Assembly: GCA_964536865.1 (NCBI GenBank)
Contig: CAZHYN010000002.1
Coordinates: 64,608 to 128,607, forward strand
Direction of reading: 5' to 3'
From: an uncultured Planctomycetia bacterium
GTDB lineage: Bacteria; Omnitrophota; Gorgyraeia; Duberdicusellales; 4484-171
Length of the DNA: 64,000 bases
Shown: one piece after another, positions 1-64,000 of the stretch
How the letters are laid out: each line of letters begins with the position of its first letter
Position numbering within the stretch: the first letter of the stretch is position 1
Made by a program: the position numbers and the translations under genes
The notes under the pieces: model-generated
Told to the model about the DNA's origin: nothing
Database searches by the model: none
The model's input: only the letters and a program-made list of their open reading frames with translations

Positions 1-964
1 TTCCCAAGAATTTTTCACAAACCCAAATGTTAGTTAAGGTATGCAAGGTAATTTGAGATGTAAGAAATTCTCCTCCTAAGAAAGCCATGTAAGGTATAAG
101 ATGATCGGCAAGATGTCTATCACAAGCGGCTCCACTTTCTATTTCTTCTTTAAGTTTTGCTACTGCTTGGTAAGCTACTTTCTCTGCTGATTTACCTCTT
201 TCTCCCAAACTATCACTAAAGAGGATAGTGTTACTAAAATAAGCACAGAGGTAAATTTCGGAGCCAGGAGAGAAAGTATCAGCGTAAAAGAATCTCTCCT
301 CAATCTCTAAGTTAGGGTAACTTTCTTTCAACAACTCCCTAGCTTGGTAGAGTTGTCTTTGAGCTACATTTTTCTCCTTAAGAGAAGAGGAAGCAATACT
401 TGTTATAGATACCTTAAGAAAGGGGCCTCTCTGGGTAAGATTAATGCCTCTTAAGTCACTTTTTTTTACTCTTAAAGAAACTCCCCCTCCTCCTTTAGGA
501 TAGTATCCTCTCCTCATTACCTGGAGATGAGCGTTTATCCTTAGAAGAGGAAATACCACTTTAGGATAGAAATCTACAGGAGGAGCCCACCTCCCCGCTG
601 TCCCTCCTCCTACTTTTAAGGTTACTTCTTTATTTAAGATTACAACCGGTAAAAGAATTGCTTGAATAATTAACCCAATAGAAGCAGCTGTCTCTGTTTT
701 TAAAAAGATAGAGGAAGCCTTAACTTCTGAAGAAGGAAGAAAATGAATTCTCTGAGAACCAAGAGAAGCTCCCTGACAGGAAGCAGCGAATATTTTCTGG
801 AAAGCTTGGATTACATACAGATGTTGAGTTGCTAATCCAGGGTTTTTTCTTTTTTTTCTTATATTAAATATCTCTACTTCCTCCCCTAAGATAGTAGAAA
901 GTCCTAAAGCTGTCCTTAAAATCTGACCTCCTCCCTCTAGATAAGAACCATCTATAGAAACCAT
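1..964 (-). CDS. rtcA: RNA 3'-terminal phosphate cyclase RtcA; C-terminus truncated by the window edge. The ORF is not in the supplied track because it runs off the edge.
   Basis: Reverse translation from ATG at 964-962 gives MVSIDGSYLEGGGQILRTALGLSTILGEEVEIFNIRKKRKNPGLATQHL..., matching the RtcA N-terminal signature (GGGQILRTALxLS, PGL..QHL). The start overlaps the stop of the upstream ORF. Confidence 0.8.
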   Translation of the reverse strand, partial: MVSIDGSYLEGGGQILRTALGLSTILGEEVEIFNIRKKRKNPGLATQHLYVIQAFQKIFAASCQGASLGSQRIHFLPSSEVKASSIFLKTETAASIGLIIQAILLPVVILNKEVTLKVGGGTAGRWAPPVDFYPKVVFPLLRINAHLQVMRRGYYPKGGGGVSLRVKKSDLRGINLTQRGPFLKVSITSIASSSLKEKNVAQRQLYQARELLKESYPNLEIEERFFYADTFSPGSEIYLCAYFSNTILFSDSLGERGKSAEKVAYQAVAKLKEEIESGAACDRHLADHLIPYMAFLGGEFLTSQITLHTLTNIWVCEKFLG

Positions 965-1896
965 TTTTTCTTTTCTTTGATGTACTCTCTTATTATCTTA
1001 GCGTGGTCAAACACTATTTTCTTAGGCAAACTATCCAATCTAAAAACTTGAGCATTTTTAGCATCAGAAGAAGAAAGAAGATGACCTCTTCCTTTCCCTA
1101 CGAACACTACCGAAACAGTATGAAATCGAGGATCCCGGTTAGGATTAGAATAAACTTTAAACTGCTTAAAGTTTACAAAATCTAAATTCGTCTCCTCCTT
1201 CACTTCTCTTTTTACCGCTTCTTCCACACTCTCGCCATAATCTACGAACCCTCCAGGGAGAGCCCAACCAAAAGGAGGATTACTTCTCTCTATCATCACA
1301 ATTCCTTGGGCGAATTCTACTATCCCATCTACAGTGAGAAAGGGGCCTTGGCATACCTTCTTACTGATATAATCTAAGTACCCCAAAAGATTTTTTTTGA
1401 AAACTGACAATGCTTGAAGGGAAGTGAGAGCAAAAACAATCTTTTTAAGAGACGGCTTTTCGATTTCTCTTAAGTAACGGAACACTTCCTGAGCCATTAT
1501 CTTAGCAGAGAGAGAATAGGAAAGTTTACCTGTGCCACACCCTAAAGCACAGAAAGAAAGAGAATGAATACGTTTGCTCTGAGCTAAGCGTAAAGTAGCA
1601 GCAGTGGCTTTTCTAATTACTTCTTCGTTAGTTTTAAAATCTAACCCCATAGTTACTGCATGAATCACATACTTAGCCTTCAGTGCGCCAGCCTTAGTAA
1701 TAATAGCCTCCCCCTTTTTTGCGGGAGCGTGTTTTTGAGCCTCTCTTTCAATTATTTCCCCACCCTTTCTTTTTATAGCCCTAGCTACTCCTCCTCCCAT
1801 AAGGAAATGAGTATTAGCAGAGTTAACTATCGCTTCGGTATTTGCCTCGGTGATATCCCTCTTAACTACCTTAATTTCCATCCCTTTTATAAGCAT
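952..1896 (-). CDS. Macro-domain (ADP-ribose/Appr-1''-p processing) fused to a C-terminal Nudix hydrolase
   Basis: N-terminus carries the macro motifs VNSANTHFLMGGGVARAI and AGALKAKYVIHAV. C-terminus carries the Nudix box GGFVDYGESVEEAVKREVKEETNL. Confidence 0.8.
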   Translation of the reverse strand: MLIKGMEIKVVKRDITEANTEAIVNSANTHFLMGGGVARAIKRKGGEIIEREAQKHAPAKKGEAIITKAGALKAKYVIHAVTMGLDFKTNEEVIRKATAATLRLAQSKRIHSLSFCALGCGTGKLSYSLSAKIMAQEVFRYLREIEKPSLKKIVFALTSLQALSVFKKNLLGYLDYISKKVCQGPFLTVDGIVEFAQGIVMIERSNPPFGWALPGGFVDYGESVEEAVKREVKEETNLDFVNFKQFKVYSNPNRDPRFHTVSVVFVGKGRGHLLSSSDAKNAQVFRLDSLPKKIVFDHAKIIREYIKEKKKWFL

Positions 1897-3328
1897 TCTT
1901 CCTCCCTTCCAGATAAGCCTTAGCTACTCGGTAAGCTTCCCTTTTACTCTTCACATTACCCAAGGCTTGCTCCTCCTTAATCTTAGCAAGTATCTCTCCC
2001 ACCAAGGGAGAGGGAGCCAAATTAAACCTTCTCATTATATCAAATCCATCCACTATCTTAGATAGAGGTTTCTTTTTTCTTTCATTAAAGTAAAAATCAA
2101 TAAGTTTAAACATCACTCTCTCATGGATTAATCTCTTCTTTCTGTTAGTGAGTGGCCCTCTGGTAGCCCGCCAGTCCGCTAAAGATAAAAGAATAACCGA
2201 AACTCCTTCCTCATCAGTATCTCTAAAAAATCTATAAATTGCCCTCTGGGAGGGGAAAATCTCTCCTGCTAAGTAACCTGGCCTTAAGTGCCAAAAAATC
2301 AATTTCCTAAGAACTTCTTTCTCTTTTACCGATAGTTTAATCTCTTGAGCAAACTCCTCAGCTACCTCTGCTCCTATCTTCTCATGAGTATGAAATATAG
2401 TCTTTTTACCTTTGACCCTCTTCGCAAAAGGTTTACCAATATCGTGAAGAAGACAGGCAAGTTTTAAAATGTGAATTCTCTTCCTATTTTTAGCTAACTC
2501 CTGATTAAGATAATCAACTATCTCTGAAGACTTAGTCAATCTTCGGCGGTAAAGAATTTCAAAGCGAGAAAGTGTTTGAAGAGAATGTTCCCAGACATCT
2601 AGGTGATGATATCCTCCTTGGTATACCCCGCGGGATTTCCTTATGTAAGGAATGATTTCATCGAGAATAAAGAGATCACTCATTTTTTTTATTACCGAAT
2701 AACTATAGGAGCTATCTAAAATTTTAAACAACTCTTCATTTATTCGTTCAGGAGATACTTTTTTTAATAATTCTCTGTGTTTTTTTAAAAACTTAAGGGT
2801 TTGCGTTTCTATCTGCAAGTTATACCTTGCCCATAAACTAAACGCTCTCAAGATTCTTAAAGGATCTTCTAAAATAACTTCTTCACTTACTGCTCTTATA
2901 ATTTTCTTTCTTAAATCTCTGATAGCTTCCAAGCGATCGATCACCTGAACATGAGGAAAGTGATTCACATTTAGAAGTAAGGTATTTATAGAAAAATCCC
3001 TCCTTAAAAGATCATCCTCTAAACTATCTCCCTTTAGCTGAGAAAAATCGTAGTGATAAATATTCTCTTTTTTCTTTACAATTACTCGATAAGTTCTCTC
3101 CTTTTTATCTAATACAATCCATTTGCAGTTTATCTTTCGAGAAAAAGCAACAGAAAACCTTTCAGCATCCTTTTCAACAACAAAATCAAAATCAAAATTC
3201 TCTTCTCTGTTTAAATAAAGATCTCTTAAAAAACCTCCTACTAAATACACATCTACCTTCATCTCGTTAGCTAATCTCTTTATAGATAAAAGGTAAGGAA
3301 TATTTGCTACCTTATCTTTTATTTGCAT
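1871..3328 (-). CDS. cca: CCA-adding tRNA nucleotidyltransferase / poly(A) polymerase family with HD domain
   Basis: GGFLRDLYLNRE nucleotidyltransferase motif; HD motif LLHDIGKP. Confidence 0.8.
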   Translation of the reverse strand: MQIKDKVANIPYLLSIKRLANEMKVDVYLVGGFLRDLYLNREENFDFDFVVEKDAERFSVAFSRKINCKWIVLDKKERTYRVIVKKKENIYHYDFSQLKGDSLEDDLLRRDFSINTLLLNVNHFPHVQVIDRLEAIRDLRKKIIRAVSEEVILEDPLRILRAFSLWARYNLQIETQTLKFLKKHRELLKKVSPERINEELFKILDSSYSYSVIKKMSDLFILDEIIPYIRKSRGVYQGGYHHLDVWEHSLQTLSRFEILYRRRLTKSSEIVDYLNQELAKNRKRIHILKLACLLHDIGKPFAKRVKGKKTIFHTHEKIGAEVAEEFAQEIKLSVKEKEVLRKLIFWHLRPGYLAGEIFPSQRAIYRFFRDTDEEGVSVILLSLADWRATRGPLTNRKKRLIHERVMFKLIDFYFNERKKKPLSKIVDGFDIMRRFNLAPSPLVGEILAKIKEEQALGNVKSKREAYRVAKAYLEGRKNAYKRDGN

Positions 3329-3338
3329 AAAAGGTGGG

Positions 3339-3797
3339 TTAAAAGTATACTAACTTTGGATCTAAACTCTGTAAATCTAAAATAACTAAAGAAGATTTCT
3401 CAGTAAGCCATCCACAAGCCTCTCCAGGGTTTATAAGGAGCTTATCGCCAACTTTCTCTATTTGAGGATGGTGGGTGTGACCAGATATAATTATCTGAGC
3501 CTCAACAGGGCTGAATTGATGAGTAACAGCAATCTTCTTTTCTTGAACTTCCCAAAGTAAAGGAGGCGGCTTTATCCGTCCTCCCGATTTTTTACTCAAT
3601 CCTTCTTTCTCTCCATCGTTGTTTCCAAAAACTCCTGCCCAATCACATCTTAACTCTTGGAAAGGATCTAGAGAAAAAGGAGCAATAAAATCTCCGGCAT
3701 GAAACACAAAATCAACTTCGTGTTCGTTAAATATCTTAACTGCTTCTCTAATCTTTACTAAGTTGTCATGAGTATCACTGATAATCCCTATCTTCAT
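3339..3797 (-). CDS. YfcE/MJ0936-family metallophosphoesterase
   Basis: [12 protein letters not shown]...FHAGD...GHTH calcineurin-like motifs. Confidence 0.75.
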   Translation of the reverse strand: MKIGIISDTHDNLVKIREAVKIFNEHEVDFVFHAGDFIAPFSLDPFQELRCDWAGVFGNNDGEKEGLSKKSGGRIKPPPLLWEVQEKKIAVTHQFSPVEAQIIISGHTHHPQIEKVGDKLLINPGEACGWLTEKSSLVILDLQSLDPKLVYF

Positions 3798-4192
3798 AAC
3801 CCCTGTTCTAATCTTCTAAATACTTCTTCCTCAACAAACATAGGAGAGTTAGTTCTTACTGCCAGAGCTATACTGTCTGAAGGACGAGCATCTACAATTT
3901 TGGTACCTTCTTTAGTAATTAAGAAAAGCTTAGCGTGAAAAGTACTATCCACCAACTTATCAATAACTATCTTCTCTAACCTAACTTCTAAAGCATCAAA
4001 TAAAGATTTCATCAAATCATGAGTGAGAGGTCGGGGGGGTATAAATCCACTCAATTTCATCCTTACTGCCAAAGCTTCAGTTAATCCAATTACAATAGGA
4101 AGAGTCTTTGAGCCATTCTTTTCTCTTAAAACAATTATCTGCTCTCTCTTGGCCTCATCAATAATGATTCTAGATAACTCTACCTCAATCAT
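3794..4192 (-). CDS. Bifunctional nuclease (DUF151/BFN) family protein
   Basis: Size and conserved IVIGLTEA...DARPSD block typical of the BFN domain. Confidence 0.6.
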
Positions 4193-4650
4193 TTCACTTT
4201 TTTACTTAAAATATCTCTTAATTCTCTTAAAAATTGGTTTACATCTTTAAACTGACGATACACAGAAGCAAATCTTACATAAGCTACATCATCGATCTGG
4301 GAAAGTCTTTCCATCACCAGTTCTCCTATATAGCGAGAATCTACTTCCTGATCAAATTTCTTCTGAATGTCTTTTTCTATATCGGAAACAAGTTTATCTA
4401 ATCTCTCCACACTTATAGGTCTTTTCTGACAGGCCTTGATTAATCCCTCAAGGATCTTCTGACGGTTAAAAGGTTCACGACGCCCATCTTTTTTTACTAC
4501 CATGAGAGGAATCTTCTCTACATACTCATAGGTAGTAAACCTCCTCCCACAATTTAAGCATTCTCTCCTTCTCCTTATAGAAGCTCCCTCTTGAGTCTCC
4601 CGAGAATCAACTACTTTATCCTCATTATGGTTACAGTAAGGGCACCTCAT
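4189..4650 (-). CDS. nrdR: Transcriptional repressor NrdR
   Basis: [18 protein letters not shown]...[12 protein letters not shown] zinc ribbon followed by an ATP-cone. Confidence 0.9.
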
Positions 4651-5115
4651 CTAAACTAATTTTTTCGAAAGTTTTCTCAACTTAATCTTTCCTTCCTTTA
4701 AAAACTCTTCTGCCATCTTATCAGGGTAGCTATCCCGATAGATTATCTCCTTTATCCCTGCATTTATAATCATCTTAGCACAGATACTACAGGGAGCGCA
4801 AGTAACATATAAAGTGCTTCCCTCAATTGAGACTCCATGTAAGGCTGCCTGAATGATTACATTTTGCTCAGCATGAAGACCACGACAAATCTCATGACGA
4901 ACTCCTGAGGGAACTTTTAACTTTTCTCTCAAGCATCCTACTACTTCACAGTGCTCTAACCCTTGAGGAGCTCCATTGTAACCAGTAGCTAAAATTCTTC
5001 TATCTTTAACTAAAACTGCTCCCACCTTTCTTCTTAAACAAGTAGAACGCTGAGAAACAAGCTCAGCTACACTCATAAAGTAAGTATCCCAATCAGGTCG
5101 ACTACTTTTTCCCAT
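4651..5115 (-). CDS. dCMP deaminase (ComEB-like cytidine/deoxycytidylate deaminase)
   Basis: HAEQNVI and [11 protein letters not shown] zinc-binding motifs. Confidence 0.8.
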
Positions 5116-6358
5116 TAAATTCAGGGTAAAGAGGGAAATCTTCCAGTAATCTGTGAACTTCTCTCTTTATCTGATCTAACTTTTGAGAATCATCCCGATA
5201 TCTAACAGCTCTATCTATAAAATCAGAAATTATATCCATTTCTTTTTCTTTCATTCCTCGGGTAGTTACTGCAGGAGTTCCTATTCTTATCCCACTGGTA
5301 ATTTTTGGAGGATTGGGATCAAAAGGTATAAGGTTCTTATTTACAGTAATATCCACCTCCTCTAAAATGTCAGCACATTCTTTCCCTGTTAAATCCTTGG
5401 GACGTAAGTCCACCAGGAAGAGATGAGTATCTGTACCTCCACTTACTATGCGATAACCTCTCTTTTCTAGAGATTCTGCAAAAGCTCTTGCATTATCCAG
5501 AATTTTCCTCTGATACTCTCTAAATTCCTCAGTAAACGCTAACCCAAAAGCAACCGCTTTAGCAGCGATTATATGCATAAGAGGACCGCCTTGAACACCA
5601 GGAAATACTGCACTATCAATTTTTTTGGCGAACTCTTTTCTACACAGAATAAACCCTGCTCGTGGTCCTCTTAACGTCTTATGTGTGGTAGAGGTTACAA
5701 AATCTGCCAAGGGGGTGGGGTTAGGATAAAATCCTGCTGCTACCATCCCAGCAAAGTGAGCCATATCTACTAGAAAAAGTGCTCCTACTCTATCACAAAT
5801 TTTACGAAACTTTTCAAAGTCAATTATCCTAGGATAAGCGCTAGCCCCAGCAATAATCAGCTTGGGCTTATGTTTTAAGGCTAACTCCTCTATCTCATTG
5901 TAATCCAAACTCTCAGTTTCACGGTTTAATCCATAAGCTATCACATTGTAAAATTTTCCACTAAAATTTAAAGGGTGACCATGAGAGAGATGCCCTCCAC
6001 AAGCTAAATCCATAGCTAAAATTGTTTCCCCTACTTTCAAGGTAGCTAACATTACTGCCATATTTGCCTGTGTCCCTGAATGTGGCTGAACGTTGGCATG
6101 CTCGGCACCAAATAGTTTCTTTACTCTCTCTCTAGCTAAATCTTCAACTTCATCAACAAATTGGCAACCTCCGTACCAGCGAGCACGGGGATAACCTTCG
6201 GCATACTTATTAGTAAGTGGGGAGCTAGCAGCTTCCAAAACTGCTAAAGGAGCAAAGTTTTCACTAGCAATAAGTTCAATTTGACTCTTCTGCCTTTTGA
6301 TTTCTCTTAAAATACTTTTGTATACTTGAGGATCGATCTCCTTAAGATACTCAAACAC
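5102..6358 (-). CDS. glyA: Serine hydroxymethyltransferase
   Basis: [15 protein letters not shown]-lysine motif; full-length SHMT similarity. Confidence 0.95.
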
Positions 6359-6812
6359 TCTCCTCCTCCTCTATCAACCTAATTTTTCTTACCCGACGTA
6401 AGTGTCTGCCACCCTCAAACTCTATGTTTAACCATCGCCAGACAATTTTTTTTGCCAAAAGGAAAGTTAGAAATCCTGCACCTAACACAATGATATTAGT
6501 ATCGTTATGTCTTCTACTTAAAGTTGCTGTCCTTAAGTTGTAAACTAAACCCGCTCTTACCCCCTTAACTTTATTAGCACAAATACTACTGCCTATTCCT
6601 GTGTAACAGATAACGATTCCTTTATTTACTCTCCTATCCCTTACTGCCTTAGCTAAAGGGTAAACATAATCAGGGTAATCACAAGGTTCATTAGAATAAG
6701 TACCGTAATCAACCATGGATATATTCTTTGTTTTTAAAAACTCAATTAGAACATTCTTTAATTTAAACCCGCGATGATCACTAGCTATCCCCACTCTCAT
6801 ACTTATAACCAA
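6351..6812 (-). CDS. rpiB: Ribose-5-phosphate isomerase B
   Basis: [15 protein letters not shown]...[13 protein letters not shown] RpiB/LacAB signature. Confidence 0.85.
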
Positions 6813-7864
6813 TCTCTTAATTCTAGAATTGCCTTCTTTATCAACTCATAAACTTGGAAGTAAACCTCGTAAGGTTTACCCATTGGATCAGGTATGTCTT
6901 CCTCCATATCTAAAGGTAAAAATTTCTTCAGACAAAAAACCCTTGGCTCGGAAGTAGGCTCTAACTTCACAATGTGCTCTTTCTGAGCATCACTCATAGT
7001 AAAAATCAAATCTGAAGAAAGGATGGTTCTTCTATCTAATCGTTTAGATTTATGGTTTTCTAAGACTATACCCTCCTCTTTTTTTAAAATCTCCGCTACA
7101 GTAGGAGATAAAGGAGAACCTTCCAAAGAATGAAGACCTCTAGAAATAATCTCATAACGCTGAAAGGTATGTGGGTCATACTCAGAGAGGTATTTTTTTA
7201 AAAGGTACTCTCCCATTACTGAACGGCAAGTATTCCCTGTACATACAAAAACAATTCTCTTCTTCACATAGATATCTACTATTTCTTTAACAGAAACTAC
7301 CCCTTCTCTTAGAATTTTAAAAGGGTGATAAGTCAAGTCTATCACTGTAGAAGGTTTAAAGTAAACAGGAGGGCCAGCGTCGACGATTAAATCTACATTC
7401 CCATCGAATTTTTCTTCCACTTCCTTAGCACTTACTGCTTCTTTTTCCCCACTCAGGTTAGCTGAAGGCAAATAAACAGGAGCACCTACTACTCGAAGAA
7501 TCCCTGCTAAGATTTTATGAGCAGGTACTCTCACTCCTATCTTCTCTCCTTCTTTAGAGTAATACACCACAGTAAGAGGTCCTGGCCAGTACTTCTCTAA
7601 CAAGCGATATCCATAAGGAGGAAGAATAGAAAGAAAGGAAAGAGCTTTCTCCACGTCAGGCGTATGTAAACTAAAAGGTTTGTTAGGATCTCTTTGCTTA
7701 ATCTGGTATAATCTCTCTACCGCCGATTTATTAGTGGAGAGGGCAGCTAAACCGTAAACAGTTTCAGTAGGAAGAGCGACAATCCCTCCTTTCATAAGAA
7801 TCTCTTTTACTTCCTTCCCCAAAAATGGAATATCTCCAGAAGCTAAGGCATCCAATTTTTTCAT
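6803..7864 (-). CDS. L-threonylcarbamoyladenylate synthase (TsaC/YrdC) fused to an LMW phosphatase domain (YwlE-like)
   Basis: N-terminal LPTETVYGLAA...KQRDPNKPFSLH YrdC motif. C-terminal CTGNTCRS P-loop of low-molecular-weight phosphatases. Confidence 0.8.
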   Translation of the reverse strand: MKKLDALASGDIPFLGKEVKEILMKGGIVALPTETVYGLAALSTNKSAVERLYQIKQRDPNKPFSLHTPDVEKALSFLSILPPYGYRLLEKYWPGPLTVVYYSKEGEKIGVRVPAHKILAGILRVVGAPVYLPSANLSGEKEAVSAKEVEEKFDGNVDLIVDAGPPVYFKPSTVIDLTYHPFKILREGVVSVKEIVDIYVKKRIVFVCTGNTCRSVMGEYLLKKYLSEYDPHTFQRYEIISRGLHSLEGSPLSPTVAEILKKEEGIVLENHKSKRLDRRTILSSDLIFTMSDAQKEHIVKLEPTSEPRVFCLKKFLPLDMEEDIPDPMGKPYEVYFQVYELIKKAILELRDWL

Positions 7865-8331
7865 CTCTTAAATTTCTCTTCCATTCGCCTAAGAATCTCT
7901 GCATAATCCTTATAGAAGAGAGTAAGGATTTTTAAAGAAAAAATTACTCCATTGATAAACCCCTTCTTCCCTATTCCTGTAGAAACTAAGCCAACTCCCT
8001 TAGGGACCTCAGCGATAGAAAAAAGACTCTCCACCCCCTTTAAAGGACCAGAATCTAAGGGGACCCCAATAACAGGAATATCTAAATAGGAGGCAACCAC
8101 TCCAGGTAGTGCAGCAGAGAGTCCTGCACAAGCAATAATAATCTCTATACCTTCTTTTTTAGCATGTTTACAAAAATTTTGCAGTTTATAAGGAGAGCGA
8201 TGAGCAGAAATTACCTCTAATCGGTAAGGACAATTTATATCTTTTAAAAGGTTAAATACCTCTGTTAATCTCTCTAAGTCCGATTTACTACCTAAGAGAA
8301 TAGCAATTTTAGGCTTTTCCTTCCTTCTCAT
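7861..8331 (-). CDS. purE: N5-carboxyaminoimidazole ribonucleotide mutase PurE
   Basis: KIAILLGSKSDL...ACAGLSAALPGVVAS PurE signature. Confidence 0.85.
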   Translation of the reverse strand: MRRKEKPKIAILLGSKSDLERLTEVFNLLKDINCPYRLEVISAHRSPYKLQNFCKHAKKEGIEIIIACAGLSAALPGVVASYLDIPVIGVPLDSGPLKGVESLFSIAEVPKGVGLVSTGIGKKGFINGVIFSLKILTLFYKDYAEILRRMEEKFKR

Positions 8332-8352
8332 ATTTTCCTTAATTTTATCTTC

Positions 8353-9648
8353 TTATGATAAAAATTTCAATCCTTTATTTCCTATATCTTGGCGATAATG
8401 CATCCCTTCAAAAGAGATCTTTTTTATAGCAGAGTAGACTTTTTCTTGAGCTCTGCGAAAATCAGAATCCAAACCTACAATATTAAGAACTCTTCCTCCG
8501 TTAGTGACGAAAAAATTACTTCCTGTCTGAGTATCGAGAACTTTTTTTGTTCCTGCATGAAATACAAGAATATCCTCTAACTTCTCTAAACTTTCTAAGC
8601 CATTGATTATTTTTCCTTTCTCATATTTTCCTGGATAACCTCCCGAAGCTAAAACTACACAGATACAGAAACGCTGATCCCAAACTAAATTTATTCTCCT
8701 TAGTTTCCCTTCGATGTTAGCTAATATAACCTCTACTAAATCACTCCTCAATTTAGGTAGAATTGCTTGCGTCTCCGGATCACCAAAGCGTACATTAAAC
8801 TCCAGCAAGTAAGGTTCCCCTTCAGTAATCATTAAACCTAGATAAATAATTCCCTTATAAACCTTATTCTCCTTCTTTAGTCCCTTAACTAAGGGAGAGA
8901 GAATCTTGTCTTCAATTTTTGAAAAAACCAAATCCCCCACTAAAGGAGCAGGAGCATATGCTCCCATTCCTCCTGTATTGGGTCCTTGATCATTGTCAAA
9001 TACAGGTTTATGATCCTGAGAAGTCACTAAAGGCAAAAATGTATCGCTATCTAAAAAAGCTAATAAAGATGCCTCCTCTCCTTCTAAAAAATCTTCAACT
9101 ACAACTTTCTCTCCTGCTGCTCCAAACTCTTTATTAATCATTATCCGCTGTATAGCTTCTCTAGCCTGGGAAAGGTTGTGGCAGATAATTGCCCCTTTCC
9201 CTCCTGCTAACCCGTCAGCTTTCACTACACAGGGGAAATCACATCTTTCTATATAGCTAAATGCCTTACCAGCATTATCAAAAATCTCAAAATCTGCAGT
9301 AGGTATCCCATACCTTCTCATAAATTGCTTAGCAAAAACTTTACTTCCTTCTAAAATAGCTACGTCTTTTGTAGGGCCGAAAATTTTTAATCCTCTCTTA
9401 TTAAATTCATCTACAATACCTTCTACTAAAGGAGCCTCTGGACCTACAACAGTAAGATCAACTCTCTCCCTTAAAGCGAATTTTACCATTCCTTCTATAT
9501 CTTTAGGTTGGATATCCACGTTTTCTGCAAGAAGAGCTGTGCCTCCATTACCAGGAGCGCAGAATACCTTATCTACGTAAGAAGAGTTTTTAATCTTATA
9601 AACTAAGCAGTGTTCTCGTCCTCCTCCTCCTATCACCAAGACCTTCAT
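8353..9648 (-). CDS. purD: Phosphoribosylamine-glycine ligase
   Basis: MKVLVIGGGGREH start and ATP-grasp body. Confidence 0.95.
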   Translation of the reverse strand: MKVLVIGGGGREHCLVYKIKNSSYVDKVFCAPGNGGTALLAENVDIQPKDIEGMVKFALRERVDLTVVGPEAPLVEGIVDEFNKRGLKIFGPTKDVAILEGSKVFAKQFMRRYGIPTADFEIFDNAGKAFSYIERCDFPCVVKADGLAGGKGAIICHNLSQAREAIQRIMINKEFGAAGEKVVVEDFLEGEEASLLAFLDSDTFLPLVTSQDHKPVFDNDQGPNTGGMGAYAPAPLVGDLVFSKIEDKILSPLVKGLKKENKVYKGIIYLGLMITEGEPYLLEFNVRFGDPETQAILPKLRSDLVEVILANIEGKLRRINLVWDQRFCICVVLASGGYPGKYEKGKIINGLESLEKLEDILVFHAGTKKVLDTQTGSNFFVTNGGRVLNIVGLDSDFRRAQEKVYSAIKKISFEGMHYRQDIGNKGLKFLS

Positions 9649-9660
9649 CCTTCCTCCTAT

Positions 9661-10668
9661 TTAAACAAATTTTATCTTCTCCTTTGTCTTTGCCACTTCT
9701 CCAATAAGATAAACAGGACAAAATCTTTGGAGAGTATTTACGATTTTCTTAACATCCTTCCTATTCACTACTAGAATCATCCCTATACCCATGTTAAATA
9801 CTGAATACATCTCTCTATCATCTATATTGGCTTTCTCTTGAATAACTTTAAAAATTTTAGGAACGGGCCAACTCTCTTTCTCTAATATCACGCCATAACC
9901 AGAAGGGATTATCTTAGTAAGCTTGCTGTAAAAAGCTCCTCCAGTAATATGAGCAACTCCTTTGACCTTAGAAAAGTATCTTTTATTATTTAAAAGATTA
10001 CAGATAGCTCTTACATAAATACGTGTGGGTTTAAGTAACTGTTGAGCGTAATATTTTATTTCTTTTTTAGAAAAAACTCTTCTTACCAGGGAGAAACCAT
10101 TGGAATGTAATCCATTAGAAGCCAAACCCACCAGTAGATTCCCTTCACGAATACCCCTGCCATCAATTATTTTTTCTCTGCTAACTACTCCTAAACAAAA
10201 ACCAGCTAAGTCGTACTCATCTTTTTCATACATACCTGGCATCTCTGCAGTCTCTCCCCCTATAAGAAGACAACTCGCTTCTCTTAGAGCTTTTTTTATC
10301 CCTATCAAAACTTCTCTTAAAATTAAAATGTTTAATCTTCCGCAAGCGATGTAATCAGAAAAGAAAAGAGGAGTTGCCCCCAGAGAGATGATATCGTTTA
10401 CATTCATCGCTACTAAATCTATTCCTACGCTACGATGGTAGTTAAGGTATTGAGCAATCTTTAGTTTTGTCCCTACTCCATCACAAGAGGAAACAAGAAG
10501 AGGATTTTTGTATTTCTCAATCACTCTTTTTAAAGGGAAGAAAGAACCAAAAGCAGAAACTCTTTCTATTCTTCTCTCTGGAAAGAGCTTTTTAATTACA
10601 TCCACTAAATCTTCTCCTTTTTTTATATCTACCCCACAACTTTTATAAGTCAGCTTTTCCCTATCCAT
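9661..10668 (-). CDS. purM: Phosphoribosylformylglycinamidine cyclo-ligase
   Basis: AIR synthase family similarity (SCGVDI, GGETAEMPG). Confidence 0.9.
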   Translation of the reverse strand: MDREKLTYKSCGVDIKKGEDLVDVIKKLFPERRIERVSAFGSFFPLKRVIEKYKNPLLVSSCDGVGTKLKIAQYLNYHRSVGIDLVAMNVNDIISLGATPLFFSDYIACGRLNILILREVLIGIKKALREASCLLIGGETAEMPGMYEKDEYDLAGFCLGVVSREKIIDGRGIREGNLLVGLASNGLHSNGFSLVRRVFSKKEIKYYAQQLLKPTRIYVRAICNLLNNKRYFSKVKGVAHITGGAFYSKLTKIIPSGYGVILEKESWPVPKIFKVIQEKANIDDREMYSVFNMGIGMILVVNRKDVKKIVNTLQRFCPVYLIGEVAKTKEKIKFV

Positions 10669-11428
10669 GGCTAAAATAGTTTACCGCATTCTCAAATATC
10701 TTCCTCCCAAAAGGGTAGGTTGCATCTTTCTGCCAATGAGGATGATGATGGGGGAAGAGAAACCTTTCAGGATGAGGCATAAGCCCTAACACTCTTCCTG
10801 TAGAATCACTTATCCCTGCAATCCCATTTAAGGAGCCGTTGGGATTATAAGGATAAAGAGCTAGGTTGCCACTTTTATCTACATATCTTAGAACCACCTG
10901 ATTATTGGCTTCTATCTTCTCTAAAGTATGAAAATCGGTGTAGAATTTACCTTCCCCATGAGCTACCGGTAAAGTTATCAAAGGAGGAAGGTCCTTAAAC
11001 CATATGGAAAGAGCGGAAGAAGAGACTACCCTAAGGTAAACCCATCTATCTTCAAAACGTCCCGAATCGTTAAAAGTGAGAGTAGCTTTCTGATAAAACT
11101 CTAAGTAGGGTAGAATACCACTTTTTAAAAGAATCTGAAAACCGTTACATATCCCTAAAATAAGTCCCCCTTTACTTAAGAACCTTTCTATCTCTTCTTT
11201 AAACCAGAGAAGAATCTCTATGGAGAAAATTTTACCTGCCCCTAAGTTATCTCCATAGCTGAATCCCCCAGGCAGACAGAGAATTTGGTAGCTAGTGATG
11301 TTCTTTTCCTCCTTCACTCTGTTGATATGGTAAAGGTAGGTATCTGCTCCTGCTAACCGAAAGGCAAACTCTGTCTCTCTGTCGCAATTAGTACCTGCTG
11401 TTCTTAAAATCAATACTCTGGGTTTCAT
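10661..11428 (-). CDS. purQ: FGAM synthase glutaminase subunit PurQ
   Basis: Class-I glutamine amidotransferase; GICNGFQ catalytic Cys. Confidence 0.9.
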   Translation of the reverse strand: MKPRVLILRTAGTNCDRETEFAFRLAGADTYLYHINRVKEEKNITSYQILCLPGGFSYGDNLGAGKIFSIEILLWFKEEIERFLSKGGLILGICNGFQILLKSGILPYLEFYQKATLTFNDSGRFEDRWVYLRVVSSSALSIWFKDLPPLITLPVAHGEGKFYTDFHTLEKIEANNQVVLRYVDKSGNLALYPYNPNGSLNGIAGISDSTGRVLGLMPHPERFLFPHHHPHWQKDATYPFGRKIFENAVNYFSHG

Positions 11429-14313
11429 CGAAACTCCTTAAAAGTACTAAGCCATGCTTTTTTTGCTTCAGATACGCTAAAATCCACAATTTTCTTTCCC
11501 TCATTATTATAAAAAATTATTCTCTCCTCAGAAGAAGTGCACCCTATGAGTCCTAAAGGAACCCCCTGCATTACCTTTTGGAAACTCTCTCTTTTGTCTT
11601 TTTTGACTTCTACGATAAACCTTGTAGGTGACTCAGAAAATAGAATTTCATAACTTAACATCCCTAAACTATGAGGAGTTTCCTCTAAAAAAATACTTGC
11701 CCCTAAACTGCCTCCTATGCACATCTCAGAAATTGCTACTCCTAACCCTCCTTCAGAACAATCATGACATGATTCTACTAAATCTTTCTCAATTGCTTCA
11801 CTAACTCTTAAGAAAATCTCTTTTGCATAATCTCTTACCTTGGGTATGCATCCTCCCTCTATTTTTAACTTTCTAAAGTACTCAGAAGCTCCTAACTCAG
11901 GGTAAGTAGTACCCACAATATAGATTAAATTATCAGAGTTCTTAAAATAATTCTTTAATACTCTGCGCCAATCACTGATAATAGAGACCGCAGAAATGAG
12001 AAGAGTTCCTGGAATGGAGATTCTTCTGTCTCCCACTAAATATTCATTAAAAAGACTATCTTTACCAGAGATAAAAGGCGTTGAAAACCTTACAGCAAAA
12101 TCATAACAAGCAGAACTTGCTCTTACTAACCCTGCTAAAATTCGCTCATCGTTGGGAGAGCCCCAACTAAAGTTATCTAAAAGGAAAGTCTTTCCTAACT
12201 TTCCTCCCACAGAAATTACATTCCTTATCGCCTCATCGATAGAGAGAGCTGCCATCCAGTAAGGGTCAATATCGGAATAGAAAGGATTTATCCCTATCCC
12301 TATTGCGATACATTCTTCGCTCTCCAAATCGGGCCTTATCACACTAGCATCACTTACCGCAAACTTTTCCTGATTGAGAATGGGTTTAACTACACTGGCT
12401 CCTTGAACTTCGTGGTCATACTCAGTAACAATCCAATCTTTAGGAGATACATTGAAAGAAGCTAACAGTTGCTTCAAGTCTTGAGTATAATCCAACTTCT
12501 CTTTTATCTTAATATCTTTTTCTTCTTTTTTAATCCATACTGCTTTCTTCTTAAAGCGAGGGATACGAAAAAGAAAATCCATATCCAGCTCACATACTTT
12601 TTTATCCTGATAAAAAAGAGTCAATTTTCTATCAGAAGTTACTTCTCCAATTACTGTTAACTCCACTTCCTCACGATCAAATACTTCTCTCAATTCCTTT
12701 AGCTTTTCCTTTTGTGTAAATATAACCATCCTCTCTTGAGACTCGGAAATCCAAATCTCGGTATAAGTCAAACCTTTATATTTTAAGGGAACTCTATCTA
12801 AGTAAACTTTTGCTCCCCACTCTTTAGATAACTCACTAACTGCACTACTTAATCCCCCTGCTCCGCAGTCAGTTATAGCAGAGAATAAACCTTTATCTCT
12901 TGCTCTGATGAGAGCTTCCATAAGTTTCTTTTCCTCAATAGGATTGCCAATCTGCACCGCACTTCTTAAACTCACCGTATCTTCAGCTAGCTCTGTGGAG
13001 GAAAAAGTAGCTCCGTGAATTCCATCACGACCTGTCTTTGCTCCACAGATGATAATTAAGTCTCCTGGTTTTACCTCTTTAAATGACTTTTCTTTAGGTA
13101 TCAATCCTAAACTACCACAGTAGACTAAAGGGTTACCTAAAAAACGCTCATCAAAGATTACTGCTCCCGCAACGGTAGGGATACCCATCTTATTCCCATA
13201 GTCTCTTACTCCCTTTACCACTCCTTTTATAATCCTCTTAGGATGGAGTACTCCTTTAGGTAAATCTTGATAAGAAATCTGCCAAGGAGCAAAACAAAAA
13301 ACATCTATGGAAGCTATTGGTTTAGCACATTGTCCTGTACCTAAGATATCTCTTATCACTCCTCCAATGCCTGTAGAAGAACCTCCGTAAGGTTCTAAAC
13401 TGGAGGGATGATTGTGAGTTTCTACTTTAAAACAAAGATTAAAAGTTTGATTAAATTTTACTATCCCGGCATTGTCTTCAAATACAGAAACACAATCACA
13501 GGAATCTATTTGGTAGGTAGCTTTCATTACTGTGCTCTTTAGAAGATTATCGATTGTCTCCTTCTTTAAAAGATGATAATCTTTGTCTCTTTCCTCATAT
13601 TCAATTATCCCTTTAAAAGTTTTATGAGCACAGTGTTCTGACCAAGTCTGAGCAATAGTCTCTAACTCACAGTCCGTAGGATTCCTTCCTATATTTTTAA
13701 AGTAATCCTTGATTACCTTCATCTCGTCTAAATTTAGAGAAAGAAAATTCTCCTTAGAAACTCTCTCCAGCTCTTCATCAGCCATATTTAAAACATCCAC
13801 AACTTTGAGATTAAACTCATACTCTTTTCCTAAAAAACTATCTAAAGTAACTAAATTCTTAAACCGATCATACTCTATTAAGTGCTCAATCAAAGGATTA
13901 TAAAGTAAGTGTGGGGCTAAAGATAGAATATCTTCTCTTTTTAAACCAGTAAATTTATAAAAACGTGCGGTTCTGATATTCTTTGCCTTTATATTTAGAT
14001 CCTGAAAAGCTTTATTTAAAGAGATAGCTACCTCATCACATACTCCAGGATGGTAGGTAATAATAATCTCATCATCTTGAGGTTTATCTTCAAATAAACA
14101 ACTAGCTATGGTATAAGTTTCTGTGATCATATCGATAAGGAGCAAAGAAGCAATCCTCTCTACTGTGGAACGATCAAAATCACCTTCTATCAGATAAATT
14201 TTTCTCAACTCTAGAGATGGTAATCTTTCTAAATGGAGATATTCCTTGATCTGATAAGCTAAATCTTTTAGATTTTTATCCTCCTTAGAAAAAACATCTA
14301 TTCGCCAGACCAT
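11425..14313 (-). CDS. purL: FGAM synthase PurL with an N-terminal PurS-like extension (PurSL fusion, 962 aa)
   Basis: About 200 aa N-terminal extension ahead of the IAQTWSEHCAHKTF PurL motif. PurQ is encoded separately. Confidence 0.85.
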   Translation of the reverse strand: MVWRIDVFSKEDKNLKDLAYQIKEYLHLERLPSLELRKIYLIEGDFDRSTVERIASLLLIDMITETYTIASCLFEDKPQDDEIIITYHPGVCDEVAISLNKAFQDLNIKAKNIRTARFYKFTGLKREDILSLAPHLLYNPLIEHLIEYDRFKNLVTLDSFLGKEYEFNLKVVDVLNMADEELERVSKENFLSLNLDEMKVIKDYFKNIGRNPTDCELETIAQTWSEHCAHKTFKGIIEYEERDKDYHLLKKETIDNLLKSTVMKATYQIDSCDCVSVFEDNAGIVKFNQTFNLCFKVETHNHPSSLEPYGGSSTGIGGVIRDILGTGQCAKPIASIDVFCFAPWQISYQDLPKGVLHPKRIIKGVVKGVRDYGNKMGIPTVAGAVIFDERFLGNPLVYCGSLGLIPKEKSFKEVKPGDLIIICGAKTGRDGIHGATFSSTELAEDTVSLRSAVQIGNPIEEKKLMEALIRARDKGLFSAITDCGAGGLSSAVSELSKEWGAKVYLDRVPLKYKGLTYTEIWISESQERMVIFTQKEKLKELREVFDREEVELTVIGEVTSDRKLTLFYQDKKVCELDMDFLFRIPRFKKKAVWIKKEEKDIKIKEKLDYTQDLKQLLASFNVSPKDWIVTEYDHEVQGASVVKPILNQEKFAVSDASVIRPDLESEECIAIGIGINPFYSDIDPYWMAALSIDEAIRNVISVGGKLGKTFLLDNFSWGSPNDERILAGLVRASSACYDFAVRFSTPFISGKDSLFNEYLVGDRRISIPGTLLISAVSIISDWRRVLKNYFKNSDNLIYIVGTTYPELGASEYFRKLKIEGGCIPKVRDYAKEIFLRVSEAIEKDLVESCHDCSEGGLGVAISEMCIGGSLGASIFLEETPHSLGMLSYEILFSESPTRFIVEVKKDKRESFQKVMQGVPLGLIGCTSSEERIIFYNNEGKKIVDFSVSEAKKAWLSTFKEFR

Positions 14314-14340
14314 AGATAAGATTTTTGATTTTTGAGGGAA

Positions 14341-15633
14341 TTAACCAAAAATTCGCTTGTAGATTTTATCTATCCTCTTAAGATGTTCGTAAGGGTTAAA
14401 TATTTCTTCTAACTCCTTGGTAGTCAAGTAGTTTCTAATTCGTCTATCTTTAAAAATTTGCCTTTTGAAATCTAAACCTTGATTAACTACTTTTAGAGAA
14501 ATGTCTTGTACAAGGTCATAAGCTTTAACACGTGAGAGTCCCTTTTCCATCAATTTAAGAAGGATTTTCTGAGAGTAAATTAATCCTCGATTTAGTTCAA
14601 TATTTTTGAGCATATTCTGGGGATTCACTCTAAGATTTTTTACAATCTCAACCATCTTCTGAATCATATAATCCAAAACTATAGTACTATCAGGAATGAT
14701 TATCCGTTCTCCTGAAGAGTGGGAGATATCTCTCTCATGCCATAAGTTTATATTCTCAAAGGCAGTAATCATATATCCTCTAAGAAGACGGGCTAGTCCA
14801 CATATCCTCTCACTTACGATAGGGTTCTGTTTATGAGGCATACTAGAAGAACCCTTCTGTCCCTTATAAAAAGGCTCTTTAGCCTCCTCAACCTCGGTGC
14901 GGTGGAGATGTCTTATCTCAGTAGCAAACCTCTCTAGAGTTGCTCCTATCAAAGCTAAAAGGGAAAGATAGTAAGCAAATCTTTCTCGAGAAACAATTTG
15001 AGTAGAAATAGGACTATAACTTATACCTATCTTTTTGCAAATATACTCCTCTATCTTCGGTTGTAGATAAGCGAAGGTGCCTACTGCTCCGGAAACCTTC
15101 CCCGTACAGACAAGCCTTAAACTTTCCTGAAGTAACTGAAACTCTTCTTTTAGGTCGTTGTAAAGATAAGCAAACTTTAATCCAAAGCTATAAATCTCTG
15201 CATGCACTCCATGAGTCCTTGCTACGCATAAGGTATTTTTAAATTTAAGTGCTTTCTTCTTAACTTCTCTCATAAGAAGAGTCAAATCAGTTAAGATAAT
15301 TTTAGTAGCATCTTTTATCTGCCAAACTAAAGTAGTATCTAACAAGTCACTAGAGGTAAGACCGAAATGTAAATATCGAGAGTATCTTCCCAAAGAGGAA
15401 GATACTTGATTTATAAAAGCCACAATATCGTGATGAGTTTGTTCTTCTATCTTCTTTATTTTCTTAAGGGAGAGCTTTGCCCTTTTACGAATTACCTCAC
15501 TTACTCCTTTAGGAATCTGATTAAATTTTTCCTTAGCCTCGCAGAGAAGAATCTCTATCTCTAAAAAACGTCTGAATTTCTCTTCCTCTTTCCAGATAGC
15601 TCCTATTTTCTTGGGAGTATACCTTTCTATCAT
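14341..15633 (-). CDS. purB: Adenylosuccinate lyase
   Basis: MIERYTPKKIGAIW start; fumarate lyase signature GSSSMPHKQNP. Confidence 0.9.
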   Translation of the reverse strand: MIERYTPKKIGAIWKEEEKFRRFLEIEILLCEAKEKFNQIPKGVSEVIRKRAKLSLKKIKKIEEQTHHDIVAFINQVSSSLGRYSRYLHFGLTSSDLLDTTLVWQIKDATKIILTDLTLLMREVKKKALKFKNTLCVARTHGVHAEIYSFGLKFAYLYNDLKEEFQLLQESLRLVCTGKVSGAVGTFAYLQPKIEEYICKKIGISYSPISTQIVSRERFAYYLSLLALIGATLERFATEIRHLHRTEVEEAKEPFYKGQKGSSSMPHKQNPIVSERICGLARLLRGYMITAFENINLWHERDISHSSGERIIIPDSTIVLDYMIQKMVEIVKNLRVNPQNMLKNIELNRGLIYSQKILLKLMEKGLSRVKAYDLVQDISLKVVNQGLDFKRQIFKDRRIRNYLTTKELEEIFNPYEHLKRIDKIYKRIFG

Positions 15634-15681
15634 CGGGGTATATTATCAAAATAATCTCTCTACGTCAAACTATTTTCCTTA

Positions 15682-16260
15682 TTAACTTAGAAAAGAAACT
15701 AATCCCTTCCTTATGAGCATCACCGCTACTGCTACAAGAAGCAGAGAAGTTATTTTGGAAATAGCTCTTGTGCCTCTCTTTCCCAAGAGATTAAGAAAGA
15801 ACTGAGAGAAATAAAAAATTATTCCTGCTAGGGCTAAATTTAAAACTAACGATAGAATAACCACCCCTAATCCAAAACGGGGCAAGAGTACCAAAGAGAG
15901 AGTAAGAACGCAAGGACCTGCCAAAAGAGGTGTTCCCAAAGGAACCACTCCCAAATCATCTCCCCATACTTCAGTATTATCCTTATAGATTAGAATATCT
16001 CTTATAGCTAAAATAAAGAGTACTGCTCCCCCACCTATATAAAAATCCTCCACCTTTATCCCTAGGAATTTAAAAATATATCTCCCTGCGAATACAAAAA
16101 ATACCGTTATCCCCAAAGCGGTAAAGACTGACTGTTGAATAACTCGGTACTTTTCTTTCTCATTTAAGTTCTTAGTAAAATTTATAAATATGGGAAGCAC
16201 CCCTAAGGGGTCTAGGGCGAAAAAAAGAGCTATAAAAGAAAAAACTATATTCTTAACCAC
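15682..16260 (-). CDS. MarC-family (UPF0056) integral membrane protein
   Basis: Multiple transmembrane segments; N-terminal FALDPLGVLPIF motif. Confidence 0.65.
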   Translation of the reverse strand: MVKNIVFSFIALFFALDPLGVLPIFINFTKNLNEKEKYRVIQQSVFTALGITVFFVFAGRYIFKFLGIKVEDFYIGGGAVLFILAIRDILIYKDNTEVWGDDLGVVPLGTPLLAGPCVLTLSLVLLPRFGLGVVILSLVLNLALAGIIFYFSQFFLNLLGKRGTRAISKITSLLLVAVAVMLIRKGLVSFLS

Positions 16261-16984
16261 CTTCCTCCAATCTCTTTATCTCTTCTTTTATACGCTCAAT
16301 CCTCGCCTGAGGGGGAGGGTGACTACTTAAGAAAACAAAGGGATGAATTCCACCTTTTTTTTCTAACTTCTCCAACAGAGTAATTGCTCCTTGAGGATTA
16401 AATCCTGCTTTGTAGGCATACTTTACTCCTAAAGAGTCAGCCAAAAATTCATCCTGACGAGAATACCCTAAGGATACTATATTATAAATTACCTTTAATC
16501 CCTTCTTAATATCTATATACTCAGGAGTTCTTAGGGCTAAACTTAAGATTAGCTGTACTCCTAAGGAAGCCTGCAATCTCTTTAAACCATGACGAGCGCA
16601 GATATGAGCTACCTCATGCCCTATACAAAAGGCAAGTTCATCTCTTCCTACCTCATCTATGAGGCCTCGATTTATGAACACATACCCTCCAGGAAGAGCA
16701 AAAGCATTAATCTCTTCTTCGTCAAGGATATAAAAATGATACTGTAGAGAGTTTCTATCACAAACCTTAGTTATCCTCTCCCCTATCTTTTGAAGATAGC
16801 GGTTAAGATTTTTATCTTTTACCGACCTCTTACTGCTTAATATCTGAAAAGCTAAATTTTTCCCCAATAGAATTTCTGTATTTTCATCTATGAAGTAGAA
16901 TTCTCTCCTCTGAGTAGCAGGATTATAGATAGTTACACAACCATAAAGGAAAACCATCAAAGGAAATAAAGCAATCTGTCTCAT
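16253..16984 (-). CDS. M48-family zinc metallopeptidase, probable lipoprotein
   Basis: HEVAHICARH HExxH motif; N-terminal signal with Cys. Confidence 0.7.
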   Translation of the reverse strand: MRQIALFPLMVFLYGCVTIYNPATQRREFYFIDENTEILLGKNLAFQILSSKRSVKDKNLNRYLQKIGERITKVCDRNSLQYHFYILDEEEINAFALPGGYVFINRGLIDEVGRDELAFCIGHEVAHICARHGLKRLQASLGVQLILSLALRTPEYIDIKKGLKVIYNIVSLGYSRQDEFLADSLGVKYAYKAGFNPQGAITLLEKLEKKGGIHPFVFLSSHPPPQARIERIKEEIKRLEEGG

Positions 16985-17745
16985 TAATGGATTATCCTTA
17001 TCTGGTAAGGAATACTCACAATGATTTCTGGACCGTTATATTCTCTTATTCTACCAGTAACTTCTACTATCTTTCCTTTATAAAAAGTTAAAGGGTCTAC
17101 TCCTTTCTCTTTAAAATACTTCCAACTATCTTTAAATATCACTACAGTAAAATCCTTACGCCAATCTTCGCCAAAGTTTAAAAAGATACATTTCTGTGAC
17201 TGATAAGTATTTCTAACCTTTCCCTTCACAGTGCGTATCTCTCCTATAAATTTATGAGCGTCTTCGGCACTCACTACTTCGTAGGAGCCCCAAAGTCCCT
17301 TTCTATTTTGACGTGCTTTTTTCTGAAGGCTAATAAATAAATTTACATACTTAACATTAGGAGGACGAGTATAGATAACTGCATAACCTTCTTCTAATAA
17401 TTTAGCGTTAATGAATACTCCATCTAAAAATACGTAACCTAGGAGCCTCCCGTATCTATCCTTTTTCTCTACATCAAACTCTACTCGCACTCTCTTTCCT
17501 TCTACTAAACTTCGATTAAACTCCTTTGCTTCCAAGGCAAAAGGTTGAGGATTAAATACCCACCTTCTGCCTTCATTTTGTCTAACTTCTGGGGTATCTA
17601 TACCAATGTAACGTAAAACTTCTCCATTCTCTAACCTTACTGTGTCTCCATCAATTACCTCTACAACTTTTATTTGAGAAAAATCTAAAGGAGATGCACA
17701 GGCACAAAAGAAAAAGAGAAGAAATAGGAGGAGGCGAGGTATCAC
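16984..17745 (-). CDS. Secreted thermonuclease (SNase-like)
   Basis: Signal peptide; VVEVIDGDTVRL...IGIDTPE...YGRLLGYVF SNase motifs. Confidence 0.7.
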   Translation of the reverse strand: MIPRLLLFLLFFFCACASPLDFSQIKVVEVIDGDTVRLENGEVLRYIGIDTPEVRQNEGRRWVFNPQPFALEAKEFNRSLVEGKRVRVEFDVEKKDRYGRLLGYVFLDGVFINAKLLEEGYAVIYTRPPNVKYVNLFISLQKKARQNRKGLWGSYEVVSAEDAHKFIGEIRTVKGKVRNTYQSQKCIFLNFGEDWRKDFTVVIFKDSWKYFKEKGVDPLTFYKGKIVEVTGRIREYNGPEIIVSIPYQIRIIH

Positions 17746-18134
17746 TCTAGCTCTCTGATTATCTTAAAAAATATCTTCTGAGCATACTGTGGTTTAGGAA
17801 GAAGATATTTGCGTGCAGATACTCTTAAACGCTGCTCATTCTCTCCTACAGAATCAATTCTAATAGTTAAATCTATCTCTGCAATCTTTGCCTTAATTAT
17901 TCCTTTAGACTCGTTACTCTCTAAAATTTCTGCATCTTCTATCTTATCCAAAACTTTTCGAGATATATCCCAAAGCTCTCTATAGGTAACCTTTACATTA
18001 CCCGTAGCAGAATCGTTACTTAAAGTATAACCTGTAAGTACTCCTACACCTATTAATAGAGGCGCACACCCTCCTCCTATAAAGCTTAATATAACTGCTA
18101 TTGTTAAAAGGATTCTATTTAAGTTTAGATACAT
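17742..18134 (-). CDS. Hypothetical small lipoprotein
   Basis: Signal peptide with lipobox-like GGGC; no recognisable domain. Confidence 0.4.
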   Translation of the reverse strand: MYLNLNRILLTIAVILSFIGGGCAPLLIGVGVLTGYTLSNDSATGNVKVTYRELWDISRKVLDKIEDAEILESNESKGIIKAKIAEIDLTIRIDSVGENEQRLRVSARKYLLPKPQYAQKIFFKIIRELE

Positions 18135-19221
18135 ACTTTTTAAGAGAAAAATTTCTTATAAAAAAATTACTTAATGCCTCTCTCAACCTGTCAACTTCTA
18201 TACTTAACTCTTCACTTGCCTTTAAGGTATAAGGCTTAACACCTAAAACTAGTATATCAGGTAAATTGTGTCTTTTCAAGCTTTCCATTAAAAGATTTAG
18301 AGCAAGAGTGTGAGTAAAATATAATGAGGAACTGCTCAATTGATGAAGAGAAAACAATTCAAATCTAGAGAGAGAAGAGAAATGGACACTATCCACAATC
18401 AGAACAAATTCATACTCCCTCAATTTAGTCAAGTAATTCTCCAAACTTAAACCCACATCTAAAACTTTCAACGATAATTTTTCTTCCAAATCCTTAGCGA
18501 GAATACGTCCTATGCCATCATCTCCCCTCAAAGAATTCCCCAATCCTACAACTACTGCATTTTTAGCCAGAGAAAGTTTATCCTTCAATTTCAGAAGAAT
18601 CTCCCCTTCATAGAGAGTGGGGACAAAAATTCCTCTCTCGGAAAGCTTACCTACTAATTCGCTAACAGTAGTAAATCTAATGGCAGAGAATCCTAAGAGT
18701 CGAGCTTGGTCAACTAAATCTTGACGGTCATCAATATAGACTATATCATCTTTAGTAGCACCAGCTGACTTTACTAATTCTTCATAAATTCTTTCTTCTG
18801 GTTTCACAGACTTAACTTGGAAAGAAAAAACAAATCCATCGAATAAGGAGAAAATCTCTCTAAAACTTCGATAAAGGTAGTTAAGATGTAACTCATTTAT
18901 ATTGGAAATTAAGTAAACCGGATAAATAAGTCTTAGAATTTTAACAAAAGAAACAACTTCCCAATTAGGGAAGAAGATTTTACACCATATATCTTTAAAC
19001 TCCTCATAATCTATAGAGCAATTAAATTCTTTTTTAAACTTCTGATAAAAATCATAGTCAGAAACTAAACCTTTCTCAAAATCTTGAGCAAAATTTTCAT
19101 AGAAAAGAGCATCAATCACTCTTTGAGGAGGGGAACCTAACTTTGTCTTCATTTTTCCCAGAGCAAGATGATAGTCAAAGTTGAAAACAACATTTCCCAG
19201 ATCAAAAGCCAATACTTTCAT
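18115..19221 (-). CDS. HAD-superfamily hydrolase fused to a hydrogenase-maturation-protease-like (peptidase A31) domain
   Basis: N-terminal FDLGNVVF HAD motif I. C-terminal GLGNSLRGDDGIG motif characteristic of HybD/HycI endopeptidases. Confidence 0.55.
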   Translation of the reverse strand: MKVLAFDLGNVVFNFDYHLALGKMKTKLGSPPQRVIDALFYENFAQDFEKGLVSDYDFYQKFKKEFNCSIDYEEFKDIWCKIFFPNWEVVSFVKILRLIYPVYLISNINELHLNYLYRSFREIFSLFDGFVFSFQVKSVKPEERIYEELVKSAGATKDDIVYIDDRQDLVDQARLLGFSAIRFTTVSELVGKLSERGIFVPTLYEGEILLKLKDKLSLAKNAVVVGLGNSLRGDDGIGRILAKDLEEKLSLKVLDVGLSLENYLTKLREYEFVLIVDSVHFSSLSRFELFSLHQLSSSSLYFTHTLALNLLMESLKRHNLPDILVLGVKPYTLKASEELSIEVDRLREALSNFFIRNFSLKKYVSKLK

Positions 19222-19334
19222 ATCGATAAAATATTAGAAAAAAAGACTACTTCTTTTCTACATTTAGATAAAGAAAAAAAATTACCCAATAAGGTTTTAC
19301 AATATCAGGAAGGATTAAAAATACTCTCATCTTT

Positions 19335-19976
19335 CTATATTCTTTTCTTCCCTCCTATCGCTACAAAACCTCCTCGACCGAACCCTTTTTTTGGCTCCTC
19401 TACTTTATTTATCTTGTCGGGGAAATCAAATATTGTTTGATAGAAAGTAAACTTGTAAAATCCTATACTCTTAAGAAAACTCACAAGTTCATTAACACTG
19501 AAAAACCGAGCATGCTTATAAAACACGCTCTTTTTGTTCTGATAGAACCTACCTAAGAAACTATTCTTATCTATTATTCCCACAATAAGCTTTCCACCTT
19601 TTCTTAAAACTCTCTTAGCCTCTCTTAAAACTTCCTTGGGATGATTAACAAAACATATGGTAATAATAATTGTCACATATGAAAAGCTTCTGTCTCTAAA
19701 AGGTAATCTCTCCCCTGCACTTAAAAGAACATTTATCCCTCTTCTCTTAGCAAATCTTAACATATTCTTAGAAGGATCCACCCCATAACGTGTTCCTAAG
19801 GCAGAAGCAAATCTTCCTGTACCTACACCAATCTCTAAACCTCTTCCTCCCTTGGGCAAGATTCTTTTTATAGCCGCCACCTCAGATAGATAGGCAAATT
19901 TATTCTTCTTATACCACCCATCATACCTCTTATAATAGCGATCAAAGAGGTTCATAGATTTAGGTCTCCCCACCAA
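19335..19976 (-). CDS. Class I SAM-dependent methyltransferase
   Basis: LEIGVGTGRF motif I. Confidence 0.7.
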   Translation of the reverse strand: MVGRPKSMNLFDRYYKRYDGWYKKNKFAYLSEVAAIKRILPKGGRGLEIGVGTGRFASALGTRYGVDPSKNMLRFAKRRGINVLLSAGERLPFRDRSFSYVTIIITICFVNHPKEVLREAKRVLRKGGKLIVGIIDKNSFLGRFYQNKKSVFYKHARFFSVNELVSFLKSIGFYKFTFYQTIFDFPDKINKVEEPKKGFGRGGFVAIGGKKRI

Positions 19977-20269
19977 CCATCATAAAATCTCTTTAAATGT
20001 TCATAAAGCTCTTCGTCCATAGTATTCCTTCTTACATCCTCTTCTCTAAAAGAATAGCGGTAGTTTGCGCAGTAGTTAAGAATAATATCTTTTGCATGAT
20101 TAATCTTTTTAATCATTTCTTGACAGTACTCTTTGTTTTTCTCTTTACATCTATCAGGATGGTATTTTAAACTTAATTTGCGATAGGCATTCTTTATCTC
20201 CTCCAGAGTTGCCTCTTCGTTTAAGCCTAATAACTTTCTTGCCTCCTCTATCTGCTTAAAATCTGCCAT
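19952..20269 (-). CDS. J-domain protein
   Basis: AYRKLSLKYHPDR HPD motif. Confidence 0.7.
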   Translation of the reverse strand: MADFKQIEEARKLLGLNEEATLEEIKNAYRKLSLKYHPDRCKEKNKEYCQEMIKKINHAKDIILNYCANYRYSFREEDVRRNTMDEELYEHLKRFYDGWWGDLNL

Positions 20270-20324
20270 TTACCACTCCTCTCTATAGGAGCCATCACCT
20301 CCTTCTATCTATTATATTTATCTT

Positions 20325-20534
20325 TTAGAAACAAGTGGGACAACTCCCTGTAGAGCAGCTGGGGCCAGATATATCTTTTTTATCAAAGCTACCCACACTG
20401 AAAGAAGAGAAAACTTTCTCAACGTCCTTACTTCCGCATTTTTTACATGCGATCTCTATCGGTTGAGAAGTAACTCCTACTAATAGATCGAACTTCTCCC
20501 CGCACTTTTTACAAAGATAAGAATAGATAGGCAT
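20325..20534 (-). CDS. FmdB-family zinc-ribbon protein
   Basis: MPIYSYLCKKCGEKF...CKKCGS; C-terminal Cys cluster. Confidence 0.55.
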   Translation of the reverse strand: MPIYSYLCKKCGEKFDLLVGVTSQPIEIACKKCGSKDVEKVFSSFSVGSFDKKDISGPSCSTGSCPTCF

Positions 20535-20572
20535 AGTCCCACCTCCTCATTTCTTAAATATAACTTTTAATC

Positions 20573-21157
20573 TTAATTGTGATAACCATTCAAGAACAAC
20601 CTTACAACTTTAATGTCTTTCTGTAATAAGGGTCTCATCCTTATATTATAAGTAACTACAGCAGGATGGTAAAGAGGTATAATCTTCACAGAGTCAAAAG
20701 GGGAAGTAAACACCATCCCATGGATTTTATTTATTTTTTGAACTTTATTCTCTAAACCAAACTTCTTCATTATATAAAAGGTAGCAAAATTACCCAAACA
20801 ACAGATTACCATAGGTTTAATTATCTCAATCTGTCTATCAAGGTAAGGAGTGCAAGCAATTATCTCCTCTTCCTTAGGATTACGATTCTGGGGAGGTCGA
20901 CATTTCAGAATATTAGTTATATATATCTCTTCTCTCTTGATCCCTATAGTATTTAGAAGCTCATCTAAAATCTTTCCTGCTGCTCCACAGAAAGGGGTCC
21001 CTTTCTCATCTTCCTTTGCTCCAGGAGCCTCTCCTACAAACATTATTTTAGCTTCCCAGCAGCCTCCTCCTACTACAGGGTTTTTCCTTTCTCTCCACAA
21101 ATTACATTTTCTGCAATATAAAATTTCTTCCTCTATCTTTTTAAGAACACCTTTCAT
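20573..21157 (-). CDS. Uracil-DNA glycosylase, family 4 (Fe-S type)
   Basis: CRKCNL...GEAPGAKEDEKGTPFCGAAGKIL signature. Confidence 0.85.
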   Translation of the reverse strand: MKGVLKKIEEEILYCRKCNLWRERKNPVVGGGCWEAKIMFVGEAPGAKEDEKGTPFCGAAGKILDELLNTIGIKREEIYITNILKCRPPQNRNPKEEEIIACTPYLDRQIEIIKPMVICCLGNFATFYIMKKFGLENKVQKINKIHGMVFTSPFDSVKIIPLYHPAVVTYNIRMRPLLQKDIKVVRLFLNGYHN

Positions 21158-21158
21158 T

Positions 21159-21740
21159 TTATAAGCCTAATTCTTCACTAATACCTTTCATTGCTTCTAA
21201 ACAAATGCTGATAAATTCACTAAGGGTAATTCCCAATTCTTGAGAACTCCTTATCTGTTCTCTGTTTGCCCCTCGGGCAAAACTCTTCTCTTTAAACCTA
21301 TTAAGAACAAATTTAACATCTAAAGCTCTAAGAGACTTTTCTGGATGCATTAAAGCAGAAGCTACAATCAATCCTGTTAAAGGGTCAACAGCATATAATG
21401 CCTTGGCCATCTTCGTTTTCCTTTCAATATGCCCGGGATGAGATTTTATTGCCTCAATCACCTCTTCATTAATACCTCGCTCTTTCAGAATCTCAGCAGT
21501 AACAAACCCATGTTGAGAAAAATCATCTTTTGTCTCCTCGTAATCTAAATCATGCAAAAGGCCAGCCAGGCCCCATAAATCCTGATCTTCTCCAAATTCT
21601 TTAGCTAATCTCCTCATACAAGCCTCAACAGCTAAACTATGTTTAATTAAATTCTTATTCTTTAGCCTTTCTTCTAACAACTTTAAGGCTTCTTTTCTGA
21701 ACATCTTTACTGCTCCAGAATCTGCACAATATCTACCCAC
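21159..21740 (-). CDS. HD-domain phosphohydrolase
   Basis: HSLAV...LLHDLDY HD motif. The track start is GTG; an internal ATG (MFRKEAL) may be the real start. Confidence 0.75.
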   Translation of the reverse strand: MGRYCADSGAVKMFRKEALKLLEERLKNKNLIKHSLAVEACMRRLAKEFGEDQDLWGLAGLLHDLDYEETKDDFSQHGFVTAEILKERGINEEVIEAIKSHPGHIERKTKMAKALYAVDPLTGLIVASALMHPEKSLRALDVKFVLNRFKEKSFARGANREQIRSSQELGITLSEFISICLEAMKGISEELGL

Positions 21741-22006
21741 GCCATCCCTCTTGAGCCATTTTCATAAATCTTACACGTTCCTCTTTATCCATCTCTTCTA
21801 CCTTCACTTCAACTCTTACATCTTCATCCTCTTTTTTCAAAGCTTCTTCAATGCTGGTTATTAAGTAATCTTTAAAATGAAACCTTGCTTTCTTCTATAT
21901 TTATATCTTTAATCATTCCTAACTCAAAAAGGCTATAGGCAATCTCAGGATGCTCAACACTTTTTAAAGCCTCCTCCATCCTAATTCTTTTACTTCTCTC
22001 AACCAT
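21733..22006 (-). pseudogene. Frameshifted, degenerate DUF59 (MIP18/SufT-like Fe-S assembly) remnant
   Basis: ATG 22006 with SD GGGAGGG gives MVERSKRIRMEEALKSVEHPEIAYSLFELGMIKDINIEESKVSF then a stop. A frame shifted at the TTTT run (~21874-21884) continues KDYLITSIEEALKKEDEDVRVEVKVEEMDKEERVRFMKMAQEGWRG*. The central CP/Cys motif is absent. Confidence 0.4.
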
Positions 22007-22159
22007 AAACCCTCCCCTATTTAAATTTCTCCCTCCAAAATCTTTGTAATTATTAATATCCTGGTAGGAAGGGAAAGAGCTTTAAAGAAATCAGTAACTT
22101 TCCTCAAATCCAATCTTTCTATCTATCCCCTCCTGATTGGTTTATGATATTTGAATATT

Positions 22160-22187
22160 CTTATATCATAAGAAAAAAATATGTCAA
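22160..22187 (-). promoter_or_regulatory. Sigma70-type promoter (-35 TTGACA, 16-bp spacer, extended -10 TGaTATAAG) driving the DUF59-remnant / HD / UDG gene string
   Basis: Read directly on the minus strand. -35 at 22182-22187, -10 at 22160-22165. Confidence 0.45.
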
Positions 22188-22188
22188 T

Positions 22189-22434
22189 AAATTTACGGCT
22201 GGAGTTTCCCCATTTTTCCAGCTATCTGGCAAAGATTTAAAAATATTTAAATTTTTTACCTCAAAAAGTTCTTGAAAATATTGGCTTTTCAAAATTTTGG
22301 GGAAACAGTTTCCCCATTTTTTAAGAATAAAAATTTAGCGGAAGGGTCCAGATTTTAATTTTTTTAACTCCTTATATTATAATAAGTTACATAATTTTAT
22401 AGATAAATTATGGGGAAACTCCAAATTTACGGCT
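22189..22434. repeat. Structured repeat region. A 12-bp direct repeat AAATTTACGGCT (22189-22200 and 22423-22434) flanks inverted 13-bp repeats GGAGTTTCCCCAT (22201-22213 / 22410-22422). A perfect palindrome GGGGAAAC-AG-GTTTCCCC sits in the centre (22299-22315).
   Basis: Exact matches in the sequence. The proximal copy sits 11 bp upstream of the -35. Confidence 0.6.
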
Positions 22435-22624
22435 TGTGGATGCAAACATCCTATAATCACAACTTTACCTCTATCTATATCAGAGTTGTTGTAGCTTCCA
22501 ATTTCTCATCTTCTATTTTGTCGAGCTTCTATTCAAAAGAACGCTTACTTCTTTTCGAATAAGTTCAAATACTCTTTCTTCTAAATCTCGTAGAATACCC
22601 CCACAACAGATAAAAATCAAAAGT

Positions 22625-22993
22625 TTACAGGGGCTGGGCTTCTTTTAATTTTTCCAGCTCTTCTATAGTCTTTTCCGCAACAATTTTTTCTTTATTATAA
22701 TGCTTTATCATCCGCTGCAAGCATTTCCCTTTTTCTTTAACATCACCAAGATACTTAGCGCAAAGTTCCATAAATTTCTTTGTCTGTTCCACGTTATTTT
22801 TTACGTCCTCCGGTATCTTCTCGCTATCATGCCTTACCGCCTCATTGGGGCATGCGCTATGGCAAATACCACAATGGATGCATTCTTCCATATTTATCTT
22901 TGCTTTTCCATCCTCCATTGAAATTGCCCCTACAGGACATTTCTCTACGCATATTCCGCAACCAACACATCCATCTTTGTCAACCCATGGCAT
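22625..22993 (-). CDS. 2x[4Fe-4S] ferredoxin with a C-terminal helical extension
   Basis: CVGCGICVEKCP and CIHCGICHSACP clusters. Confidence 0.8.
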   Translation of the reverse strand: MPWVDKDGCVGCGICVEKCPVGAISMEDGKAKINMEECIHCGICHSACPNEAVRHDSEKIPEDVKNNVEQTKKFMELCAKYLGDVKEKGKCLQRMIKHYNKEKIVAEKTIEELEKLKEAQPL

Positions 22994-23116
22994 TTTAGTA
23001 CCTCCTATTTAGATTCCTGGTTTAGTCCTCTATAGCAAACCATTTATATAGAGGCCTCTATTAATTTTATTATCCTCTGACAGGAATTCGGAAGACTCTA
23101 TACTGCTCCCTGTTGA

Positions 23117-23794
23117 CTATCGATACTCTCTCCTGCCAAATATAACTGTCCCTAATCTTATCATATTAGCTCCCTCTTCAATTGCTACTTTATAAGAATT
23201 AGACATACCCATAGAAAGATATTTTAACTCTACATTGGGGATATTGGCTTCCTTTAATCTATTGAAAAATTCCTTTGTCTTTCTAAAATAAACTCTTACA
23301 TCTTCAGGGTTACCTGTTCTTGGCCCCATAGTCATCAAACCTTCCAATTTTAAATAATTTAACTTAGAAATATACTCTGCTAACTCTTTTATAATCTCAT
23401 ACTCTGGTTTTACTCCTGCTTTAGTTATCTCACTGCCTATGTTTATCTCTATAAAAACAGATATTTTTTTATTCAAATTATGAGCCCTTTTATTTATTGC
23501 CTCAGCAAGCTCAGAAGAATCAACTGTCTGAATACAATCAAATACTTTTAGTGCTTTGTTAATTTTATTTTTCTGCAAAGCACCAATCAAATGCCATTTT
23601 ACTTTTCCTGCCTTTTCTCCTAATTCCTGATACATCTTTTCTGCTTCCTGAACATAATTCTCTCCGATGATTTCCGCACCTGCAGAAATTGCTTCTTCTA
23701 TCTCCTCTTTCGTTCTCGTCTTAGCTGCTAAAACTATCTGCACATAATCAGGTATTTCCTCTCTAACTTTTAAAAAATTATCTCTTATATTCAT
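23117..23794 (-). CDS. YggS-family PLP-binding protein (PLP homeostasis)
   Basis: VLAAKTRT...HLIGALQKNK YggS signature. Confidence 0.85.
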   Translation of the reverse strand: MNIRDNFLKVREEIPDYVQIVLAAKTRTKEEIEEAISAGAEIIGENYVQEAEKMYQELGEKAGKVKWHLIGALQKNKINKALKVFDCIQTVDSSELAEAINKRAHNLNKKISVFIEINIGSEITKAGVKPEYEIIKELAEYISKLNYLKLEGLMTMGPRTGNPEDVRVYFRKTKEFFNRLKEANIPNVELKYLSMGMSNSYKVAIEEGANMIRLGTVIFGRREYR

Positions 23795-24321
23795 TAACTC
23801 TCCTTAAGAGCCTTAATCAATTCTCTACAATAATAAGGGATGTCTTTTACAACTCTTCCCCATACTAAATTCCCATCACGAAATGCAGCCCTGTCTTCCC
23901 AGATAGCACCAGCATTCTCCAAATCATCTTTTATTCCTCTTGAACCTGTTGCTTTTTTCCCTTTAACAATACCTGCTGATATCCCTACTAAACCTGCGTG
24001 ACAAATCATTCCTATAATTTTATTACGTTTATAAATTTCCTTTACTAAATCAAGAATATCCTTATCTCTTCTTAATTTATCTGGAGCCCAACCTCCGGGA
24101 ATCAAAATTGCATCTACTTCATCTGGATTAATTTCAGAAGCTCTATACTCACTTTTTACTTTTAACCCTCCAGATTTGCTTATATACTCCTCATCTTTTT
24201 TCAATCCTACTATTTTGATATCTGCTCCTTCCTCCAACATTCTCATATAAACCACCCAGAACTCCAAATCTTCGTAACCGGGTCCTACCAACATAACTAT
24301 TTTCTTCCCCTTTAATTTCAT
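23794..24321 (-). CDS. DJ-1/PfpI-family protein
   Basis: ILIPGG...ICHAG catalytic Cys-His region. Confidence 0.8.
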   Translation of the reverse strand: MKLKGKKIVMLVGPGYEDLEFWVVYMRMLEEGADIKIVGLKKDEEYISKSGGLKVKSEYRASEINPDEVDAILIPGGWAPDKLRRDKDILDLVKEIYKRNKIIGMICHAGLVGISAGIVKGKKATGSRGIKDDLENAGAIWEDRAAFRDGNLVWGRVVKDIPYYCRELIKALKES

Positions 24322-24333
24322 AATTTACCTGTT

Positions 24334-24882
24334 CTAATGTTCTCTATAATCCTTTTCCCCTGCATATATGGGAACTTTTAACCAATTCTCTGGCGGAGTA
24401 AACGGACAGGCATAATCTTTACTATAAGCACACCAAGGATTATAGGCTTTGTTAAAATCTAAAATCCATTTACCTTCCGAAGTTAAATCTCTATCTGCTT
24501 CTAAATCCAGATACCTGCCTGCTCCGTAAGTCTCTTTACCAGAAGTTAAATCTCTAAAAGGGACAAATAATCTCTCATCCTGCTCGTCTGACTTATATGC
24601 CTGCAATTTACAATCAACTCCATCTACCCTGAATCTGAATTCTCCCCATCTTATAAACTTCCTTATATTCCCTTTGGTATCCTCTATTTCTAAAACGTTC
24701 TTCTGAGAATGTTCAAACAGTTCTAACTCAAATCTATATTTAATATCAGGTGGATAGTAATTTAATCCTTTAAAATGCTCTTTTTCTTCCCAGGGAATAG
24801 GAGACTGAAAACTCCACTTAAAGAAATTATCTTTTTGCTTTCTTTCTTCCTCAATATCATTCTTCCATTTCTCAACATCCAT
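24334..24882 (-). CDS. DUF1684-domain protein
   Basis: YNPWCAY and C-terminal motifs typical of DUF1684. Confidence 0.6.
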   Translation of the reverse strand: MDVEKWKNDIEEERKQKDNFFKWSFQSPIPWEEKEHFKGLNYYPPDIKYRFELELFEHSQKNVLEIEDTKGNIRKFIRWGEFRFRVDGVDCKLQAYKSDEQDERLFVPFRDLTSGKETYGAGRYLDLEADRDLTSEGKWILDFNKAYNPWCAYSKDYACPFTPPENWLKVPIYAGEKDYREH

Positions 24883-25446
24883 TTATTTCCCTCCTTTTCT
24901 AAAATTTAATATCTGGCACTCATTGTAATAATCATTATGTAAACATCTTTTAACTAACTTTTTCTCAAAAATAAACCCTATCTCCTCAACTTCTTTTATA
25001 ATATCTTCCAGACTCAGAGAAGCCAGTTCCCTCAGAGGAAAGTCGTCTTTATAATGCTTGGGATAAACAGAAAAAAGTCCATCTTTTTTTAATACCCTGT
25101 AAACTTCTTTATAAATTTTCTCTCTATTTTTTTCATAATGAATAACATCGTAACATAAAACTGCATCTAAAAAGTCATCCCCCAGAGGAATTTTCGTCTC
25201 TGTTTGAATTATCTCTATATTTTCCAACTTTTCTTCAGTGAGTATCTGTCTCAACTTATTCAATACTCCTCTATCCTTATCCAAAGCATAAACTCTACCA
25301 TTCTTTCCTACAACTTTTGCCGCTGGAATTGTATAATGACCCTCTCCACAACCAAAGTCCAACACAATTTGTCCCTTCTTTAAACCAATACTCCTCAAAA
25401 ATCTTCCTCCATCTTCATTTATCCACTTCCTTACATCCCCATCCAT
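24883..25446 (-). CDS. Class I SAM-dependent methyltransferase
   Basis: VLDFGCGEGHYT motif I. Confidence 0.7.
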   Translation of the reverse strand: MDGDVRKWINEDGGRFLRSIGLKKGQIVLDFGCGEGHYTIPAAKVVGKNGRVYALDKDRGVLNKLRQILTEEKLENIEIIQTETKIPLGDDFLDAVLCYDVIHYEKNREKIYKEVYRVLKKDGLFSVYPKHYKDDFPLRELASLSLEDIIKEVEEIGFIFEKKLVKRCLHNDYYNECQILNFRKGGK

Positions 25447-25560
25447 TATCCTTCTATAGTTTAATCACTTATAAGTAATCCTTCTCATTACCCTATTCTC
25501 TCCTTCTAATCATTAAAACAACACTTTCTAAACTAACTCCTAAGAGAAAAACCTTAAATT

Positions 25561-26073
25561 CTAAAATTCAAGAGACTTTAATCTCTCTACATCTTTAAGT
25601 ATTCTCCTGTGGGAAGAAAAAGGTATGTAAGGAATTTCTTTCTTTCTAAAAAATCTTGCCTCTTTTAATTCATTATTTACGAAAATCCTATCCTTAGAAA
25701 CCCTTACCAAATAAGCTATTGCCAGAATAGTCCCGTATTTCTTAGTCTTCTGAATATAAACTCCTATTAGATTAGCAATTTCTCCTTCTATCTTAGTTTC
25801 TTCTCTTAACTCCCTTAAACAAGCCTCTCGAGGGTCTTCTTCCCACTCAACAAAACCTCCGGGAAGTGCCCATTTATTCTTTCCAGGCTCCACATTCCTC
25901 TTAGCTAAAAGAATTTTTCCTTCCTTGTCAATCGCTACACCCACTGCTACCGGTAGAGGATTTTTGTAATGTATCCACCCACACCTAAAGCAAATTTGCC
26001 GAAGACAGCCGTCTATCTTTCGCCATCTTAAAGAGTGACTACAAAAAGGACAAAATTTAAAGTTGGTGTTCAT
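25561..26073 (-). CDS. Nudix hydrolase with N-terminal zinc ribbon (NudC-like architecture)
   Basis: CPFCSH...CFRCG ribbon; Nudix box GGFVEWEEDPREACLRELREETKIE. Confidence 0.75.
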   Translation of the reverse strand: MNTNFKFCPFCSHSLRWRKIDGCLRQICFRCGWIHYKNPLPVAVGVAIDKEGKILLAKRNVEPGKNKWALPGGFVEWEEDPREACLRELREETKIEGEIANLIGVYIQKTKKYGTILAIAYLVRVSKDRIFVNNELKEARFFRKKEIPYIPFSSHRRILKDVERLKSLEF

Positions 26074-26336
26074 CTCTTACACACTCCATCATCCGAGCAA
26101 GGCGGCCTATCGCAACGCTCACTTCTTCCACAACAGGTTCTTCCAGGAGAATTACTATTTTTATAATCAGTAGCGTAGAAGCCTGAGCCTTTAAAAATGA
26201 AACCTGCCCCTCCTTCAATAAGACGCCTAACTTTCTGACCACACCGGGGACAAACTTTTACCGGCTCCTCACTCATACTTTGAAATTTCTCAAACCTATA
26301 ACCGCACTCTTCACATAAATACTCATAAGTAGGCAT
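26070..26336 (-). CDS. FmdB-family zinc-ribbon protein with Cys-rich C-terminal extension
   Basis: MPTYEYLCEECGYRF...CPRCG. Confidence 0.55.
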   Translation of the reverse strand: MPTYEYLCEECGYRFEKFQSMSEEPVKVCPRCGQKVRRLIEGGAGFIFKGSGFYATDYKNSNSPGRTCCGRSERCDRPPCSDDGVCKR

Positions 26337-26346
26337 TCTATCCTCC

Positions 26347-27168
26347 TTATCTTTCTAAGTATGCTATTATCTTCTCTATTATTTCATCTGTAACTTTAGA
26401 AGCAGCTAAATCTTTATTAAAATATACAAATGGTTTGCCTGAATCAGAAAGCTTAACAATTTCAGGCTCAACCGGTATTCTCCCTAAGAAAGGAACATTC
26501 AACTTTCTCGCTGAAGCTTCTGCCCCTCCCCTACCAAACAAATCTATCTCTTTTCCACAATAAGGACAAATGAAACCACTCATATTCTCTATTATCCCAA
26601 TTACAGGAACGTTTAACTCTTTAGCAAACAATACGCTCTTGCGGGAATCTAAAGTAGCTACATCCTGAGGAGTAGTAACAACTACTGCTCCATTCAGGTT
26701 TGGTATAAGCTGACACACGCTTAAAGGTTCGTCTCCCGTACCTGGAGGAGAATCTATTACTAAATAATCAAGTCTTCCCCAATTTACATCAGATAAGAAT
26801 TGCTTAATTACGCCCATCTTAAGAGGGCCCCTCCATATAACAGGCTTCTCCTGGTCTTTGCCGACAAAAGCAAGGCTAATTGCCTTAAGATTAGGAAGCA
26901 CTTTTATAGGCTCAATACCCTTATCTGAACCTGTAACCCTTGCTCCCTCTACTCCCAGCATTTTAGCAATATTAGGGCCATGAATATCCACATCTAATAT
27001 ACCAATTTGCTTACCCCTAAGAGCTAAACTGTAGGCTAAATTTACAGCTATGGTAGTCTTTCCTACTCCACCTTTCCCACTTATAACAATAATCTTATAG
27101 TTTATGCCGCACATTTTCTCCTTAAGACGTTCGTCTTGGGCTATCTTCTCTTCATTTATATTCTGCAT
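26347..27168 (-). CDS. Mrp/NBP35 (ApbC) family Fe-S cluster carrier ATPase
   Basis: GKGGVGKTT P-loop; CPYCG cluster-bridging motif. Confidence 0.85.
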   Translation of the reverse strand: MQNINEEKIAQDERLKEKMCGINYKIIVISGKGGVGKTTIAVNLAYSLALRGKQIGILDVDIHGPNIAKMLGVEGARVTGSDKGIEPIKVLPNLKAISLAFVGKDQEKPVIWRGPLKMGVIKQFLSDVNWGRLDYLVIDSPPGTGDEPLSVCQLIPNLNGAVVVTTPQDVATLDSRKSVLFAKELNVPVIGIIENMSGFICPYCGKEIDLFGRGGAEASARKLNVPFLGRIPVEPEIVKLSDSGKPFVYFNKDLAASKVTDEIIEKIIAYLER

Positions 27169-27192
27169 TACTTCCCTCCTGAAAACAGAAAG

Positions 27193-28053
27193 TTATGTAA
27201 TCTCTTCCTCTAATCTATACCAGATTTTAGTAACCTCTCTCTTAGCTTCTGTATCCTGGTATTCTATAATTGTTTTTCCTTCTACCATAGCCTTTACTAC
27301 AGACTCGTCAAATTTTATTTTGCCAATTATTGGAATATTATTAATCTGGCAGTAATTTTCTATTCTTTCAGTAACTTCAGTATTTAAATTAAATTTATTT
27401 ATTATCAGTTTAACAGAAACTCCAAAATGCTTAGCTACCTTAATAACTCTATCTGCATCATGCAAGCCTGATAAAGTAGGCTCAACCACCACTATTGCAT
27501 AATCTAAGCCTGATAAAGAAGCAATTACCGGACATCCTATCCCTGGTGAACCATCTATAATTATCAAACTACAATTTTCTTTCTCGGCTATTTGCTTTGC
27601 CTTTTCCCTGACCAAGCTAACGAGTTTGCCTGAGTTTTCTTCAGCTACTCCCAATCTGGCATGGATTAATTTACCAAATCTTGTATTAGATATAAACCAC
27701 TCTCCACAAATCTTTTCCTCCATTCTAATAGCCCCAGCAGGACAAACGTAGCTACAAAAACAGCAACCTTCACAGGAAATAGGGTCAACCACAAAATCCT
27801 CAGTTATAGCAGAAAAACGGCATACAGAGAGGCATTTTCCACAGCGTTGGCAAAACTTCTTATCAATCTCTGCGACTTTACCACTTTTAAACTTATGTCT
27901 TTCTATAATTTCAGGTTTAAGCAAAAGATGTAAATCTGCTGCGTCTACATCACAATCAGCAAAAACAGCATCCTTAGCCAAAGAAGCAAAACCAGCAGTA
28001 ATCACAGTCTTACCTGTCCCGCCTTTTCCACTAATAATTCCAATCTGCTTCAT
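27193..28053 (-). CDS. MinD/ParA-superfamily ATPase with inserted 2x[4Fe-4S] ferredoxin domain (COG1149 type)
   Basis: GKGGTGKT P-loop; CQRCGKCLSVC and CEGCCFCSYVCP clusters. Confidence 0.8.
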   Translation of the reverse strand: MKQIGIISGKGGTGKTVITAGFASLAKDAVFADCDVDAADLHLLLKPEIIERHKFKSGKVAEIDKKFCQRCGKCLSVCRFSAITEDFVVDPISCEGCCFCSYVCPAGAIRMEEKICGEWFISNTRFGKLIHARLGVAEENSGKLVSLVREKAKQIAEKENCSLIIIDGSPGIGCPVIASLSGLDYAIVVVEPTLSGLHDADRVIKVAKHFGVSVKLIINKFNLNTEVTERIENYCQINNIPIIGKIKFDESVVKAMVEGKTIIEYQDTEAKREVTKIWYRLEEEIT

Positions 28054-28886
28054 TTTACCAATTCTTTAATCTTATAATAGAGAATTTTAAACTTTTCTCT
28101 ATATTCAGGAAATCCTTCTATAAGAGGGATGCCTTTTGAATAAGCAACTGCTATTTCTTTTTTAAAAGGAATCTGCATAAGAATAGGGAGCTTCTTTTGT
28201 CTACAAAACTCATCTACTTTGTTATCACCCAATTCAGACCGATTAATAATTACACCAAAAGGAATCTTAAGTTTTCTCAACATCTCCACCGCTAAAGCCA
28301 AATCATTAAGGCCAAAAGGGGTAGGCTCAGTAACTAAGATACAAAAATCACTCCCCTTTACTGCTTCAATAACAGGGCAGGAAGTACCGGGAGGAACATC
28401 AATAATAACATTTTTACCAGAATTTATATGGGCTTTGACCTGGCTAATAAGGGGAGGAGAAATCGCTTCACCAATATTAAGCCTTCCTCCCACAAATTCT
28501 AAATCGTTTTTTCTACCTATTTCAATAACACCTATTTCCCTCTCAACCTCTTTAATAGCTCCTTGAGGACAAAAGAAGCTGCAAGCTCCACAACTATGGC
28601 AAAGTTCTTTAAAGACTAAAACATCCTTATTCTTTATTACCGCAATAGCTTTATAAGCACAGACTTCTGCACACTTTCCGCAGAAATTGCACTTCTCCTT
28701 ATCTATCTGAGGAACCAGGACAAAAGCTTTTACTTTCTCTGTTATCTGAGGCTTTATAAATATATGAGAGTTAGGCTCCTCTACATCACAATCTAAAAGC
28801 TGGGCAGAAGGTAGAGAAAGAGCTAAATTTACAGCAATAGTAGTCTTTCCTGTTCCACCTTTACCTGAAGCAACTGAAATAACCAT
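28050..28886 (-). CDS. MinD/ParA-superfamily ATPase with inserted 2x[4Fe-4S] ferredoxin domain (COG1149 type); paralog of the gene at 27193-28053
   Basis: GKGGTGKTT; CNFCGKCAEVC and CHSCGACSFFCP. Confidence 0.8.
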   Translation of the reverse strand: MVISVASGKGGTGKTTIAVNLALSLPSAQLLDCDVEEPNSHIFIKPQITEKVKAFVLVPQIDKEKCNFCGKCAEVCAYKAIAVIKNKDVLVFKELCHSCGACSFFCPQGAIKEVEREIGVIEIGRKNDLEFVGGRLNIGEAISPPLISQVKAHINSGKNVIIDVPPGTSCPVIEAVKGSDFCILVTEPTPFGLNDLALAVEMLRKLKIPFGVIINRSELGDNKVDEFCRQKKLPILMQIPFKKEIAVAYSKGIPLIEGFPEYREKFKILYYKIKELVK

Positions 28887-28985
28887 AGTTTATATAATTT
28901 GATGATAAGCCATCATTATCTGCTAAAACTTATAAGATATCCCCAAAGAGGTGGGTCTTCTGGAGGATAAAACCTCTTCTATCTA

Positions 28986-29198
28986 TTACCCACGAACCAT
29001 CCTGGTTCCACACTTAGGACAATTCAAGCTATAACAAGGAACACCTACCTGATGAGGCACTCTCATCCCACAACTAGGACAAACACAATTTCCTCCTGGA
29101 CCTGCACCGGGACGATTTCCACCCATTCTACCTCTACCTCTACCACCACCGCTGCCTCTACCTCCTCCAATTGGGCCTCTTCCATCTCCAAAAGGCAT
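28986..29198 (-). CDS. Small Gly/Arg-rich protein with C-terminal CxxC..CxxC zinc ribbon
   Basis: GGGRGSGGGRGRGRMGG low-complexity N-terminus; CPSCG...CPKCG. Confidence 0.5.
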   Translation of the reverse strand: MPFGDGRGPIGGGRGSGGGRGRGRMGGNRPGAGPGGNCVCPSCGMRVPHQVGVPCYSLNCPKCGTRMVRG

Positions 29199-29212
29199 CT
29201 TTTACCTCCTTT

Positions 29213-29530
29213 TTAGGCTCTACGAGAATCATTGGAAAGTTTATCTATTCGAGCTAAAACAGAAAAAAGGGTTTCTCTTAACTTCCCAAGTTCATCTTTA
29301 ATTTCTTTTACTTCTCTATCTTTATTTGCTTTTTCAGAAGAAACCATCCTTATTGCCTGAAATGGACAAAATCTTGTGCATACTCCGCAACCTACACATT
29401 TATCCTCATCAATCCAGGGCCTCCCTCTCACCACTCTTATAGCACCTTGGGGACAACTCGAAATACACTGAAGACAACCCCTGCATATACTTAAATTAAC
29501 TACAGCTTTTTTAGATTCTCTAATGCTCAC
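29213..29530 (-). CDS. 2x[4Fe-4S] ferredoxin-like protein with coiled-coil C-terminal tail
   Basis: CRGCLQCISSCP and CVGCGVCTRFCP, then EVKEIKDELGKLRETL heptads. Confidence 0.7.
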   Translation of the reverse strand: MSIRESKKAVVNLSICRGCLQCISSCPQGAIRVVRGRPWIDEDKCVGCGVCTRFCPFQAIRMVSSEKANKDREVKEIKDELGKLRETLFSVLARIDKLSNDSRRA

Positions 29531-29846
29531 ACTTATCTGCGCTTTCTTTAAGAACCCCTTTTATAAAATCGTCTATTACCTTATTGATTTCTCCCTCAGC
29601 AAAAATAACCTGGATATTTTTTTCTCTGAATAACTCCTGAGCTCTTGGACCCATACCTCCGCAGATTATCACATTTACCTCCATCTTTGAAAGATATTCA
29701 GGCAAAAAACCTGGAGTATGACCAGGATTAGAAATAGTCTTTCTTTGCTTTACGCTTTGGCCCTCAGCATCAACAATCTCATACTCAAGACATCTTCCAA
29801 AATGAGAACTTACTAAATCTCCCTCTTTAGCTATGGCTATCCTCAT
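29520..29846 (-). CDS. NifX/NifB-like dinitrogenase FeMo-cofactor-binding family protein (COG1433, MTH1175-like)
   Basis: MRIAIAKEGDLVSSHFGRC...IICGGMGPRAQELF. Confidence 0.75.
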   Translation of the reverse strand: MRIAIAKEGDLVSSHFGRCLEYEIVDAEGQSVKQRKTISNPGHTPGFLPEYLSKMEVNVIICGGMGPRAQELFREKNIQVIFAEGEINKVIDDFIKGVLKESADKCEH

Positions 29847-30472
29847 TCTTCTGCTCCTTTCTCTAATTCCTGAATTCTTTTGTTTATTAGGCTCATCTGT
29901 TGTTTTAAAAAATCTAACTGCTGTTTTAAAAATTGAAGCTCCTGCTCTTTAGAAACTTGAGGTTGATTAACCTGAGGATAAAATCCTGGTTGAAAAAACC
30001 TTCCTCTTCCCATACCCATACCTCTTCCCATCCCAAAGCCAGGCATAAACCCTGGAGTTGAATAAGGTATATTTTGTTGAGGATTATTAGCTAATGCAGA
30101 AGGTCCCATCATTCCAAAGTGGCCGAGAACATTAGGGTTAGGAGTGGGGTTGAGCTGGTTTTTTTTAAATTTATCTATGGCCTCTCTTACAGTTAAACCA
30201 GCTAAACCGGTAATAACCTGTATACCTGAAGCCTGAAATACTCCAAAAGAATTAGGTCCCACATTACCAGTCAATACTGCATTTACCCCTTTATTGGCTA
30301 TAAACTGGGCACTGGATATTCCTGCTCCTGAAGGAGAACTAATATTAGGATTAGAGAGACTTTCAAAACTATCCTTTTCTGTATCATAAATTATAAAATA
30401 AGCACATCTTCCAAAACGAGGATCAACCAGAGAATCTAAATTTCCCCCCTGAGAAGTCACACATATCTTCAT
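29843..30472 (-). CDS. NifX-like (Nitro_FeMo-Co) domain fused to a Gly/Met/aromatic low-complexity linker and a C-terminal coiled coil
   Basis: MKICVTSQGGNLDSLVDPRFGRCAYFII, then GFMPGFGMGRGMGMGRGRFFQPGFYP, then KEQELQFLKQQLDFLKQQMSLINKRIQELEK. Confidence 0.7.
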   Translation of the reverse strand: MKICVTSQGGNLDSLVDPRFGRCAYFIIYDTEKDSFESLSNPNISSPSGAGISSAQFIANKGVNAVLTGNVGPNSFGVFQASGIQVITGLAGLTVREAIDKFKKNQLNPTPNPNVLGHFGMMGPSALANNPQQNIPYSTPGFMPGFGMGRGMGMGRGRFFQPGFYPQVNQPQVSKEQELQFLKQQLDFLKQQMSLINKRIQELEKGAEE

Positions 30473-30538
30473 AAAACACCCCTCCTTCTAAAAATTGGAA
30501 ATCCTAAATTCCAATAATTTGGAACAAAGTTATTAAAA

Positions 30539-30859
30539 TTAAGATTCTAACTCCTGGACTCTTTTCTCAATCTGCTCAAGTTGGGCCTTCAACGCCTCTG
30601 CTTGCTGTTTTAATAGCTGTAACTCCTGTTCTTTAGTAAGTTGAGATACTCCGTAAGGGTCAAAAGGCAAAAATTGGCCTCTTTGAGCCTGGGGCATATT
30701 CTGCCAAGCCCAATTCGCCTGCCAGGTAGGCCAACTCCCGGTCATTAGATACTGAGCCCCTGGAGGCAAAGTCCCCCAACCCGGAGAAAAACCAAACCTC
30801 ATCCAGCCAGGTAAACCGGTAAGATAATACATATACCTGTTGCCTCTTCCTCCAACCAT
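30539..30859 (-). CDS. Small Trp/Gly/Pro-rich protein with C-terminal coiled coil (DUF5320-like architecture, tentative)
   Basis: GWMRFGFSPGWGTLPPGAQYLMTGSWPTWQANWAWQNMPQ, then KEQELQLLKQQAEALKAQLEQIEKRVQELES. Confidence 0.5.
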   Translation of the reverse strand: MVGGRGNRYMYYLTGLPGWMRFGFSPGWGTLPPGAQYLMTGSWPTWQANWAWQNMPQAQRGQFLPFDPYGVSQLTKEQELQLLKQQAEALKAQLEQIEKRVQELES

Positions 30860-30919
30860 ACTAACACCTCCCTCTCTTAGTTTGCAGCTCAGAATCAGTA
30901 GCCTTGATTTATAAATTAA

Positions 30920-31147
30920 TTATTGGCCTCTCTCTAATTCCTGAATTCGGGCATCTATATCCTTAAGTTGAGCTTCTAAGTTTTGTCTTAATTGCCTCAA
31001 ATAACTTAATTCATCCTGCCCAAAAAAGAAAGGAGAAACCCCCCCGAGATAAGGTAATCCATATCCGTAAGAAGCAGGCCAATAAGGATAAAAATAAGGC
31101 ATCATAAACCAACCTGCTGGACCCATCCCAAAAGGCATAACCATCAC
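30920..31147 (-). CDS. Small Met/Tyr/Phe/Gly-rich protein with C-terminal coiled coil (paralogous tail)
   Basis: MMVMPFGMGPAGWFMMPYFYPYWPASYGYGLPY, then LRQLRQNLEAQLKDIDARIQELERGQ. Confidence 0.5.
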   Translation of the reverse strand: MMVMPFGMGPAGWFMMPYFYPYWPASYGYGLPYLGGVSPFFFGQDELSYLRQLRQNLEAQLKDIDARIQELERGQ

Positions 31148-31176
31148 CCCCCTTTTAAAAATTAAAAGCTGAAAAA

Positions 31177-31410
31177 TTACCTCGTCTGCCCCAAAGATTG
31201 ATTACTTCCGTAACCAAAAGGTGTATAACTAAAAGGATTTATTGGCCCATATATACCTGTCCACCACCATCTGGGAAGCCAGGGAAACCACCTGCAGAAA
31301 GGATAAGGATTGCCTCTTCCCCAGCCAAAGTAAGGAAAGTAAGGATAGCCGTAGCCAAAATAACCCCACTTCCAAAAACCAGGACCCCAAAAATTTCTTC
31401 CTCTAGGCAT
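31177..31410 (-). CDS. Small extremely aromatic/Gly-rich protein (W/Y/F/G/P ~60%), no coiled coil
   Basis: FWGPGFWKWGYFGYGYPYFPYFGWGRGNPYPFCRWFPWLPRWWW. Strong SD GGAGGTGA 7 nt before the ATG. Confidence 0.4.
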   Translation of the reverse strand: MPRGRNFWGPGFWKWGYFGYGYPYFPYFGWGRGNPYPFCRWFPWLPRWWWTGIYGPINPFSYTPFGYGSNQSLGQTR

Positions 31411-31444
31411 TTTTAATCACCTCCTCTTTTAAATATCATTACCA

Positions 31445-31461
31445 TTGAAAATCATTTTCAA
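31445..31461. promoter_or_regulatory. Predicted Fur-family operator: perfect 7-1-7 palindrome TTGAAAATCATTTTCAA, 35 bp upstream of the aromatic-rich ORF
   Basis: Perfect inverted repeat, identical (bar the centre base) to the box at 31945-31961. Confidence 0.55.
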
Positions 31462-31479
31462 CAATATATTAAAAAAAAA

Positions 31480-31929
31480 TTAGCTACAATTTGAACATAA
31501 ACCGTAAAAATGAATTTGATGAGTCTCTATTTTAAAATTATGTTTTTTAGATAATCTTTCTTCTAAACCCTTTATTAATTTTTGTTCATCCTCTACAAAA
31601 TCTTTATAATCAATTATCTTCCCACACTTTCTGCAAATTAAATGGTGATGATGTTCTATACCTGGTCCCTGGCTTAATTCAAATCTGGCCCTTCCGTCTC
31701 CAAACTCATATTTCCTTACCAGGCCCATATTAAAAAGAAGTTCTAAAGTTCTGTAAACTGTAGTAAGCCCTATCCCCGGATACCGCTTATGAACTTTCAG
31801 GAAAATATCCTCAGCACTAAGGTGCTTTTTTTCTTTAGTCAAAACATCCAAGATAACCTGCCTGGGAAAAGTCCACCTAAAACCACAACCTCTAAATCTT
31901 GCTTCTAACCATCTCGGGCCAAAAGGCAT
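31480..31929 (-). CDS. Fur-family metalloregulator (Fur/Zur/PerR)
   Basis: Winged-helix ...GLTTVYRTLELL...; HHHHLICRKCG and C-terminal CSNC metal sites. Confidence 0.85.
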   Translation of the reverse strand: MPFGPRWLEARFRGCGFRWTFPRQVILDVLTKEKKHLSAEDIFLKVHKRYPGIGLTTVYRTLELLFNMGLVRKYEFGDGRARFELSQGPGIEHHHHLICRKCGKIIDYKDFVEDEQKLIKGLEERLSKKHNFKIETHQIHFYGLCSNCS

Positions 31930-31944
31930 AAAACTCCTTCCTTA

Positions 31945-31961
31945 TTGAAAATGATTTTCAA
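31945..31961. promoter_or_regulatory. Predicted autoregulatory Fur-family operator: TTGAAAATGATTTTCAA (plus-strand sequence), overlapping the predicted +1 region of the regulator's own promoter
   Basis: Perfect palindrome between the -10 and the RBS AAGGAAGGAG. Confidence 0.6.
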
Positions 31962-31971
31962 TTTCAATAAA

Positions 31972-32000
31972 ATAATACCATAATAAGCTTCTCCTGTCAA
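31972..32000 (-). promoter_or_regulatory. Sigma70-type promoter of the Fur-family gene (-35 TTGACA at 32000-31995, 17-bp spacer, extended -10 TGgTATTAT)
   Basis: Read on the minus strand. Confidence 0.45.
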
Positions 32001-32011
32001 GAGTAAAAGAC

Positions 32012-32024
32012 CTGGAGTTTCCCC
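32012..32024 (-). promoter_or_regulatory. GGGGAAACTCCAG motif 11 bp upstream of the -35, identical in sequence and spacing to the copy at 22199-22211
   Basis: Exact 13-mer shared, with the same 11-bp gap to TTGACA in both promoters. Confidence 0.5.
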
Positions 32025-32236
32025 AAAATTTTTAAGCCAGTAAAGAGAAGAGGAAGAGCTGTTTTTCGGTACTTTGCAATTTTCTTTCCTTCCACGGCCA
32101 CTCCATCTTATATTAAATAGAATTCTAAATATCCCCAAGGCTAAGCAATAGTGTTTGAAGGGTGATATCTGAAAGAATCTTTTTGCCTTTTCATAAATCT
32201 TCTTAAGAAGAATATTTAATCCCAAATTTTTCATTA

Positions 32237-32297
32237 CCTGCCTGACGGCAGGCCTGCCCGCTGATGTTTACCCCGCCCTTTCCTTGAAAGGGCGGGG
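32237..32297. repeat. GC-rich tandem hairpins (CCTGCC-TGAC-GGCAGG and CCCCGCCCTTTC-ctt-GAAAGGGCGGGG) downstream of the LPS gene block; copy A of a repeat family
   Basis: Strong stems in an AT-rich background; homologous to the element at 46944-47022. Confidence 0.55.
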
Positions 32298-32305
32298 TTC
32301 GGGGG

Positions 32306-33349
32306 TTACTCTAAGTGATCCCCCTTTAGAATCTTTCTAACTAAGTCAAAAACCTCCTCAGGTTTTATTTCTCTAAGACATAAAAATCCCTTATTACAGT
32401 TATGAGCTAAGCACTTTTTGCACCCTACATCTTTATGTAAGTAGAAAGACTTCTCTCCTAACGGCCTCCATCTTTGAGGAGAAAGACCTTGGTTGTTTCT
32501 TCCAAATATGGAGATAACAGGAGTATTTAAGCTAGCGGCAATGTGCACAGGACCACTATCATTGGAAATAAAAATATTGGCTCGCTTCAAAAGAGAAGCT
32601 AAAGAAGAAATATCTAATCTTCCTCTTAAGTCGATTAAATCAGGATGTTCCTCGATAAGAAGCTGGCCATAAACTATCTCTGATTTAGAAGTAATTACTG
32701 CAATTTTAGGATAAAATTCTTCTTTTAGTAATCTTATCAAAGATGAAAAGTGTCTTTGAGGCCATCTCTTGGATGGGCAAGAAGCAGAAGGATGAATTAC
32801 AAAGAGTAAATCATCTTCTTCTACTCCTCTACTTTTAAGTAACTGCTCTATATAGCGTTCCTTTTCTTCTTTTATGGGAAAATATAGAGACTTATCAATT
32901 ATCTTAATATCTATCTCTCTGAGAATATCTAAAGTATACTCCAACTCATGCTTCTGGCCTTTATCTTTAGTATGGGGAATTCTTTTAGTAAGAAGAAAAC
33001 CACATTTTTTATCCCAGCCAACTCTAAAGGGAATTCCTGCAAAGTAGGTAATTAGGTGTACTCTATTTGTAGGATGCAAAATTATTGCCCAATCAAATTT
33101 TTTTCTTCTCAACCATAAAGAAAATTTTGCAGAAGAAAACCAGCCTTTATGTCTTCCGTATTTATCATAAATGATTACCTCATCAAGATAAGGATTTCCC
33201 TCTAATATATCCTTAGTGTAAGGCCGGCACATAAAAGCAATCCAACTATTAGGAAAGGCTATTCTTAAGTTCTTAATCACTGGCGTAGAAAGGACTACAT
33301 CTCCAATTCTGTCTGTACGAACAATCAATATTTTTTTAACTCCTCTCAT
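32306..33349 (-). CDS. Glycosyltransferase family 9 (heptosyltransferase-like)
   Basis: ILIVRTDRIGDVVLSTPV N-terminus typical of GT9. Confidence 0.8.
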   Translation of the reverse strand: MRGVKKILIVRTDRIGDVVLSTPVIKNLRIAFPNSWIAFMCRPYTKDILEGNPYLDEVIIYDKYGRHKGWFSSAKFSLWLRRKKFDWAIILHPTNRVHLITYFAGIPFRVGWDKKCGFLLTKRIPHTKDKGQKHELEYTLDILREIDIKIIDKSLYFPIKEEKERYIEQLLKSRGVEEDDLLFVIHPSASCPSKRWPQRHFSSLIRLLKEEFYPKIAVITSKSEIVYGQLLIEEHPDLIDLRGRLDISSLASLLKRANIFISNDSGPVHIAASLNTPVISIFGRNNQGLSPQRWRPLGEKSFYLHKDVGCKKCLAHNCNKGFLCLREIKPEEVFDLVRKILKGDHLE

Positions 33350-34265
33350 AGGATAATAACTTTCTTACTGCCTCTATTACTCTATGAGGGGAAATCTTCA
33401 TGCAATCGGAATTATAGGGACAAATTGATCTTCCACAGGGAGAACACAATAGATTTTCATTACGTAGAACTATAGATTTAGTAGACCAAGGACCGTAACG
33501 AAGAGAAGATGTGGGGCCAAAGATAGCAACGATAGGTAGATCAATATAACTGGCTAAATGAAGAAGAGCGGAATCCACTCCTAAAAAAAGTATAGCATAG
33601 TTTTCTAAAAGAAAGAATACTTCACTCATTGTAGTTTTACCTACCAAATCTATAACTCCTCTTATTTTAAGAATGTCTTTATAAAACTCTCTATCTTCAT
33701 TTCTCCCTACTATCACTGAAGGATAATCTTTAACTAAATCCATAATTACTTCCTTAAGGTATGGGTAACGTTTAACAGCAGAGCGAGAGGAACAGCCCAC
33801 GAATATCGAAGGAGGTATATTTTCTCGATGCCATTTTTCCTCCTCTTGGGGGGTTAATAAGAAACTACTCTTTTTAATAACTGTATTTTGGGAGGTAATT
33901 TTTCTCACTAAACTGAGATACTCATCTTTCATATGCATATCTTTGCAGGACTTCCTCCAAAACGGTGTTCTCCTCCTAATCCCCAAAAGAAAAGGCAGGA
34001 GAGAGTTTTTAAAATCAATTATTAAATCATACTTGCCCTTTAGATCATAACAGAATCTCATCTTCTCTCTTATTCTCCACCTTTTATCAAACACAGCAAC
34101 ATCATCGATAAAATTATTTCTCAGTAGAAACTCCTTAGTCTTAGGAGAAACTATGGCAGTAATCTTAGCTTGAGGATAGGAGGATTTAACTTTATCTAAC
34201 ACAGGGAGAGCTAAGATTGTATCTCCTAAATTAGTAGGAAAATTGAAAATTATTCTTTCAGGCAT
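33336..34265 (-). CDS. Glycosyltransferase family 9
   Basis: NLGDTILALPVL motif. Confidence 0.7.
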   Translation of the reverse strand: MPERIIFNFPTNLGDTILALPVLDKVKSSYPQAKITAIVSPKTKEFLLRNNFIDDVAVFDKRWRIREKMRFCYDLKGKYDLIIDFKNSLLPFLLGIRRRTPFWRKSCKDMHMKDEYLSLVRKITSQNTVIKKSSFLLTPQEEEKWHRENIPPSIFVGCSSRSAVKRYPYLKEVIMDLVKDYPSVIVGRNEDREFYKDILKIRGVIDLVGKTTMSEVFFLLENYAILFLGVDSALLHLASYIDLPIVAIFGPTSSLRYGPWSTKSIVLRNENLLCSPCGRSICPYNSDCMKISPHRVIEAVRKLLSYERS

Positions 34266-35257
34266 TGGAGAATCTCTTTTGCCTCTCGGAAAACCTCCTC
34301 AGCAGATACATTCTTCATGCAAATATTATTCCTACAATTCAATTTAAAACAGGGGACTTTGCATTCCTTATTCTTATAAATTAATCTAATCAATCCTTTA
34401 CCTCGTGGTCCACTGATAGAAGGATGAGTAGGACCGAATATAGCTATGAGAGGAGTCCCCACACTTGCAGCTAAGTGCATTATTCCAGTATCTGCAGAAA
34501 TAAACAAATTAACTCTCTTTAAAACTGCTCCTAACTCTCTTAAGCTTGTTCTACCTACCAAAAGATAAGGCTTGTTCTTCATTAGCTTCTTTATCTGGAA
34601 AGCTAAATCTAAATCATCTCTTGTGCCAGTAATTATAACCGAAGCATCTAACTCCTCTATTAACTTATCCCCTAACTGAGCGAAATACTCTTTTGGCCAC
34701 ATCTTAAGGGCCCAGTTAGCCTTAGGATGGAGAACTACTTTTAATCTACTATTTAAAATAGACGAAGGAAGAATTGAACCTACTTGTTCGATTTCTTGAG
34801 GCAAGAGAAAAAATTCTGGTTCTTTCTTACTTACTTTGAGACCTATACTCTCTATCAAATTTAAATAGTAATCCATCTTATGAGTACCTTTGGGGGGAAG
34901 GGAAATCTTCCTATTTATAAAAGTAATTTTTTTTGATTCGTATCCGTAAATATCTTTGATGTGTGCTAACTTACACATCAACGATTTAGTAAAGGAAGGT
35001 TTAAGTAGAAAGGCAGTATCAAACTCTTTCTTTGATATCCTCTTGGTAATTTTTAAATTAGAGAGCAAATCTCGGTGAGAAGAAAAAGTTATAATCTCGT
35101 CCACAAAAGGACTGTGGATAAAAATCTGCTCCACTCTTTTATGAATTAAAATACCTATCCAACAATGAGGTTTATTTTCTTTTAAACTACGTAAGAGAGG
35201 GGTAGCCATAAGAGAATCTCCTATCCAGTTAGGTAGAAATACCAAAATCTTTTTCAT
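34250..35257 (-). CDS. Glycosyltransferase family 9 (heptosyltransferase-like)
   Basis: ILVFLPNWIGDSLMATPLL motif. Confidence 0.8.
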   Translation of the reverse strand: MKKILVFLPNWIGDSLMATPLLRSLKENKPHCWIGILIHKRVEQIFIHSPFVDEIITFSSHRDLLSNLKITKRISKKEFDTAFLLKPSFTKSLMCKLAHIKDIYGYESKKITFINRKISLPPKGTHKMDYYLNLIESIGLKVSKKEPEFFLLPQEIEQVGSILPSSILNSRLKVVLHPKANWALKMWPKEYFAQLGDKLIEELDASVIITGTRDDLDLAFQIKKLMKNKPYLLVGRTSLRELGAVLKRVNLFISADTGIMHLAASVGTPLIAIFGPTHPSISGPRGKGLIRLIYKNKECKVPCFKLNCRNNICMKNVSAEEVFREAKEILQCLKE

Positions 35258-35259
35258 AC

Positions 35260-36357
35260 TTAATTACTGTGGATTAAAACCTCCTCATATACCTGATAAG
35301 TAGACTCCCCCATCCTCTCTAAACTAAATCTCTCCTCCACCCTCTTTTTAGCGTTAGCTACCATCCGCCTCCTTAAATCGTTATCCTCTAAAAGAAGTTC
35401 GATAGCCTCTAAGATTTCTTTAGAATCACTCCTCTTTAAAACGACACCTGTTACTCTATTTTCTACTATCTCCTTTAAAGCGCCAGAATTTGTTACTATT
35501 ACAGGGATACCCACATACTGAGCTTCAACAACTGAAAATCCAAAAGGCTCTCCCTCACTTAAGGAGAGGAAAATATCTAAATTTCTCAATACTACTAAAG
35601 ACGACAGTTTCTTTAAAAAGACAACTCTATTATCTACACCTAAATTCTTACTCATTTCCTTTAATTTTGCCTCTTCTTTCCCCTCTCCTAAAATTAAAGT
35701 AACTGCCTTAGGATACTTCTTCAGAATAAGAGGCATAGTTTGGATAAGCAAAGAAATATTCTTTTCTGGAGCCAAGCGAGATATCATCCCTATAACAGGA
35801 TAACCATTAAAGCCTACAGGTAAGACCTCTTCCTTAATAGAATTATCTATTTGAGAAAAAGAATTGATATCAATACCGTTATAAATTACTCGTACTTTCT
35901 TAGGATCAATCTTAAGATTTCTGATTAAGTGGTCTTTTACATAATTACTCACTGCTATGGTTCTTAACCCTGCGAAGGGAAATAGTCTTCTAAATAGATG
36001 GGGTCGATAACATCCATGGAAAGTGGATACATAAGGAATTTTTCTAGTTGCCCATAAACGATGAGCTAAAGATTGAGTTACTCTAGTGTTAGCATGAATA
36101 ATGTCTACTTTCCTCTTTTTAAGAAATCTACTTAATATGTGAAACGATTTAGCTATCTTAGGAGAAAGAATAGACTTTGTAGCTATAGGAAGGTTTAAGA
36201 CTACCGTATTACTTACTCCTACCAACTTTTTCTCCCATTCTCCTCCACTGGTTGCTACAATAACAAAATTCTTCCTTGCTAAAAATTTCGCTAAATTTAT
36301 TACATAGCGGGGGATACCTCCCACATTAAGATGAGTAGTAAGAAGGAGAATCCTCAT
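35260..36357 (-). CDS. Glycosyltransferase family 4 (GT-B)
   Basis: EGEPFGFSVVEAQYVGIPVI motif. Confidence 0.8.
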   Translation of the reverse strand: MRILLLTTHLNVGGIPRYVINLAKFLARKNFVIVATSGGEWEKKLVGVSNTVVLNLPIATKSILSPKIAKSFHILSRFLKKRKVDIIHANTRVTQSLAHRLWATRKIPYVSTFHGCYRPHLFRRLFPFAGLRTIAVSNYVKDHLIRNLKIDPKKVRVIYNGIDINSFSQIDNSIKEEVLPVGFNGYPVIGMISRLAPEKNISLLIQTMPLILKKYPKAVTLILGEGKEEAKLKEMSKNLGVDNRVVFLKKLSSLVVLRNLDIFLSLSEGEPFGFSVVEAQYVGIPVIVTNSGALKEIVENRVTGVVLKRSDSKEILEAIELLLEDNDLRRRMVANAKKRVEERFSLERMGESTYQVYEEVLIHSN

Positions 36358-38405
36358 CTTTCTATAATCTCTTTGATCTTCCTAAAAACTTCTTGGGGGC
36401 TAATACTTTTCATACAAGTATTTAACCGGCACCTTGGCTTATAACAGAAGGAGCAAGGAAGTTGTTTATATAATACATAAAGATTTCTGCTCTCTACTAT
36501 ATGACGTTTAGGATCGGTAGGACCAAATAGAGCGACAGTCTCTACTCCTAATGCTGCAGAAATATGCAGAGTAGCAGTATCTTGACATACAAACACTTTA
36601 AGGATACTTAAGAGTACTATTAGTTCTTTTAGATTGGTCTTGCCACAGAGATTGATAACTCCATCTTTAAAGTTTTTTCTTATATGATTTGCTGCTTCCC
36701 TGCTATGAGAATCTCCTACTAAAACTATCTTATAAGAAGGGAATTCTTTCCTTATAAATTCTATAAGTTTAATAATATTCACTATAGGCCAGTTCTTTGT
36801 CTTCCATCTCACCGAAGCAGAAACACTTATCCCAATCAAATTTTTCTCTCCGGATAACCCTAACTTCTCTATAGAGGTAAGGGATGGCTTCTTCATAATC
36901 AATTTTCTTTCCTTTATCTCGATCCCCAATAACCGTAAGATTCTATTTTGTGACTGAAGAGGGTTGATTCTTTCTTTGGGAAACTTTACCGAGGATGTAA
37001 GAAGAAAACCAAGCTTACGGGAGAAACCGAAAGACTTCTGAGGAAAACTTAAAAAAGCAATAAGATGTGTAGCTAGATTATTCTGCAAATCTATTATATA
37101 ATCAAAACTCTCTCTCCGTAAACTATTAGAAATTTTAATAATCCTCTTCATCTTCTTATAATCTCTATCTATCCCTATTACCTTATCCACAAAGGGAAAC
37201 TCATAAAACAGAGAAGCATATTTTTTTAAAGTCAAAACTACCAGTTTACTTTTAGGAAAACTCTCCTTTATCGCCTTAAGTGAAGGAATAGCTAACACTA
37301 CATCACCCAAGGAAGAAACTTTTATAACTAAAATTCTTTTAAACTCTATAGCTTCTCGGTAAGTCTGAAGAATTTTACTATAACAGTTTTGGAGGGTATA
37401 AAGCGTTTCTACTTTCTTGCGCCCATTATAAGCCAGCTTCCTTGCTAAAGATGGATTATCTATCAGAGTTAAAATAGCTTCCTTTATCTGGTTGGAATCA
37501 CCAGGTAAAACTAAAATGCCGTTTTTTTTATCTTCTACAATTTCCTCCAGAGCACCTACCTTGGTAGCAATTACTGGAACTCCACTAGCAAATGCTTCTA
37601 CCACCACCCTCCCAAAAGACTCCTTAGCAACGGAAGGAACTACCATAAGAGAGGCTTTTTCTAATATTCTCTCTACGTTAGACTGATACCCCAAAAATTC
37701 CACATGATAATCTAAAGATAAGCGTCTCACTAAATTCTTTAAATACTCAAAGTAATTCCATTTAGACTTCTCCGCCTCTCCTACGATAAGAAGATTCAGA
37801 TAAGGTTTCACTCTTATAACCTTATGAAATGCCTGAATAAGATACTCAAAGCCCTTAGAGGGAGATATTCTTCCTATACTTACTATTATATTGGAAGCTA
37901 ACCTCTGAGAAGGATCTTTAAAAGTAAATCGAGATAGATCTACCCAACGACTGATTATTCTAATTTTTTCTTCACTGACACCGAAATTTTTCATCATATG
38001 ACGAGCAATCACCTTGGAAGGACATATAACAAATTTACCCCACCCCATTACCTTACTAAATGTATGTTTAGAATAGGCTCCATGAGCAGTAGTGATAAAG
38101 GGAATATCTCTCCCTCGAGTAGCAAAAAAAGTAACCCATGCAGGAACACGAGAGCGAGCATGAACTATCTCTGCCTTCTCTTGCTGAATAATTTTTCTCA
38201 CTTTTCTTATCAGCCGAAGAGTAAGAGGGGATTTTTTATGTATGGGAAGATTATAGCAAGTTACTCCTTCTTCTTTTAATTTTGCGATTAGCCTTCCTCC
38301 CCCAGAAATAACTACCATCTCCTCCTTAAAATACTTAGCTAAATCTAAAACTCCTCGTTCCACTCCTCCTAAATCCATTTTGGGAAGAACTTGAATAACC
38401 TTCAT
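36354..38405 (-). CDS. Bifunctional GT4 (N-terminal) + GT9 heptosyltransferase-like (C-terminal) fusion
   Basis: ESFGRVVVEAFASGVPVIAT GT4 motif, then ILVIKVSSLGDVVLAIPSL GT9 start near residue 350. Confidence 0.75.
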   Translation of the reverse strand: MKVIQVLPKMDLGGVERGVLDLAKYFKEEMVVISGGGRLIAKLKEEGVTCYNLPIHKKSPLTLRLIRKVRKIIQQEKAEIVHARSRVPAWVTFFATRGRDIPFITTAHGAYSKHTFSKVMGWGKFVICPSKVIARHMMKNFGVSEEKIRIISRWVDLSRFTFKDPSQRLASNIIVSIGRISPSKGFEYLIQAFHKVIRVKPYLNLLIVGEAEKSKWNYFEYLKNLVRRLSLDYHVEFLGYQSNVERILEKASLMVVPSVAKESFGRVVVEAFASGVPVIATKVGALEEIVEDKKNGILVLPGDSNQIKEAILTLIDNPSLARKLAYNGRKKVETLYTLQNCYSKILQTYREAIEFKRILVIKVSSLGDVVLAIPSLKAIKESFPKSKLVVLTLKKYASLFYEFPFVDKVIGIDRDYKKMKRIIKISNSLRRESFDYIIDLQNNLATHLIAFLSFPQKSFGFSRKLGFLLTSSVKFPKERINPLQSQNRILRLLGIEIKERKLIMKKPSLTSIEKLGLSGEKNLIGISVSASVRWKTKNWPIVNIIKLIEFIRKEFPSYKIVLVGDSHSREAANHIRKNFKDGVINLCGKTNLKELIVLLSILKVFVCQDTATLHISAALGVETVALFGPTDPKRHIVESRNLYVLYKQLPCSFCYKPRCRLNTCMKSISPQEVFRKIKEIIER

Positions 38406-38406
38406 C

Positions 38407-40215
38407 TTAAAGAAGCACCTCTTTTGCTTTCTGTAGTTGAGAGTAATTATACTCCCATAAACTTTTCTGAGGAGCTTGAAAAGTAAAATTATTGTAAGGA
38501 AAAACTAAAAAGTTTAGAAAATCATCCTTTAAAGAATTCAAAAAATTTAGATGACGGGATCTCATCTTCTCCAGAAGAACACTCACTGTAAGTTTACCTA
38601 TACTAAGGCTCTCAGAAATCATGGAAACACTATCGCTAGAGACAAAAACAATCTCACTTAAAGAAACAAACGTTTCCATTATAAAAGGATAATTTTTTTC
38701 TCTAACTACTATTAAAGACTCTAAATTAGGAAAGTTAGCTAAACTCTCTCTAATTATCTTCTCTACAGAAAGAGAAGTACGTCTTGAAGTAGAAACAAGT
38801 AGTTTATAGCCTTCAGTAAAGGAGAACTCTTTTAACCTACTCAGAAAAATTTTCAAATTCTCACAGAACTCCTCCTCTCTATGAAGAAAATTTCCTAAGA
38901 ACAAAGAAATTTTCTTACACTCTCCTAAATTAAGAAATCTTTTGCCTTCCTCCACTTTTTTTTGAAGATCCTTAAAATGCGTTAATGCTCCTTTTATCTG
39001 CACTACATTCTTTCCTCTAACTCCATCATGATGAGGGACTATAACTAAATCGAATTTAGAAAGAGCTACATTGGGTTTTAAAATGCAACATGACTTTGCT
39101 CCTAAACTTTTAGAATAAATAGCACATACCGGAGCACACAAAGAACCAGCACTCACTACTAAATCAAAAAAATTCTTCGACATAAACTCAGCAGTGTAGG
39201 AATCAAGAAAAAGTTTTAGACATCTACCACATCCTAAGCAATTCTTTGTTGAGAAAAAAGCAAAAATTTCTGCTAATAATCTGGCAAATCTATTTTTGTA
39301 ATTTATCTCCAATATATCTTTTTCTATAGAATAAGGAAGCTCCTCAAGCACATCTACCAAACTTAAAGACTGCTTAAGGTGACCGACCTTCCCATCGGTA
39401 AGAATGAGAATTCTCCTCTTCTTTTTTCTCTTAAACCTTTTATACCACCAAAGATAGGACCAAGGGTAAGAAGTTAAGAAATCTTCAAAAACTTCGTTTA
39501 TTTCTCTTAATATTTCTCTACTCTCCCTTCCTTCACAATCTATAGGCTTCTCTATAATTCCTATATGATAGTTACCTTCTCTATATCCAAAAGCAGGATA
39601 AATTTTTCTTCCAAATTTCTTAGCTAAATACACTGCCCCCCCAGGAGTAGGAACAGGGATATTAAAAAAATCTACAATCTCAGAATTTTTCTCTGCTCCA
39701 TGATCCGCTACCATCCCTACCCACCAGTTTTTTTTAAGTAGTTTTACAACTTCTTTTAAAGAAGTGCATATCTTTAAACTACTCTTCTCTCTAAGTTCAT
39801 TTAAAAATTTATTCATAGCAGGGTTTCTCTGCTCTCTAACAAAGATAGCGTATTTAAACCTGTCTGCTAAACAACTATTATAAAGCTCCCAACTCCCCTC
39901 ATGGATGCCTACTAAAATATTTCCCCAAGGAGGCAAAGCTTCTCGGAATTGAATGCGAACTCTATTTTTTAATCTATCTACGATAAGTGTTTCTATAAAA
40001 CTTATCCCAAAAGAGATAAAACTCTTTCTGATGATGGAAAATATAGACTTATTAGTTTTTTTAGGAAATACTTGCTTTAAGTTTATAAAGGCAATTCTCT
40101 TTTTTTTCTTATCAAAGTAGTAAAATCCTAACCCTACTACTTTCCCTAAGGCCAAAGAAAGAGATAGAGGTAATAATCTAACCAACCTATAGACTAACCT
40201 TATCAGTAAGTACAT
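38407..40215 (-). CDS. Lipid A biosynthesis (LpxL/HtrB-like) acyltransferase fused to an ELM1-family domain
   Basis: N-terminal LpxL-like region with HEGSWE. C-terminal ILILTDGKVGHLKQSLSLVDVL matches the ELM1-family N-terminus. Confidence 0.6.
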   Translation of the reverse strand: MYLLIRLVYRLVRLLPLSLSLALGKVVGLGFYYFDKKKKRIAFINLKQVFPKKTNKSIFSIIRKSFISFGISFIETLIVDRLKNRVRIQFREALPPWGNILVGIHEGSWELYNSCLADRFKYAIFVREQRNPAMNKFLNELREKSSLKICTSLKEVVKLLKKNWWVGMVADHGAEKNSEIVDFFNIPVPTPGGAVYLAKKFGRKIYPAFGYREGNYHIGIIEKPIDCEGRESREILREINEVFEDFLTSYPWSYLWWYKRFKRKKKRRILILTDGKVGHLKQSLSLVDVLEELPYSIEKDILEINYKNRFARLLAEIFAFFSTKNCLGCGRCLKLFLDSYTAEFMSKNFFDLVVSAGSLCAPVCAIYSKSLGAKSCCILKPNVALSKFDLVIVPHHDGVRGKNVVQIKGALTHFKDLQKKVEEGKRFLNLGECKKISLFLGNFLHREEEFCENLKIFLSRLKEFSFTEGYKLLVSTSRRTSLSVEKIIRESLANFPNLESLIVVREKNYPFIMETFVSLSEIVFVSSDSVSMISESLSIGKLTVSVLLEKMRSRHLNFLNSLKDDFLNFLVFPYNNFTFQAPQKSLWEYNYSQLQKAKEVLL

Positions 40216-41218
40216 CTTCTATATACCTTAAGAATTTGCCCTCCTCCAAGATTTTTAACTCTACCCAGAAGATAAAGTAGTTAAGATTTGCTCTTGTGAA
40301 ATCTAAATGGTAGTAATCTTTATAAGTAATTATTATATCTTCTATCCCTTCTTTTATGAAGGATTCTTCAAGAAGAGCAATCTCCTCAGGGCTAAAACAG
40401 TAGTGGTCAGGAAAAATTTCTACCTTCCCTATCCAGAGCTTCCTATTTGTAAGCTTCTCCAAAAATCCTTGAGGATATCCGGTAGCAGTCAAGACACCCA
40501 GCTTTCTACCTCTAAAGTAATCTAAACTAATCAATTTTTTATCTTTATCTAAAAATCCCTTAAATACATAATCAGCAAAAAAAACTTTTAGTTTGCTATT
40601 TACCCTTAACACCTTCTCCCTATAAGAATCACAAAGTTTAGCTCCACTATAGGTAATAACCACTATATCTGCCCTCCTTAAAGAAGTTAGAGATTCACGA
40701 AAATAGGAAGCCGGCAAAAGGTATTTACTTCTTGCCAGCTCATCTTTTCTTATAACAACGATATCCAAATCCCGGTCTAACCTTCTGTATTGAAAAGCGT
40801 CATCAAGAATAAAGAGATCGAAATTATTAGCAAGTCTCCTAATAAGACTGATTCTGTTTTTACCATCAAAAACCTTTTTTAAGTTATCTTTAAGAAGACG
40901 ATATTCATCCTCAGCATATCCTTTAGTAATTACAGCTACCCTAAATTTAGAGGCTAGCTTGCGGAAAAGATAAATTGCCAAAGAGGTCTTGCCTGACCCT
41001 CCCCAACAGATGTTCCCTATGCTAATTACTTTTTTATTTAAGCGATAAACCTTAAGAATACGTTTATCGTAAAGAAAGTTCCTCAAACTCACTATCATAC
41101 CAAAAAGATAAGAACTAATTAACAGAAAGAAAAAAAGAATATTTTCTAACCAATTCTTTTTCTCTTTCTCCAGAAAAGTTAAGTACCACCTTTTTATACC
41201 TAAAGAATAAGAGTTCAT
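40187..41218 (-). CDS. lpxK: Tetraacyldisaccharide 4'-kinase
   Basis: GNICWGGSGKTSL P-loop; FPDHY motif. Confidence 0.8.
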   Translation of the reverse strand: MNSYSLGIKRWYLTFLEKEKKNWLENILFFFLLISSYLFGMIVSLRNFLYDKRILKVYRLNKKVISIGNICWGGSGKTSLAIYLFRKLASKFRVAVITKGYAEDEYRLLKDNLKKVFDGKNRISLIRRLANNFDLFILDDAFQYRRLDRDLDIVVIRKDELARSKYLLPASYFRESLTSLRRADIVVITYSGAKLCDSYREKVLRVNSKLKVFFADYVFKGFLDKDKKLISLDYFRGRKLGVLTATGYPQGFLEKLTNRKLWIGKVEIFPDHYCFSPEEIALLEESFIKEGIEDIIITYKDYYHLDFTRANLNYFIFWVELKILEEGKFLRYIEDVLTDKVSL

Positions 41219-42495
41219 AAGTAGGTGCTGATAATATCTATATTCCTTTTTAATATAGCTTCCCCTTCTTCAAATACTCGAGAAGCTCTCAAAGAAAGTT
41301 CCTCTCTTGCTCCAGAATCACTAATTAACTTCTCTAAAATTTCCCTTAATTCCTTTTTGTCTTTAACTTTTATTCCTGCTTTCTTCTCTAATACTACTTC
41401 TTCAATTTCTTTAAAGTTTTCCATATAGGGACCAAAGAGGGTGGGTCTCAAAAAATACAGAGGCTCTAAAATATTATGTCCCCCAAATTTTACCCAACTG
41501 CCTCCCACCAGACATATATCGGCTAAGCTATAGAAGTAGAATAGTTCTCCTATAGTATCTAAAATATAAATACTTGGTGGCTGAAGATTTCCCCATCCCC
41601 CTCTGGTTACTCTCTGAGGCAGAAATCCCTTTGACTCTATCGTCTTCTCCAGCAAAGGTATTCTCTGTAAGTGCCTAGGTCCAATGAGCAACTTTAGATT
41701 GGGAAATTTTTCTAGCAGCTGTTGGTAAACTTCTATAATCATTTCTTCCTCCCCCGGATGGGTGCTACCCGCTACTAAAAGCATCTCCCCTTTCTTCTTT
41801 AGCTTGCTATACTTTAGATAGAAGTCATCTAAATCTTTTTTCTCAGCATATAAACTGGCTAATTTTAAATTTCCTACAACAGAAACTTTCTCTTCTTCCA
41901 TCCCTAAAGACAAAAACCTCTCTCGAGAAATATTATCCTTAACTCCTACATAATCTATCAATGAAAAAATCTTCTTCATAAAAAACTTAACTTTCTTATA
42001 GTAAGAGAAAGCTTTCTCAGAAATTCTTCCATTAATAATTAATATCTTAGTTCCCCTTCTTTTTAAATGATAGTAAAGATTAGGCCAAATCTCTGTCTCC
42101 ACAGCAATAAAGATTTTGGGCTTAAATAAGTTGAGTGCTCTTAAGAGCGAGAAGGTAAAATCAAAGGGGAAATAAACTACAGCAAGATTAGGGTAAAATT
42201 TTTTAGCTACTCTCTTCCCTGTCAAAGTAGTTGTGGTAATAAGAATTGTGTAGTTTTTTAACCCTAATTCTTTAATTAATCTCCGCACAAGTAAAACCTC
42301 TCCTACACTTACAGCTTGAATCCAGATGGAAGCACCAGTTTGAGCAAATAGGCTCCTTATCTGGCTTGAGTAAAAGGTAAATTTCTCCAACAAACCTTCC
42401 CAGTCAACTTTCTTTTTATAAATATAGGGAAAGAGATTGACAACTAATCCTACCAGAAGAAGAATCTCGTAAACTGCAACTAAAAATACCATCAT
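41215..42495 (-). CDS. waaA: 3-deoxy-D-manno-octulosonic acid (Kdo) transferase
   Basis: WIQAVSVGEVLLV signature; N-terminal TM anchor. Confidence 0.85.
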   Translation of the reverse strand: MMVFLVAVYEILLLVGLVVNLFPYIYKKKVDWEGLLEKFTFYSSQIRSLFAQTGASIWIQAVSVGEVLLVRRLIKELGLKNYTILITTTTLTGKRVAKKFYPNLAVVYFPFDFTFSLLRALNLFKPKIFIAVETEIWPNLYYHLKRRGTKILIINGRISEKAFSYYKKVKFFMKKIFSLIDYVGVKDNISRERFLSLGMEEEKVSVVGNLKLASLYAEKKDLDDFYLKYSKLKKKGEMLLVAGSTHPGEEEMIIEVYQQLLEKFPNLKLLIGPRHLQRIPLLEKTIESKGFLPQRVTRGGWGNLQPPSIYILDTIGELFYFYSLADICLVGGSWVKFGGHNILEPLYFLRPTLFGPYMENFKEIEEVVLEKKAGIKVKDKKELREILEKLISDSGAREELSLRASRVFEEGEAILKRNIDIISTYL

Positions 42496-43373
42496 GCTCT
42501 GGGATGTGCTCTTTGATAAACTTTTTTCAAACTTTCAATAGAAAGGTGGGTATATACCTGAGTGGTAGAGATACTCGCGTGCCCTAAGAGTTCCTGAACA
42601 CTTCGTAAGTCCGCTCCTCGATTCAAAAGATGAGTAGCAAATGAGTGTCTAAAGGTATGGGGAGAAACTTTTAAACTTAAAGCGGCTTTTCTTATATACC
42701 TATCTACTATCAATCTAAATGCTCTCTCACTAAGCTTAGTCCCTCTTCTATTTATAAAAAGGTAAGGATTGCTGTCTTTGCGCGACTTAAGGTAGTTTCT
42801 TATTGCTAAGATAGCTGGTTCTCCCAAAGGAAGAAGACGTTCTTTTCTCCCTTTTCCTTTTACCTTGACAATCCCTCCTAATAAGTCTACATCCTCTATT
42901 TTAAGAGAAGCTGCTTCAGAAACTCTTGCTCCGGTGGAGTAAAGAAATTCCAGAATTGCTTTATCCCTCAAACTGATGAAGGTATCTCCTCCTGGCATAT
43001 TTAAGATTTTTGCTACTTCCTCCTCAGTAAGAAACTTTGGGAGTGGCTTTTCTAACTTAGGATAAATTAGGGCAGTTGCAGGATTACTTTTTATAATTCC
43101 TTCTCTATAGAGAAATTTGAAGAAACTCTTCAAAGTAGAGATTTTCCTCGAGATACTTCTCCTACTAAGGTCTCTGGTAGCTAAATTGCCTAAAAATTTT
43201 CTTAGAGTAAAGTAATCTATCTCTTTTATATCTCTATTCTGGCAATGTTTCTGTAAGAAATCTCCAAACTCCTGGAGATCACGGAGATAATTAGAAATAG
43301 TATGATGAGAATAATTCCTCTCCATTTTCAAGTAAGAGATAAACTTATTAAGGTAATAAGAAAATAGATTCAT
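42492..43373 (-). CDS. xerC: Tyrosine recombinase XerC/XerD
   Basis: HTFRHSFATHLL...LGHASISTTQVYTHL catalytic box. Confidence 0.85.
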   Translation of the reverse strand: MNLFSYYLNKFISYLKMERNYSHHTISNYLRDLQEFGDFLQKHCQNRDIKEIDYFTLRKFLGNLATRDLSRRSISRKISTLKSFFKFLYREGIIKSNPATALIYPKLEKPLPKFLTEEEVAKILNMPGGDTFISLRDKAILEFLYSTGARVSEAASLKIEDVDLLGGIVKVKGKGRKERLLPLGEPAILAIRNYLKSRKDSNPYLFINRRGTKLSERAFRLIVDRYIRKAALSLKVSPHTFRHSFATHLLNRGADLRSVQELLGHASISTTQVYTHLSIESLKKVYQRAHPRA

Positions 43374-43374
43374 A

Positions 43375-45315
43375 TTAACTTTGAGGCAACCTTTTTGTAG
43401 TATACCTACATTTGGGAAATCGTGAGCATCCGTAAAAGAAATAACCTTTTTTATTCCTTCTCTCTATAAGAACTCCCTCTTTACATTCTGGACAACTTAC
43501 TCCTGTATCTATACTTTTAGCATACTTGCATTGGGGAAATCGAGAGCAACTTAAGAATTTACCCCTTCTTGACCATTTTACCACAAGAAAGCTTCCACAT
43601 TTAGGACATCTTTCTTTAGTAACCTCCTGATGCTTTTTTATTGCCTGAGTAGCCTTTACTACCCTATCTCTAAATGAAGGATAAAATTCTTCTAAGATTC
43701 TTATCCCTTCTAACTTTCCTTCTTCCACTGCATCAAGCTTCTCCTCCATCTTAGCAGTAAAACTCTCATCCATAATTTCAGGGAAATACTCCATAAGTAA
43801 ATCACATACTTTAATCCCCAACTCCCGAGGAACAAAATACCCTCTCTCTCTCCTGATATAATTCCTTTTAATTAAAGTAGAAATTGTAGGAGCGTAGGTA
43901 GAAGGTCTACCAATACCTTTTTCTTCCAGGAGCTTTACTAAAGAAGCATCGGTAAATCTAGCAGGAGGTTTGGTCTTATGTTCCACTACTCTACAATCGG
44001 ACAAAATAAGCTGCTCTTCCTCTCTTAAAGGAGGAAGAATGGCCTCTTCATCTCTTCCTGTAACTTTTTGATAGCCATCGAATATTATCTTTTTCCCTTC
44101 CAATAAAAACTCTGCTTTACCATCTTGAGAAGTTATCTCTACCTTAGTAGTTCTAAGTATTGCTTCCTTCATAAAGGAAGCTAGGAACCTCTGCCATATA
44201 AGTTCATATAGTTTCCCTAAATCAAGAGAAACGTACTTCTTTAACTCCTCAGGAGTTAAAGAAACATCTGTAGGCCTTATTGCTTCGTGAGCGCCTTGGG
44301 TTTGTTTTCTCTCCTTATACTTCCGCTCCTTAAGAAATAGATAATCTGAACCATAAACTTTTCTAATGTAATCTCTTACCTCTCTCTTTGCCTTCTCTGA
44401 AACAGTGTAAGAATCAGTTCTCATATAGGTAATGACTCCTACCATCTTATCAGCAATTTCCACTCCTTCGTATAACTTCTGAGCTAAAATCATAGTCTTT
44501 TGGGAAGAAAACCTAAATTTGTTAAATGCCTCCTGCTGCAGAGAAGAAGTAATAAAAGGAGGAGGGGGTCTCTTTCTATAATCTCTTTCTTTAATACTTC
44601 TTACAAAAAAATTCTTACCTTTTATCTCTTCTATTACTTCTTTGGCTTCCTCTTTTTTAGAGAAAGGAGCCTTCTTAGTCCCAAATCTCATAAGCTTTGA
44701 TTTAAAACTCTTGCCCTCTATAGTAAAATTACCTTCTACTCCGTAACTAAACTGAGGAGTAAAACTTTCAATTTCCCTTTCTCTCTCTACAATAAACTTT
44801 AAAGCTACCGATTGAACTCTCCCTGCAGAAAGTCCTCTTACAATCTTCTTCCAAAGAAGAGGAGAAAGAAAGTAACCTACGATTCTATCTAAAATTCTTC
44901 TTGCCTTCTGAGCATTAACTTTATTCATATCTATATCTTGAGGAGAGGTGAAAGCCTCCTTTATCGCATCCTCAGTTATCTCATGAAATATTACTCTAAG
45001 AAAGGCCTTACCGTATCTAGCTAATTTATTCTTTATATGCCATCCAATAGCTTCTCCTTCTCTATCCGGGTCTGTAGCTAAGTAGATAGCTTCTTTGCCC
45101 TTAGCTTTTTCCCTTAAAAGTTTAATGATTTTCTCTTTCCCCGGAATAGTTCTATAATAAGGAAGAAAACCTTTTTTTATACTCACCCCTAAACTGTTAG
45201 GAGGTAAATCTACTACATGCCCCATAGAGGAAGTTACCTCAAAATCTTTTCCCAAAATTTTAGAAATAGTTTTAGCCTTAGTAGGAGATTCTACAACAAC
45301 CAAATACCTACCCAT
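43375..45315 (-). CDS. topA: DNA topoisomerase I with C-terminal zinc ribbons
   Basis: TOPRIM start MGRYLVVVESPTKAK; multiple CxxC ribbons at the C-terminus. Confidence 0.9.
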   Translation of the reverse strand: MGRYLVVVESPTKAKTISKILGKDFEVTSSMGHVVDLPPNSLGVSIKKGFLPYYRTIPGKEKIIKLLREKAKGKEAIYLATDPDREGEAIGWHIKNKLARYGKAFLRVIFHEITEDAIKEAFTSPQDIDMNKVNAQKARRILDRIVGYFLSPLLWKKIVRGLSAGRVQSVALKFIVEREREIESFTPQFSYGVEGNFTIEGKSFKSKLMRFGTKKAPFSKKEEAKEVIEEIKGKNFFVRSIKERDYRKRPPPPFITSSLQQEAFNKFRFSSQKTMILAQKLYEGVEIADKMVGVITYMRTDSYTVSEKAKREVRDYIRKVYGSDYLFLKERKYKERKQTQGAHEAIRPTDVSLTPEELKKYVSLDLGKLYELIWQRFLASFMKEAILRTTKVEITSQDGKAEFLLEGKKIIFDGYQKVTGRDEEAILPPLREEEQLILSDCRVVEHKTKPPARFTDASLVKLLEEKGIGRPSTYAPTISTLIKRNYIRRERGYFVPRELGIKVCDLLMEYFPEIMDESFTAKMEEKLDAVEEGKLEGIRILEEFYPSFRDRVVKATQAIKKHQEVTKERCPKCGSFLVVKWSRRGKFLSCSRFPQCKYAKSIDTGVSCPECKEGVLIERRNKKGYFFYGCSRFPKCRYTTKRLPQS

Positions 45316-45316
45316 A

Positions 45317-46399
45317 CTAAAGATTTACGGTTCTTACAAAATGTAAAGGAGTTCTTTCCTTTATTAATCCCTTTAGGCGCAAACTGACCACAGTCTTGTT
45401 TACCATATCAAAACTTAAGCCAGTCTTTAAAATAAGTTCCTCTAAGTGAGTTCCTTTTTCTGAAATAGCTTCTAACGTCCTTCTCTCCTGAGGAGAAAGA
45501 GATAATCCCCTTTTGCCTTTGTGAGCTTCTATCTCTATATCTAAGTTTAGTTCTTCTAAGATATCTTCTATACCCTCCACTAACTTTGCTCCTTCTCTTA
45601 TAAGAAAATTAGTCCCTTTACTCAAAGGAGAATTAGCCTGCCCGGGAAGAGCAAAGACCTCACGATTCTGTTCACAGGCGTAGCGAGCAGTAATTAAAGC
45701 CCCGCTCTTAGCAGAGGCTTCAACTACCAGTACCCCCTTAGAAAGTCCACTTATTATCCTATTACGCCGGGGAAAATTCTCTCTTAACGGTGGCTCAAAG
45801 AGAGAGAATTCACTAACTAAAGCTCCTTCTTCTGAAATCTTGTAAGCTAACTTCCTGTTCTCTTTAGGATAGAGATTAAGAAGACCACTTCCTAATACAG
45901 CAACCGTTTTCCCTCCTCTTAAGGCAGATCTGTGAACCTGAGTATCTATTCCTCGAGCTAAACCAGAAACAACTACTATCCCTAAAGAGGCGAGACCAAA
46001 AGAAAACCTTTCTGCCATACTCAAACCGTAAACAGTAGGTATCCTACTTCCTACAATAGCAAAACATATTTGACTTAATACCTCTCTTTCTCCTTTAACG
46101 TAGAGGACAGGGGGAGCAAAAACTATCTCTTTAAGAAGAGGGGGATAATCTTGAGAAAAAATATCTATAATCTCTATCCCTTCTTTTTCTGCAATCTCTA
46201 ATTCCTTCTCTATCTGGAATGAGTTCTTTACTGAGAAAAACTTTTCTATCTCATAATCTTTAAAGTGTAGCTTCTCTCTTAGAGATCCGCTACCCATTTT
46301 TAGAATTTCATCAGGGTCAGCAAAAATAGAAACTGCTCTTTGAATCTTTTGAGGCGATATCTTTATGTGATTAAGCAGAAGGAGTGATTTTTTTATCAT
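45317..46399 (-). CDS. dprA: DNA processing protein DprA (Smf)
   Basis: VVSGLARGIDTQVH Rossmann core. Confidence 0.85.
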   Translation of the reverse strand: MIKKSLLLLNHIKISPQKIQRAVSIFADPDEILKMGSGSLREKLHFKDYEIEKFFSVKNSFQIEKELEIAEKEGIEIIDIFSQDYPPLLKEIVFAPPVLYVKGEREVLSQICFAIVGSRIPTVYGLSMAERFSFGLASLGIVVVSGLARGIDTQVHRSALRGGKTVAVLGSGLLNLYPKENRKLAYKISEEGALVSEFSLFEPPLRENFPRRNRIISGLSKGVLVVEASAKSGALITARYACEQNREVFALPGQANSPLSKGTNFLIREGAKLVEGIEDILEELNLDIEIEAHKGKRGLSLSPQERRTLEAISEKGTHLEELILKTGLSFDMVNKTVVSLRLKGLIKERTPLHFVRTVNL

Positions 46400-46901
46400 C
46401 TTTTAGAATCTCCATAATCTTATCCACCACTTGAGAGGGATTTAAACCAGAAGTATCTACTCTTAAGGGAACCTGGTGATAAAAAGGAGAACGATAAGCA
46501 AGAAGCTCCTCTATCTTTTTCTTAGGGTCAGCTACATTGAGAAGAGGACGATGCGTGTAACTTTTCGTCCTTTCATAGATTACCTCAACACTGGCTTCAA
46601 GACATACAGGTATTCCTGTAGCTTTAAGAATTTGTAAATTCTCTCTATCGATTACTATCCCTCCTCCACAGCTTACCACTAAATTTTTTCTCTCAGCAAT
46701 TTCTTTTAAAACTTCTTTTTCAACTTTTCTAAAATAACTCTCTCCATATAAGGAAAATATGTCTACAATTTTTTTGTTCTCTTTCTTTTCTATCTCTTCA
46801 TCCATCTCTATAAATTCTCTATTTAGCCTTTTAGCTAAAAGCTTACCCACAGTGGTTTTGCCTGTTCCCATAAATCCTACGATATATATGTTCTTATCCA
46901 T
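46371..46901 (-). CDS. aroK: Shikimate kinase
   Basis: IYIVGFMGTGKTTVGKLLA P-loop. Confidence 0.85.
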   Translation of the reverse strand: MDKNIYIVGFMGTGKTTVGKLLAKRLNREFIEMDEEIEKKENKKIVDIFSLYGESYFRKVEKEVLKEIAERKNLVVSCGGGIVIDRENLQILKATGIPVCLEASVEVIYERTKSYTHRPLLNVADPKKKIEELLAYRSPFYHQVPLRVDTSGLNPSQVVDKIMEILKDDKKITPSA

Positions 46902-46943
46902 TTTCTCAAAATTTATACTACAAATGGCGATTTGTCAACTCTT

Positions 46944-47022
46944 AAGTAAAACCCGAACCACGGGCTTACCCTCGCCCTTTCAAGGAAAGGGCGAGGTGGC
47001 TTTCTGTGGTTCGGGGTAAATA
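46944..47022. repeat. GC-rich nested palindrome: outer stem CCCGAACCAC/GTGGTTCGGG around inner CCTCGCCCTTTC-aag-GAAAGGGCGAGG; copy B of the family also seen at 32237-32297
   Basis: Shares the CGCCCTTTC...GAAAGGGCG core and TTTACCCCG / GTTCGGG flanks with copy A. Confidence 0.6.
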
Positions 47023-47091
47023 CTTCAATATATATTTTACTTGAAGAGAGAGTAAAGAGATGATAAGATTGAGAAGAAAGGGAGGAGGATT

Positions 47092-47715
47092 ATGAAAGAC
47101 GAAATGGATATCTTAAAAGAAGTAGGAAACACCGCTGCTGCTCATGGTAGTATTGCTCTCTCAGAAATCTTAGGGAAAAAAATCAAACTTCATCTTCCTG
47201 TTGTAGACATAATTCCTTGCAAGAATATAGGAAAAGCAATGCCTCAGGAAGGAATGAGTATAACTCTACAAACTCAACTCTTAAGTGGTTTAGATGGGAA
47301 AGTTGTTTTTATTTTGGAGGAAAAGCAAGCCTACAAACTTATCGATATATGCTATACAGGGGGAGAGATCAAAAAAACTGGAATATTTACGGAAATGGGA
47401 ATGAGTCTAATAAAAGAAGTAGGAAATGTAGTTATTGCTAGTTACATAAGTGCTTTAGGGTTCTTTCTAAGAAAATTAATTGTTCCCTCTCTACCTATAC
47501 TTATAAATGCTCCACTCCAAGAGATTATAAAACTTGTAGTTGCCGGTTACGGGGAACATGACTACGTATTGGTAGTAGAGAGTATCTTTGAAGAGTCAGA
47601 AACTAAAATAAAAGGGACTTTCTGGCTCCTTCTTGCTCCTGATTCTGTAAAGCAGATAAAGGAAGCTTGTAAGAAGCTGTTAGAAGAAGTAGGTAAAAAT
47701 GATGGAGGAAACTAG
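47092..47715 (+). CDS. CheC-like chemotaxis phosphatase (two CheC repeats)
   Basis: DILKEVGNTAAAHGSIALSEILG and a second LIKEVGNVVIASYISALG repeat. Confidence 0.65.
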   Translation: MKDEMDILKEVGNTAAAHGSIALSEILGKKIKLHLPVVDIIPCKNIGKAMPQEGMSITLQTQLLSGLDGKVVFILEEKQAYKLIDICYTGGEIKKTGIFTEMGMSLIKEVGNVVIASYISALGFFLRKLIVPSLPILINAPLQEIIKLVVAGYGEHDYVLVVESIFEESETKIKGTFWLLLAPDSVKQIKEACKKLLEEVGKNDGGN

Positions 47716-48631
47716 TAACATCTTAATCTTTACTCCGGATTCCGAACTAAAGGAGTATATCCAAAAACTTATCAAAGGAGAAGGTTATGAGGTGGATGAA
47801 GTCAATCAATTAGAGATGCTTCAGGAGAAGCTATCTCAAGAGAAAGTGGGACTTCTTCTCATTGATTCCATGGGAAGCAGTACCATAGATATATGTAAAA
47901 AAGTAAGATCTGATTTTACGTTACGCCATATTCCTATAATTGTAATAGTGGAAAAGGAAAGTACTATAGAAAAGATAAAAGTTATTTATGCGGGAGCTGA
48001 CGACTATGTAGAAAAACCTATTAATGCAGGAGAGTTGCTTATACGGATAAAAGCAAACCTTTGGCGAGCTAACCGTGACTTAGATGCCAATCCTTTAACC
48101 AAACTTCCTGGTAATGTTTCTATATTTAGGGAGTTAGAAAAGAGACTAAGAAACAAAGAATTTTTCTGTGTAGGATATGCGGATTTAGATAAGTTTAAAG
48201 AATACAACGACTACTATGGATTTGAGTGGGGAGACAAAGTAATAAAACATACAGCTAAAATTTTAACTAATGCTCTAAAAGAAGCAGGTTCACCCAACGA
48301 TTTTCTTGGACATATAGGAGGTGACGATTTCATCTTTATTACCGGCTGGGAAAGTATTAATAATGTATGCGAAAATATCATAGAGAACTTCGATAAAACT
48401 ATTCCTTCCTTCTATAAAGAGGAAGATTTAAAAAAGAGATATATTATTGTAAAAAACCGTTTAGGGAAAGTAACTTCTGTCCCTATACTCACAATCTCCA
48501 TTGGAGTAGCTACTAATGAAAAGAGATCTTTAGCTCACGTGGGTCAAATAATTCAAATAGCTACGGAATTAAAAACCTACGCTAAAACTTTTTCTAAGAG
48601 CTTGTATATAATCGATCGTCGAAGAGGTTAA
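47699..48631 (+). CDS. Response regulator with receiver + GGDEF diguanylate cyclase domain (GGDDF variant, no RxxD I-site)
   Basis: Receiver LLLIDSMGS...; GGDEF body ...[13 protein letters not shown]...[10 protein letters not shown]...TISIGVA. Confidence 0.75.
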
Positions 48632-50250
48632 CTACCTTCAAACTTAAATTTCTTCATTAACTCTTCCACTGACTTCGCTAGTTCACTTAGCTGCTGTGCT
48701 GAACTGACCATCTCTTCCATAGAGGTAGTCTGCTCCTGGATAGAAGCACTAGCTTCTTCTACTCCTGCAGATGTCCCTTCAATGATAGAGGCTACCTCCT
48801 CTACTGCCTTTACTCCTTCTTCAGTTCGAGCAAGCTGCTCAGATATGACTTTTACTATCTGCTGAGCCATAGTATTGGCTTCATTTACCGAAGAAATCAC
48901 TTCCTTTAAAGTATTTCTTACCTCTATTACTACGTTTCTTCCTTCAGTTACTTCTTTGGAACCAATCTCTATAGAAGAAATCGCTTTACCTATATCTTCC
49001 TGAATACTCTTTATCAAACCACCAATACGGCTAGCAGCTTGAGCAGAATTTTCTGCTAACTTTCTTATCTCATCAGCAACTACACCAAAACCTCTTCCTG
49101 CTTCTCCAGCACGTGCTGCTTCAATGGCAGCATTCAAGGATAAAAGATTAGTTTGGTCAGCAATATTAGTAATGGTAACAGTGATCTCTCCAATCTGTTG
49201 AGACCTTTCCTCTAAGATACGCATAACCTCCACGTTTTTATTTACCGTATCAAATACTCTATCCATTTTTTCTGATAAAGTGGGAATTTTCTCTCCACTT
49301 AAATTTACTTGAGAAGCTGCAGAAGCAGAAACATCAGCGGTGTTTTTTGCCTTATCACCAACTTCTCTTAAGGATACATTAACCTCTCCCATAATCCTAG
49401 ATACATTTTCCACCTTAACTGTCTGGTCAGTAACGCCCTTGGAGAGTTGAGCCATGGCAGCACTTATCTGCTGTATAACTTCACTCATCTGATGAGTTAT
49501 ATCTACAAACTGATGAGACGTCTCACTAATCTTTCTCCCCACTCTGCTGATTTCTAAAAGCGTGCCTTTCCAGAAAGAAACTATCTTATTTAGAATGTTA
49601 TTCAGTTTCCCTACTTTCTCTATACTTTTCTCTATTTCCTTAGGAAATCTTCCCTCTGCTATCTCTTCAAAGATAGAAACGAAACGATCAATAGGATGAA
49701 AAAGACGAGCAGAGAGGAATTTTACTAAAAAGAAAACTAACACCACTCCTGCCAAGAGAGGAATCACAATAGTAGTTGCTACCTTAGAAACTGCTTTTGT
49801 TACTATCTTAGAATTTTTGACTAAGGAGAGGAATCCCAATAGCTTACCTTCTTCGTCCTTTATAGGATGAAGAACACCAATCACTCTGTAGCCTAAGAGT
49901 TTCTCTATCCTCTCCTTATCTAGTTTGTTAATATCTATACTCTTATCTAACAATTTTGGGCTGCTACTAATTTCCACTCTTCCTTTCCTATCAGTAACAG
50001 CAACTACAAAATTCTGTAAAGTTTTGCTAAAAACTTTCAGGCTATCCTCTATTCCAGACTTACCCTCCTTAACCCACCTATTACTTACCGCAGCCTCTAA
50101 AACTTTTGCTAAATTCTTTAAAGCTTCTCCTTCTCGACTATAAATAACACTCTTTTGGTAGAAAAAACTAACTACACCCATAATAAAGAAAAATATGCAC
50201 AGAACAGTGGTAATCCAAATAGTAATTTTATCCTTCAAAAATTTTGGCAC
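48628..50250 (-). CDS. Methyl-accepting chemotaxis protein (membrane-anchored)
   Basis: TM helix; conserved signalling hairpin [33 protein letters not shown]. Confidence 0.85.
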
Positions 50251-50385
50251 CCCGCCCTCCTTGTTAACAACTTTTCTCGTTCATCAAAATTATATTTAAA
50301 AAAAGACGCACTCCCCCCTTTAAGGCAAAGTTTCAGGATAACACTTCCTTATCCAGAAAATTAGGCTTCTAAATTAACTAGGAAA

Positions 50386-50679
50386 TTAAGCTTCTAAAGG
50401 TAGTGTACTTACTTTCTCAAATTCAACTGCTACTTCCCACATCCCTTCCTTTTCCATCACTCTACTAACTTTACCTCTAACAAAGAAAGAACCTATAGTG
50501 GGAAGAATTTTGAACTCTCCGTAGATAATCGAACCTATCTCCACAGGGCGAGAAAGGTTAATCTTCATTCCTCCTGCGCTAATATCAACGACCTTCCCTT
50601 CTTCTCTTACCCCCGCACAGGAAATAACTGCCTTCTCCTCCTCTACGTACCAACGATTAAATTTGCGTCTCTCTTCCAT
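50386..50679 (-). CDS. PilZ-domain c-di-GMP receptor
   Basis: RRKFNR (RxxxR) and DISAGGMKI (DxSxxG) motifs. Confidence 0.75.
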   Translation of the reverse strand: MEERRKFNRWYVEEEKAVISCAGVREEGKVVDISAGGMKINLSRPVEIGSIIYGEFKILPTIGSFFVRGKVSRVMEKEGMWEVAVEFEKVSTLPLEA

Positions 50680-50695
50680 CTTTTATCCCTCCTTT

Positions 50696-51319
50696 CTATT
50701 CACCTTCTTTAACTCCTAAAGCCTTAAATAATTTCCTTAAAGATTCTAAATCAGGAAAAAATAAAAGGCAACCCCCAAAATCCATATCTCTTACTTTTAA
50801 TTCTGTTCTTATAAAAATGGCTTCATCGCTATGCTGAGCTATATGGATGAAAAAAAAGTCCATTATTGCTCCCACCATATCCATAGCTAATGAGGGGGTA
50901 GTATACATTATAGTAAAACCAGTCATATCAGAAAGAACATTCATATAAGCTCCTACTAAAATGTTAACCATTTCTCTCAAAGAGGAAAGGAACATGCCAT
51001 CGTTAAGGTCTACTTCCTCAGGAGGTTTCCCTAACAGAGTGCTCCCTAGGATCTTACCCTCTTGAGGTGCTAAAAGAAAGAATACCCTACCAGAGATTTC
51101 TCCCTCTACCCCAATATCTAAAACAAAATATAAATCTTCCGGATTACCCAAAACTTTATGGAGAGACTCTAAAGGTACTAATTTTGTCTCAGGGAGAGTA
51201 ATCTCTACTTTGCAATTAAGAAGCTCAGCTAAAGCAGTAGCGGATCTACCTGCTCCGATAGTCCCTACTTCTTTAAGAACATCTAACTGGTTCGAAGAAA
51301 TTTTTTTAGTTTCATCCAT
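50696..51319 (-). CDS. cheC: CheC-family phosphatase
   Basis: LDVLKEVGTIGAGRSATALAELL CheC consensus. Confidence 0.75.
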   Translation of the reverse strand: MDETKKISSNQLDVLKEVGTIGAGRSATALAELLNCKVEITLPETKLVPLESLHKVLGNPEDLYFVLDIGVEGEISGRVFFLLAPQEGKILGSTLLGKPPEEVDLNDGMFLSSLREMVNILVGAYMNVLSDMTGFTIMYTTPSLAMDMVGAIMDFFFIHIAQHSDEAIFIRTELKVRDMDFGGCLLFFPDLESLRKLFKALGVKEGE

Positions 51320-52346
51320 CTTTCAAATATTCTAAAATTTTGTCAGGTATTTTACTTACAGGTAAAATTTCATCAGCCAATTTTGCCTCTATTACTGCCC
51401 TAGGCATCCCATAAACCACACAACTTGCCTCATCCTGAGCAATTATCCTACCTCCTTTTTCTTTCACCTTCCTTGCTCCTTCTAACCCATCTTTACCCAT
51501 TCCAGTAAGAATTACCACTACTATCTCACCATCAAATACTTCCGCCAAAGAAGTTAAAGTCACGTCTATCGCTGGTCTTACATAGTTTACCAATGCTGTC
51601 TCATCTAATCTTATGCAATAACCCTCTAGGGCCTTTTCTATCATCATATGATATCCTGAGGGAGCTACAAATCCTGCTCCTTTTATAAGAAAATCCCCAT
51701 CTTCGGCTTCCTTTATCTTGATATTTGAATACCACGAAAGTCTCTCAGCAAAACTTCTGGTAAATCCTGGGGGCATATGTTGAATAATCAGAAAAGTATA
51801 ATCACAGTAGGAAGGAAATGTTTGCATTAAATCTAGTATGGCTTTAGGGCCACCAGTAGAAGCGCCTATTGCCACTATCTTTTTTACTGCTAGTTTCTCT
51901 TTATCAACGACTTTCTCTACCGTTAGAGAAAGAAACTTATTTAAATCTACCCTAGCAGTTAACTTAATCTTGGAGATTATTTCCTCTCTAAAATTATATA
52001 AATCTAAGGATACTTCCCCGCTAGGTTTAGGAATGAAGTCCAATGCTCCAAGTTCTAACGCTTTCATAGTAACTTTTGCCCCTCTCTGGGTATAGGCGGA
52101 GAGCATAACTACTCGTGTAGGGAAATTATGCATAAGTTCTTCTAGTACTTTCAACCCACTTATATCAGGAAGATTTACATCCAAGGTCACTACATCGGGC
52201 TTCAGCTCTGGAATCCTTTGGAGAGCCTCTCTTCCCAACTTAGTAGATCCTACCACTTCTATTTGAGGCTCACTGGATAAAATATCTCCTATTACTTTCT
52301 GCATTAAAATTGAATCTTCTACAATAAAGACTCTTACTTTTCTCAT
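51312..52346 (-). CDS. cheB: Chemotaxis methylesterase CheB (receiver + methylesterase)
   Basis: N-terminal receiver; GASTGGPKAI methylesterase motif. Confidence 0.9.
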   Translation of the reverse strand: MRKVRVFIVEDSILMQKVIGDILSSEPQIEVVGSTKLGREALQRIPELKPDVVTLDVNLPDISGLKVLEELMHNFPTRVVMLSAYTQRGAKVTMKALELGALDFIPKPSGEVSLDLYNFREEIISKIKLTARVDLNKFLSLTVEKVVDKEKLAVKKIVAIGASTGGPKAILDLMQTFPSYCDYTFLIIQHMPPGFTRSFAERLSWYSNIKIKEAEDGDFLIKGAGFVAPSGYHMMIEKALEGYCIRLDETALVNYVRPAIDVTLTSLAEVFDGEIVVVILTGMGKDGLEGARKVKEKGGRIIAQDEASCVVYGMPRAVIEAKLADEILPVSKIPDKILEYLKDG

Positions 52347-52840
52347 ACTTCTTTTTCTCCCTGAAACATCGTCTTTATTCTAACTTTGCCTGTATCTAAA
52401 TCAAAGAAAATAGTTCTTCCGTAGCTACCCCCAGTATCCTCTCCTACAATTTTGATCCCATGAGAAGCCAAAATCTCTCTTGCCTTATCGATATTTTTAC
52501 CTCCTACATTAAAAGGGCTATCTAAAGGAATAGAACTAAACATATGAGCTCCACCGAAAAGTTTTGCTACCAGTTGATGAGGTTGAACCCCCCGCTTCTT
52601 TAACTCATCAATCATAATGCCCACGGCAGAATCTACATACTTAGCAGGGTTAAACTTAGCTTTCGCATCAGCGATAGAAGGCAACATAGCATGAGCTAAA
52701 GCTCCTATCTTTTTTCTAGGTTCATAGACAGCGATACCAATACAAGATCCTAACCCCCGAGTGACGAGTACATCTGGAAAGCTTCCTACTCTTACCTCTG
52801 CCATACCTACTTCTATAAGATTACCTTTCCTTGCCTCCAT
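52343..52840 (-). CDS. cheD: Chemoreceptor glutamine deamidase CheD
   Basis: LGSCIGIAVYEP active-site Cys region. Confidence 0.85.
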   Translation of the reverse strand: MEARKGNLIEVGMAEVRVGSFPDVLVTRGLGSCIGIAVYEPRKKIGALAHAMLPSIADAKAKFNPAKYVDSAVGIMIDELKKRGVQPHQLVAKLFGGAHMFSSIPLDSPFNVGGKNIDKAREILASHGIKIVGEDTGGSYGRTIFFDLDTGKVRIKTMFQGEKEV

Positions 52841-52855
52841 GTTGAGAGATTTCTC

Positions 52856-53230
52856 CTATTCTCCTAACACTCTCCTTATAGCTTCTACAACACGAGATGG
52901 CTGAAATGGTTTTACGATAAAGTCCTTAGCTCCTGCCTGAATTGCTTCTACTACTAAAGCGTGCTGGCCCATAGCAGAAACCATTACAATTTTAGCATTA
53001 GGATCAATCCGCATAATCTCCTTTACCGCTCCAATCCCATCGATCTCTTCCATCTTAGGCATAACAATATCCATTGTAACTAAATCTGGCTTTAACTCCT
53101 TATACTTCTCAATCGCCTCTTTACCATTCTCTGCTTCGCCACAAATTTCAAAACCTTCTTTCTTTAAGATGTCTCCTAGCATCCTACGCATGAAGAGAGC
53201 ATCATCAACTATTAAGATTTTTGTCGGCAT
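52856..53230 (-). CDS. cheY: Chemotaxis response regulator CheY
   Basis: ILIVDDALFMRR...DIVMP...KPF single receiver. Confidence 0.85.
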   Translation of the reverse strand: MPTKILIVDDALFMRRMLGDILKKEGFEICGEAENGKEAIEKYKELKPDLVTMDIVMPKMEEIDGIGAVKEIMRIDPNAKIVMVSAMGQHALVVEAIQAGAKDFIVKPFQPSRVVEAIRRVLGE

Positions 53231-53259
53231 ACTAACCTCCTTTTTAACCTCGCCCTTTT

Positions 53260-54105
53260 CTATATCTTAACAAATATTTTATCAAGTAGACTTACAGGTT
53301 TAAAATAATTCCTTAGAGAAACACCTACACTCTCTACTTTCCCGAGAACTAAGTATCCTCCCTCCTTTAAGGACTTATGTACCTCTAAGAGAATTCTCTC
53401 GCTTTCCTCTAAACTAAAATATATTCTTACATTTCTAAAAAAGACCACATCTATAAACTTTAAGGGTGGGTCAAATAGTAAGTTGTGTTTTCTAAAAGTA
53501 ACCACTTCCTTTAAAGTATCTTTAACTTGATAAAGCCCTTTGCCTAAGGGAGTAAAATACTTATTTAAAATTAGAGGATCTACATTCCTCAAAGATCTCT
53601 CTGAGTAAATACCTTCCCTGGCTTTCTTTAAAGCTTGCTCATCAATATCGGTACCGTATATTTTTAAAACAAACTTATCGTTTATATTTATATTTTTTAA
53701 CTTCTCCAAAAAAATAATTGCTAAAGAATAGGGCTCCTCCCCACAAGAACACCCAGATGACCAACACCGTATCGTTTTCTCTCTTTGCTCTCTTTTCCTC
53801 TCTATTAGAGAGGGGATACAGATATCTCTAAACGTAGCAAAGACTTCGGGATCACGGAAAAGTTCAGAAACATTTATACTGAGGTTATCAAAAAAAATAT
53901 CCCATTCTTGAGGTTGTTTTTTTAATATCTGAATATAACCCAATAAATTATCCAAACCTAAATGGCTAAGTCTTAGCTTCAGTCTGCGGGTAAGAAAGCT
54001 TTTTCTATAGGAGGTTAAGTCTATTCCTCGATGTTTCCTTACAAAATTAAAGAAAAGGTCAATCTCATGGGAAGAAAAAAAATCTTTCTTTTCCACTTCC
54101 ACCAT
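53260..54105 (-). CDS. cheR: Chemotaxis methyltransferase CheR
   Basis: CheR all-alpha N-domain plus SAM-MTase domain (IRCWSSGCSCGEEPYSLAI). Confidence 0.85.
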   Translation of the reverse strand: MVEVEKKDFFSSHEIDLFFNFVRKHRGIDLTSYRKSFLTRRLKLRLSHLGLDNLLGYIQILKKQPQEWDIFFDNLSINVSELFRDPEVFATFRDICIPSLIERKREQREKTIRCWSSGCSCGEEPYSLAIIFLEKLKNININDKFVLKIYGTDIDEQALKKAREGIYSERSLRNVDPLILNKYFTPLGKGLYQVKDTLKEVVTFRKHNLLFDPPLKFIDVVFFRNVRIYFSLEESERILLEVHKSLKEGGYLVLGKVESVGVSLRNYFKPVSLLDKIFVKI

Positions 54106-54109
54106 GCTT

Positions 54110-54373
54110 TTAATGTTGGGGAGCCTTTTTAACCTTCTCTATTGCCTTGGTGAGCTCTTTAACTACATCAGCTCTAAGCTGAAGTTCAAGTTCAGCTATT
54201 TTAGTGTATACTCTCCCTTTATCGGTAACCACATATTTAGAGGGGAGATTATTTAAAGCTAAAGCCATTATATCCAATGTACACTTTTCACATTTGCATA
54301 CATCGTTTCTTCTGGAAAGTAAATTTTCCAAAGTATTTTTCACTATATCCTCCATGTAATTATGGCATTCCAT
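54110..54373 (-). CDS. ComFB-family small protein (4-Cys)
   Basis: NYMEDIVKNTLENLL...VCKCEKCTLDIMALALNNLPSKYVV matches the ComFB family signature. Confidence 0.7.
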   Translation of the reverse strand: MECHNYMEDIVKNTLENLLSRRNDVCKCEKCTLDIMALALNNLPSKYVVTDKGRVYTKIAELELQLRADVVKELTKAIEKVKKAPQH

Positions 54374-54450
54374 TATCCACCTCCTTAGAAAATAGTAGTA
54401 TAAAATTAATTATTTTATACGTCAATAGAAAAATCATTTTTAACTATAAA

Positions 54451-56370
54451 TTACTTTATATTAACTACATCCAAGATTAAAGCTATCCGACCGTCACCTA
54501 AGATAGTTCCTCCTGCAATCCCTCTTATTCTTTTAACGAAGGAACCCAAAGGTTTTACTACAATATCCTGCTCACCTATCACTTTATCTACAACCAGACC
54601 CATACTTTTTGTTCTACCTTCTACTATCACTACCGAGATTTCTTCCTTCTCGTAAGTAGCTAATGTCTTCATCCCTAACTCCTTATCTAACCTAAGAATA
54701 GGAACAATCTCTTCTCTTACACGCATCACTTCTATATCTTTTATTCTTTTTAGCTCCGCTTCTTTTACCTTTACTGTCTCTCGGATGTTCATAAGAGGAA
54801 TAGCATAAATCTGTTCTCCAATAACGACTAACATAGCTTTTATAATAGCTAAAGTTAAAGGTAAAGTAAGAATAAATTTTGTTCCCTTCCCTCGCTGCGT
54901 CTCCAAATCCAATCTTCCTCCCAGAGCATCTAACTTGTTACGTACTACATCTAATCCCACTCCTCGGCCTGATACATCAGTCACTTTCTCACTGGTAGAG
55001 AAACCAGGCATAGTAAGGATATCTAAAATTTGACGATAGTCATTTTTGGAAACCTCTTGAGGAGAAATTAGTCCTTTTTCTGCTGCAGCAGCTACCACCT
55101 TATCTATATCTATCCCCCTCCCATCGTCACTAATCTCTATTATAATATGACCCTTCTCTCGGGATACTTTGATAAGTATCTTACCACGGGGGGGTTTACC
55201 TATTTTCCTTCTCTCTTGAGGAGTCTCTATTCCATGGTCTATAGCATTTCTAATAAGGTGTACTAAAGGATCACCTATCTCATCTAAAACTACCCTGTCT
55301 AACTCTATCTCACTGCCCACTATGTCTAAATCTACCTCCTTACCTTCTTTCCGAGATAGATCTCTTACAATCCGAGGGAAATTATCCAGGATATAAGAAA
55401 CAGGTAAGAGCCTCATCTTCAATGCCTCATCCTGAAGAGAAGAGACCAATCTTTCGATAAGATAAGTGGTCTCTTCTAAAGCTGTATAATCCTTGCTTAT
55501 TACAGTCTGAGTAAGTCTACTTTTAGTAATAGCTAACTCCCCCATCAGATTCATAATCTTATCTAATCGCTCTACCGGTATCCGCATACTCTGAATCTTC
55601 TTAATATAAGGGGTAGTTTTTCCTTTTTTTCTTTCTACTTTCTCAGCAGAAGAAGTGAATTTAGAAACTCTAATCTCCTTAACTTCTAAAATCTTAGAAA
55701 CTTCTTCTTTGATTTTTTCTGGCGGTTCCTTAGTAGCCAAAAAGAAATGAAATGAATTTCCAAATGTACCGGCTTTCAACTTATCCTCAGAAGGGATAAC
55801 CTGGATTATTTGACCTAACATTCTCACTCTCTTAAGAATAAGAAAGGCCCTTGCCCCTTTAAGAAGACAGTCATCTTGCAGGGTTACTTCCACTTTTAAG
55901 AGTTCCTTATTCTCCTTCCTTAACTTTTTAATATACTCCTCATCTATGTGTGTTGGATATTCCTGAAGAACTTGAGGATATTCTTTTCTCTCTTCTTTAG
56001 AGACTAAACTACTTAACCTTACTAAATAGGAAGGAATATCTACAGATATAGGTTTCTCTTCTCTTAACTCCTCTACAACAGTAGTAAAGGCATCGATACT
56101 CTCAAAAACAACATCCATTATCTCAGGCGTCAGTGTTGATTTACCAGACCGGAAATTATCAAAAGTGTCCTCTAAATGATGAGCAAACTCTGCCAACTCT
56201 TTATATCCCATAGTTGCTGCCATCCCTTTAAGGGTATGCATATGTCGGAATATCTCATTTATGGATTGTTCATCATGAGGATTCTTTTCTAAATTAACTA
56301 AAGCTTTATTTATCTCCTTCAGATACTCTTGGGACTCACTGAAGAATAGCTCACGATAATTCTTTTCCAT
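54451..56370 (-). CDS. cheA: Chemotaxis histidine kinase CheA (Hpt, dimerisation, kinase, C-terminal CheW-like P5)
   Basis: HTLKGMAATMG Hpt His; HATPase G-boxes; C-terminal CheW-like domain. Confidence 0.9.
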   Translation of the reverse strand: MEKNYRELFFSESQEYLKEINKALVNLEKNPHDEQSINEIFRHMHTLKGMAATMGYKELAEFAHHLEDTFDNFRSGKSTLTPEIMDVVFESIDAFTTVVEELREEKPISVDIPSYLVRLSSLVSKEERKEYPQVLQEYPTHIDEEYIKKLRKENKELLKVEVTLQDDCLLKGARAFLILKRVRMLGQIIQVIPSEDKLKAGTFGNSFHFFLATKEPPEKIKEEVSKILEVKEIRVSKFTSSAEKVERKKGKTTPYIKKIQSMRIPVERLDKIMNLMGELAITKSRLTQTVISKDYTALEETTYLIERLVSSLQDEALKMRLLPVSYILDNFPRIVRDLSRKEGKEVDLDIVGSEIELDRVVLDEIGDPLVHLIRNAIDHGIETPQERRKIGKPPRGKILIKVSREKGHIIIEISDDGRGIDIDKVVAAAAEKGLISPQEVSKNDYRQILDILTMPGFSTSEKVTDVSGRGVGLDVVRNKLDALGGRLDLETQRGKGTKFILTLPLTLAIIKAMLVVIGEQIYAIPLMNIRETVKVKEAELKRIKDIEVMRVREEIVPILRLDKELGMKTLATYEKEEISVVIVEGRTKSMGLVVDKVIGEQDIVVKPLGSFVKRIRGIAGGTILGDGRIALILDVVNIK

Positions 56371-56376
56371 AATGAT

Positions 56377-56982
56377 TTAAATTTCGGTAGCTTTAAGAAG
56401 AATCTCCAAGCCCTTAGGATTGGGTAGGAGAAAAAAATGTCCGGTAACTTTTGTTGTGGCTTCACTAAACTCTGATTTTATAAGTAAAGCGTAAGGAGAA
56501 ATATTACTCAATTCTATAAGAATGTAATCTACCATTGCTCCTGCCATATCCTCAATAACTTCAGGGACGGTGGGAACAAGTCCCCACTTTACAAACACGG
56601 AGAGTGCTCCCAGATAAGCGTTGGCTAGAATCACTCCTATTTCTTTAAGAGCTGAACGTTCCATATCAGTTATTACTCCTCCGTTAGATGACTTTCTATT
56701 AGTTAACAGAGAAGCTAATCCTAACGCATCTTTATGGGAAAAGATAAGAAGAATCACACTGGGAAAGTCACCTAGAATTCTTACAATTAACCCTACAACT
56801 AATTTCTCTTCTCCTACAATTTGAGGAACTTTCTCCACAGGAAGAAAATAAATTTCGGGGACATTTATTTCTATTTTCTTATTGGTAAGTTGAGATAGAG
56901 CAGTAGCAGCGTTACCTGCACAGATATTCCCAATTTCTCTTAGAGCATCTTTTTGAAACTCATCGAACTTTATCTCTTCCAT
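56377..56982 (-). CDS. CheC/CheX-like phosphatase
   Basis: ALREIGNICAGNAATALSQL CheC consensus. Confidence 0.7.
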   Translation of the reverse strand: MEEIKFDEFQKDALREIGNICAGNAATALSQLTNKKIEINVPEIYFLPVEKVPQIVGEEKLVVGLIVRILGDFPSVILLIFSHKDALGLASLLTNRKSSNGGVITDMERSALKEIGVILANAYLGALSVFVKWGLVPTVPEVIEDMAGAMVDYILIELSNISPYALLIKSEFSEATTKVTGHFFLLPNPKGLEILLKATEI

Positions 56983-57372
56983 CTACTTATTTTCCGAAGA
57001 GATGGCTTTCTTTATTACCTCCAAGAGCTTCTCTGCAGTAAAGGGTTTAATCACGAAGTCCTTAGCCCCATAAGCTAAAGCCTCCTGAACCAATCTCCTA
57101 TCCCCCAAAGCGGAAATAACCACAATTTTTGCCTCAGGATCAAAGGATATAATTTCCCTTACTGCACTAATCCCATCCATTTCTTCCATCATAGGCATTA
57201 CAATATCCAAAGTAACTAAATCTGGATTGAGCTCCTTATACTTCTGCACTCCCTCTAAGGCGTTGGATGCTTCTCCACAGATCTCAAAACCTGCCTTTAC
57301 TAGAATATCCCTTATAAGATTTCTCATGAATAAAGCATCATCAACTATTAATACACGTTTCCTCTCCATCAT
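56983..57372 (-). CDS. CheY-like response regulator (second copy)
   Basis: VLIVDDALFMRN...DIVMP...KPF. Confidence 0.8.
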   Translation of the reverse strand: MMERKRVLIVDDALFMRNLIRDILVKAGFEICGEASNALEGVQKYKELNPDLVTLDIVMPMMEEMDGISAVREIISFDPEAKIVVISALGDRRLVQEALAYGAKDFVIKPFTAEKLLEVIKKAISSENK

Positions 57373-57414
57373 TACTTATTATACCTTCTTCTTAAAAATC
57401 CACAATAAAAAACT

Positions 57415-58575
57415 TTACTTAGTATACTTTTTTATAAGACTCAGAGCAATTATATTCTTCTGAATCTGATTGGTCCCTTCATATATCTGAGTAATCTTAG
57501 CATCGCGCATGAATTTCTCTATTCCATACTCACGCATATACCCGTAACCTCCAAAAATCTGCACAGCTTCAGTAGTAACTTCCATAGCAACATCGGAAGC
57601 AAAAAGCTTTGCACAAGCAGAGGCTGCTCCAATATCCTTCTTACCTCTATCTACCATAGAGGCAACAGCGTAAACTAAGCTTCTTGCTGCTTCTATTTTC
57701 GTAGCCATATCTGCTAGCATCCATTGAATTCCCTGAAAAGAAGTGATAACCTTACCAAACTGGACTCTTTTGTGGGCGTACTCTACGGCTAACTCTAACG
57801 ACCCTTGAGCAATACCTACCGCTTGAGCAGCTACCCCTGGTCGAGATTGCTCAAATGTCTTCATAGTAACAATGAATCCTGTGCCCTCTTTCCCTCCTAA
57901 AAGGTTCTCTGCAGGAACTTTTGCTTCGTTAAAGATAAGCTCCCTGGTAGAAGAAGCTCTTATTCCCATCTTTTCTTCTTTCTTACCAAATTCAAAACCC
58001 CCAGCTCCTTTCTCTATAATAAAAGCAGACATTCCTCTCGGTCCTCTCTTTTTGTCAGTAACAGCAATCACGGTATAGATATCTGCTTCTCCTCCATTAG
58101 TAATAAAATGTTTAGTGCCATTAAGAATATAAGAATCACCTTCTTTCCTTGCAGTAGTCTTTACTGCTGCAGCGTCAGAGCCTGCTTCTGGCTCAGTAAG
58201 ACAAAAAGCAGCTAATTTTTCTCCCGAAGCAATACTAGGCAGATACCTTTTTTTCTGCTCTTCGGTACCAAACAAAAGGATAGGAAACATACCTAAGAAA
58301 GAGGCAGCATAAGAAGCAGCAATTCCTCCGTCTATACGAGAAATTTCTTCAGTAGCGATACACAACTCAAGTAATCCTCCCCCCATTCCTCCATACTCTT
58401 GGGGAATACATATCCTAAAAAGATCAGACTGAGCTAAAACTTCCATAATAAAACGAGGGAATTCTTCCTTCTCATCAAACTCTCTCGATACTGGCTTAAT
58501 CTTCGTTTCAGCAACTTGCCGACACAAATCTTTAAGCATTAACTGTTCTTCAGTTAACTGATACTCCACAAACAT
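57415..58575 (-). CDS. Acyl-CoA dehydrogenase
   Basis: ACAD three-domain similarity; C-terminal QIFGGYGYMREYGIEKFMRDAKITQIYEGTNQIQ. Confidence 0.85.
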   Translation of the reverse strand: MFVEYQLTEEQLMLKDLCRQVAETKIKPVSREFDEKEEFPRFIMEVLAQSDLFRICIPQEYGGMGGGLLELCIATEEISRIDGGIAASYAASFLGMFPILLFGTEEQKKRYLPSIASGEKLAAFCLTEPEAGSDAAAVKTTARKEGDSYILNGTKHFITNGGEADIYTVIAVTDKKRGPRGMSAFIIEKGAGGFEFGKKEEKMGIRASSTRELIFNEAKVPAENLLGGKEGTGFIVTMKTFEQSRPGVAAQAVGIAQGSLELAVEYAHKRVQFGKVITSFQGIQWMLADMATKIEAARSLVYAVASMVDRGKKDIGAASACAKLFASDVAMEVTTEAVQIFGGYGYMREYGIEKFMRDAKITQIYEGTNQIQKNIIALSLIKKYTK

Positions 58576-58589
58576 CTCCCGCCTCCTTC

Positions 58590-59048
58590 TTAGGAATTAA
58601 TCTTTAAAATAAACGCTTTCTCTTTACAATGAGGAAAATAAGGACAAGTTACACATTCACTCCAAATCTTATGAGGCAGTTTCTCTTTAGGTATCTTTTT
58701 AAAACCTAATCTTCTAAAAAACGCTCCTACAAAAGTTAAAGCAAAAACTCTCTTAACCCCTAAAGATTTAGCTTCTTCTATACATACGGAGACTAACTTC
58801 TTCCCTATACCTTTTCTTTGATATTCTTTAACCACTACCAAAGATTTAATCTCTGCTAAATCATCCCATCCCACAATATGAAGAGCACAGGCACCCACAA
58901 TTTTTCTTCTTTCTTGATAAACCCAAAAGTCTCTAATATGCTCATAGATATAGTTGAGAGAACGAGAAAGAACTTTTCCCTCTTTTGCCCAAAAGGCTAT
59001 AAGACGGTAAATTTTTTCTGCATCGGTAATTTTTGCTCTTCGAAGCAT
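58590..59048 (-). CDS. GNAT-family N-acetyltransferase
   Basis: QRKGIGKKLV acetyl-CoA binding motif. Confidence 0.7.
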   Translation of the reverse strand: MLRRAKITDAEKIYRLIAFWAKEGKVLSRSLNYIYEHIRDFWVYQERRKIVGACALHIVGWDDLAEIKSLVVVKEYQRKGIGKKLVSVCIEEAKSLGVKRVFALTFVGAFFRRLGFKKIPKEKLPHKIWSECVTCPYFPHCKEKAFILKINS

Positions 59049-59052
59049 ACCT

Positions 59053-59604
59053 TTAAAAGAAAAAAGAAAAACCTATCAAAGCTAATTTAGCATCTATCCC
59101 TTTATTGGGCTTTTTGATTCCAGCGTTAGAAAGATGCCGGTAGCGATATTCTAAACTTATCGCTGAATTCTTACTAATAAAGTAGTGAAAACCTGCTCCT
59201 ATCTGAGGCAAGAAATTATATTGGCTACCCTGCTCACGAGTGTGCTGACTCATATAAACAACACCTACACCTCCCTTAAGATAAGGCTGTATATTCTTGG
59301 TAAAATTGAATCTGTATTTGGCAAGAAAATTTACCCCTCCTTCTAAATTTGGATCGGGCTGCACTATCAAAGTAGTAAACATCTCTACAATAAAGCTTAA
59401 GTGAGAGTTCCCTTTTAGGTCTATTCTCCTTAAAACTTCTTGGGAGGAGAAGTCAAACGAAAAGAAAAAAGGTATTCCTATGTAATCTTGCTTTTCATCC
59501 AAGGAAGCAGAAAGATATCCTGTAAAAACCTCTATCCCTTCCAAACAGAACCCTGCCCGAGGAATAAAAACAAAAAGAAGGAGAAGTAACGTTTTCTTCA
59601 CCAA
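59053..59604 (-). CDS. Outer-membrane beta-barrel, PagL-like lipid A deacylase candidate
   Basis: Signal peptide; alternating beta-strand pattern; C-terminal aromatic residue; RYRHLSNAG (HxSN) motif. Confidence 0.5.
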   Translation of the reverse strand: MVKKTLLLLLFVFIPRAGFCLEGIEVFTGYLSASLDEKQDYIGIPFFFSFDFSSQEVLRRIDLKGNSHLSFIVEMFTTLIVQPDPNLEGGVNFLAKYRFNFTKNIQPYLKGGVGVVYMSQHTREQGSQYNFLPQIGAGFHYFISKNSAISLEYRYRHLSNAGIKKPNKGIDAKLALIGFSFFF

Positions 59605-59691
59605 TCTCTCTCTTTCTTTAAGAATTAATTTTAAACTTTAAGCCAAACTGTGTCAAACGCTTTTTCTTTATCAAACGAGGTAAGACAAAAG

Positions 59692-60084
59692 TTACTTTCC
59701 CACCAAAATCTTATCTACCACCTCTATTAATTGCTCAGGGGTAAAGGGTTTAGCTAAGAGTTGATACTTTCCACCCGAAGGATAAAGTCTTCTTATCTCT
59801 TCTTCTCGAATTAAACAGGTGAGAAAGATAACAGGTATCTTTTTGGTCAAAAAATCTTCTTGAAGACTTTGAGCCATGGTAGTTCCATCCATTATTGGCA
59901 TAAGAATATCTAGGATGATTAAATCAGGAAGGATCTCTTTTGCTTTCTTTAACCCATCCTCTCCATTACGGGCACCTATTACTTGATAACCTTTTTGTGT
60001 AAGGATGCGCTCTACTGCCTCTACAATATAGGGTTCATCATCTACCACTAAAACTTTTTTTTCCACATTCACCTCCTTATCCAA
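59692..60084 (-). CDS. Stand-alone response regulator receiver
   Basis: VLVVDDEPYI...DLIILDILMP...KPF. Confidence 0.75.
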   Translation of the reverse strand: MDKEVNVEKKVLVVDDEPYIVEAVERILTQKGYQVIGARNGEDGLKKAKEILPDLIILDILMPIMDGTTMAQSLQEDFLTKKIPVIFLTCLIREEEIRRLYPSGGKYQLLAKPFTPEQLIEVVDKILVGK

Positions 60085-60105
60085 ATTAAATCTCTCATTT
60101 TATTG

Positions 60106-61164
60106 TCACTCTCCGATTTTAGTAAAATAGATAGTTTGGGTAGGATAGGCAAACTCTATACCACGTTTTTCGAATTCTTCTTTTATAGCAAAGTTAATTT
60201 CCTGTTGAATATCCATATATTTGTTATAATCACTTCCTATAACGTAATAAACTATCTCAAAAATTAGACTAAAATCACCATAAGAGAAAAAATGTGCCCT
60301 ATCAAAAACTGCATCCTTCACATTTTTAATAATACTCTCAATTATCTTAGGTATCTCTTTCAATTTTTCTAAGGGAGTACTATAAACTACCCCAATGCGA
60401 AAAAGAACCCTCCTTTTTTCCATACGTTTGTAGTTTCTTACCCGAGAATCGGTAAGGTCAGTATTGGAAAAAACTAACTGCTCCCCACTTAAGCTCCTTA
60501 TCCTGGTAGTCTTAGCCCCAATGTACTCTACCGTACCTAAGTAGTCATCAATGATAATAAAGTCTCCTACCTCAAAGGGACGATCAAAAATTATAGAGAA
60601 ATAGCTGAACAAATCTTTTAGGATTGCCTGAGCTGCTAAACCTACAGCTATGCCTCCAATTCCTAAACCAGCAATTACCGTAGAGATTTTAAACCCTAAG
60701 TTATCTAAGAAAAAGACGATAGCTAATCCCCAGATAACTACCCTGATCACCCTTAAAATCCCTTTAAGGCTCCGCTGTAACGCCACATCTTTACCTCGCT
60801 TTATCCAGTAAATCTCGAAAATATAACTTATAACTTCTCCCAGAAGACGAGCCCCTGCTAACGTTAAAATAGCTATTCCTAAAATATTAATTACTTTTCT
60901 TAAGTAGGGATGTAACTTCAGGATATTCACACTGATATAGAATGCCCCCCAATAAAGCAAAGGCAGACCAATTTTTTCTATGAGAGCTATGATGAAATCG
61001 TCAATAGTGGTTTTACTTTTCTGAGCCCATTCCTTAAGCCGCCTAAGAGCTATTCTCTTAAAGACTCTAATAATAAAAATTGCAACAGAAAGGGTAAGAA
61101 GAAAAATAAAATAACTTAATAAGTGATTACCAAAAAATGTAATGTCTAAAAAACTATCCCCCAT
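60106..61164 (-). CDS. MscS-family mechanosensitive channel
   Basis: TM helices, then the FEVGDFIIIDDYLGTVEYIGAKTTRIRSLSGEQL beta-domain. Confidence 0.8.
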   Translation of the reverse strand: MGDSFLDITFFGNHLLSYFIFLLTLSVAIFIIRVFKRIALRRLKEWAQKSKTTIDDFIIALIEKIGLPLLYWGAFYISVNILKLHPYLRKVINILGIAILTLAGARLLGEVISYIFEIYWIKRGKDVALQRSLKGILRVIRVVIWGLAIVFFLDNLGFKISTVIAGLGIGGIAVGLAAQAILKDLFSYFSIIFDRPFEVGDFIIIDDYLGTVEYIGAKTTRIRSLSGEQLVFSNTDLTDSRVRNYKRMEKRRVLFRIGVVYSTPLEKLKEIPKIIESIIKNVKDAVFDRAHFFSYGDFSLIFEIVYYVIGSDYNKYMDIQQEINFAIKEEFEKRGIEFAYPTQTIYFTKIGE

Positions 61165-61255
61165 CTTTTCCTCCTCCTTTTATCTTCAATCATTCCACTT
61201 AGAATTATCTTAATCGATGAAGGGAAAAATGTAAAGGTTATTAAAATGTTCCAGG

Positions 61256-62362
61256 CTACTTACTCATACTTCGCCAATAATTCTTAAGGAGCTTCTTAAG
61301 AGAAAAAACCATCTCTTTTGTCTCTTCTAACTTAAAATCAGGGCTAGGTAAGCTTCTCTCTTTAAAATCATCCAAATCAACTTCCTGATTCAATACGCCG
61401 GCAATTAGGGCGGTCCAGCAAAATGGTAAGAGCTCTTCATTGTATCCTGAGGTAACTAAATCTACGCTCTTACCTTGACAAACTTCTTCGGCTATCTCCC
61501 TGGTGTAGCTACCAATCATCTTAAAGCCATCAAGAGTTAATCCCAAATTAGTTAAATTATCTAAATAGTGGGGATCACTTCCTCCATACCTAATTATTAA
61601 TTGAGGAGAAAACTCTTTTGCTAAAGGAAAAATTATCTTCTCAAATAGATACTGATAAGACTTATTAGAAGCACCTATAGGAAGAGGTAAGTTAATAGTG
61701 AATCCTTTTCCCCTTCCCTCTCCTATTTGATGTATAAATCCTGTACCAGGATAAATTGTTGCGGGATTTTGATGTAAATCTATAAATAAAACGCAAGGGT
61801 CGTTATAGAAAAATTGAGCCACTCCATTCCCTGCGTGAGCATCGGTATCTAAAACTAAAATTCTTTCTAACTTATACTTTCGCTTAAGATTCTCTACACC
61901 TATAGCTATATCGTTATAAATGCAAAATCCTTCTCCAAAATCAGGCTGAGCGTGATGTAGCCCCCCTCCTATAACTATTGCCTTCTTTAAACTTCCCCTA
62001 ACCACCATCTCTAATGCTTCTACCGATGAGCCTACAATAACTCTGGCTGCCTCATCTATTCCTTGAGGAAATCTGCCTGTTAAGGGATTAATGTTATCAC
62101 TACTTAGGTAGCGAAAAAGGTAAGGAACTTCTATACCAGAAGAGGCACTTTTTACTACATCGATATAATCCTGAGTATGAACTAAACAAAGAAGTTGGTC
62201 ACTAGCGGGAGAAGCCAGTATGTGTTGAAAGTAATTTTTAAAATCTGGAAACCTTCCCTTAAAGAAATTTAAAAAAATCTCAAATCTTTTCCCCCTAAAG
62301 GGGTGACCTTCTCCAAAATCATATTTCTCTATCTCGGGATGGTAAAAGAAACCTGCTTCCAT
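61256..62362 (-). CDS. Histone deacetylase-family (arginase/deacetylase fold) protein, AcuC-like
   Basis: GGLHHAQPDFGEGFCIYNDIAIG catalytic region. Confidence 0.8.
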   Translation of the reverse strand: MEAGFFYHPEIEKYDFGEGHPFRGKRFEIFLNFFKGRFPDFKNYFQHILASPASDQLLCLVHTQDYIDVVKSASSGIEVPYLFRYLSSDNINPLTGRFPQGIDEAARVIVGSSVEALEMVVRGSLKKAIVIGGGLHHAQPDFGEGFCIYNDIAIGVENLKRKYKLERILVLDTDAHAGNGVAQFFYNDPCVLFIDLHQNPATIYPGTGFIHQIGEGRGKGFTINLPLPIGASNKSYQYLFEKIIFPLAKEFSPQLIIRYGGSDPHYLDNLTNLGLTLDGFKMIGSYTREIAEEVCQGKSVDLVTSGYNEELLPFCWTALIAGVLNQEVDLDDFKERSLPSPDFKLEETKEMVFSLKKLLKNYWRSMSK

Positions 62363-62443
62363 CTAATAAGACTATTCTTATAAAGCAACCTAACTCCTAT
62401 ACATTAAAAATTTTCCTCCCTGTGCTATTTTGCAGAAAAAAAA

Positions 62444-62974
62444 TTACTTAGATGGCATTTTCTCTTCTACTTTATAAACTCTATCGTTAGGATGTACTTT
62501 TTGGATAACTTTAATCCCTATCTCCCTACCTTTAGGGGCATAGGAAATATCTTTGTGGTTAAGCTGCATGGAGTTAACAGTCTGAATGAAATCGTCGTGG
62601 GCTCCCTTTATATGGATTCTCTCACCGATTCTTAATGGCTTTTTAAGTTTAATCACCCCTACAGATATTTTTCCAAAATAGTGAGTGATTATGCCTATTT
62701 CTTCTTCTCTCTTTTTTTTAGATTTCTTTAAGACTTTTTTAACTTTGAAAGAAGGTTTCTTATAAATTCTTTTTGTTTTCTTGTAGGGTCTTCTTACTTT
62801 CCCCTTAGTTCTTTTTACTTTGCGGAGAGGTTTTTTGTATTTTACCTTTCTTGTTTTAAATTTAGTCCTTTTAGAACTCTTCTTTTTAGATTTTCTAGAT
62901 TTTCGGATAACTTTTCTTTCTTTGGCTGGATTAAACAACCTTCTCCAGAAATCAAGAAATCCCATATTCTCCAA
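62444..62974 (-). CDS. Protein with highly basic Lys/Arg-rich N-terminal half (~100 aa) and a C-terminal beta-barrel-like domain (possibly EF-Tu domain-2-like)
   Basis: KKKSSKRTKFKTRKVKYKKPLRKVKRTKGKVRRPYKK...; C-terminal G.ISVGVIKLKKPLRIGERIHIKG pattern. Confidence 0.4.
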   Translation of the reverse strand: MENMGFLDFWRRLFNPAKERKVIRKSRKSKKKSSKRTKFKTRKVKYKKPLRKVKRTKGKVRRPYKKTKRIYKKPSFKVKKVLKKSKKKREEEIGIITHYFGKISVGVIKLKKPLRIGERIHIKGAHDDFIQTVNSMQLNHKDISYAPKGREIGIKVIQKVHPNDRVYKVEEKMPSK

Positions 62975-63590
62975 AAGTTTGCCTTATAGAAATTATATCC
63001 CCCTAAGTCATTTTTTTAAAGATAATTTTAACAGAAAATACTACCAAAATAATCAGGAGGGGTTTAGCGGATATCCTATACTCGAAGGCTCTCTATAAAT
63101 AAATATAATGTAAATCCTTTGGGAAAAACAAACGAGCTTTATTTTCTGTTTTTGTAATAAATTCAAAAGTTTTCGTAATCCTGTGGCACAATTATATAAC
63201 AAATATTTTGGTGCCAAAACGTTTATAATTACCTAATTTTTTATATCCAAAACCTTACAGAGCGGAATAAGTGTTTCTAAAGTTAAATTTACTTTCCCTT
63301 TTTCTATTCAAGTTAACTTTATATTATAAGCAAGGCTTTTATTGTAAACTTAGGCTCTTTTAAGACAAACCTCTTAAATTAAATAACCACACCTCCTCCT
63401 TTTCCTTTTTCTTTCTGCTCGCCCCTCAAGTGACCCTGTGCTGAAAGCTTCACAGCCAAATAAAGCGGGGACACAGGTTACGATACAGAGATGAGGCTAC
63501 TATTTATAAGATAAACCTCACAATACATTGATAGTGCTTACCAATATTAAGAGTGAGGTGGTTTTTGGGGTGCTTGACAAAGTTTAATCT

Positions 63591-63875
63591 CTAACACATA
63601 AATACTATGGATGTTTTGGGAACCTTGAAAAGAGTAGGTATTTCTATCCCTTTCTCTTTTGCTTTTCTGTAAACTGCCTTGGCATTGTAATCGCTTAAGA
63701 TTACTTTATTTAAGATTACTTTATTATCAGAAGAAAGAGCAACCCACTTTCCTCTGTATTTAGTCAACAATATCTTATCGAAATCATTATTTCTCTTCAA
63801 AAAATTTACCTTTTTAAACATCTTAGATAGAGATTTTATTAAAGTATTTTTTGATATAGTTGCAGAGAATCTCAA
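63591..63875 (-). CDS. Hypothetical small protein (DUF5678-like, tentative)
   Basis: YRGKWVALSSDNKVI...AKEKGIEIPTLFKVP pattern. Confidence 0.35.
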   Translation of the reverse strand: MRFSATISKNTLIKSLSKMFKKVNFLKRNNDFDKILLTKYRGKWVALSSDNKVILNKVILSDYNAKAVYRKAKEKGIEIPTLFKVPKTSIVFMC

Positions 63876-64000
63876 TAGAAATTATCTTTTTAGCCTATTT
63901 TCAAAATAATAAACTAATATCAAAGCAGGTGCTATAAGTAAAAAAATTATATAAATAAAAAAATGGTTCTTCTTCATTTTTGTCTCTTGATTAACTTATA

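Follow-up and report, generated by a model that had tools for sequence, protein, structure and literature searches.

Linkage of a macro-Nudix fusion gene to rtcA in Candidatus Omnitrophota and its possible bearing on RNA-end maintenance

In the window, that is the whole 64-kb stretch of DNA analysed here, which belongs to a member of the phylum Candidatus Omnitrophota, a gene for an RNA 3'-terminal phosphate cyclase (rtcA) directly follows a gene fusing a macro domain to a Nudix hydrolase, and comparison with related loci indicates that, as far as gene order goes, the two are genuinely linked. The reading that we favour, with a probability of about 45%, is that the order of the four genes concerned is old in the phylum, that a nucleotidyltransferase gene and the fusion gene form its stable core, that yfcE and rtcA are dispensable accessories which were repeatedly lost and tend to stay together, and that the whole may serve, in a loose way, the upkeep of tRNA or RNA 3' ends. 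As part of this reading the stretch would be co-transcribed in the order yfcE-type gene, nucleotidyltransferase/HD gene, macro-Nudix gene and rtcA. The original prediction, in which these genes made up a module for repairing damaged or ADP-ribosylated RNA 3' ends, is partly supported, and the neighbourhood is best regarded as a modest comparative-genomics lead, not as a defined repair system.

Gene content and products of the stretch

The genes concerned, together with one neighbour given for context only, are the following.

2..964, minus strand: rtcA, RNA 3'-terminal phosphate cyclase (TIGR03399, PF01137, PF05189)
952..1896, minus strand: macro+Nudix fusion gene, entire, 314 aa (PF01661 at residues 24-134, PF00293 at residues 191-304)
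1381..1896, minus strand: macro half of the fusion, residues 1-172 (PF01661, 95.6 bits)
952..1380, minus strand: Nudix half of the fusion, residues 173-314 plus stop codon (PF00293, 69.5 bits)
1871..3328, minus strand: class-II tRNA nucleotidyltransferase with C-terminal HD domain, 485 aa, CC- or CCA-adding (PF01743, PF12627, PF01966)
3339..3797, minus strand: YfcE/MJ0936-type metallophosphodiesterase, 152 aa (TIGR00040, PF12850)
3794..4192, minus strand: BFN-domain (bifunctional nuclease) gene, context only (PF02577, 122.8 bits)

Profile matches bear out the four gene identities first proposed from the sequence, all at these positions and on the minus strand, and the overlap claimed between rtcA and the fusion gene was also found, the rtcA ATG lying 13 nt within the end of the fusion gene. 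The fusion in turn starts 26 nt within the nucleotidyltransferase gene, which is separated from yfcE by a 10-nt gap, and 4-nt overlaps follow at the BFN and then the nrdR genes. Since the window is nearly one-stranded and almost all of its junctions are equally tight, the overlap does not set the fusion and rtcA apart from their neighbours. Promoter- and terminator-like sites occur in the stretch at chance level. The four genes are embedded in a long housekeeping string (pur genes, glyA, nrdR, BFN and, further on, recG and fab genes) whose nucleotide-metabolism genes comprise pur genes, rpiB, glyA, a dCMP deaminase gene and nrdR; relatives with fusions 93% and 65% identical to that of the window have the same long string.

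The rtcA gene is cut by the start of the window, so that 321 of ca. 335 aa are visible and ca. 14 C-terminal residues fall outside; its product nonetheless reaches 320 bits with TIGR03399 (cut-off 250) and also matches PF01137 and PF05189. A full-length orthologue of 335 aa is present in the sister locus L001. The nucleotidylated His is found within ITLHTLTNIW, and the residues that are invariant in 27 Omnitrophota RtcAs, namely EGGGQ (E10, GGGQ), R17, R36, R39, Q47-H48 and H308, all occur in the window copy. With about 35% identity to E. coli RtcA, the protein is a clear orthologue of the enzyme encoded in the rtcBA operon, which in E. coli is accompanied by the regulator RtcR; here, in contrast, rtcA ends a housekeeping run behind a Nudix-containing gene and has neither ligase nor regulator. 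Indeed, tblastn with E. coli RtcB (E<=1e-3), a probe that detected Thermus, Pyrococcus and human RtcB all at E<=1e-29, gave no match in either the 64-kb window or the 84 related loci searched, and the sigma-54 activator RtcR was equally absent from both. Because ligase and regulator are missing, the four-gene stretch does not amount to a self-contained repair operon of the Rtc type. The accompanying statement that RtcA is usually paired with RtcB did not hold in our sample, where none of 80 further RtcA loci had RtcB within 6 kb.

The macro-Nudix fusion, an uncharacterised protein, occurs almost throughout the Omnitrophota, and no literature naming this architecture was found under hyphenated terms. 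Its macro half scores 95.6 bits against a PF01661 cut-off of 22, and among solved structures it comes closest to TTHA0132 (2dx6; E 1e-23; Foldseek TM 0.93, based on an AF2 model with a pLDDT of 91.9) and macroH2A1.1. It has in common with stand-alone macro domains (these two and YmdB/MacroD) the fold and, in the window copy, the ADP-ribose-binding motifs, and differs from them in being joined to a Nudix domain via a conserved linker. Macro domains hydrolyse ADPR-1''-phosphate and O-acetyl-ADPR. The window copy keeps N28, GGG34-36 and GCGTG119-123, reading NSAN, MGGGV and ALGCGTG, and the motifs are intact in 63 of 90 homologues. In roughly one homologue in four they have decayed, and four of the nine RtcA-linked fusions are among these: the catalytic Asn is replaced in L175 and L092, and both loops are gone in L090 and L091. 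The Nudix box GGFVDYGESVEEAVKREVKEETNL, in contrast, is intact in all 90 homologues examined. When compared to the consensus GX5EX7REUXEEXGU it reads G215-GFVDYGESVEEAVKREVKEETNL, with Asn replacing the last Gly; no homologue departs from R230, E231, E234 and E235, and a helix of the fusion, AKIMAQEVF, is likewise invariant. The decay of one half next to the strict conservation of the other is informative as to which of them carries the essential function.

The solved structure closest to the Nudix half is 2yyh (E 2.8e-33, 48% identity), an Aquifex Nudix protein without assigned function. The best named matches of the Nudix half are to the ADP-ribose-type models of NadM-Nudix (Synechocystis slr0787, Francisella; 2qjo, 2qjt), at 2.7e-10 and 40 bits against a cut-off of 397, and of NrtR; these matches are weak (E 1e-8 to 1e-10) and, like all named NCBIfam matches, remain far below the family cut-offs, and the fusion partner here is a macro domain and not an adenylyltransferase or a DNA-binding domain. 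Foldseek detected no solved structure spanning both halves (query TM at most 0.51).

The nucleotidyltransferase is composed of a PolyA_pol head (PF01743), an RNA-binding domain (PF12627) and an HD domain (PF01966), and its translation displays the head-domain motifs VGGFLRD, RRDF and EDPLR. Its initial designation as a CCA-adding enzyme stands as far as the class-II nucleotidyltransferase family is concerned but does not reach CCA equivalog level, all NCBIfam equivalogs scoring below cut-off with a best value of 139 bits against 439 (TIGR02692). Among solved structures, 3wfo-3wfs come closest, and we regard the enzyme that they show as the CC-adding enzyme of Aquifex aeolicus. An end-to-end alignment to 3wfo (E 2.8e-52) covers residues 27-471 and takes in HDIGKP; ahead of the RRD motif, the window protein has a shorter loop than that enzyme. 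A short head-domain loop has been proposed as a hallmark of CC-adding enzymes (PMC3925840). Judged by these comparisons, the protein appears to resemble most the Aquifex CC-adding enzyme, and no A-adding paralogue was found in the 64-kb window. As for the YfcE-type protein, it scores 102 bits with TIGR00040 (cut-off 56), also matches PF12850 and has MJ0936 as its best solved relative (E 1.5e-27). This places it with MJ0936 and E. coli YfcE above the curated family cut-off. Its putative RNA-end role is suggested only by context. We know of no physiological substrate for the YfcE/MJ0936 family.

Conservation of the fusion-rtcA linkage

The linkage looks different depending on the gene from which it is approached. 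Starting from the fusion, rtcA is found directly downstream at only one of 63 evaluable species-level loci and is absent there in the other 62, with no rtcA within 8 kb in 60 of the 63; as for the nucleotidyltransferase gene, 33 of the 69 species loci that could be evaluated have it as the direct upstream neighbour of the fusion, and 51 have it within 8 kb. Starting from RtcA, the adjacency is kept in nine of nine loci with an RtcA that shares 50% identity or more with the copy of a sister genome (itself 92% identical to the window copy). The refuting outcome named beforehand, an adjacency conserved in no relative, is therefore not what was found; the RtcA-side sample is a small one that favours relatives of the window. 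In all nine the fusion is directly upstream of rtcA, with a spacing that ranges from a 59-nt overlap to a 48-nt gap. Three contexts are represented: nucleotidyltransferase-fusion-RtcA-RecG, nucleotidyltransferase-transglutaminase-ABC-ABC-fusion-RtcA-DUF362 and x-fusion-RtcA-SAM_HAT. The pair is thus kept in L091 and L175 with three genes separating the nucleotidyltransferase gene from the fusion, and in L092 with entirely different flanks. Most of the more distant Omnitrophota examined have rtcA within ca. 6 kb of the fusion or of the nucleotidyltransferase gene. In one relative only (L092), a SIR2 gene occurs ca. 6.5 kb downstream.

On a tree built from nucleotidyltransferase plus fusion, loci that have RtcA alternate with sister loci that lack it, which implies several losses of rtcA and indicates an ancestral fusion-rtcA pair from which rtcA was repeatedly lost. 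Between the BFN and nucleotidyltransferase genes, yfcE shows a patchy presence, and its co-retention with rtcA gave a Fisher p of 0.049, which became stronger after two hand corrections, in a test that ignores kinship and in which only about four independent lineages have both genes. An unrelated archaeal clade independently shows a YfcE-x-RtcA linkage.

These figures have to be set against the string as a whole. The arrangement nrdR-BFN-(yfcE)-nucleotidyltransferase occurs in almost all loci whose upstream flank is long enough, BFN being the constant upstream neighbour. Functionally unrelated neighbours (glyA, nrdR, BFN) are conserved even better, and dCMP deaminase is another unrelated gene whose place in the order is kept across the phylum. 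Since the order of the string is conserved phylum-wide, adjacency is weak evidence by itself, and since that of unrelated genes is conserved as well, an ancestral synteny that decays slowly could account for most of the linkage.

Possible functions of the neighbourhood

In the favoured reading, RtcA would convert 3'- or 2'-phosphate ends into 2',3'-cyclic phosphates, the HD domain and/or the YfcE-type metallophosphoesterase would open the cyclic phosphate and strip the phosphate, and the nucleotidyltransferase would rebuild CC(A). The HD domain of E. coli Cca has 2',3'-cyclic phosphodiesterase, 2'-nucleotidase and phosphatase activities, and in Clostridium thermocellum, cyclic-phosphate ends are healed by the phosphatase module of Pnkp, a binuclear metallophosphoesterase. 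The fusion would act chiefly as a Nudix pyrophosphatase on ADP-ribose-type nucleotides; an intact macro half, as in the window, may free ADP-ribose from O-acetyl-ADPR, ADPR-1''-phosphate or a mono-ADP-ribosylated group, after which the Nudix half could convert it to AMP and ribose-5-phosphate. The gene order hints at a possible tRNA/RNA-end maintenance role for an RtcA that acts without RtcB.

The main competing explanation, which we hold to be possible but rather doubtful, is that four unrelated housekeeping genes are ancestral neighbours, that rtcA and yfcE were lost at random and that the fusion disposes of free ADP-ribose or NAD by-products beside nucleotide-metabolism genes. The very strong conservation of unrelated neighbours within the string, the tight junctions throughout the window and the 60 fusion loci without a nearby rtcA all agree with it, as does the abundance of nucleotide-metabolism genes, among them rpiB, whose substrate ribose-5-phosphate is the product of an ADPRase. 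It accounts poorly for a fusion-rtcA order that survives a three-gene insertion (L091, L175) and wholly different flanks (L092), and for the YfcE/RtcA co-retention together with the independent archaeal linkage. Should synteny alone be responsible, the finding would be an ordinary one.

A more specific proposal, to which we give little credence, is that RtcA and the (macro-)Nudix protein make up a two-enzyme unit, conserved as such and doing a job at RNA ends that is independent of RtcB, the ADP-ribose-type Nudix half for instance stripping adenylate or ADP-ribose from termini that RtcA makes or cyclises, and that this unit, with the YfcE-type protein and the HD-nucleotidyltransferase, would achieve ligase-free restoration of tRNA 3' ends.

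The dedicated module for ADP-ribosylated RNA, as first conceived, now seems improbable. There, the macro domain would strip ADP-ribose from an RNA terminal phosphate or handle Appr-1''-p from Tpt1-type 2'-phosphate removal, the Nudix domain would destroy the ADP-ribose, RtcA would cyclise the freed 3'-phosphate, and the phosphoesterase and nucleotidyltransferase would finish the end. The chemistry is coherent, the window macro half retains N28 and both phosphate-binding loops, and the adjacency is kept within a clade. In eukaryotic tRNA splicing, by-products pass from Tpt1 as Appr>p through a cyclic phosphodiesterase and the Poa1 macro phosphatase to ADP-ribose and a Nudix ADPRase, and the window macro and Nudix domains could perform the last two steps. 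Analogous NAD+-dependent RNA-repair neighbourhoods have been proposed in phages, where KptA or a sirtuin occurs with 2H, Nudix, calcineurin-like and HAD enzymes (PMC9503650), with a calcineurin-like phosphoesterase shared between them and the window cluster. Unlike in these systems, macro and Nudix are fused here, many homologues have a degenerate macro half, and no ADP-ribosyltransferase, Tpt1/KptA, 2H, sirtuin, ligase or regulator gene was seen adjoining the cluster in the annotated loci. The absence of RtcB and the near-universal occurrence of the fusion in the phylum irrespective of rtcA also argue against such a module, and a macro-centred mechanism is weakened because the macro motifs are decayed in about a quarter of homologues, RtcA-linked ones included, with the Nudix box always intact.

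Equally improbable is a proofreading role in which the Nudix half, on a macro-derived scaffold binding an ADP-ribose-like moiety, would hydrolyse dead-end adenylylated RNA termini to AMP and phosphorylated RNA, the RNA(3')pp(5')A intermediates of RtcA and the AppRNA formed by 5'-phosphate adenylylation being ADP-ribose-like pyrophosphates. To our knowledge, no Nudix enzyme acts on AppRNA as this would demand. Beside rtcA, it is the Nudix half with the AKIMAQEVF helix that is always conserved, rather than the active site of the macro domain; the pair is kept in differing contexts, and PMC9503650 cites a 5'-adenylylation activity of RtcA (its reference 147). The proposal is nevertheless purely inferential and, as most species keep the fusion without rtcA, such proofreading is not the main role of the fusion.

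The order of rtcA with genes for a Nudix protein, an HD-nucleotidyltransferase and a YfcE-type phosphoesterase offers a hypothesis that is concrete, biochemical and cheap, that of ligase-free healing of tRNA 3' ends or of removal of nucleotide adducts at RNA ends. If the two-enzyme unit were true, the orphan RtcA would gain a defined physiological role.

Gene cluster next to rtcA

The minus strand carries almost every gene of the 64-kb window. At the low-coordinate end, in the direction of transcription, these are:

4189..4650, minus strand: nrdR
3794..4192, minus strand: gene with a BFN domain (bifunctional nuclease, PF02577)
3339..3797, minus strand: YfcE-family phosphodiesterase (TIGR00040, 102 bits for a cut-off of 56)
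1871..3328, minus strand: class-II nucleotidyltransferase with an HD domain, 485 aa
952..1896, minus strand: macro+Nudix fusion, 314 aa (PF01661, 95.6 bits; PF00293, 69.5 bits)
2..964, minus strand: rtcA, truncated by the window edge (321 of ca. 335 aa seen; TIGR03399, 320 bits for a cut-off of 250)

The ATG of rtcA overlaps the fusion gene by 13 nt and the start of the fusion overlaps the nucleotidyltransferase gene by 26 nt, with all neighbouring junctions of this run being equally tight. Given these overlaps and the strong domain assignments, the four-gene cluster described from sequence alone, from rtcA to the phosphoesterase, is confirmed together with its domain identities. Scans of the window revealed promoter- or terminator-like sites no more often than expected by chance, and neither tRNA genes nor Rfam families were found in it. 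From its named homologues, the window was assigned to Candidatus Omnitrophota. The same housekeeping string also encodes a 253-aa protein combining SNase and OB-fold (tRNA_anti-codon) domains (16984..17745), close to which lie genes for a UDG-family glycosylase (20573..21157) and an HD-domain protein (21159..21740).

Gene order seen from the fusion and from RtcA

Genes past the window edge were read from a sister contig (L001/L005) used as proxy, whose fusion is 93% identical to that of the window and in which rtcA is followed by recG, rsmD, coaD, yceD, rpmF, plsX and fab genes. In a relative with a 65%-identical fusion, this string recurs over more than 20 genes (purL to aconitase), with both rtcA and yfcE missing. 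When 80 species-level fusion loci were retrieved and probed with the window proteins, the nucleotidyltransferase gene directly preceded the fusion in 33 of the 69 evaluable loci (31 detected by script, to which L075 and L083 were added, as their shorter N-termini misled the script) and was found farther upstream, at up to 8 kb, in 18 more, while rtcA occurred directly downstream in 1/63 loci and within 8 kb in 3/63. The nrdR-BFN-nucleotidyltransferase order is nearly universal among fusion loci and the glyA-nrdR linkage is almost as widespread, with an intervening dCMP deaminase gene absent in some. Since order is kept even among functionally unrelated genes, adjacency is weaker evidence here. 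The main rival explanation is plain synteny with no shared pathway. In its favour, the entire string is conserved throughout the phylum and most species have lost rtcA; we regard it as less likely than not.

Two side observations were made in these strings. The small, nrdR-preceded BFN gene is an almost constant upstream neighbour of the nucleotidyltransferase gene across Omnitrophota (the window and nearly all of the related loci L005-L084). Many contigs with strings of the Omnitrophota type were also found under the labels "uncultured Planctomycetia/Planctomycetales", "Endomicrobia", "Clostridia" and "Aenigmatarchaeota" (L006, L008, L009 and others), which are probably taxonomic mislabels of bins.

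Seen from RtcA, which is common in Omnitrophota (more than 100 protein clusters with 43-61% identity to the full-length RtcA of the sister genome, itself 92% identical to the window copy), the fusion occurs directly upstream of rtcA in all nine inspected loci whose RtcA is at least 50% identical to the sister's (the window, L001/L005, L086, L087/L088, L089, L090, L091, L175 and L092). The pair is thus conserved in relatives, where the two genes overlap by as much as 59 nt or lie up to 48 nt apart, and it occurs in three flank contexts.

Flank contexts of the nine loci
Context 1: NTase-fusion-RtcA-RecG
Context 2: NTase-transglutaminase-ABC-ABC-fusion-RtcA-DUF362
Context 3, without nucleotidyltransferase (NTase) gene: x-fusion-RtcA-SAM_HAT

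In context 2, three genes part the nucleotidyltransferase gene from the fusion and none parts the fusion from rtcA. Genes for RtcAs of 43-47% identity lie one gene from the fusion (L030) or 5-6 kb away (L018, L094, L174); in a further locus, L173, no fusion was found within 7 kb, though here too the nucleotidyltransferase gene lies upstream of rtcA. When the nucleotidyltransferase and the fusion were used for a neighbour-joining tree, RtcA-positive loci were scattered among RtcA-negative sisters, for which the simplest reading would be an ancestral fusion-rtcA pair followed by several independent losses of rtcA. A lineage-specific insertion of rtcA was set aside, as the RtcA-side loci and the tree together point to an older pair with repeated loss. 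Downstream of rtcA, genes for SAM_HAT (PF01887) and a PP-loop ATP_bind_3 protein (TilS/TtcA-like) were observed in L091 and L175, with two genes intervening, and immediately after rtcA in L092 (12454..13038), where a SIR2 gene also lies ca. 6.5 kb downstream of the fusion.

The yfcE gene is as patchy as rtcA and tends to stay where rtcA stays: the script gave a yfcE/rtcA table of [[4,4],[4,25]] (Fisher p 0.049) and hand correction of L091 and L175 gave [[6,4],[3,25]], the counts being in both cases without phylogenetic independence. An independent linkage occurs in one archaeal clade, where a YfcE/MJ0936-type gene, a middle gene and then rtcA form a conserved cluster with a single direction (L102, 4193..7053; L121, L134, L159 and L172). 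Its RtcAs share 68-93% mutual identity, the middle gene encodes a conserved protein of 280-407 aa with no Pfam or NCBIfam match, and a divergent GINS gene lies upstream of the cluster in L102 and L159, the two annotated loci.

E. coli probes detected neither RtcB nor RtcR, whether in the window or across 84 related loci, the RtcB probe being sensitive enough to detect the Thermus, Pyrococcus and human proteins at E<=1e-29. A metagenome scan with an RtcA alignment, which is no phylum census as most of the matches listed were distant RtcAs of 36-47% identity and many of them archaeal, provided 80 further RtcA loci, with no RtcB within 6 kb of rtcA among the matches listed. The original prediction had RtcA as usually paired with RtcB; since RtcB is absent near rtcA in all these loci, an orphan rtcA is normal in these lineages and does not set the present locus apart.

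The fusion protein and the nucleotidyltransferase

For the macro half, the nearest relatives are TTHA0132 and macro domains of the macroH2A1.1 type. For the Nudix half, the nearest is Aquifex 2yyh (48% identity), an entry without listed function, and the best named relatives are Nudix domains of the ADP-ribose type, NadM-Nudix and NrtR, with scores far under the family cut-offs. The AF2 model of the fusion (pLDDT 91.9) matched single-domain structures only in Foldseek, which returned no solved protein spanning both halves, and these analyses brought no functional resolution beyond that of sequence searches.

In a sample of 90 fusion homologues, the Nudix box is unbroken in all 90, and the AKIMAQEVF helix that ends the macro half is also conserved in all, with some positions substituted in distant members. 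Intact macro motifs, comprising Asn28, GGG34-36 and a second Gly-rich loop, were counted in 63, the other 27 including 4 truncated by contig ends. Among the nine RtcA-linked fusions, both loops are lost in L090 and L091 and the Asn is replaced in L175 and L092. Because the Nudix box is always kept and the macro motifs are decayed in four of these nine, what accompanies rtcA without exception is the Nudix half, carried by a scaffold of macro origin, which weakens the initially proposed mechanism with macro-catalysed removal of ADP-ribose from RNA. The motifs of the window's own fusion are intact. The module acting on ADP-ribosylated RNA, as initially proposed, is improbable, and adenylate proofreading by Nudix and RtcA is given an equally small chance.

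Deletion of the GGG loop and replacement of the Asn were seen repeatedly (L090, 5109..6014; L091, 5115..6059; ca. 20 more loci among L005-L084). The AKIMAQEVF helix, the linker and the entire Nudix half are kept despite this decay, a pattern suggesting that what remains of the macro half has a structural or regulatory function.

The nucleotidyltransferase falls below every equivalog threshold. Its best solved relative is 3wfo-3wfs (E 2.8e-52, with an alignment over the full length that takes in the HDIGKP motif), which we take to represent the CC-adding enzyme of Aquifex aeolicus. Those structures are mentioned in a review that gives a short head-domain loop as the proposed hallmark of CC-adding enzymes (PMC3925840). 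This loop being even shorter in the window protein, the latter is labelled "CC- or CCA-adding" in place of its earlier designation as a CCA-adding enzyme. The window protein may add CC alone, in which case the genome would be expected to encode an A-adding enzyme at another place; no paralogue was found within the 64-kb window.

A possible role in RNA 3'-end upkeep

The most likely reading, to which we give a probability of a little under one half, is a loose, ancestral neighbourhood for tRNA/RNA 3'-end upkeep, with steps drawn from family knowledge. RtcA would bring phosphate ends into one form, cyclic phosphate; these would be taken off by the HD domain, by YfcE or by both, and the nucleotidyltransferase would restore CC(A). 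The fusion would be mainly an ADP-ribose-type pyrophosphatase and, where the macro half is active, might also free ADP-ribose from conjugates.

Neither a fusion of macro and Nudix domains nor a neighbourhood of RtcA with such a fusion was described in any paper that literature searches yielded. The nearest concept is that of the NAD+-dependent RNA-repair neighbourhoods proposed in phages, in which KptA or a sirtuin occurs with 2H, Nudix, calcineurin-like and HAD enzymes (PMC9503650). The present locus offers a testable lead on an orphan RtcA and on a fusion protein that occurs phylum-wide, but one drawn from the order of genes where synteny is strong.

Follow-up and report, generated by a model that had tools for sequence, protein, structure and literature searches.

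Several insertion sequences (ISs) of the IS4 family are accompanied by miniature derivatives, among them IS10, IS50/Tn5, IS231 and IS186. For two of these, target preferences are known: a G/C-rich motif in the case of IS186, and GGG-N5-CCC in that of IS231. The locus described here lies at 22189-22434 of a 64,000-nucleotide stretch of a Candidatus Omnitrophota genome (the window). It resembles the IS4 family in that its full-length relatives encode a DDE_Tnp_1 transposase with Y-2-R-3-E-6-K, and in the combination of short terminal inverted repeats (TIRs), target duplications of ~8-12 bp and internal-deletion derivatives that retain both ends. It differs in that the relatives' transposase scores far under the curated IS4 and IS701 cut-offs, which places it in an unnamed lineage, in that a TIR-like internal palindrome lies ahead of the RBS, and in that the family is positioned orientation-specifically beside TTGAC hexamers. 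To our knowledge, nothing similar to this orientation-specific, TTGAC-adjacent position is known for IS4 members. Elements that choose landmarks are found elsewhere, including yeast Ty3 at Pol III start sites, Tn7 at attTn7 and group IIC introns after terminators. Common to these and to the family studied here are a fixed spacing from the element end to a landmark of the neighbouring gene and harmless 'safe-haven' insertions; the difference is that the landmark here is a sigma-70 -35 hexamer and the enzyme a DDE transposase. Among bacterial MITEs, the Correia elements of Neisseria and MITEAba12 (PMC6382973) allow for a comparison. They and the window element are alike in being small, non-coding, TIR-bounded, flanked by a target duplication, intergenic and promoter-proximal, and presumably in being mobilised in trans by a related IS. 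The window element differs in that its miniature form has two documented copies so far, in that it derives from another transposase family, and in that the adjacent promoter is host DNA past the duplication and is not made by the element end.

Repeat architecture of the locus

The first-pass annotation had described 12-bp direct repeats that bracket inverted repeats, with a perfect palindrome midway. Both sets of repeats are borne out: the exact direct repeat AAATTTACGGCT has two copies in total within the 64-kb window, and GGAGTTTCCCCAT and its reverse complement ATGGGGAAACTCC (22201-22213 and 22410-22422) have no further exact copies there. The perfect inverted repeat in fact extends to 14 nt (TGGAGTTTCCCCAT at 22200-22213 and ATGGGGAAACTCCA at 22410-22423). 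Chance cannot account for an exact 12-mer placed against each arm of an exact inverted repeat. The palindrome had been placed correctly but read as GGGGAAAC-AG-GTTTCCCC, with one G too many for the true form listed in Table 1. The core AGTTTCCCCAWWWTT is present in four copies of alternating orientation at the locus and in a fifth copy at 32014, and GTTTCCCC is observed six times in the window against 1.7 expected, with four of the six within 220 bp. An inverted repeat TTGAAAA-N7-TTTTCAA, noted earlier beside the palindrome, does exist at 22272-22292, but it does not hold up as a meaningful feature and is attributed to chance, as the AT-rich window contains 17 perfect 7-N7-7 inverted repeats and in the second copy of the element, described below, this one is disrupted. 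Weak motif matches at 6024, 36976, 44210 and 49604 of the window lack a TIR context and were discarded. A subdivision of the locus into tandem duplicated halves was likewise dropped, as the interiors align at the AT-rich level alone and the IS architecture supersedes it.

Table 1. Coordinates of the features at the locus, at its flanks and at the solo copy (positions in the window).
Feature	Position	Strand	Remarks
Putative sigma-70-like host promoter	22160-22187	-	TTGACA 22187-22182, 16 nt, TATAAG 22165-22160
Direct repeat AAATTTACGGCT, left copy	22189-22200	.	12 nt, exact
8-bp TSD core ATTTACGG	22191-22198	.	If termini are CT..AA, as in relatives
Whole non-autonomous element (MITE-like deletion derivative)	22199-22424	-	Alignment with full-length relatives and the second copy (L172)
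IRR GGAGTTTCCCCAT	22201-22213	+	Exact inverted repeat; CT before it (22199-22200)
Internal palindrome TGGGGAAAC-A-GTTTCCCCA	22298-22316	.	9-1-9; two TIR-core copies
IRL GGAGTTTCCCCAT, read on the minus strand	22410-22422	-	Transposase-promoter end; TT before it (22424-22423)
Direct repeat AAATTTACGGCT, right copy	22423-22434	.	12 nt, exact; inside Lactamase_B pseudogene remnant
Lactamase_B pseudogene remnant GSYNNSDIDRGKVVIIGCLHPQAVNL	22423-22498	-	tblastn and DNA alignment to relatives' LactB; insertion target
DGC (PF08859) remnant	22525-22638	-	N-terminal 14 aa fused to C-terminal 23 aa
IRR CTGGAGTTTCCCCAA of truncated family member	32012-32026 (remnant 32012-32240)	-	IS-end match
Transposase 3' end	32097-32231	-	aa 352-396 of the L102 protein (last ~45 matched codons), 64% identity

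Full-length relatives and their transposase

The TIR pattern TGGAGTTTCCCCAWWWTT was scanned across one genome per GTDB species, yielding at least 120 loci. The chance expectation for this pattern over the whole GTDB collection is ~140, and the matches depart strongly from randomness: several MAGs have the same sequence inside the motif on 3-7 contigs, often at contig ends, with differing outer flanks, and many of the matches listed have a second, inverted copy 83-334 bp away. At one locus (L102), two motif copies 1,438 bp apart flank a 416-aa ORF that matches PF01609 (DDE_Tnp_1; 2.3e-13). Its best NCBIfam models are IS4 and IS701, with 54.2 bits for NF033591 against a cut-off of 152 and 45.4 for IS701 against 150. 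Since these scores fall under every curated cut-off, including the one that defines the IS4 family, the assignment is made at the IS4/IS701 superfamily level only. The Y-2-R-3-E-6-K signature of IS4-family enzymes is found in the relatives as YLTRWKCEESFRFLKQEY (L102) and YLTRWKVEESIRFLKQEY (L082). About 2,000 homologues of this transposase are detected at E <= 1e-20, most of them ~414 aa long and encoded on stand-alone contigs of 1.4-1.6 kb, and NCBI names some merely 'transposase [Candidatus Omnitrophota bacterium]'. Transposase fragments adjoin the motif in eight further fetched loci, including L082, L070, L052, L142, L103 and L118, and full-length relatives with flanks are available for two elements, IS-a (L152-L161) and IS-b (L162-L171). 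GGAGTTTCCCCA is therefore the terminal inverted repeat of a widespread IS of ~1.44 kb in Omnitrophota and other uncultured phyla.

Read on the transposase strand, the family layout consists of IRL, ~110 nt with the transposase promoter region, the palindrome, an RBS, the transposase gene (~414 aa), ~20 nt and IRR. The IRL has the form YT-GRAG-TTTCCCCAWWWTTT. In IS-a, the palindrome is the same 19-mer TGGGGAAACAGTTTCCCCA that is found in the window and stands ahead of AAAACACAAGGAGG..ATG (with its surroundings, AAAAATGGGGAAACAGTTTCCCCAAAACACAAGGAGG..ATG); its centre base on the transposase strand, which is the minus strand of the window, is T and not A. Variants in L102, L143, L040, L082 and IS-b keep a stem of 6-7 bp, and a variant is also present in L172. 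The minus strand of the window from 22424 to ~22290 is homologous, by alignment, to the IRL-to-palindrome region of IS-a, L102 and L143, and the block TATAAGGAGT (22376-22367) is shared with this region of the relatives.

Some of the relatives show features of their own. IS-a sits between an outer-membrane-protein gene and a promoter TTGACA-16-TATAAT, behind which an apparent FMN riboswitch and then ribBA follow, and its target is nearly palindromic (TTGTCAA-GGG-[GAATTTTATAT]-TGC-TTGACAA). On three IS-b contigs (L162, L163 and L171), the IRR is followed by 8-9 nt and then by the IRL of the same IS, and the 8-nt spacer of L163 (CGTTCGTT) equals the sequence that adjoins the IRR at the L169 insertion site. 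These junctions could represent a circular or tandem-dimer transposition intermediate, or an assembly artefact; such an intermediate would be unusual for an IS4-like cut-and-paste element. A scan of viral contigs with the TIR pattern returned 15 single matches, which is about the chance level. At one of them (L019, IMGVR_UViG_3300018080_006279), the match lies next to part of a family transposase (aa 271-389, 47% identity), and the IS is thus also present on a contig classed as viral.

A miniature derivative and its second copy

The segment 22199-22424 is very probably a MITE, that is, an internal-deletion derivative of an unnamed IS of the IS4/IS701 superfamily with a DDE_Tnp_1-type transposase, and the MITE-like insertion proposed in the first-pass annotation is upheld in this form. 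Its terminal inverted repeats are perfect over 13-14 nt and a perfect 12-nt direct repeat flanks them. Counted between GGAG and CTCC, the element is 222 bp long; inclusion of the dinucleotides CT and AA, its probable termini, brings it to 226 bp. No transposase-like ORF was found inside 22199-22424, where the minus strand would be expected to bear the gene. Autonomous relatives that share the TIR core and palindrome, and whose DDE transposase is intact, are represented by L102 (1,438 bp), IS-a and IS-b. In full-length relatives, the IRR is the end that follows the transposase gene, and the window IRR matches in type the solo copy at 32012 (site E) and the IRRs of L102, IS-a and IS-b, each of which adjoins TTGAC.

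The miniature form is known in two copies. JGI metagenomes, the one collection covered, were scanned for exact matches to a 30-mer of the IRL side, and one further copy (L172) was retrieved, which is 93.75% identical to the window element over 208 nt, as far as the end of the L172 contig. Its palindrome carries one change and retains a 7-bp stem. The flank of L172 is unrelated to the window locus and directly follows an exosortase/EpsI gene pair, and the deletion junction CCCCAAAATTTTGAAAAGCC is common to both. The same junction at unrelated loci indicates that the deletion occurred once and that the short form then spread, which is the defining property of a MITE.

In the window element, the transposase gene has been deleted just past the hairpin, with ~80 nt remaining between the palindrome and the IRR at 22201. 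The IRR corresponds to site A, the hairpin to sites B and C, and the IRL to site D; the four half-sites that had drawn attention to the locus are present because an internal-deletion derivative keeps both ends and the internal hairpin. The TIR cores would act as transposase binding sites, and the element would be moved in trans by the family transposase, as in IS4-family cut-and-paste transposition. The internal hairpin presumably serves the IS, maybe as an auto-repression site for the transposase or, alternatively, as a terminator that would insulate the transposase gene, given the hairpin and T-run on the antisense strand. No intact family transposase is found within the 64-kb window.

The solo copy reported at 32012-32036 (CTGGAGTTTCCCCAAAATTTTTAAG) is real. 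It represents what is left of another, truncated family member, namely the IRR and the 3' end of the transposase gene (Table 1). It lies upstream of the promoter of a fur-family gene in the order IRR-AG, GTCTTTTA, CTC and TTGACA (32000-31995). This gene (31480-31929, minus strand) has a promoter TTGACA-17-TATTAT whose start region is overlapped by a perfect 7-1-7 Fur-family box (TTGAAAATGATTTTCAA, 31945-31961; (T)TGAAAAT-G-ATTTTCA(A)). The box probably marks autoregulation. A Fur/PerR regulon, considered on account of site E standing upstream of a fur-family gene with such a box, was rejected, as the motif is an IS end and unrelated to the box.

Target-site duplication

Duplications next to the family ends allow for the definition of the termini. 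In IS-a, the 11-bp duplication GAATTTTATAT abuts GT-GTAG... and ...CTCC-AC, and duplications of 8-11 bp are found in L034, L049, L051, L064, L133, L143 and L076, where they begin two bases outside GGAG/CTCC. As these two outer bases are constant within a genome, the termini are taken to be YT-GGAG. The 12-bp target duplication claimed for the locus is confirmed as an exact 12-nt repeat, but its length as a duplication is less certain: it may comprise the 8-bp core ATTTACGG with 2+2 coincident bases (~1 in 256), or 12 bp with ends at GGAG/CTCC, and both lengths fit an IS4-like element. The predicted empty site reads TGTCAATAAATTTACGGCTTGTGGATG and is identical for an 8-bp duplication. No duplication was found in L102 or in the short IS-b contigs, probably as a result of rearranged or chimeric flanks.

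Position next to -35 hexamers

At the window locus, the IRR-AG is followed outwards by CCGTAAAT, TTA and TTGACA, with the hexamer 1 nt from the direct repeat; the minus strand accordingly reads TGGGGAAACTCC-AGCCGTAAATTT-A-TTGACA-16 nt-TATAAG. The putative promoter formed by these hexamers (22187-22160) reads into the DUF59 pseudogene and the HD and UDG genes. In both window copies, TTGACA lies 13 nt beyond ...CTCC. This spacing recurs across the family. Among the matches listed, which comprise 122 distinct flanks, TTGAC starts at offsets 13, 14 and 15 in 12, 16 and 5 flanks, respectively (33/122), and at any other offset between 0 and 54 in at most one flank each. TAnnnT follows 16-19 nt further on in 27 of the 33, also counted among the matches listed, against 7.6% in controls, and these sites look like real sigma-70 promoters. 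Wherever the type of end can be told, the TTGAC side is the IRR (L102, site E, L082, L070, L052, L118, IS-a and 7/7 distinct IS-b sites). The IRL flanks examined are without TTGAC, except for IS-a, in which TTGAC is also found beyond the IRL-side duplication copy. The mapped geometry is IRR, a duplication of 8-11 bp, 3 nt and TTGAC, and because the duplication lies between the IRR and the hexamer, the hexamer is host DNA beyond the duplication. Transposase gene and neighbouring promoter are always co-directional. The pattern ranges over Omnitrophota, Planctomycetota, Acidobacteriota, Krumholzibacteriota, Zixibacteria, Firestonebacteria, a Woesearchaeota-labelled contig and others, and the genes behind motif and TTGAC are unrelated (dnaE, a MATE pump, dusB, a response regulator, ribBA and others).

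It is proposed tentatively, and with somewhat less than even confidence, that the sigma-70 -35 hexamer guides the choice of insertion sites in this family, the two window copies included. The pattern may arise from recognition of TTGAC by the transpososome, from tethering to RNA polymerase bound at the promoter, or from a sequence preference combined with purifying selection. A search of the literature for -35-directed IS insertion, or for the TIR sequence, retrieved nothing relevant.

Host locus and gene decay

All genes around the locus are on the minus strand, and the 618 bp that appear intergenic (22007-22624) are a patchwork of decayed genes. Gene fragments make up the stretch between the Fer4 and HD genes (22007-22640, together with the DUF59 gene at 21745-22006). 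The Lactamase_B remnant (25 aa) matches approximately aa 125-151 of the LactB protein of L003; after in-silico removal of the element, the two are 55% identical over 20 aa. The right direct repeat, in reverse complement AGCCGTAAATTT, encodes ..AVNL and matches GVGNI of intact homologues, and in-silico removal of the element and one repeat copy lengthens the LactB protein match by 1-2 residues. The DNA that received the insertion was already decaying. For the host, the insertion placed ~226 bp at about -47 relative to the promoter that precedes the DUF59 pseudogene-HD-UDG operon, an effect that is predicted to be incidental at most. The DUF59/FeS_assembly_P gene itself (21745-22006) carries a frameshift in a T-run near 21872, which is the same in two independent Logan assemblies.

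Relatives show the gene orders Fer4-DGC-Trx/Grx-Cpn10-(LactB or DUF1684)-HD or YggS-LactB-HD, and element and motif are absent from the 14 related loci examined. The closest relatives are without the whole region, beyond the element alone. Two other assemblies of the locus from the same study (L001 and L002) are identical to the window, and no empty site for the window locus was found. Further along the window, 26347-30472 holds a dense minus-strand Fe-S/redox cluster with Mrp/NBP35-like genes, small ferredoxins, ORFs resembling NifX/NifB and two MinD/CbiA-like ATPases with apparent 4Fe-4S cysteine motifs; it is syntenic with variable 'redox islands' of other Omnitrophota, whose genes have been extensively reordered from one relative to another. 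Of the 32 2-kb windows, 31 have a negative GC skew (cumulative -7.35) and, between 14 and 34 kb, the minus strand carries all ORFs of at least 90 aa that are not nested in a larger minus-strand ORF. The window belongs to a single replichore and contains neither origin nor terminus. An origin of replication had been considered on the basis of one weak DnaA-like box and was rejected, since GC skew is monotonic across the window.

Alternative explanations

The first-pass annotation had also offered a regulatory reading, a three-site operator array for a dimeric regulator of GGGGAAAC half-sites. Spelled out, a host protein of this kind would bind at the three positions, loop the DNA and control the DUF59-HD-UDG and fur promoters. 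TGGGGAAACTCCAG stands exactly 11 nt from TTGACA in both window copies, the site centres are ~9 and ~10 helical turns apart and a Fur-like box lies near site E, all of which would suit such an operator array. The same motif-TTGAC geometry, however, precedes unrelated genes in dozens of genomes, where the motif is the end of a repeated, transposase-bearing element; the genes downstream of 125 motif matches, among those listed, lack functional coherence, the motif is missing from the 14 related loci, and the middle site is part of the IS interior, where it directly precedes the transposase RBS region. An operator array is thus extremely improbable. The proximal site had been said to favour regulation by abutting the -35, and its position is correct, with TTGACA 1 nt away, but it reflects a family-wide insertion property: the insertion rule of the family accounts for the very feature that made regulation attractive. 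Inversion of the 198-bp segment between the inverted repeats by a recombinase is scarcely credible. Perfect 14-nt inverted repeats ~200 bp apart and close to a promoter are what an inverton would offer, but the recognisable promoter lies outside the repeats, three assemblies show one orientation, no recombinase is encoded among the neighbouring genes examined, and the repeats are IS termini.

Whether the locus comprises more than one element was weighed on the basis of its symmetry, as each half is bounded by inverted GTTTCCCCA cores and the IS-b contigs provide examples of IRR-8/9 nt-IRL junctions. Two miniature elements side by side (A-B of ~106 bp and C-D of ~116 bp), or a tandem-dimer junction of abutted ends, are nevertheless very unlikely: in IS-a, L102, IS-b, L040 and L082, the palindrome is equally far from the IRL and directly precedes the RBS, the IS-a palindrome is the 19-mer of the window, the central copies hold 9-10 of 12 TIR bases and no spacer of duplication size, and the whole 208-nt arrangement is common to L172. 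An RNA element, in which the central hairpin would act as intrinsic terminator or attenuator and would have alternative pairing partners in the outer sites, is improbable. The 8-bp hairpin with its T6 run does score as a terminator on the plus strand, its folding energy is around -11 kcal/mol (-10.6 to -11.8) and the outer sites could pair with either arm. On the other side, no plus-strand gene was found before or after the hairpin, searches of the locus, site E and the whole window gave no Rfam match, and the fold z-scores are only -1.4 and -2.0. Moreover, the hairpin travels with the IS, in which its terminator orientation is antisense to the transposase gene, and a terminator role would serve the IS and be compatible with a MITE.

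Implications

As a kind of object, the element is ordinary. Its resolution as a miniature IS derivative keeps this repeat cluster from being labelled an sRNA or a regulatory site in annotations. For an abundant, unnamed IS lineage of uncultured phyla, the ends (YT-GGAGTTTCCCCAWWWTT), the target duplication and the internal hairpin are now defined, which is useful for the annotation of MAGs and for understanding why such assemblies fragment; most of the ~2,000 transposase homologues are on contigs broken at the element. If the position next to -35 hexamers reflects true target choice, the family would represent a bacterial DDE transposon with promoter-directed 'safe-haven' integration. Real targeting of this kind would be a possible source of a promoter-seeking integration tool, and it would give a transposon a way to multiply in compact genomes without striking genes.

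Follow-up and report, generated by a model that had tools for sequence, protein, structure and literature searches.

A probably iron-regulated operon of an uncultured Omnitrophota bacterium couples Fe-S-cluster handling proteins to small Trp-rich DUF5320 proteins

The window analyzed here, a 64-kb stretch of DNA from a Candidatus Omnitrophota bacterium (an uncultured anaerobe), carries on its minus strand a gene for a Fur-family regulator followed by three small ORFs, two NifX-like proteins, a ferredoxin and a Gly/Arg zinc-ribbon protein and, further downstream, by two COG1149 MinD-ferredoxin ATPases, an Mrp/NBP35 ATPase and an FmdB zinc ribbon. The gene order and coordinates given in a first-pass annotation of this DNA proved correct. 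We interpret the cluster as one autoregulated operon under Fur in which ORP-type machinery is joined to DUF5320 accessory proteins, an explanation that, taken as a whole, we give an even chance of being right; the operon is probably iron-regulated. It couples known Fe-S-cluster handling proteins to small Trp-rich DUF5320 proteins, and the same gene set is found again across many anaerobic bacteria and archaea.

Fe-S-cluster proteins and the small proteins beside them

All genes described below lie on the minus strand, and loci are counted among the 82 that were compared. The larger NifX-type (Nitro_FeMo-Co) protein (29843..30472, 209 aa) consists of a domain matched by PF02579 at 90 bits, a linker and a DUF5320 tail (PF17253, 42.7 bits); the structures nearest to its NifX domain are those of the Desulfovibrio gigas ORP (2WFB, 1.7e-23) and MTH1175, and its linker (residues 106-172) is a cationic Pro/Gly/Met/Arg segment with a pI of 10.9, 18% Gly, 16% Pro and no acidic residues. 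The smaller one (29520..29846, 108 aa; PF02579, 68.7 bits) resembles the C-terminal Di-Nase domain of MrpORP and aligns to positions 265-364 of the NCBIfam MrpORP model NF041136 at 94.8 bits. The Mrp/NBP35 Fe-S carrier ATPase (26347..27168; relatives in 38 loci) is the counterpart of the P-loop half of MrpORP and covers positions 3-250 of the same model, so that this protein of 273 aa and the 108-aa NifX protein cover the model jointly; its score of 360.5 bits does not reach the cut-off of 450 bits, the reason being that the Di-Nase domain has a gene of its own. Two COG1149-type, Orp3/Orp4-like ATPases are encoded at 28050..28886 (a MinD/ParA P-loop protein with ParA, CbiA and Fer4 matches and an inserted 2x[4Fe-4S] ferredoxin domain; relatives in 51 loci) and at 27193..28053 (a second MinD-ferredoxin ATPase; relatives in 50 loci). 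The 105-aa 2x[4Fe-4S] ferredoxin (29213..29530; Fer4 families, relatives in 25 loci) had been described as a ferredoxin-coiled-coil protein, and its C-terminal helix does have a heptad pattern, with hydrophobic residues at 8 of 12 a/d positions, but it scores -0.8 bits with the DUF5320 tail HMM, which is no match. The remaining two are a 70-aa Gly/Arg-rich protein (MPFGDGRGP..., 28986..29198) with a CxxC...CxxC zinc ribbon by weak matches, 50% Gly and a pI of 12 in its N-terminal 36 residues and relatives in 41 of the loci, and an 88-aa FmdB-family CxxC zinc-ribbon protein (26070..26336; TIGR02605, 74 bits; 8 loci), whose gene is the final one to recur with the cluster.

Strong Shine-Dalgarno sequences precede every small-protein start. 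The first small ORF (31177..31410; GNPYPFCRWFPWLPRWWWTGIYGP) encodes a 77-aa protein that had been noted as about 60% W/Y/F/G/P, a figure that a count raises to 67% (18% Gly, 14% Pro and 35% Trp/Tyr/Phe); it has a pI of 10.0, no acidic residues and one Cys. Its 85 homologues share the near-invariant motif A, CRWFPWLPRWWW, in which C39, R40, P43, P46, R47, W49 and W50 are invariant, and a search of 1.84 billion proteins placed the family in 197 clusters at 50% identity; in genomes, 173 loci carry it. Pfam DUF5320 is not recognized in the 77-aa protein, and this tail-less relative has lost the DUF5320 tail, which is present in archaeal homologues. The next ORF (30920..31147, 75 aa) has an N-terminus rich in Trp, Tyr, Pro, Gly and Met (MPFGMGPAGWF...) followed by a DUF5320 coiled-coil tail, which Pfam scores at just 14.6 bits; its true start is most likely the ATG at 31138, giving 72 aa (MPFGMGP...), since homologues begin likewise, with an MPFG[ML]GP start in at least 17 loci, and the gene call in a related locus (L002) agrees. 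The third (30539..30859) is a 106-aa protein (RxMYYLTGLPGWMRFGFSPGW...) with 241 full-length homologues, a near-invariant motif B (TGLPGWxRFGxSPGW; 14 positions invariant in 62 sequences) and a DUF5320 coiled-coil tail; AlphaFold2 predicts that residues 76-105 of the protein form a single helix (pLDDT 75-86). It scores 23.7 bits on DUF5320 and its homologues 27-28 bits; the gathering score is passed, at 27-36 bits, by homologues of both the 77-aa and the 106-aa protein.

By these profile matches, the "low-complexity plus coiled-coil module" of the first-pass annotation is Pfam DUF5320 (PF17253). The annotation placed the tail on three stand-alone proteins as well as on a NifX protein; it holds for two of the former (106-aa, 56 bits with the tail HMM; 75-aa, 44 bits) and for the 209-aa NifX protein (55 bits), with 7-8 of 10 a/d positions hydrophobic, but not for the tail-less 77-aa protein. 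Neither is the NifX-DUF5320 fusion new, since it is already common in databases: among the 209-aa protein's 120 best homologues, over 100 combine PF02579 with PF17253. What does stand is that several N-terminal domains share this tail as a module, as a rule in two or three co-encoded proteins per locus: 167 tail-bearing ORFs were found across 79 loci (61 with motif B at the N-terminus, 49 with NifX, 26 with motif A and 29 with other sequences), and 60 of the 79 have two or three. We found no experimental work on any DUF5320 protein, the name occurring in two papers of the literature searched, in passing each time. The label of low complexity is wrong for the 77-aa and 106-aa proteins, whose near-invariant motifs are kept residue by residue in two domains of life, and for these two the suggestion of condensates is not supported.

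The products of such an operon would handle Fe-S or metal-sulfide clusters in the manner of ORP proteins, with two COG1149 ATPases, an Mrp/NBP35 carrier, two NifX-type cluster-binding proteins and a ferredoxin as the machinery. The conserved four-heptad C-terminal DUF5320 helix would serve as an oligomerization handle that gathers the 209-aa NifX-type carrier and two small proteins, whose N-termini present conserved Trp/Arg/Pro/Gly motifs that are predicted not to fold alone. Motifs A and B may work jointly with the NifX domain and most likely contact carrier proteins or anionic Fe-S species, by analogy with IssA of Pyrococcus furiosus (PF2025). In that protein an IPR003731 domain and a Pro-rich stretch precede a tail that is cationic, aromatic and rich in Gly, has W, G and R for its key residues, contains one Cys and has been proposed to wrap itself around anionic thioferrate (PMC5524996). 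Coiled-coil tethering and IssA-like iron-sulfide binding are inferred, as are iron as the signal and the direction of its effect, whereas the family assignments, the statistics and conservation of the operators, the synteny, the fusions and the heptad-patterned helical tail are observed. It counts against our explanation that AlphaFold2 gives no confident structure for either the motif A or the motif B region (mean pLDDT 49.9 for the 77-aa protein, which has no confident fold).

The analogy with IssA could be carried further, to iron-sulfur storage proper, in which the 209-aa NifX protein and the cationic Trp/Gly/Arg-rich small proteins would nucleate and coat a thioferrate-like iron-sulfide polymer. 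The linker (106-172) would provide one part of the "tail" in cis and the 77-aa and 106-aa proteins another part in trans, with the coiled coils building the particle. The cationic linker, the basic, aromatic and Gly-containing 77-aa protein with its one invariant Cys, and the nearness of the NifX domain to MTH1175, the structural reference for the IssA clade, all speak for it. Of the alternatives it survives best, but we consider it unlikely: the 209-aa protein falls short of the values set by Vaccaro et al. (2% Gly in the last 40 residues versus at least 20%; pI 8.9 versus at least 9), IssA is made at abundant iron and sulfide whereas the operators on the promoters here predict expression at scarce iron, other proteins are absent from IssA particles, and conservation of the motifs residue by residue suggests a specific partner as opposed to the compositional binding proposed for IssA.

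The Fur-family regulator and its operators

The regulator gene (31480..31929) encodes a protein of 149 aa that matches PF01475 at 121.9 bits, and its earlier assignment to the Fur family is borne out, Fur structures standing ahead of those of PerR and Zur. The highest-ranking promoter-like site between 25900 and 32400 is a candidate sigma-70 promoter of the fur operon, P1 (31972..32000, minus strand; TTGACA-17-TATTAT with an upstream TG, 11 of 12 matches). Downstream of P1, 11 nt from its end and ahead of the fur ribosome-binding site, lies putative Fur box 1 (31945..31961), a perfect 8-1-8 palindrome TTGAAAATnATTTTCAA with the sequence TTGAAAATGATTTTCAA. Putative Fur box 2 (31445-31461, TTGAAAATCATTTTCAA) overlaps the -35 hexamer of a second candidate promoter, P2 (TTGAAA-18-GATATT; box and promoter together at 31432..31461, minus strand), in front of the 77-aa gene. 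These are the only two copies of the exact 17-bp palindrome in 64 kb, where the expectation by chance is 0 (none in 100 dinucleotide-preserving shuffles); once up to three mismatches are allowed, sites are no more frequent than chance predicts, and weight can therefore be placed on the exact copies only. The palindromes had been described as flanking the metallocluster genes; both perfect copies exist, but they flank fur, upstream of that cluster.

That the boxes are operators is supported by their position on promoter elements and by their recurrence upstream of fur in other phyla. In six loci (L002, L003, L004, L007, L014 and L016) a copy with 0-2 mismatches lies at the start of fur or a short way upstream of it, and the box is kept there in Omnitrophota, "Planctomycetia"-labelled and Aminicenantes MAGs. 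L002, L003 and L016 also have a second copy in the interval between fur and the motif-A gene, which follows at a median distance of 15 bp (10 loci). In a Clostridia MAG (L034) that lacks the region upstream of fur, this interval holds a weaker site, with three mismatches, and no other is seen. The exact 15-mer operator core is restricted to fur-containing loci. The operator positions suggest that iron-loaded Fur represses and that the cluster is expressed under iron limitation: a Fur dimer would occupy both copies of the palindrome, of which one follows directly on the fur promoter and the other covers the -35 hexamer of P2, and, because of both placements, iron-bound Fur would shut off fur and the cluster together and iron limitation would turn both on.

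A regulator of the PerR, Mur, Zur or Nur type would instead make the cluster answer to peroxide or to another metal such as Mn or Zn. The NCBIfam Fur equivalog models were all matched below their cut-offs, and PerR models were matched as well; moreover, the half-site TGAAAAT differs from each of those of Bacillus subtilis Fur (TGATAAT), PerR (TTATAAT) and Zur (TCGTAAT). We nevertheless regard such a sensor as rather unlikely, since Fur proteins take the first five places among the solved relatives (6e-29, for 9ire, to 9e-22) as compared to 3.5e-19 for PerR and 2e-16 for Zur/FurB, the half-site departs from the Fur consensus at one position but from PerR at two and from Zur at three, and DtxR-type iron repressors and FeoB occur in the same cluster elsewhere.

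Recurrence of the gene set and of its motifs

Motif-A and motif-B genes are co-encoded in 62 of the 82 loci, in Bacteria and Archaea, always on the same strand (62/62) and within 300 bp in 47; three proteins (L011, P0339 and P0341) are motif A-motif B fusions, and two others (P0416 and P0436) join motif A to ferredoxins. A NifX gene lies near the motif genes in 72 of the loci, at a median of 150 bp. The small ORFs are conserved beside COG1433/COG1149/Mrp genes in other genomes, and the lack of conservation that would have spoken against the first-pass proposal is not what was found. The cluster-adjacent regulator varies by lineage (Fur in 10 loci, DtxR in 14, DUF134 in 43), and the presence of Fur in only 10 of 82 loci, with DUF134 in most, counts against our explanation. 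A link to iron is found in other lineages, in the form of a DtxR-type iron-dependent repressor (14 loci) and of FeoB (9 loci), and in Methanococcus voltae sensing Fe(II) limitation, IssA-clade NifX proteins go up together with DtxR and FeoAB (PMC9431491).

The Trp/Arg/Pro-rich motifs might also be interfacial membrane anchors, similar to amphipathic peptides rich in Trp and Arg, with the coiled coil as the link that keeps NifX/ORP-type proteins at the membrane or at a cell pole. Motif A (RWFPWLPRWWW) resembles interfacial Trp/Arg peptides such as tritrpticin and indolicidin by composition, and neither motif folds alone in the AlphaFold2 models. MrpORP is found at one cell pole, and Orp3 and Orp4 have MinD-like C-terminal amphipathic helices (PMC6345978). 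Targeting of this kind seems quite unlikely to us, in that the conserved neighbourhood holds no transmembrane segment or lipid-related gene, an invariant Cys and exact Pro spacing are unnecessary for simple interfacial binding, and the ferredoxins to which motif A is fused are soluble. That the small ORFs are precursors of ribosomal natural products or antimicrobial peptides, processed by a neighbouring radical SAM enzyme, is very improbable, for although the peptides are short, Trp-rich and cationic and a radical SAM gene occurs in 30 of the 82 loci, the cluster in this window has no such gene, the radical SAM protein matches the generic PF04055 only, transporter, protease and immunity genes are absent from the conserved neighbourhood, and motifs that are near-invariant in Bacteria and Archaea and that occur in fusions with coiled coils, ferredoxin and NifX-type linkers do not resemble a leader and core.

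Comparison with known systems

Our preferred reading, an autoregulated Fur operon with ORP-type machinery, has its closest counterpart in the ORP complex of Desulfovibrio vulgaris Hildenborough, which comprises Orp3, Orp4, Orp5, Orp8 and Orp9/MrpORP and is "putatively involved in cell division" (PMC6345978). The parts list is shared (two COG1149 MinD-like ATPases with two [4Fe-4S] motifs, NifX-type or Di-Nase proteins and Mrp/NBP35, clustered in an anaerobe), and the best solved relative of the 209-aa NifX domain is itself an ORP. The differences are that MrpORP is split here into two proteins, that the ORP-like NifX protein bears a DUF5320 tail, that the locus has in addition a zinc-ribbon protein and three or four small proteins related to DUF5320, and that control would lie with Fur and two operators in place of sigma-54; no sigma-54 enhancer-binding protein was found in the cluster and no -24/-12 site in its intergenic regions.

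With IssA the system shares its NifX-type IPR003731 domain, a segment behind that domain which is rich in Pro and Gly, cationic, aromatic and probably disordered, and a place within the iron/sulfur metabolism of anaerobes. The C-terminus here, however, is an acidic coiled coil and not a Gly-rich tail, which is why the values that delimit the IssA clade are not reached; the Trp/Arg-rich parts reside mostly on separate small proteins with fixed motifs, and the predicted regulation is opposite, with expression at low iron.

In classical Fur regulons fur is autoregulated and Fe-S assembly operons, e.g., suf of E. coli, are Fur-repressed, an arrangement resembled here by an inverted-repeat operator on the regulator's own promoter and a second one on downstream Fe-S-related genes. 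The operator is 8-1-8 (TTGAAAATnATTTTCAA) as compared to the 7-1-7 TGATAATnATTATCA, and the putative targets are ORP/DUF5320 genes instead of suf or isc. As for Pfam DUF5320 itself, the 209-aa protein is over its gathering score and the NifX plus DUF5320 architecture is common, but the model mainly covers the tail, and the family description does not extend to the N-terminal modules with motif A and motif B, to the way they pair or to their fusions. The comparison made here adds the conservation of motifs A and B, their pairing and fusions, their proximity to NifX genes and the lineage-dependent swap of the regulator.

The gene cluster and its conservation

All of the genes between positions 26070 and 31929 of the window are carried on the minus strand, and they are separated by short gaps or overlap one another. 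The series begins with a Fur-family regulator (31929..31480) and proceeds through an ORF of 77 aa that bears a conserved motif designated here as motif A (31410..31177), an ORF of 75 aa (p75; 31147..30920) that probably starts at the ATG at 31138 and is then 72 aa long, an ORF of 106 aa (p106; 30859..30539) with a second conserved motif, motif B, two NifX-type proteins of 209 aa (NifX209; 30472..29843) and 108 aa (NifX108; 29846..29520), a 105-aa 2x[4Fe-4S] ferredoxin (29530..29213) and a 70-aa Gly/Arg zinc-ribbon protein (29198..28986). Beyond these lie a first and a second COG1149-type MinD-ferredoxin ATPase (28886..28050 and 28053..27193), an Mrp/NBP35 protein (Mrp273; 27168..26347) and an FmdB-type zinc ribbon (26336..26070). 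The regulator, both NifX-type proteins, the ferredoxin, both ATPases, Mrp/NBP35 and the FmdB-type protein were identified by matches in Pfam and NCBIfam, and identical or near-identical proteins originate from Candidatus Omnitrophota MAGs. A ribosome-binding site of the GGAGG type stands 5' of each small ORF. It is unlikely that the small ORFs are RiPP precursors, and the notion that they are spurious or a product of chance low complexity is ruled out by 241 homologues of the 106-aa protein (with full-length coverage) and 85 of the 77-aa protein, by invariant motifs, by the strength of the ribosome-binding sites and by conserved synteny.

Several other features of the window may be recorded here. 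Of its 57 ORFs of at least 150 aa, 55 are on the minus strand (window 1-64000), and scans of the 64 kb detected no Rfam family and no tRNA gene. A 109-aa ORF on the minus strand (31905-32234) overlaps the start of fur as well as the operator and promoter in front of it; it is without a recorded Pfam match in a related contig (L002), resembles translated regulatory DNA and is probably not a gene. The Fur regulator and three of the small proteins (31480-31929, 31177-31410, 30920-31138 and 28986-29198) share a Met-Pro-(Arg/Phe)-Gly start, in the forms MPFGP, MPRGR, MPFGM and MPFGD, and MP(R/W/F)G occurs within the first 40 residues of 51 of the 85 motif-A ORFs of other loci; the explanation may lie in processing of the N-terminus or in a recognition element common to these proteins.

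A genome scan with the pattern FPWLPR[WG]W returned 173 loci, and the 80 best of these were kept, all of them from MAGs of anaerobic Bacteria and Archaea (among them Omnitrophota, WOR-3, Acetothermia, Aminicenantes, Dehalococcoidia, Hadesarchaea, Methanophagales, Alkanophaga, Bathyarchaeia and Thermoplasmata); no locus from the Thermococcales was among these 80 best of 173. Neighbour counts, which were drawn from 82 loci, bear out the expectation that the small ORFs would be conserved beside NifX and COG1149 genes: a NifX-type gene is present in 72 of the 82, at a median gap of 150 bp from the motif-A gene, and COG1149 ATPases are present in 50-51. Motifs A and B occur together in 62 of the 82 loci, always on the same strand and in 47 cases at most 300 bp apart. 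The zinc-ribbon protein is found in 41/82 loci, Mrp in 38/82 and the ferredoxin in 25/82. Among the other recurrent neighbours, the identity of which was checked by Pfam on representatives, are DUF134 (43/82, always at most 3 kb from the cluster), a radical SAM protein (30/82), an MBL-fold protein (26/82), a DtxR-type iron-dependent repressor (14/82), ARMT1/DUF89 (13/82), FeoB (9/82), DUF364 and thioredoxin.

The DUF5320 tail and the two N-terminal motifs

In the first-pass annotation, a transferable module of low complexity and coiled coil was thought to be new. The module is real and shared, but it is already catalogued, as DUF5320 (PF17253) in company with PF02579, since both domains are annotated on over 100 of the top 120 homologues of NifX209, some of which also have a ferredoxin domain. 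If membership is set at a whole-protein HMM score of no less than the 27-bit gathering score, NifX209 belongs to DUF5320 (42.7 bits, residues 137-203), as do the homologues of the small proteins P0005, P0031, P0080, P0131, P0133, P0164 and P0178 from the database search (27.2-36.2 bits); p106 (23.7 bits) and p75 (14.6 bits) score too low, and no match to the Pfam DUF5320 HMM is seen in the 77-aa protein. On an HMM of the tail by itself, p75, p106 and NifX209 score 44-56 bits. The ferredoxin tail was also considered as a DUF5320 tail and rejected (-0.8 bits on the tail HMM). Hydrophobic residues fill 7-8 of the 10 a/d positions of the tail, which AlphaFold2 models as one helix (pLDDT 75-86). 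Across 79 loci the tail is carried by 167 ORFs, of which 61 have motif B, 49 are NifX-type, 26 have motif A and 29 have other N-termini, and 60 of the 79 loci encode two or three tail-bearing ORFs. A literature search on DUF5320 and DUF134 returned nothing on function.

The label of low complexity does not hold for the 77-aa and 106-aa proteins, whose motifs contain invariant residues. In motif B there are 14 invariant positions among 62 sequences, within the consensus RxMYYLTGLPGWMRFGFSPGW...P..AQYL, given in short as TGLPGWxRFGxSPGW. In motif A, C39, R40, P43, P46, R47, W49 and W50 are invariant within GNPYPFCRWFPWLPRWWWTGIYGP, and the 77-aa family amounts to 197 clusters at 50% identity in 1.84 billion proteins. 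Archaeal members of this family (Methanocellales, Thermoproteota, Nitrososphaeria) combine motif A with a DUF5320 tail and score above the cut-off of Pfam, so that the 77-aa protein is, as judged from these homologues, a tail-less relative of DUF5320. AlphaFold2 models reached mean pLDDT values of 59.9 (62-sequence alignment) and 49.9 (52-sequence alignment) and were confident in the tail helix alone; neither the motif A region nor the motif B region is predicted to fold by itself. Motifs A and B are joined in a single protein in L011, P0339 and P0341, and motif A is joined to a 2x[4Fe-4S] ferredoxin in P0416 and P0436.

These fusions, with L011 at 552-1001 in an uncultured archaeon, and the homologues P0364 and P0458 are modular shuffles of the same pieces, with arrangements that include motif B + motif A + tail, ferredoxin + GRGMG repeats + motif A, and two coiled-coil tails. 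An additional type of N-terminal motif, GRGPFSxLPPWxRPGWLYGRGACWW, is found in loci L013 and L043.

The Fur regulator and its putative operators

The regulator is a member of the Fur family (PF01475, 121.9 bits against a cut-off of 23.1, with 119 of 121 model positions covered), and Fur proteins make up its top five solved relatives (6e-29 to 9e-22), with PerR (3.5e-19) and Zur/FurB behind. It scores below the cut-offs of the NCBIfam Fur equivalogs (NF051892, 131 bits against 220; NF006999, 95.6 against 146), which makes its Fur subtype probable rather than proven; it is probably an iron-sensing Fur sensu stricto.

Two sites, TTGAAAATGATTTTCAA at 31945-31961 (Fur box 1) and TTGAAAATCATTTTCAA at 31445-31461 (Fur box 2), are the sole exact matches to the palindrome in 64 kb, and 100 shuffles produced none; with three mismatches allowed, the pattern appears in the window at the level of chance. 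The gene cluster and palindromes of the first-pass annotation were confirmed with some correction, in that the palindromes stand but, instead of flanking the metallocluster genes, they bracket the fur gene. The best promoter-like site of the region (P1, TTGACA-17-TATTAT, minus strand 32000-31972) precedes fur, and box 1 begins 11 nt past its -10 hexamer, while box 2 takes in the -35 hexamer of P2, a weaker candidate promoter before the 77-aa gene; these are the positions of a repressor. A third Fur-box-like site with two mismatches (TTGAAAGTAATTTTTAA, 62225-62241) lies inside a 368-aa ORF (61256-62362) and was set aside, as chance alone is expected to give matches with this many mismatches.

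The two exact palindromes on promoter elements, taken as putative Fur operators, are conserved in other phyla. A fur gene is present in 10 of the 82 related loci, where a median of 15 bp separates it from the motif-A gene. In L002, L003, L004, L007, L014 and L016 a box with 0-2 mismatches is found at the start of fur or a short way upstream of it, and a second box lies between fur and the next gene in L002, L003 and L016; the box-bearing fur loci are labelled Omnitrophota, Planctomycetia and Aminicenantes. In L034, a Clostridia-labelled MAG in which the region upstream of fur is missing, there is one site with three mismatches between fur and the next gene and nothing else. The exact 15-mer core TGAAAATnATTTTCA is present in 4/82 loci, each with fur. 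The commonest regulator-like neighbour of the cluster is DUF134, a sigma-70 region-4-like HTH protein (loci L003-L082), and it co-occurs with Fur in one locus only, a near-exclusion which suggests that the two are alternative regulators of the cluster.

Just upstream of the fur promoter there is a GC-rich perfect hairpin, CCCCGCCCTTTCAAGGAAAGGGCGGGG (32271-32297), and a second hairpin follows it; the RNA fold of this region is -42.8 kcal/mol (z = -5.2). A copy at 46970-46996 (CCTCGCCC...GGGCGAGG) has two changes that keep the stem pairing. The two copies resemble a repeated element of the terminator or REP type, in a window that is AT-rich elsewhere.

Readings of the cluster and comparison with known systems

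The best-supported reading of these sequences is a Fur-repressed, autoregulated operon for ORP-type handling of Fe-S clusters, and the interpretation first placed on the cluster is supported in part, although the novelty claimed for the module is not upheld. Metal-loaded Fur would repress its own gene and the cluster, and the placement of the operators on promoters predicts expression under scarcity of the co-repressor metal. The predicted response agrees with the repression of suf and other Fe-S assembly operons by Fur, and with the presence of DtxR and FeoB in the same cluster of other lineages. It agrees also with Methanococcus voltae, in which IssA-clade proteins are up alongside DtxR and FeoAB when Fe(II) is sensed as limiting (PMC9431491). 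The predicted expression at low metal speaks against a role purely in storage, like that of IssA of P. furiosus, since IssA is made under abundant iron and sulfide (PMC5524996).

Within the Fur-repressed operon, the DUF5320 tails would join a NifX carrier to the proteins with conserved Trp/Arg motifs. The ligands of the motifs, and the homo- or heteromeric state of the zippers, are matters of inference. A more speculative proposal, to which we assign a low probability, is that DUF5320 proteins are the missing partners of NifX-type carriers in anaerobes, in which motif A (CRWFPWLPRWWW), motif B and Gly/Arg/Met linkers would bind anionic Fe-S species, and four-heptad zippers would join NifX, ferredoxin and peptides into an iron-regulated, multi-protein depot or hand-over scaffold for Fe-S. 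Were this so, the DUF5320 scaffold would be a multi-subunit counterpart of IssA, common to Bacteria and Archaea and plugged into ORP/Mrp delivery; should Fe-S carriers in fact be organised by the small proteins, these would constitute a new class of component in the anaerobic Fe-S biogenesis of many uncultured bacterial and archaeal lineages.

The ORP cluster, DUF5320 and the Fur regulon are already known kinds, and the fusion of NifX with DUF5320 is already annotated. What appears to be undescribed is that two sharply conserved N-terminal motifs of DUF5320 are paired and fused, that they are linked almost obligately to genes of the NifX/ORP type in two domains of life, and that the regulator is interchangeably Fur, DtxR or DUF134. 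From this locus the large, uncharacterised DUF5320 family gains defined genomic partners, two conserved motifs and a likely regulatory signal, and the conserved Fur operator, with DtxR and DUF134 as alternative regulators, offers a simple experimental entry. The storage, traffic and delivery of Fe-S clusters in strict anaerobes are poorly understood; no firm function can be given for the ORP complex, and no Fe-S storage protein other than IssA is known.

The ORP complex comprises two COG1149 ATPases, NifX/Di-Nase proteins and MrpORP (PMC6345978). The 278-aa and 286-aa proteins of the cluster match the ParA/CbiA and Fer4 families and correspond to Orp3/Orp4, the COG1149 MinD-like ATPases of Desulfovibrio with two [4Fe-4S] motifs; NifX209 and NifX108 (PF02579, 90 and 68.7 bits) correspond to the single-domain NifX/Di-Nase proteins Orp5/Orp8, and the best PDB match of the NifX domain of NifX209 is D. 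gigas ORP (2WFB, 1.7e-23). In contrast, the MrpORP fusion (NF041136, cut-off 450 bits) is split here between Mrp273 (360.5 bits, positions 3-250) and NifX108 (94.8 bits, positions 265-364). Desulfovibrio ORP operons are defined by sigma-54 control with a cognate enhancer-binding protein, and the physical association of the proteins and the passing of Fe-S from Mrp to the COG1149 ATPases have been demonstrated biochemically for Desulfovibrio only (PMC6345978). Fur takes the place of sigma-54 and its activator here: the locus has no gene for an enhancer-binding protein, and sigma-54 control was rejected, with TGGCAC-N5-TTGC-like sites occurring at chance frequency and none of them in the upstream intergenic regions of the cluster.

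IssA consists of a NifX-type domain, a Pro-rich segment and a cationic, aromatic, Gly-rich tail that is proposed to bind anionic thioferrate (PMC5524996). NifX209 resembles it in its IPR003731/NifX-type globular domain (PF02579; MTH1175 at 5e-18), and the 77-aa protein has an IssA-like character of its own (pI 10.0, 35% aromatic, one Cys). The IssA clade is defined by a NifX-type domain, a pI of at least 9, a Cys count below 5 and a Gly content of 20% or more over the C-terminal 40 residues, and also by the assembly of thioferrate-containing nanoparticles (Vaccaro et al. 2017). NifX209 falls outside this clade (pI 8.9, 2 Cys, 2% Gly in the last 40 residues) because its C-terminus is a coiled coil, and its internal linker (residues 106-172; pI 10.9, 18% Gly, 16% Pro) would fit the IssA criteria. 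The locus ties together the themes of ORP and IssA, with ORP-type ATPases and Mrp beside a NifX protein that has an IssA-like cationic linker.

Follow-up and report, generated by a model that had tools for sequence, protein, structure and literature searches.

In the 64-kb window (the whole stretch of DNA analyzed), a predicted Fur-family gene of the minus strand is preceded by a σ70-type promoter and a palindromic operator, and the exact operator sequence recurs ahead of the next gene, which opens a cluster of putative iron-sulfur-related genes (Table 1). On the minus strand, the fur promoter reads GGGGAAACTCCAG, 11 nt, TTGACA, 17 nt, TATTAT, 10 nt, TTGAAAATCATTTTCAA, the RBS GGAAGGAG, and the ATG at 31929. 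The 13-mer at the head of this series also stands 11 nt from a TTGACA hexamer at a second promoter of the window, upstream of a decayed arsR-type gene.

Table 1. Features of the window discussed in the text, with positions counted from its first nucleotide
Feature	Position	Strand	Details
DUF59-like fragments	21872-22006, 21733-21840	-	assigned by reading the sequence alone
ArsR N-terminal stub, 30 aa	22021-22113	-	three-frame translation; compared with intact arsR of L014
arsR-type promoter	22160..22187	-	TTGACA 22187-22182, 16-nt spacer ending TGa, TATAAG 22165-22160
Target-site duplication ATTTACGG	22191..22198 (left), 22425-22432 (right)		8 bp
226-bp miniature noncoding derivative of the 13-mer IS family	22199..22424		perfect 14-nt inverted repeat and flanking direct repeats
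Terminal inverted repeats of the 226-bp element	CTGGAGTTTCCCCAT 22199-22213, ATGGGGAAACTCCAA 22410-22424		sequence
13-mer GGGGAAACTCCAG, copy at arsR-type promoter	22211-22199	-	11 nt from TTGACA
Internal end-like palindrome TGGGGAAACAGTTTCCCCA	22298-22316		perfect 9-1-9 of the 13-mer half-site; absent from preliminary description
Third 13-mer copy	22412-22424	+	inverted relative to 22199-22211; absent from preliminary description
77-aa ORF	31177-31410	-	opens DUF5320/NifX-like/ferredoxin/P-loop NTPase cluster
Fur box 2	31445..31461		second exact 17-mer copy, 34 nt ahead of ATG 31410
Fur-family repressor gene, 149 aa	31480..31929	-	PF01475 FUR, E=2.2e-35
Fur box 1 TTGAAAATCATTTTCAA	31945..31961		exact 17-mer (TTGAAAATCATTTTCAA read 31961-31945 on -)
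fur promoter	31972..32000	-	sequence; scan 11/12 with TG
fur -10 TATTAT; extended -10 TGgTATTAT	31977-31972; 31980-31972	-	sequence
fur -35 TTGACA	32000-31995	-	followed by 17-nt spacer ending TGg
11 nt between element end and fur -35	32001..32011	-	8-nt probable duplication copy 32004-32011 and 3-nt gap 32001-32003
13-mer GGGGAAACTCCAG, fur copy	32024-32012	-	11 nt from TTGACA
IS4/Tn5-type IS 3'-end remnant	32012..~32228	-	about 65 last transposase codons and right terminal inverted repeat

The preliminary description of this DNA took the open reading frame for a Fur-family gene, and this assignment is supported by the Pfam match of the predicted protein, whose FUR domain spans residues 16 to 142 with a score of 122 bits (gathering cutoff, 23.1). 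HHHH and two CxxC motifs can be read in the translation, where HHHHLICRKCGK and CSNC fit a His-rich regulatory site and a paired CxxC structural zinc site. All NCBIfam matches of the protein to Fur-family models lie below the equivalog cutoffs, with 131 bits for Bacillus-type Fur (cutoff, 220), 96 bits for E. coli Fur, 65 to 90 bits for PerR, and 37 bits for Zur. In light of these unreached cutoffs and of the PerR scores, it is conceivable that the regulator is a paralogue within the family, such as PerR, that the palindrome is the box of this paralogue, and that the cluster answers to peroxide or to a metal other than iron. The two CxxC motifs would fit this as well, being common to Bacillus-type Fur, PerR, and Zur. 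However, we consider it unlikely, as the two top scores come from Fur models, the genes predicted to be regulated are of the Fe-S and iron-transfer type, and the half-site TGAAAAT is nearest to that of Fur, with one mismatch compared with two for PerR and three for Zur. In B. subtilis, these half-sites are TGATAAT for Fur, TTATAAT for PerR, and TCGTAAT for Zur.

The σ70-type promoter with a 17-bp spacer and an extended −10 element that had been proposed for this gene is present, near consensus, and conserved. Its −35 and −10 elements and Fur box 1 are kept in the nearest relatives, L002 (92% nucleotide identity) and L008 (97% over the promoter), and TTGACA-16/17-TATxxT is found at the orthologous fur loci L003 to L007 too. 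An operator directly downstream of the −10 element had likewise been proposed; the palindrome there is a Fur-box variant, supported as a predicted operator, and its place is conserved in orthologues of several phyla, the loci compared being from Omnitrophota, Atribacterota, and Spirochaetota MAGs. A Fur-box-type palindrome occupies the equivalent position in L002 to L008 and reads T-TGAAAAY-N-ATTWTCA-ATAA between the −10 element and the RBS in L003 to L007. Assuming a transcription start site 7 nt past the −10 element, Fur box 1 would cover approximately +5 to +21. The exact 17-mer is found twice in the window, compared with 0.00 times in 100 shuffles, which confirms the reported identical operator ahead of the next gene, and a second box just after fur recurs in L002 (711), L003 (6482), and L007 (1373). 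Fur box 2 overlaps a weak promoter-like site, TTGAAA-18-GATATT (31461 to 31432), and the cluster that follows it encodes DUF5320-like and NifX-like proteins, a ferredoxin, and NUBPL/MinD-type P-loop NTPases. The repressor gene would be transcribed from this strong σ70 promoter. Most likely, a metal-loaded dimer would bind the Fur box over the start site and shut off its own gene, and Fur box 2, overlapping the weak internal promoter, would extend repression to the downstream cluster. The sequence of this module and its conservation are observed, and from them we infer Fur binding and repression. The window has weaker resemblances to the box at 54428 and 62226, next to genes for chemotaxis and for a deacetylase, which were not accepted as Fur boxes.

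This module resembles Fur autoregulation in E. coli and B. subtilis (19-bp GATAATGATAATCATTATC or 7-1-7 TGATAATNATTATCA) in the FUR domain of the regulator, in the palindromic, A/T-rich 7-1-7 operator over the start region of its own gene, and in the second box ahead of iron-related genes. The box matches the consensus of these species at 12 of the 14 positions of the 7-1-7 core, and the 19-mer GAAATTGAAAATCATTTTC, which Fur box 1 makes with the upstream TGAAAT, agrees with the classical 19-bp box in 15 positions out of 19. It departs from them in its half-site, TGAAAAT instead of TGATAAT, a variant common to the orthologues in several uncultured phyla, and the cluster predicted to be regulated is not a classical uptake regulon. 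While this part of the locus is routine annotation, it supplies a Fur-box variant, TGAAAAT-N-ATTTTCA, that is usable for Omnitrophota and neighboring uncultured phyla.

The 13-mer and its 11-bp spacing to TTGACA are indeed present at both promoters, beyond chance, and both promoters have an extended −10 element (TGgTATTAT for fur and TGaTATAAG for the arsR-type promoter). With up to one mismatch, the 13-mer, an imperfect palindrome (TGGgG-AAA-CtCCA), occurs three times in the window compared with 0.11 times in shuffles. The 8-mer GGGGAAAC occurs six times (1.7 expected), with five of the six copies inside the two largest intergenic regions. A terminator or hairpin was considered for the 13-mer and rejected, the stem of seven pairs and loop of 3 nt flagged by a scan being too weak for the data. 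Rfam (gathering threshold) and tRNA/tmRNA scans of the whole window returned no match, and hence its repeats do not correspond to a known RNA; the papers brought up by a literature search for the 13-mer motif, on eukaryotes and on CRISPR, were all unrelated.

From the equal spacing, a second transcription factor acting on both promoters had been proposed. The spacing is a genuine, nonrandom signal, but the shared regulator is not borne out, since the 13-mer is absent from the orthologous promoters of relatives and is a transposon end whose insertion position explains the spacing best. It is missing from the orthologous fur promoters of L002 and L008, where homology ends at window position 32011/32010, the edge of the 13-mer. 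It is also missing from the orthologous arsR-type promoter in L014 to L017, in which the promoter itself is conserved and leads into a 97-aa HTH_5 gene that is intact. The 13-mer forms the outer tip of a transposable element's terminal inverted repeat, and target-site duplications accompany this element.

At the arsR-type promoter, this element is complete. A 12-nt direct repeat, AAATTTACGGCT, flanks it and takes in 2 nt of each inverted repeat, and 3 nt (22188 to 22190) lie between the left copy of the duplication and the −35 element. The element recurs at another site in L048, where it is 96% identical over 226 nt and has a 9-bp duplication of its own, TGAGGAATA. Short, noncoding, bounded by the ends of a parent IS, flanked by a duplication, and found as the same unit elsewhere, it is a MITE. 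An invertible promoter switch between the 14-nt repeats at 22200 and 22410 was rejected, as the 226 bp occur elsewhere with their own duplication and contain no convincing internal promoter. The genes after the promoter are decayed (21733 to 22113, minus strand), and a palindrome at 22142 to 22171 overlaps its −10 element; it would be this decayed promoter that took the miniature copy. L012 and L013, considered as an empty site, carry a different gene (Lactamase_B) there and were uninformative, and L014 to L017 were compared instead.

At the fur locus, a one-ended remnant is found, the outermost 13 nt of which are the motif reported. Approximately 205 to 210 nt of the remnant are 77 to 87% identical to the right end of the element in L030, L042, L066, L117, and L141, where the flanks differ, and residues 3 to 40 of the window ORF at 31905 to 32234 align with transposase residues 361 to 398 (39% identity, E=2e-7). 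L030 holds the full transposase. The junction was confirmed in the independent assembly L001, with 100% identity over positions 25265 to 32298. A search upstream of the fur 13-mer gave no partner inverted repeat, no left end is present, and the 64-kb window contains no transposase of the IS4/Tn5-type family with 13-mer ends. Because a single element end survives here, the insertion is not proven by a duplication pair; by the rule seen at complete copies, the 8 nt next to the element end are probably one copy of the target duplication. L002 and L008 part from the window at one identical nucleotide, and neither carries the 13-mer element; L002 holds a truncated Mutator-family transposase fragment where its homology to the window ends. 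This coincidence counts against the element reading. On our reading, the fur promoter would have taken an insertion of which the 3' end is what now remains.

The family with 13-mer ends is an unnamed insertion sequence of the IS4/Tn5 superfamily together with its miniature derivatives. Complete copies measure about 1.46 kb; the one in L096 (887 to 2348, 1462 bp) is bounded by inverted repeats that match perfectly over 14 bp (CTGGAGTTTCCCCA) and contains a single ORF, which encodes a DDE transposase of 426 aa. The Pfam model DDE_Tnp_1 scores 42.1 bits (cutoff, 23) for the homologue in L030 and 15.5 bits, below threshold, for the L096 copy, and PF01609 is also found in some of the homologues from databases. 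Used as a single query sequence, the L030 transposase matched no solved structure; a profile was needed, and one built from 10 homologues matches the Tn5 transposase 1mus_A (E=1e-6, positions 180 to 349). Residues D103, D190, D194, Y310, R313, E318, and K324 are invariant in alignment A1, as is a Y-R-(D/E)-K signature, and the transposase has the Y-(2)-R-(3)-E-(6)-K signature (L030 motif, YLTRWKVEESIRFLK). All NCBIfam transposase models, including the curated ones for IS4, IS701, and IS1634, score 17 to 40 bits against cutoffs of 100 to 250, and no named subgroup is reached. A protein search returned >2800 homologues, mostly unnamed, with most members labeled hypothetical, and homologues adjoin the 13-mer motif in >15 loci. 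The left flanks of motif hits group into families with many different right flanks, which supports mobility. Target duplications of 8 to 11 bp are found in L126, L088, L147, L048, L050, L154/L152, L160, and the window. A 134-bp family also has inverted-repeat ends; it shows no clear duplications and often has TTGAC facing outward on both flanks, which would need recombination between copies or assembly chimeras.

Like the IS50 (Tn5) and IS10 subgroups of the IS4 family, the 13-mer family has a DDE_Tnp_1 transposase with a YREK-type signature and Tn5 profile similarity, inverted repeats that open with 5'-CTG, target duplications close to 9 bp, and an element length of 1.4 to 1.5 kb with one transposase ORF (about 430 aa). 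It is nevertheless very distant in sequence, with scores far under the IS4/IS701 cutoffs. The target of IS10 is a symmetric consensus inside the duplication, whereas the 13-mer family targets a position relative to the −35 hexamer rather than such a consensus.

In 122 unique hits of the 13-mer motif, an exact TTGACA starts at offsets 11, 12, and 13 in 9, 9, and 5 cases, respectively, and at every other offset from 0 to 44 in none or one. At offsets 11 to 14, TTGACA or a hexamer one mismatch away from it is present for 28/65 validated element ends, compared with 5/52 hits without another sign of an element. When a TTGACA-like hexamer is present at offsets 10 to 14, a −10 element within one mismatch of TATAAT follows at 16 to 18 nt in 14/33 flanks, compared with 37/381 for exact TTGACA hexamers elsewhere in those loci. 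Copies picked by protein rather than by motif keep the spacing and lie ahead of yceD-rpmF-plsX, yebC, and rplU-rpmA. Viral contigs, scanned as a control, yielded 12 motif matches (4 distinct sequences), all of them chance matches resembling coding sequence. The target-site evidence comes from metagenome contigs, in which chimerism across repeats is possible. At complete copies, the order is inverted repeat, 8- to 9-bp duplication, 3 nt, and TTGACA. The family thus has a defined anatomy, is mobile, and is biased in position; it appears to integrate via a staggered cut of 8 to 9 bp whose promoter-side edge is 3 nt upstream of the −35 hexamer, which would leave the element end 11 to 13 nt from TTGACA. 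On this account, the two promoters would have their spacing in common because of target choice by the transposase and not through co-regulation. The −35 element could be recognized by its sequence or through contact with bound RNA polymerase or sigma. Taken together, this makes it very probable that two unrelated things stand side by side at the fur locus, an ordinary iron-regulatory module and the end of a promoter-homing IS4/Tn5-type element.

Going further, it might be speculated, with a rather poor chance of being right, that the transposase finds promoters through contact with the transcription machinery at the −35 element (sigma region 4 or the alpha C-terminal domain) and that the inverted repeat, once the transposase binds it, modulates the host promoter. 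If so, the habit would have an origin separate from that in the Mutator-type TnGBS/ISLre2/ISKra4 elements, the repeat sitting at −48 to −60 would be no passive scar, and genes like fur would be wired to mobile-element activity across many uncultured phyla. A related proposal keeps the insertion as real and has the repeat at −48 to −60 now influencing the promoter in cis, either as a binding site for the transposase or for a host factor or, by way of the small hairpin and T-run, as a shield against transcription that runs out of the element into the promoter. The repeat does stand in for the native UP-element region at both promoters, TTTGGGGAAACTCCAGG and the TCTTTTACTC that comes after it are marked as terminator-like by the scan, and the fur remnant retains precisely the inverted-repeat end while the rest has decayed. 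We regard such exaptation as very unlikely, since the hairpin has just seven pairs, including G-T, and a 3-nt loop, the 64 kb around it lack a transposase of the family, and the promoter-side end would be retained anyway if deletions into the promoter were lethal or costly.

It is also highly improbable that the elements inserted at random and that the spacing of 11 to 13 nt arose from later selection for intact promoters. Copies within genes or promoters would be purged, and miniature elements commonly show a bias toward survival in intergenic DNA, but selection would tolerate any site further upstream, and the histogram is a 3-nt spike. Moreover, copies whose duplications are still intact, and which are therefore probably young, already fit the order of duplication, 3 nt, and −35; among them are transposases of identical protein sequence at different sites. 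Finally, the 13-mer can be read as a host transcription factor site at about −54 through which an activator of class I type would control the fur and arsR-type promoters jointly. In favor of this reading are the identical sequence and the identical 11-bp spacing at two promoters within the window and the palindromic character of the 13-mer, with a perfect 9-1-9 version of its half-site at 22298 to 22316. It is largely refuted and extremely improbable, as the closest relatives lack the 13-mer while retaining promoter and operator, the 13-mer is always the tip either of a transposase gene or of a longer family repeat that has target duplications and ends in inverted repeats, its neighbors elsewhere (rplU, yceD-rpmF-plsX, and yebC) are functionally unrelated, and the arsR gene to be served is a 30-aa stub.

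Insertion upstream of sigma-A promoters has been described for TnGBS/ISLre2 and the ISKra4 group, which are Mutator-superfamily DDE transposons, and was termed atypical for prokaryotic elements at its first description (Guerillot et al. 2014, PMC3942029). In a later large survey, only ISLre2 and ISKra4 stood out by their distance to neighboring genes (PMC9208149). Our literature search found no report of promoter homing by an IS4-type element. The 13-mer family resembles these transposons in its fixed distance upstream of the −35 element, its 8- to 9-bp duplications, and the likely gain of a harmless landing site, and, like ISKra4 with its near-perfect inverted repeats, it has promoters at either end. 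The likeness is one of behavior only, as its transposase is of the IS4/Tn5 type (DDE_Tnp_1) and not of the Mutator type (PF00872, p-MULT 3 or 4): PF00872 gave no match to the L096 or L030 transposase at E values up to 5, and no ISKra4/IS256 model is among the NCBIfam matches. The family further differs in the distance from element end to −35 (11 to 13 nt, compared with 15 to 17 nt), in its wealth of miniature derivatives, and in its hosts, which are uncultured sediment and groundwater lineages. An unrelated, abundant, and largely unannotated IS4-type family of like habit would be a case of convergence and would give a second, independent system for how a transposase locates the −35 element; in this respect, the element matters more than the Fur part of the locus. 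Its ends would mark promoters naturally where start sites are unmapped, and they carry a warning for motif discovery, in which the termini of such promoter-homing elements look like activator sites that several promoters share.

The miniature derivatives of the family are like known MITEs in being noncoding, 104 to 277 bp in length, and bounded by the terminal repeats of a parent IS, with target duplications and many copies in differing flanks. They differ from them in their strict, promoter-proximal placement, and the copy in the window differs in its internal end-like palindrome, as if two units had fused, yet it moves as one, as seen in L048.

The 13-mer marks where a transposon ends, and this transposon is of a new type that appears to home to promoters. 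All features that the preliminary description had placed in the fur region were found on the minus strand exactly as described, and the 13-mer with its 11-nt spacing to TTGACA is likewise present in the second promoter, that of an arsR-type gene. The consensus promoter scan scored the fur promoter at 11/12 plus the TG extension. The exact 17-mer palindrome occurs twice in the window, against 0.00 copies in shuffled sequences, and three sites match the 13-mer with no more than one mismatch (0.11 expected); the layout of the region and these recurrences are beyond chance. Box 1 spans about +5 to +21 if transcription starts 7 nt after the -10, and the scan placed box 2 over a weak promoter-like TTGAAA-18-GATATT sequence.

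Promoter, operator and transposon features in the window
Feature	Position	Strand	Details
13-mer GGGGAAACTCCAG	32024-32012	minus	11 nt before the fur -35
fur -35, TTGACA	32000-31995	minus	followed by a 17-nt spacer with TGg at its end
fur -10, TATTAT	31977-31972	minus	10 nt separate it from the operator
Operator palindrome (box 1) TTGAAAATCATTTTCAA	31961-31945	read on minus	between -10 and RBS
fur start codon, ATG	31929	minus	preceded by RBS
Fur-family ORF	31480-31929	minus	Pfam FUR, E=2.2e-35
Box 2, second perfect palindrome copy	31445-31461		34 nt before the next ORF
Second 13-mer promoter	22211-22160	minus	13-mer, 11 nt, TTGACA, 16-nt spacer ending TGa, TATAAG
226-bp element	22199-22424		inverted pair plus conserved CT...AG tips
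8-bp duplication ATTTACGG	22191-22198 and 22425-22432		flanks the 226-bp element
One-ended remnant at fur	32012 to ~32228		77-87% identity to the right end of copies

The identical 11-nt spacing at the two promoters is confirmed as an observation, but its reading as the activator site of a second transcription factor is not supported, as the 13-mer is absent from orthologous promoters and forms the tip of a transposon. By blastn against the window, the orthologous fur promoters of the two closest relatives (L002 and L008) lack the 13-mer; homology ends at 32011 and 32010, respectively, one base short of it, and upstream of this junction their sequences are unrelated to the window or to each other. 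Nor was the 13-mer found at the orthologous arsR-type promoters of four comparison loci (L014-L017). Positions 1-160 of L002 carry a fragment of a transposase of the Mutator family (PF00872, E=5e-4; positions 37-69 of the profile) that points toward the fur promoter and is truncated at the exact nucleotide where the window element begins; it is not an intact end, though its superfamily includes known promoter-homing elements.

In the 920-bp gap at 21705-22624, the 13-mer recurs in a perfect inverted repeat of 14 nt (22200-22213 and 22410-22423), itself bracketed by a direct repeat. Inside this 226-bp element, a perfect palindrome, TGGGGAAAC-A-GTTTCCCCA (22298-22316), looks as if two inner ends had been joined, and the ATTTTTT that follows gives it the plus-strand look of an intrinsic terminator. 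The remnant at fur was compared with the right ends of five copies (L030, L042, L066, L117 and L141); its junction is confirmed by an independent assembly (L001), and a spurious ORF at 31905-32234 aligns with the transposase C-terminus. No transposase gene of this family was found in the 64-kb window.

Metagenome contigs scanned for AAWWWTGGGGAAACTCCAR yielded at least 119 stretches; viral contigs, scanned as a control, yielded chance matches only, coding-like in appearance. Among the metagenome matches listed, the inner flanks of the motif group into families, each with many different outer flanks, and one family is a 134-bp unit bounded by inverted repeats. The 226-bp unit of the window recurs elsewhere, 96% identical and with its own 9-bp duplication (L048). 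The listed copies of the 134-bp family have no clear duplications and frequently show outward -35 hexamers on both sides, a pattern that might stem from assembly chimeras or from copies recombining with one another. A complete element of 1462 bp (L096) has perfect CTGGAGTTTCCCCA ends and a single 426-aa ORF terminating just inside the right end. The encoded protein has more than 2800 homologues, mostly without names and typically on contigs of ~1.5 kb. One member (L030) matched Pfam DDE_Tnp_1 above threshold, an alignment of ten members revealed invariant acidic residues and a Y-R-E-K signature, and the corresponding profile found the Tn5 transposase (E=1e-6). The curated IS4 and IS701 models gave weak matches only, which makes the family a distant branch, still unnamed, within the IS4/Tn5 superfamily. 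On one contig with 59% G+C, two facing ends lie 8 nt apart (L043, 75-120; ...GGGGAAACTCCAGttattttcCTGGAGTTTCCCC...), which shows neighbouring insertions and how widely host base composition ranges across the family.

Among the 122 unique matches listed, an exact TTGACA starts 9, 9 and 5 times at 11, 12 and 13 nt past the element end, respectively, and at all remaining offsets from 0 to 44 only 0 to 1 times each. A TTGACA-like hexamer at offsets 11-14 was present at 28 of the 65 ends with independent evidence of an element, compared with 5 of the 52 without; since only one end can abut the target, most elements appear to be promoter adjacent. Most of these hexamers belong to real promoters: a -10 (at most one mismatch to TATAAT, 16-18 nt on) follows in 14 of the 33 flanks whose TTGACA-like hexamer starts at an offset of 10-14, compared with 37 of 381 exact TTGACA sequences elsewhere in the same loci. 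Copies with intact duplications have a constant order of inverted repeat, 8- to 9-bp duplication (11 bp once), 3 nt and -35, and the 11 nt in the window correspond to 8 + 3 at both promoters. Copies found via the protein and not the motif, ahead of yceD-rpmF-plsX, yebC and rplU-rpmA, obey the same layout. That the 3-nt spike is seen even at copies with intact duplications argues for targeted integration and not later selection.

Promoter-targeting transposons have been described in the TnGBS/ISLre2 and ISKra4 groups, which insert 15-17 bp upstream of the sigma-A -35 with 8- to 9-bp duplications; ISKra4-group elements have near-perfect repeats and promoters at either end, and contact with the polymerase initiation complex was proposed for these groups (PMC3942029). 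In a large survey of insertion sequences, only ISLre2 and ISKra4 stood out for their distance to neighbouring genes (PMC9208149). Their transposases are of the Mutator type, whereas those of the present family group with Tn5 and gave no Mutator match even at E=5. No IS4-type example of promoter homing was found in the part of the literature that the searches covered.

The proposed Fur autoregulation is an ordinary reading and is supported by the FUR domain, the conserved promoter and box, and the second box. By its nearest public contigs, the source genome belongs to Candidatus Omnitrophota. The -35, extended -10 and 17-mer are all kept in L002 (92% nucleotide identity) and L008 (97% over the promoter), and a second box lies immediately 3' of fur also in L002, L003 and L007. 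More remote orthologues of the locus, which carry the labels Atribacterota, Omnitrophota, Spirochaetota and one bacterium without a name, have a palindrome, T-TGAAAAY-N-ATTWTCA-ATAA, between a TTGACA-16/17-TATxxT promoter and the RBS. The half-site TGAAAAT differs by one change from TGATAAT, that of Bacillus subtilis Fur, and with the preceding TGAAAT, the site shares 15 of 19 positions with the classical 19-mer. NCBIfam models ranked Fur first (131 and 96 bits), followed by PerR (90) and Zur (37), all under the curated cutoffs. The downstream genes, encoding DUF5320-like, two NifX-like and one ferredoxin protein and MinD/NUBPL-type P-loop NTPases, suit an iron or Fe-S regulon. Autorepression of fur and co-repression of this cluster, with Fur as the presumed protein bound at the boxes, are predictions with good support. 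Downstream of fur, three small ORFs (30539-31410; 77, 75 and 106 aa) head the cluster that is presumably controlled by Fur. Their content of W, F, Y, G and P is extraordinarily high; two have a coiled-coil-like tail at their end, and the 106-aa ORF alone has a weak, sub-threshold DUF5320 match. A further site, AAAAATGATTTTT (54415-54445), lies between cheA and a small ORF preceding cheR, where a TTGACG-17-TATACT promoter follows just downstream of it; the site looks like half a Fur box but was not accepted as one.

The second promoter (22160-22187) is orthologous to that of an intact 97-aa ArsR-type gene in L014-L017, and the window gene is reduced to a stub of 30 aa, with DUF59-like fragments after it. 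A 15-nt inverted repeat, TTATGATATTTGAAT / ATTCTTATATCATAA (22142-22171), overlaps the -10 within the region aligning with L014 and is probably an ArsR-type operator that has outlived the truncated gene. The locus (21705-23116) is variable and decaying: it comprises a ferredoxin gene, the 226-bp miniature element and stubs of arsR and DUF59, and in L012 and L013 (92% identical), a single Lactamase_B gene replaces it between yggS and the HD-domain gene. The mechanical 193-aa ORF for the latter (21159-21740) is overcalled; because its close homologues all have 181 aa, the real gene is 21159-21704, leaving a gap of ~920 bp.

A second repeat family consists of G+C-rich hairpins (32240-32300 and 46950-47018) in this A+T-rich genome. 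The first, CCCCGCCCTTTC-loop-GAAAGGGCGGGG with TTCGGGG after it, separates the remnant of the insertion sequence from the stop of a heptosyltransferase gene, and a near copy (CCTCGCCCTTTC...GAAAGGGCGAGG) forms the inner part of a longer stem in the gap at 46902-47091. The hairpin 12-mer has five copies (0.13 expected), and an 86-nt hairpin stretch folds at -43.7 kcal/mol (z=-5.4); the hairpin might act as a terminator or represent a REP-like element.
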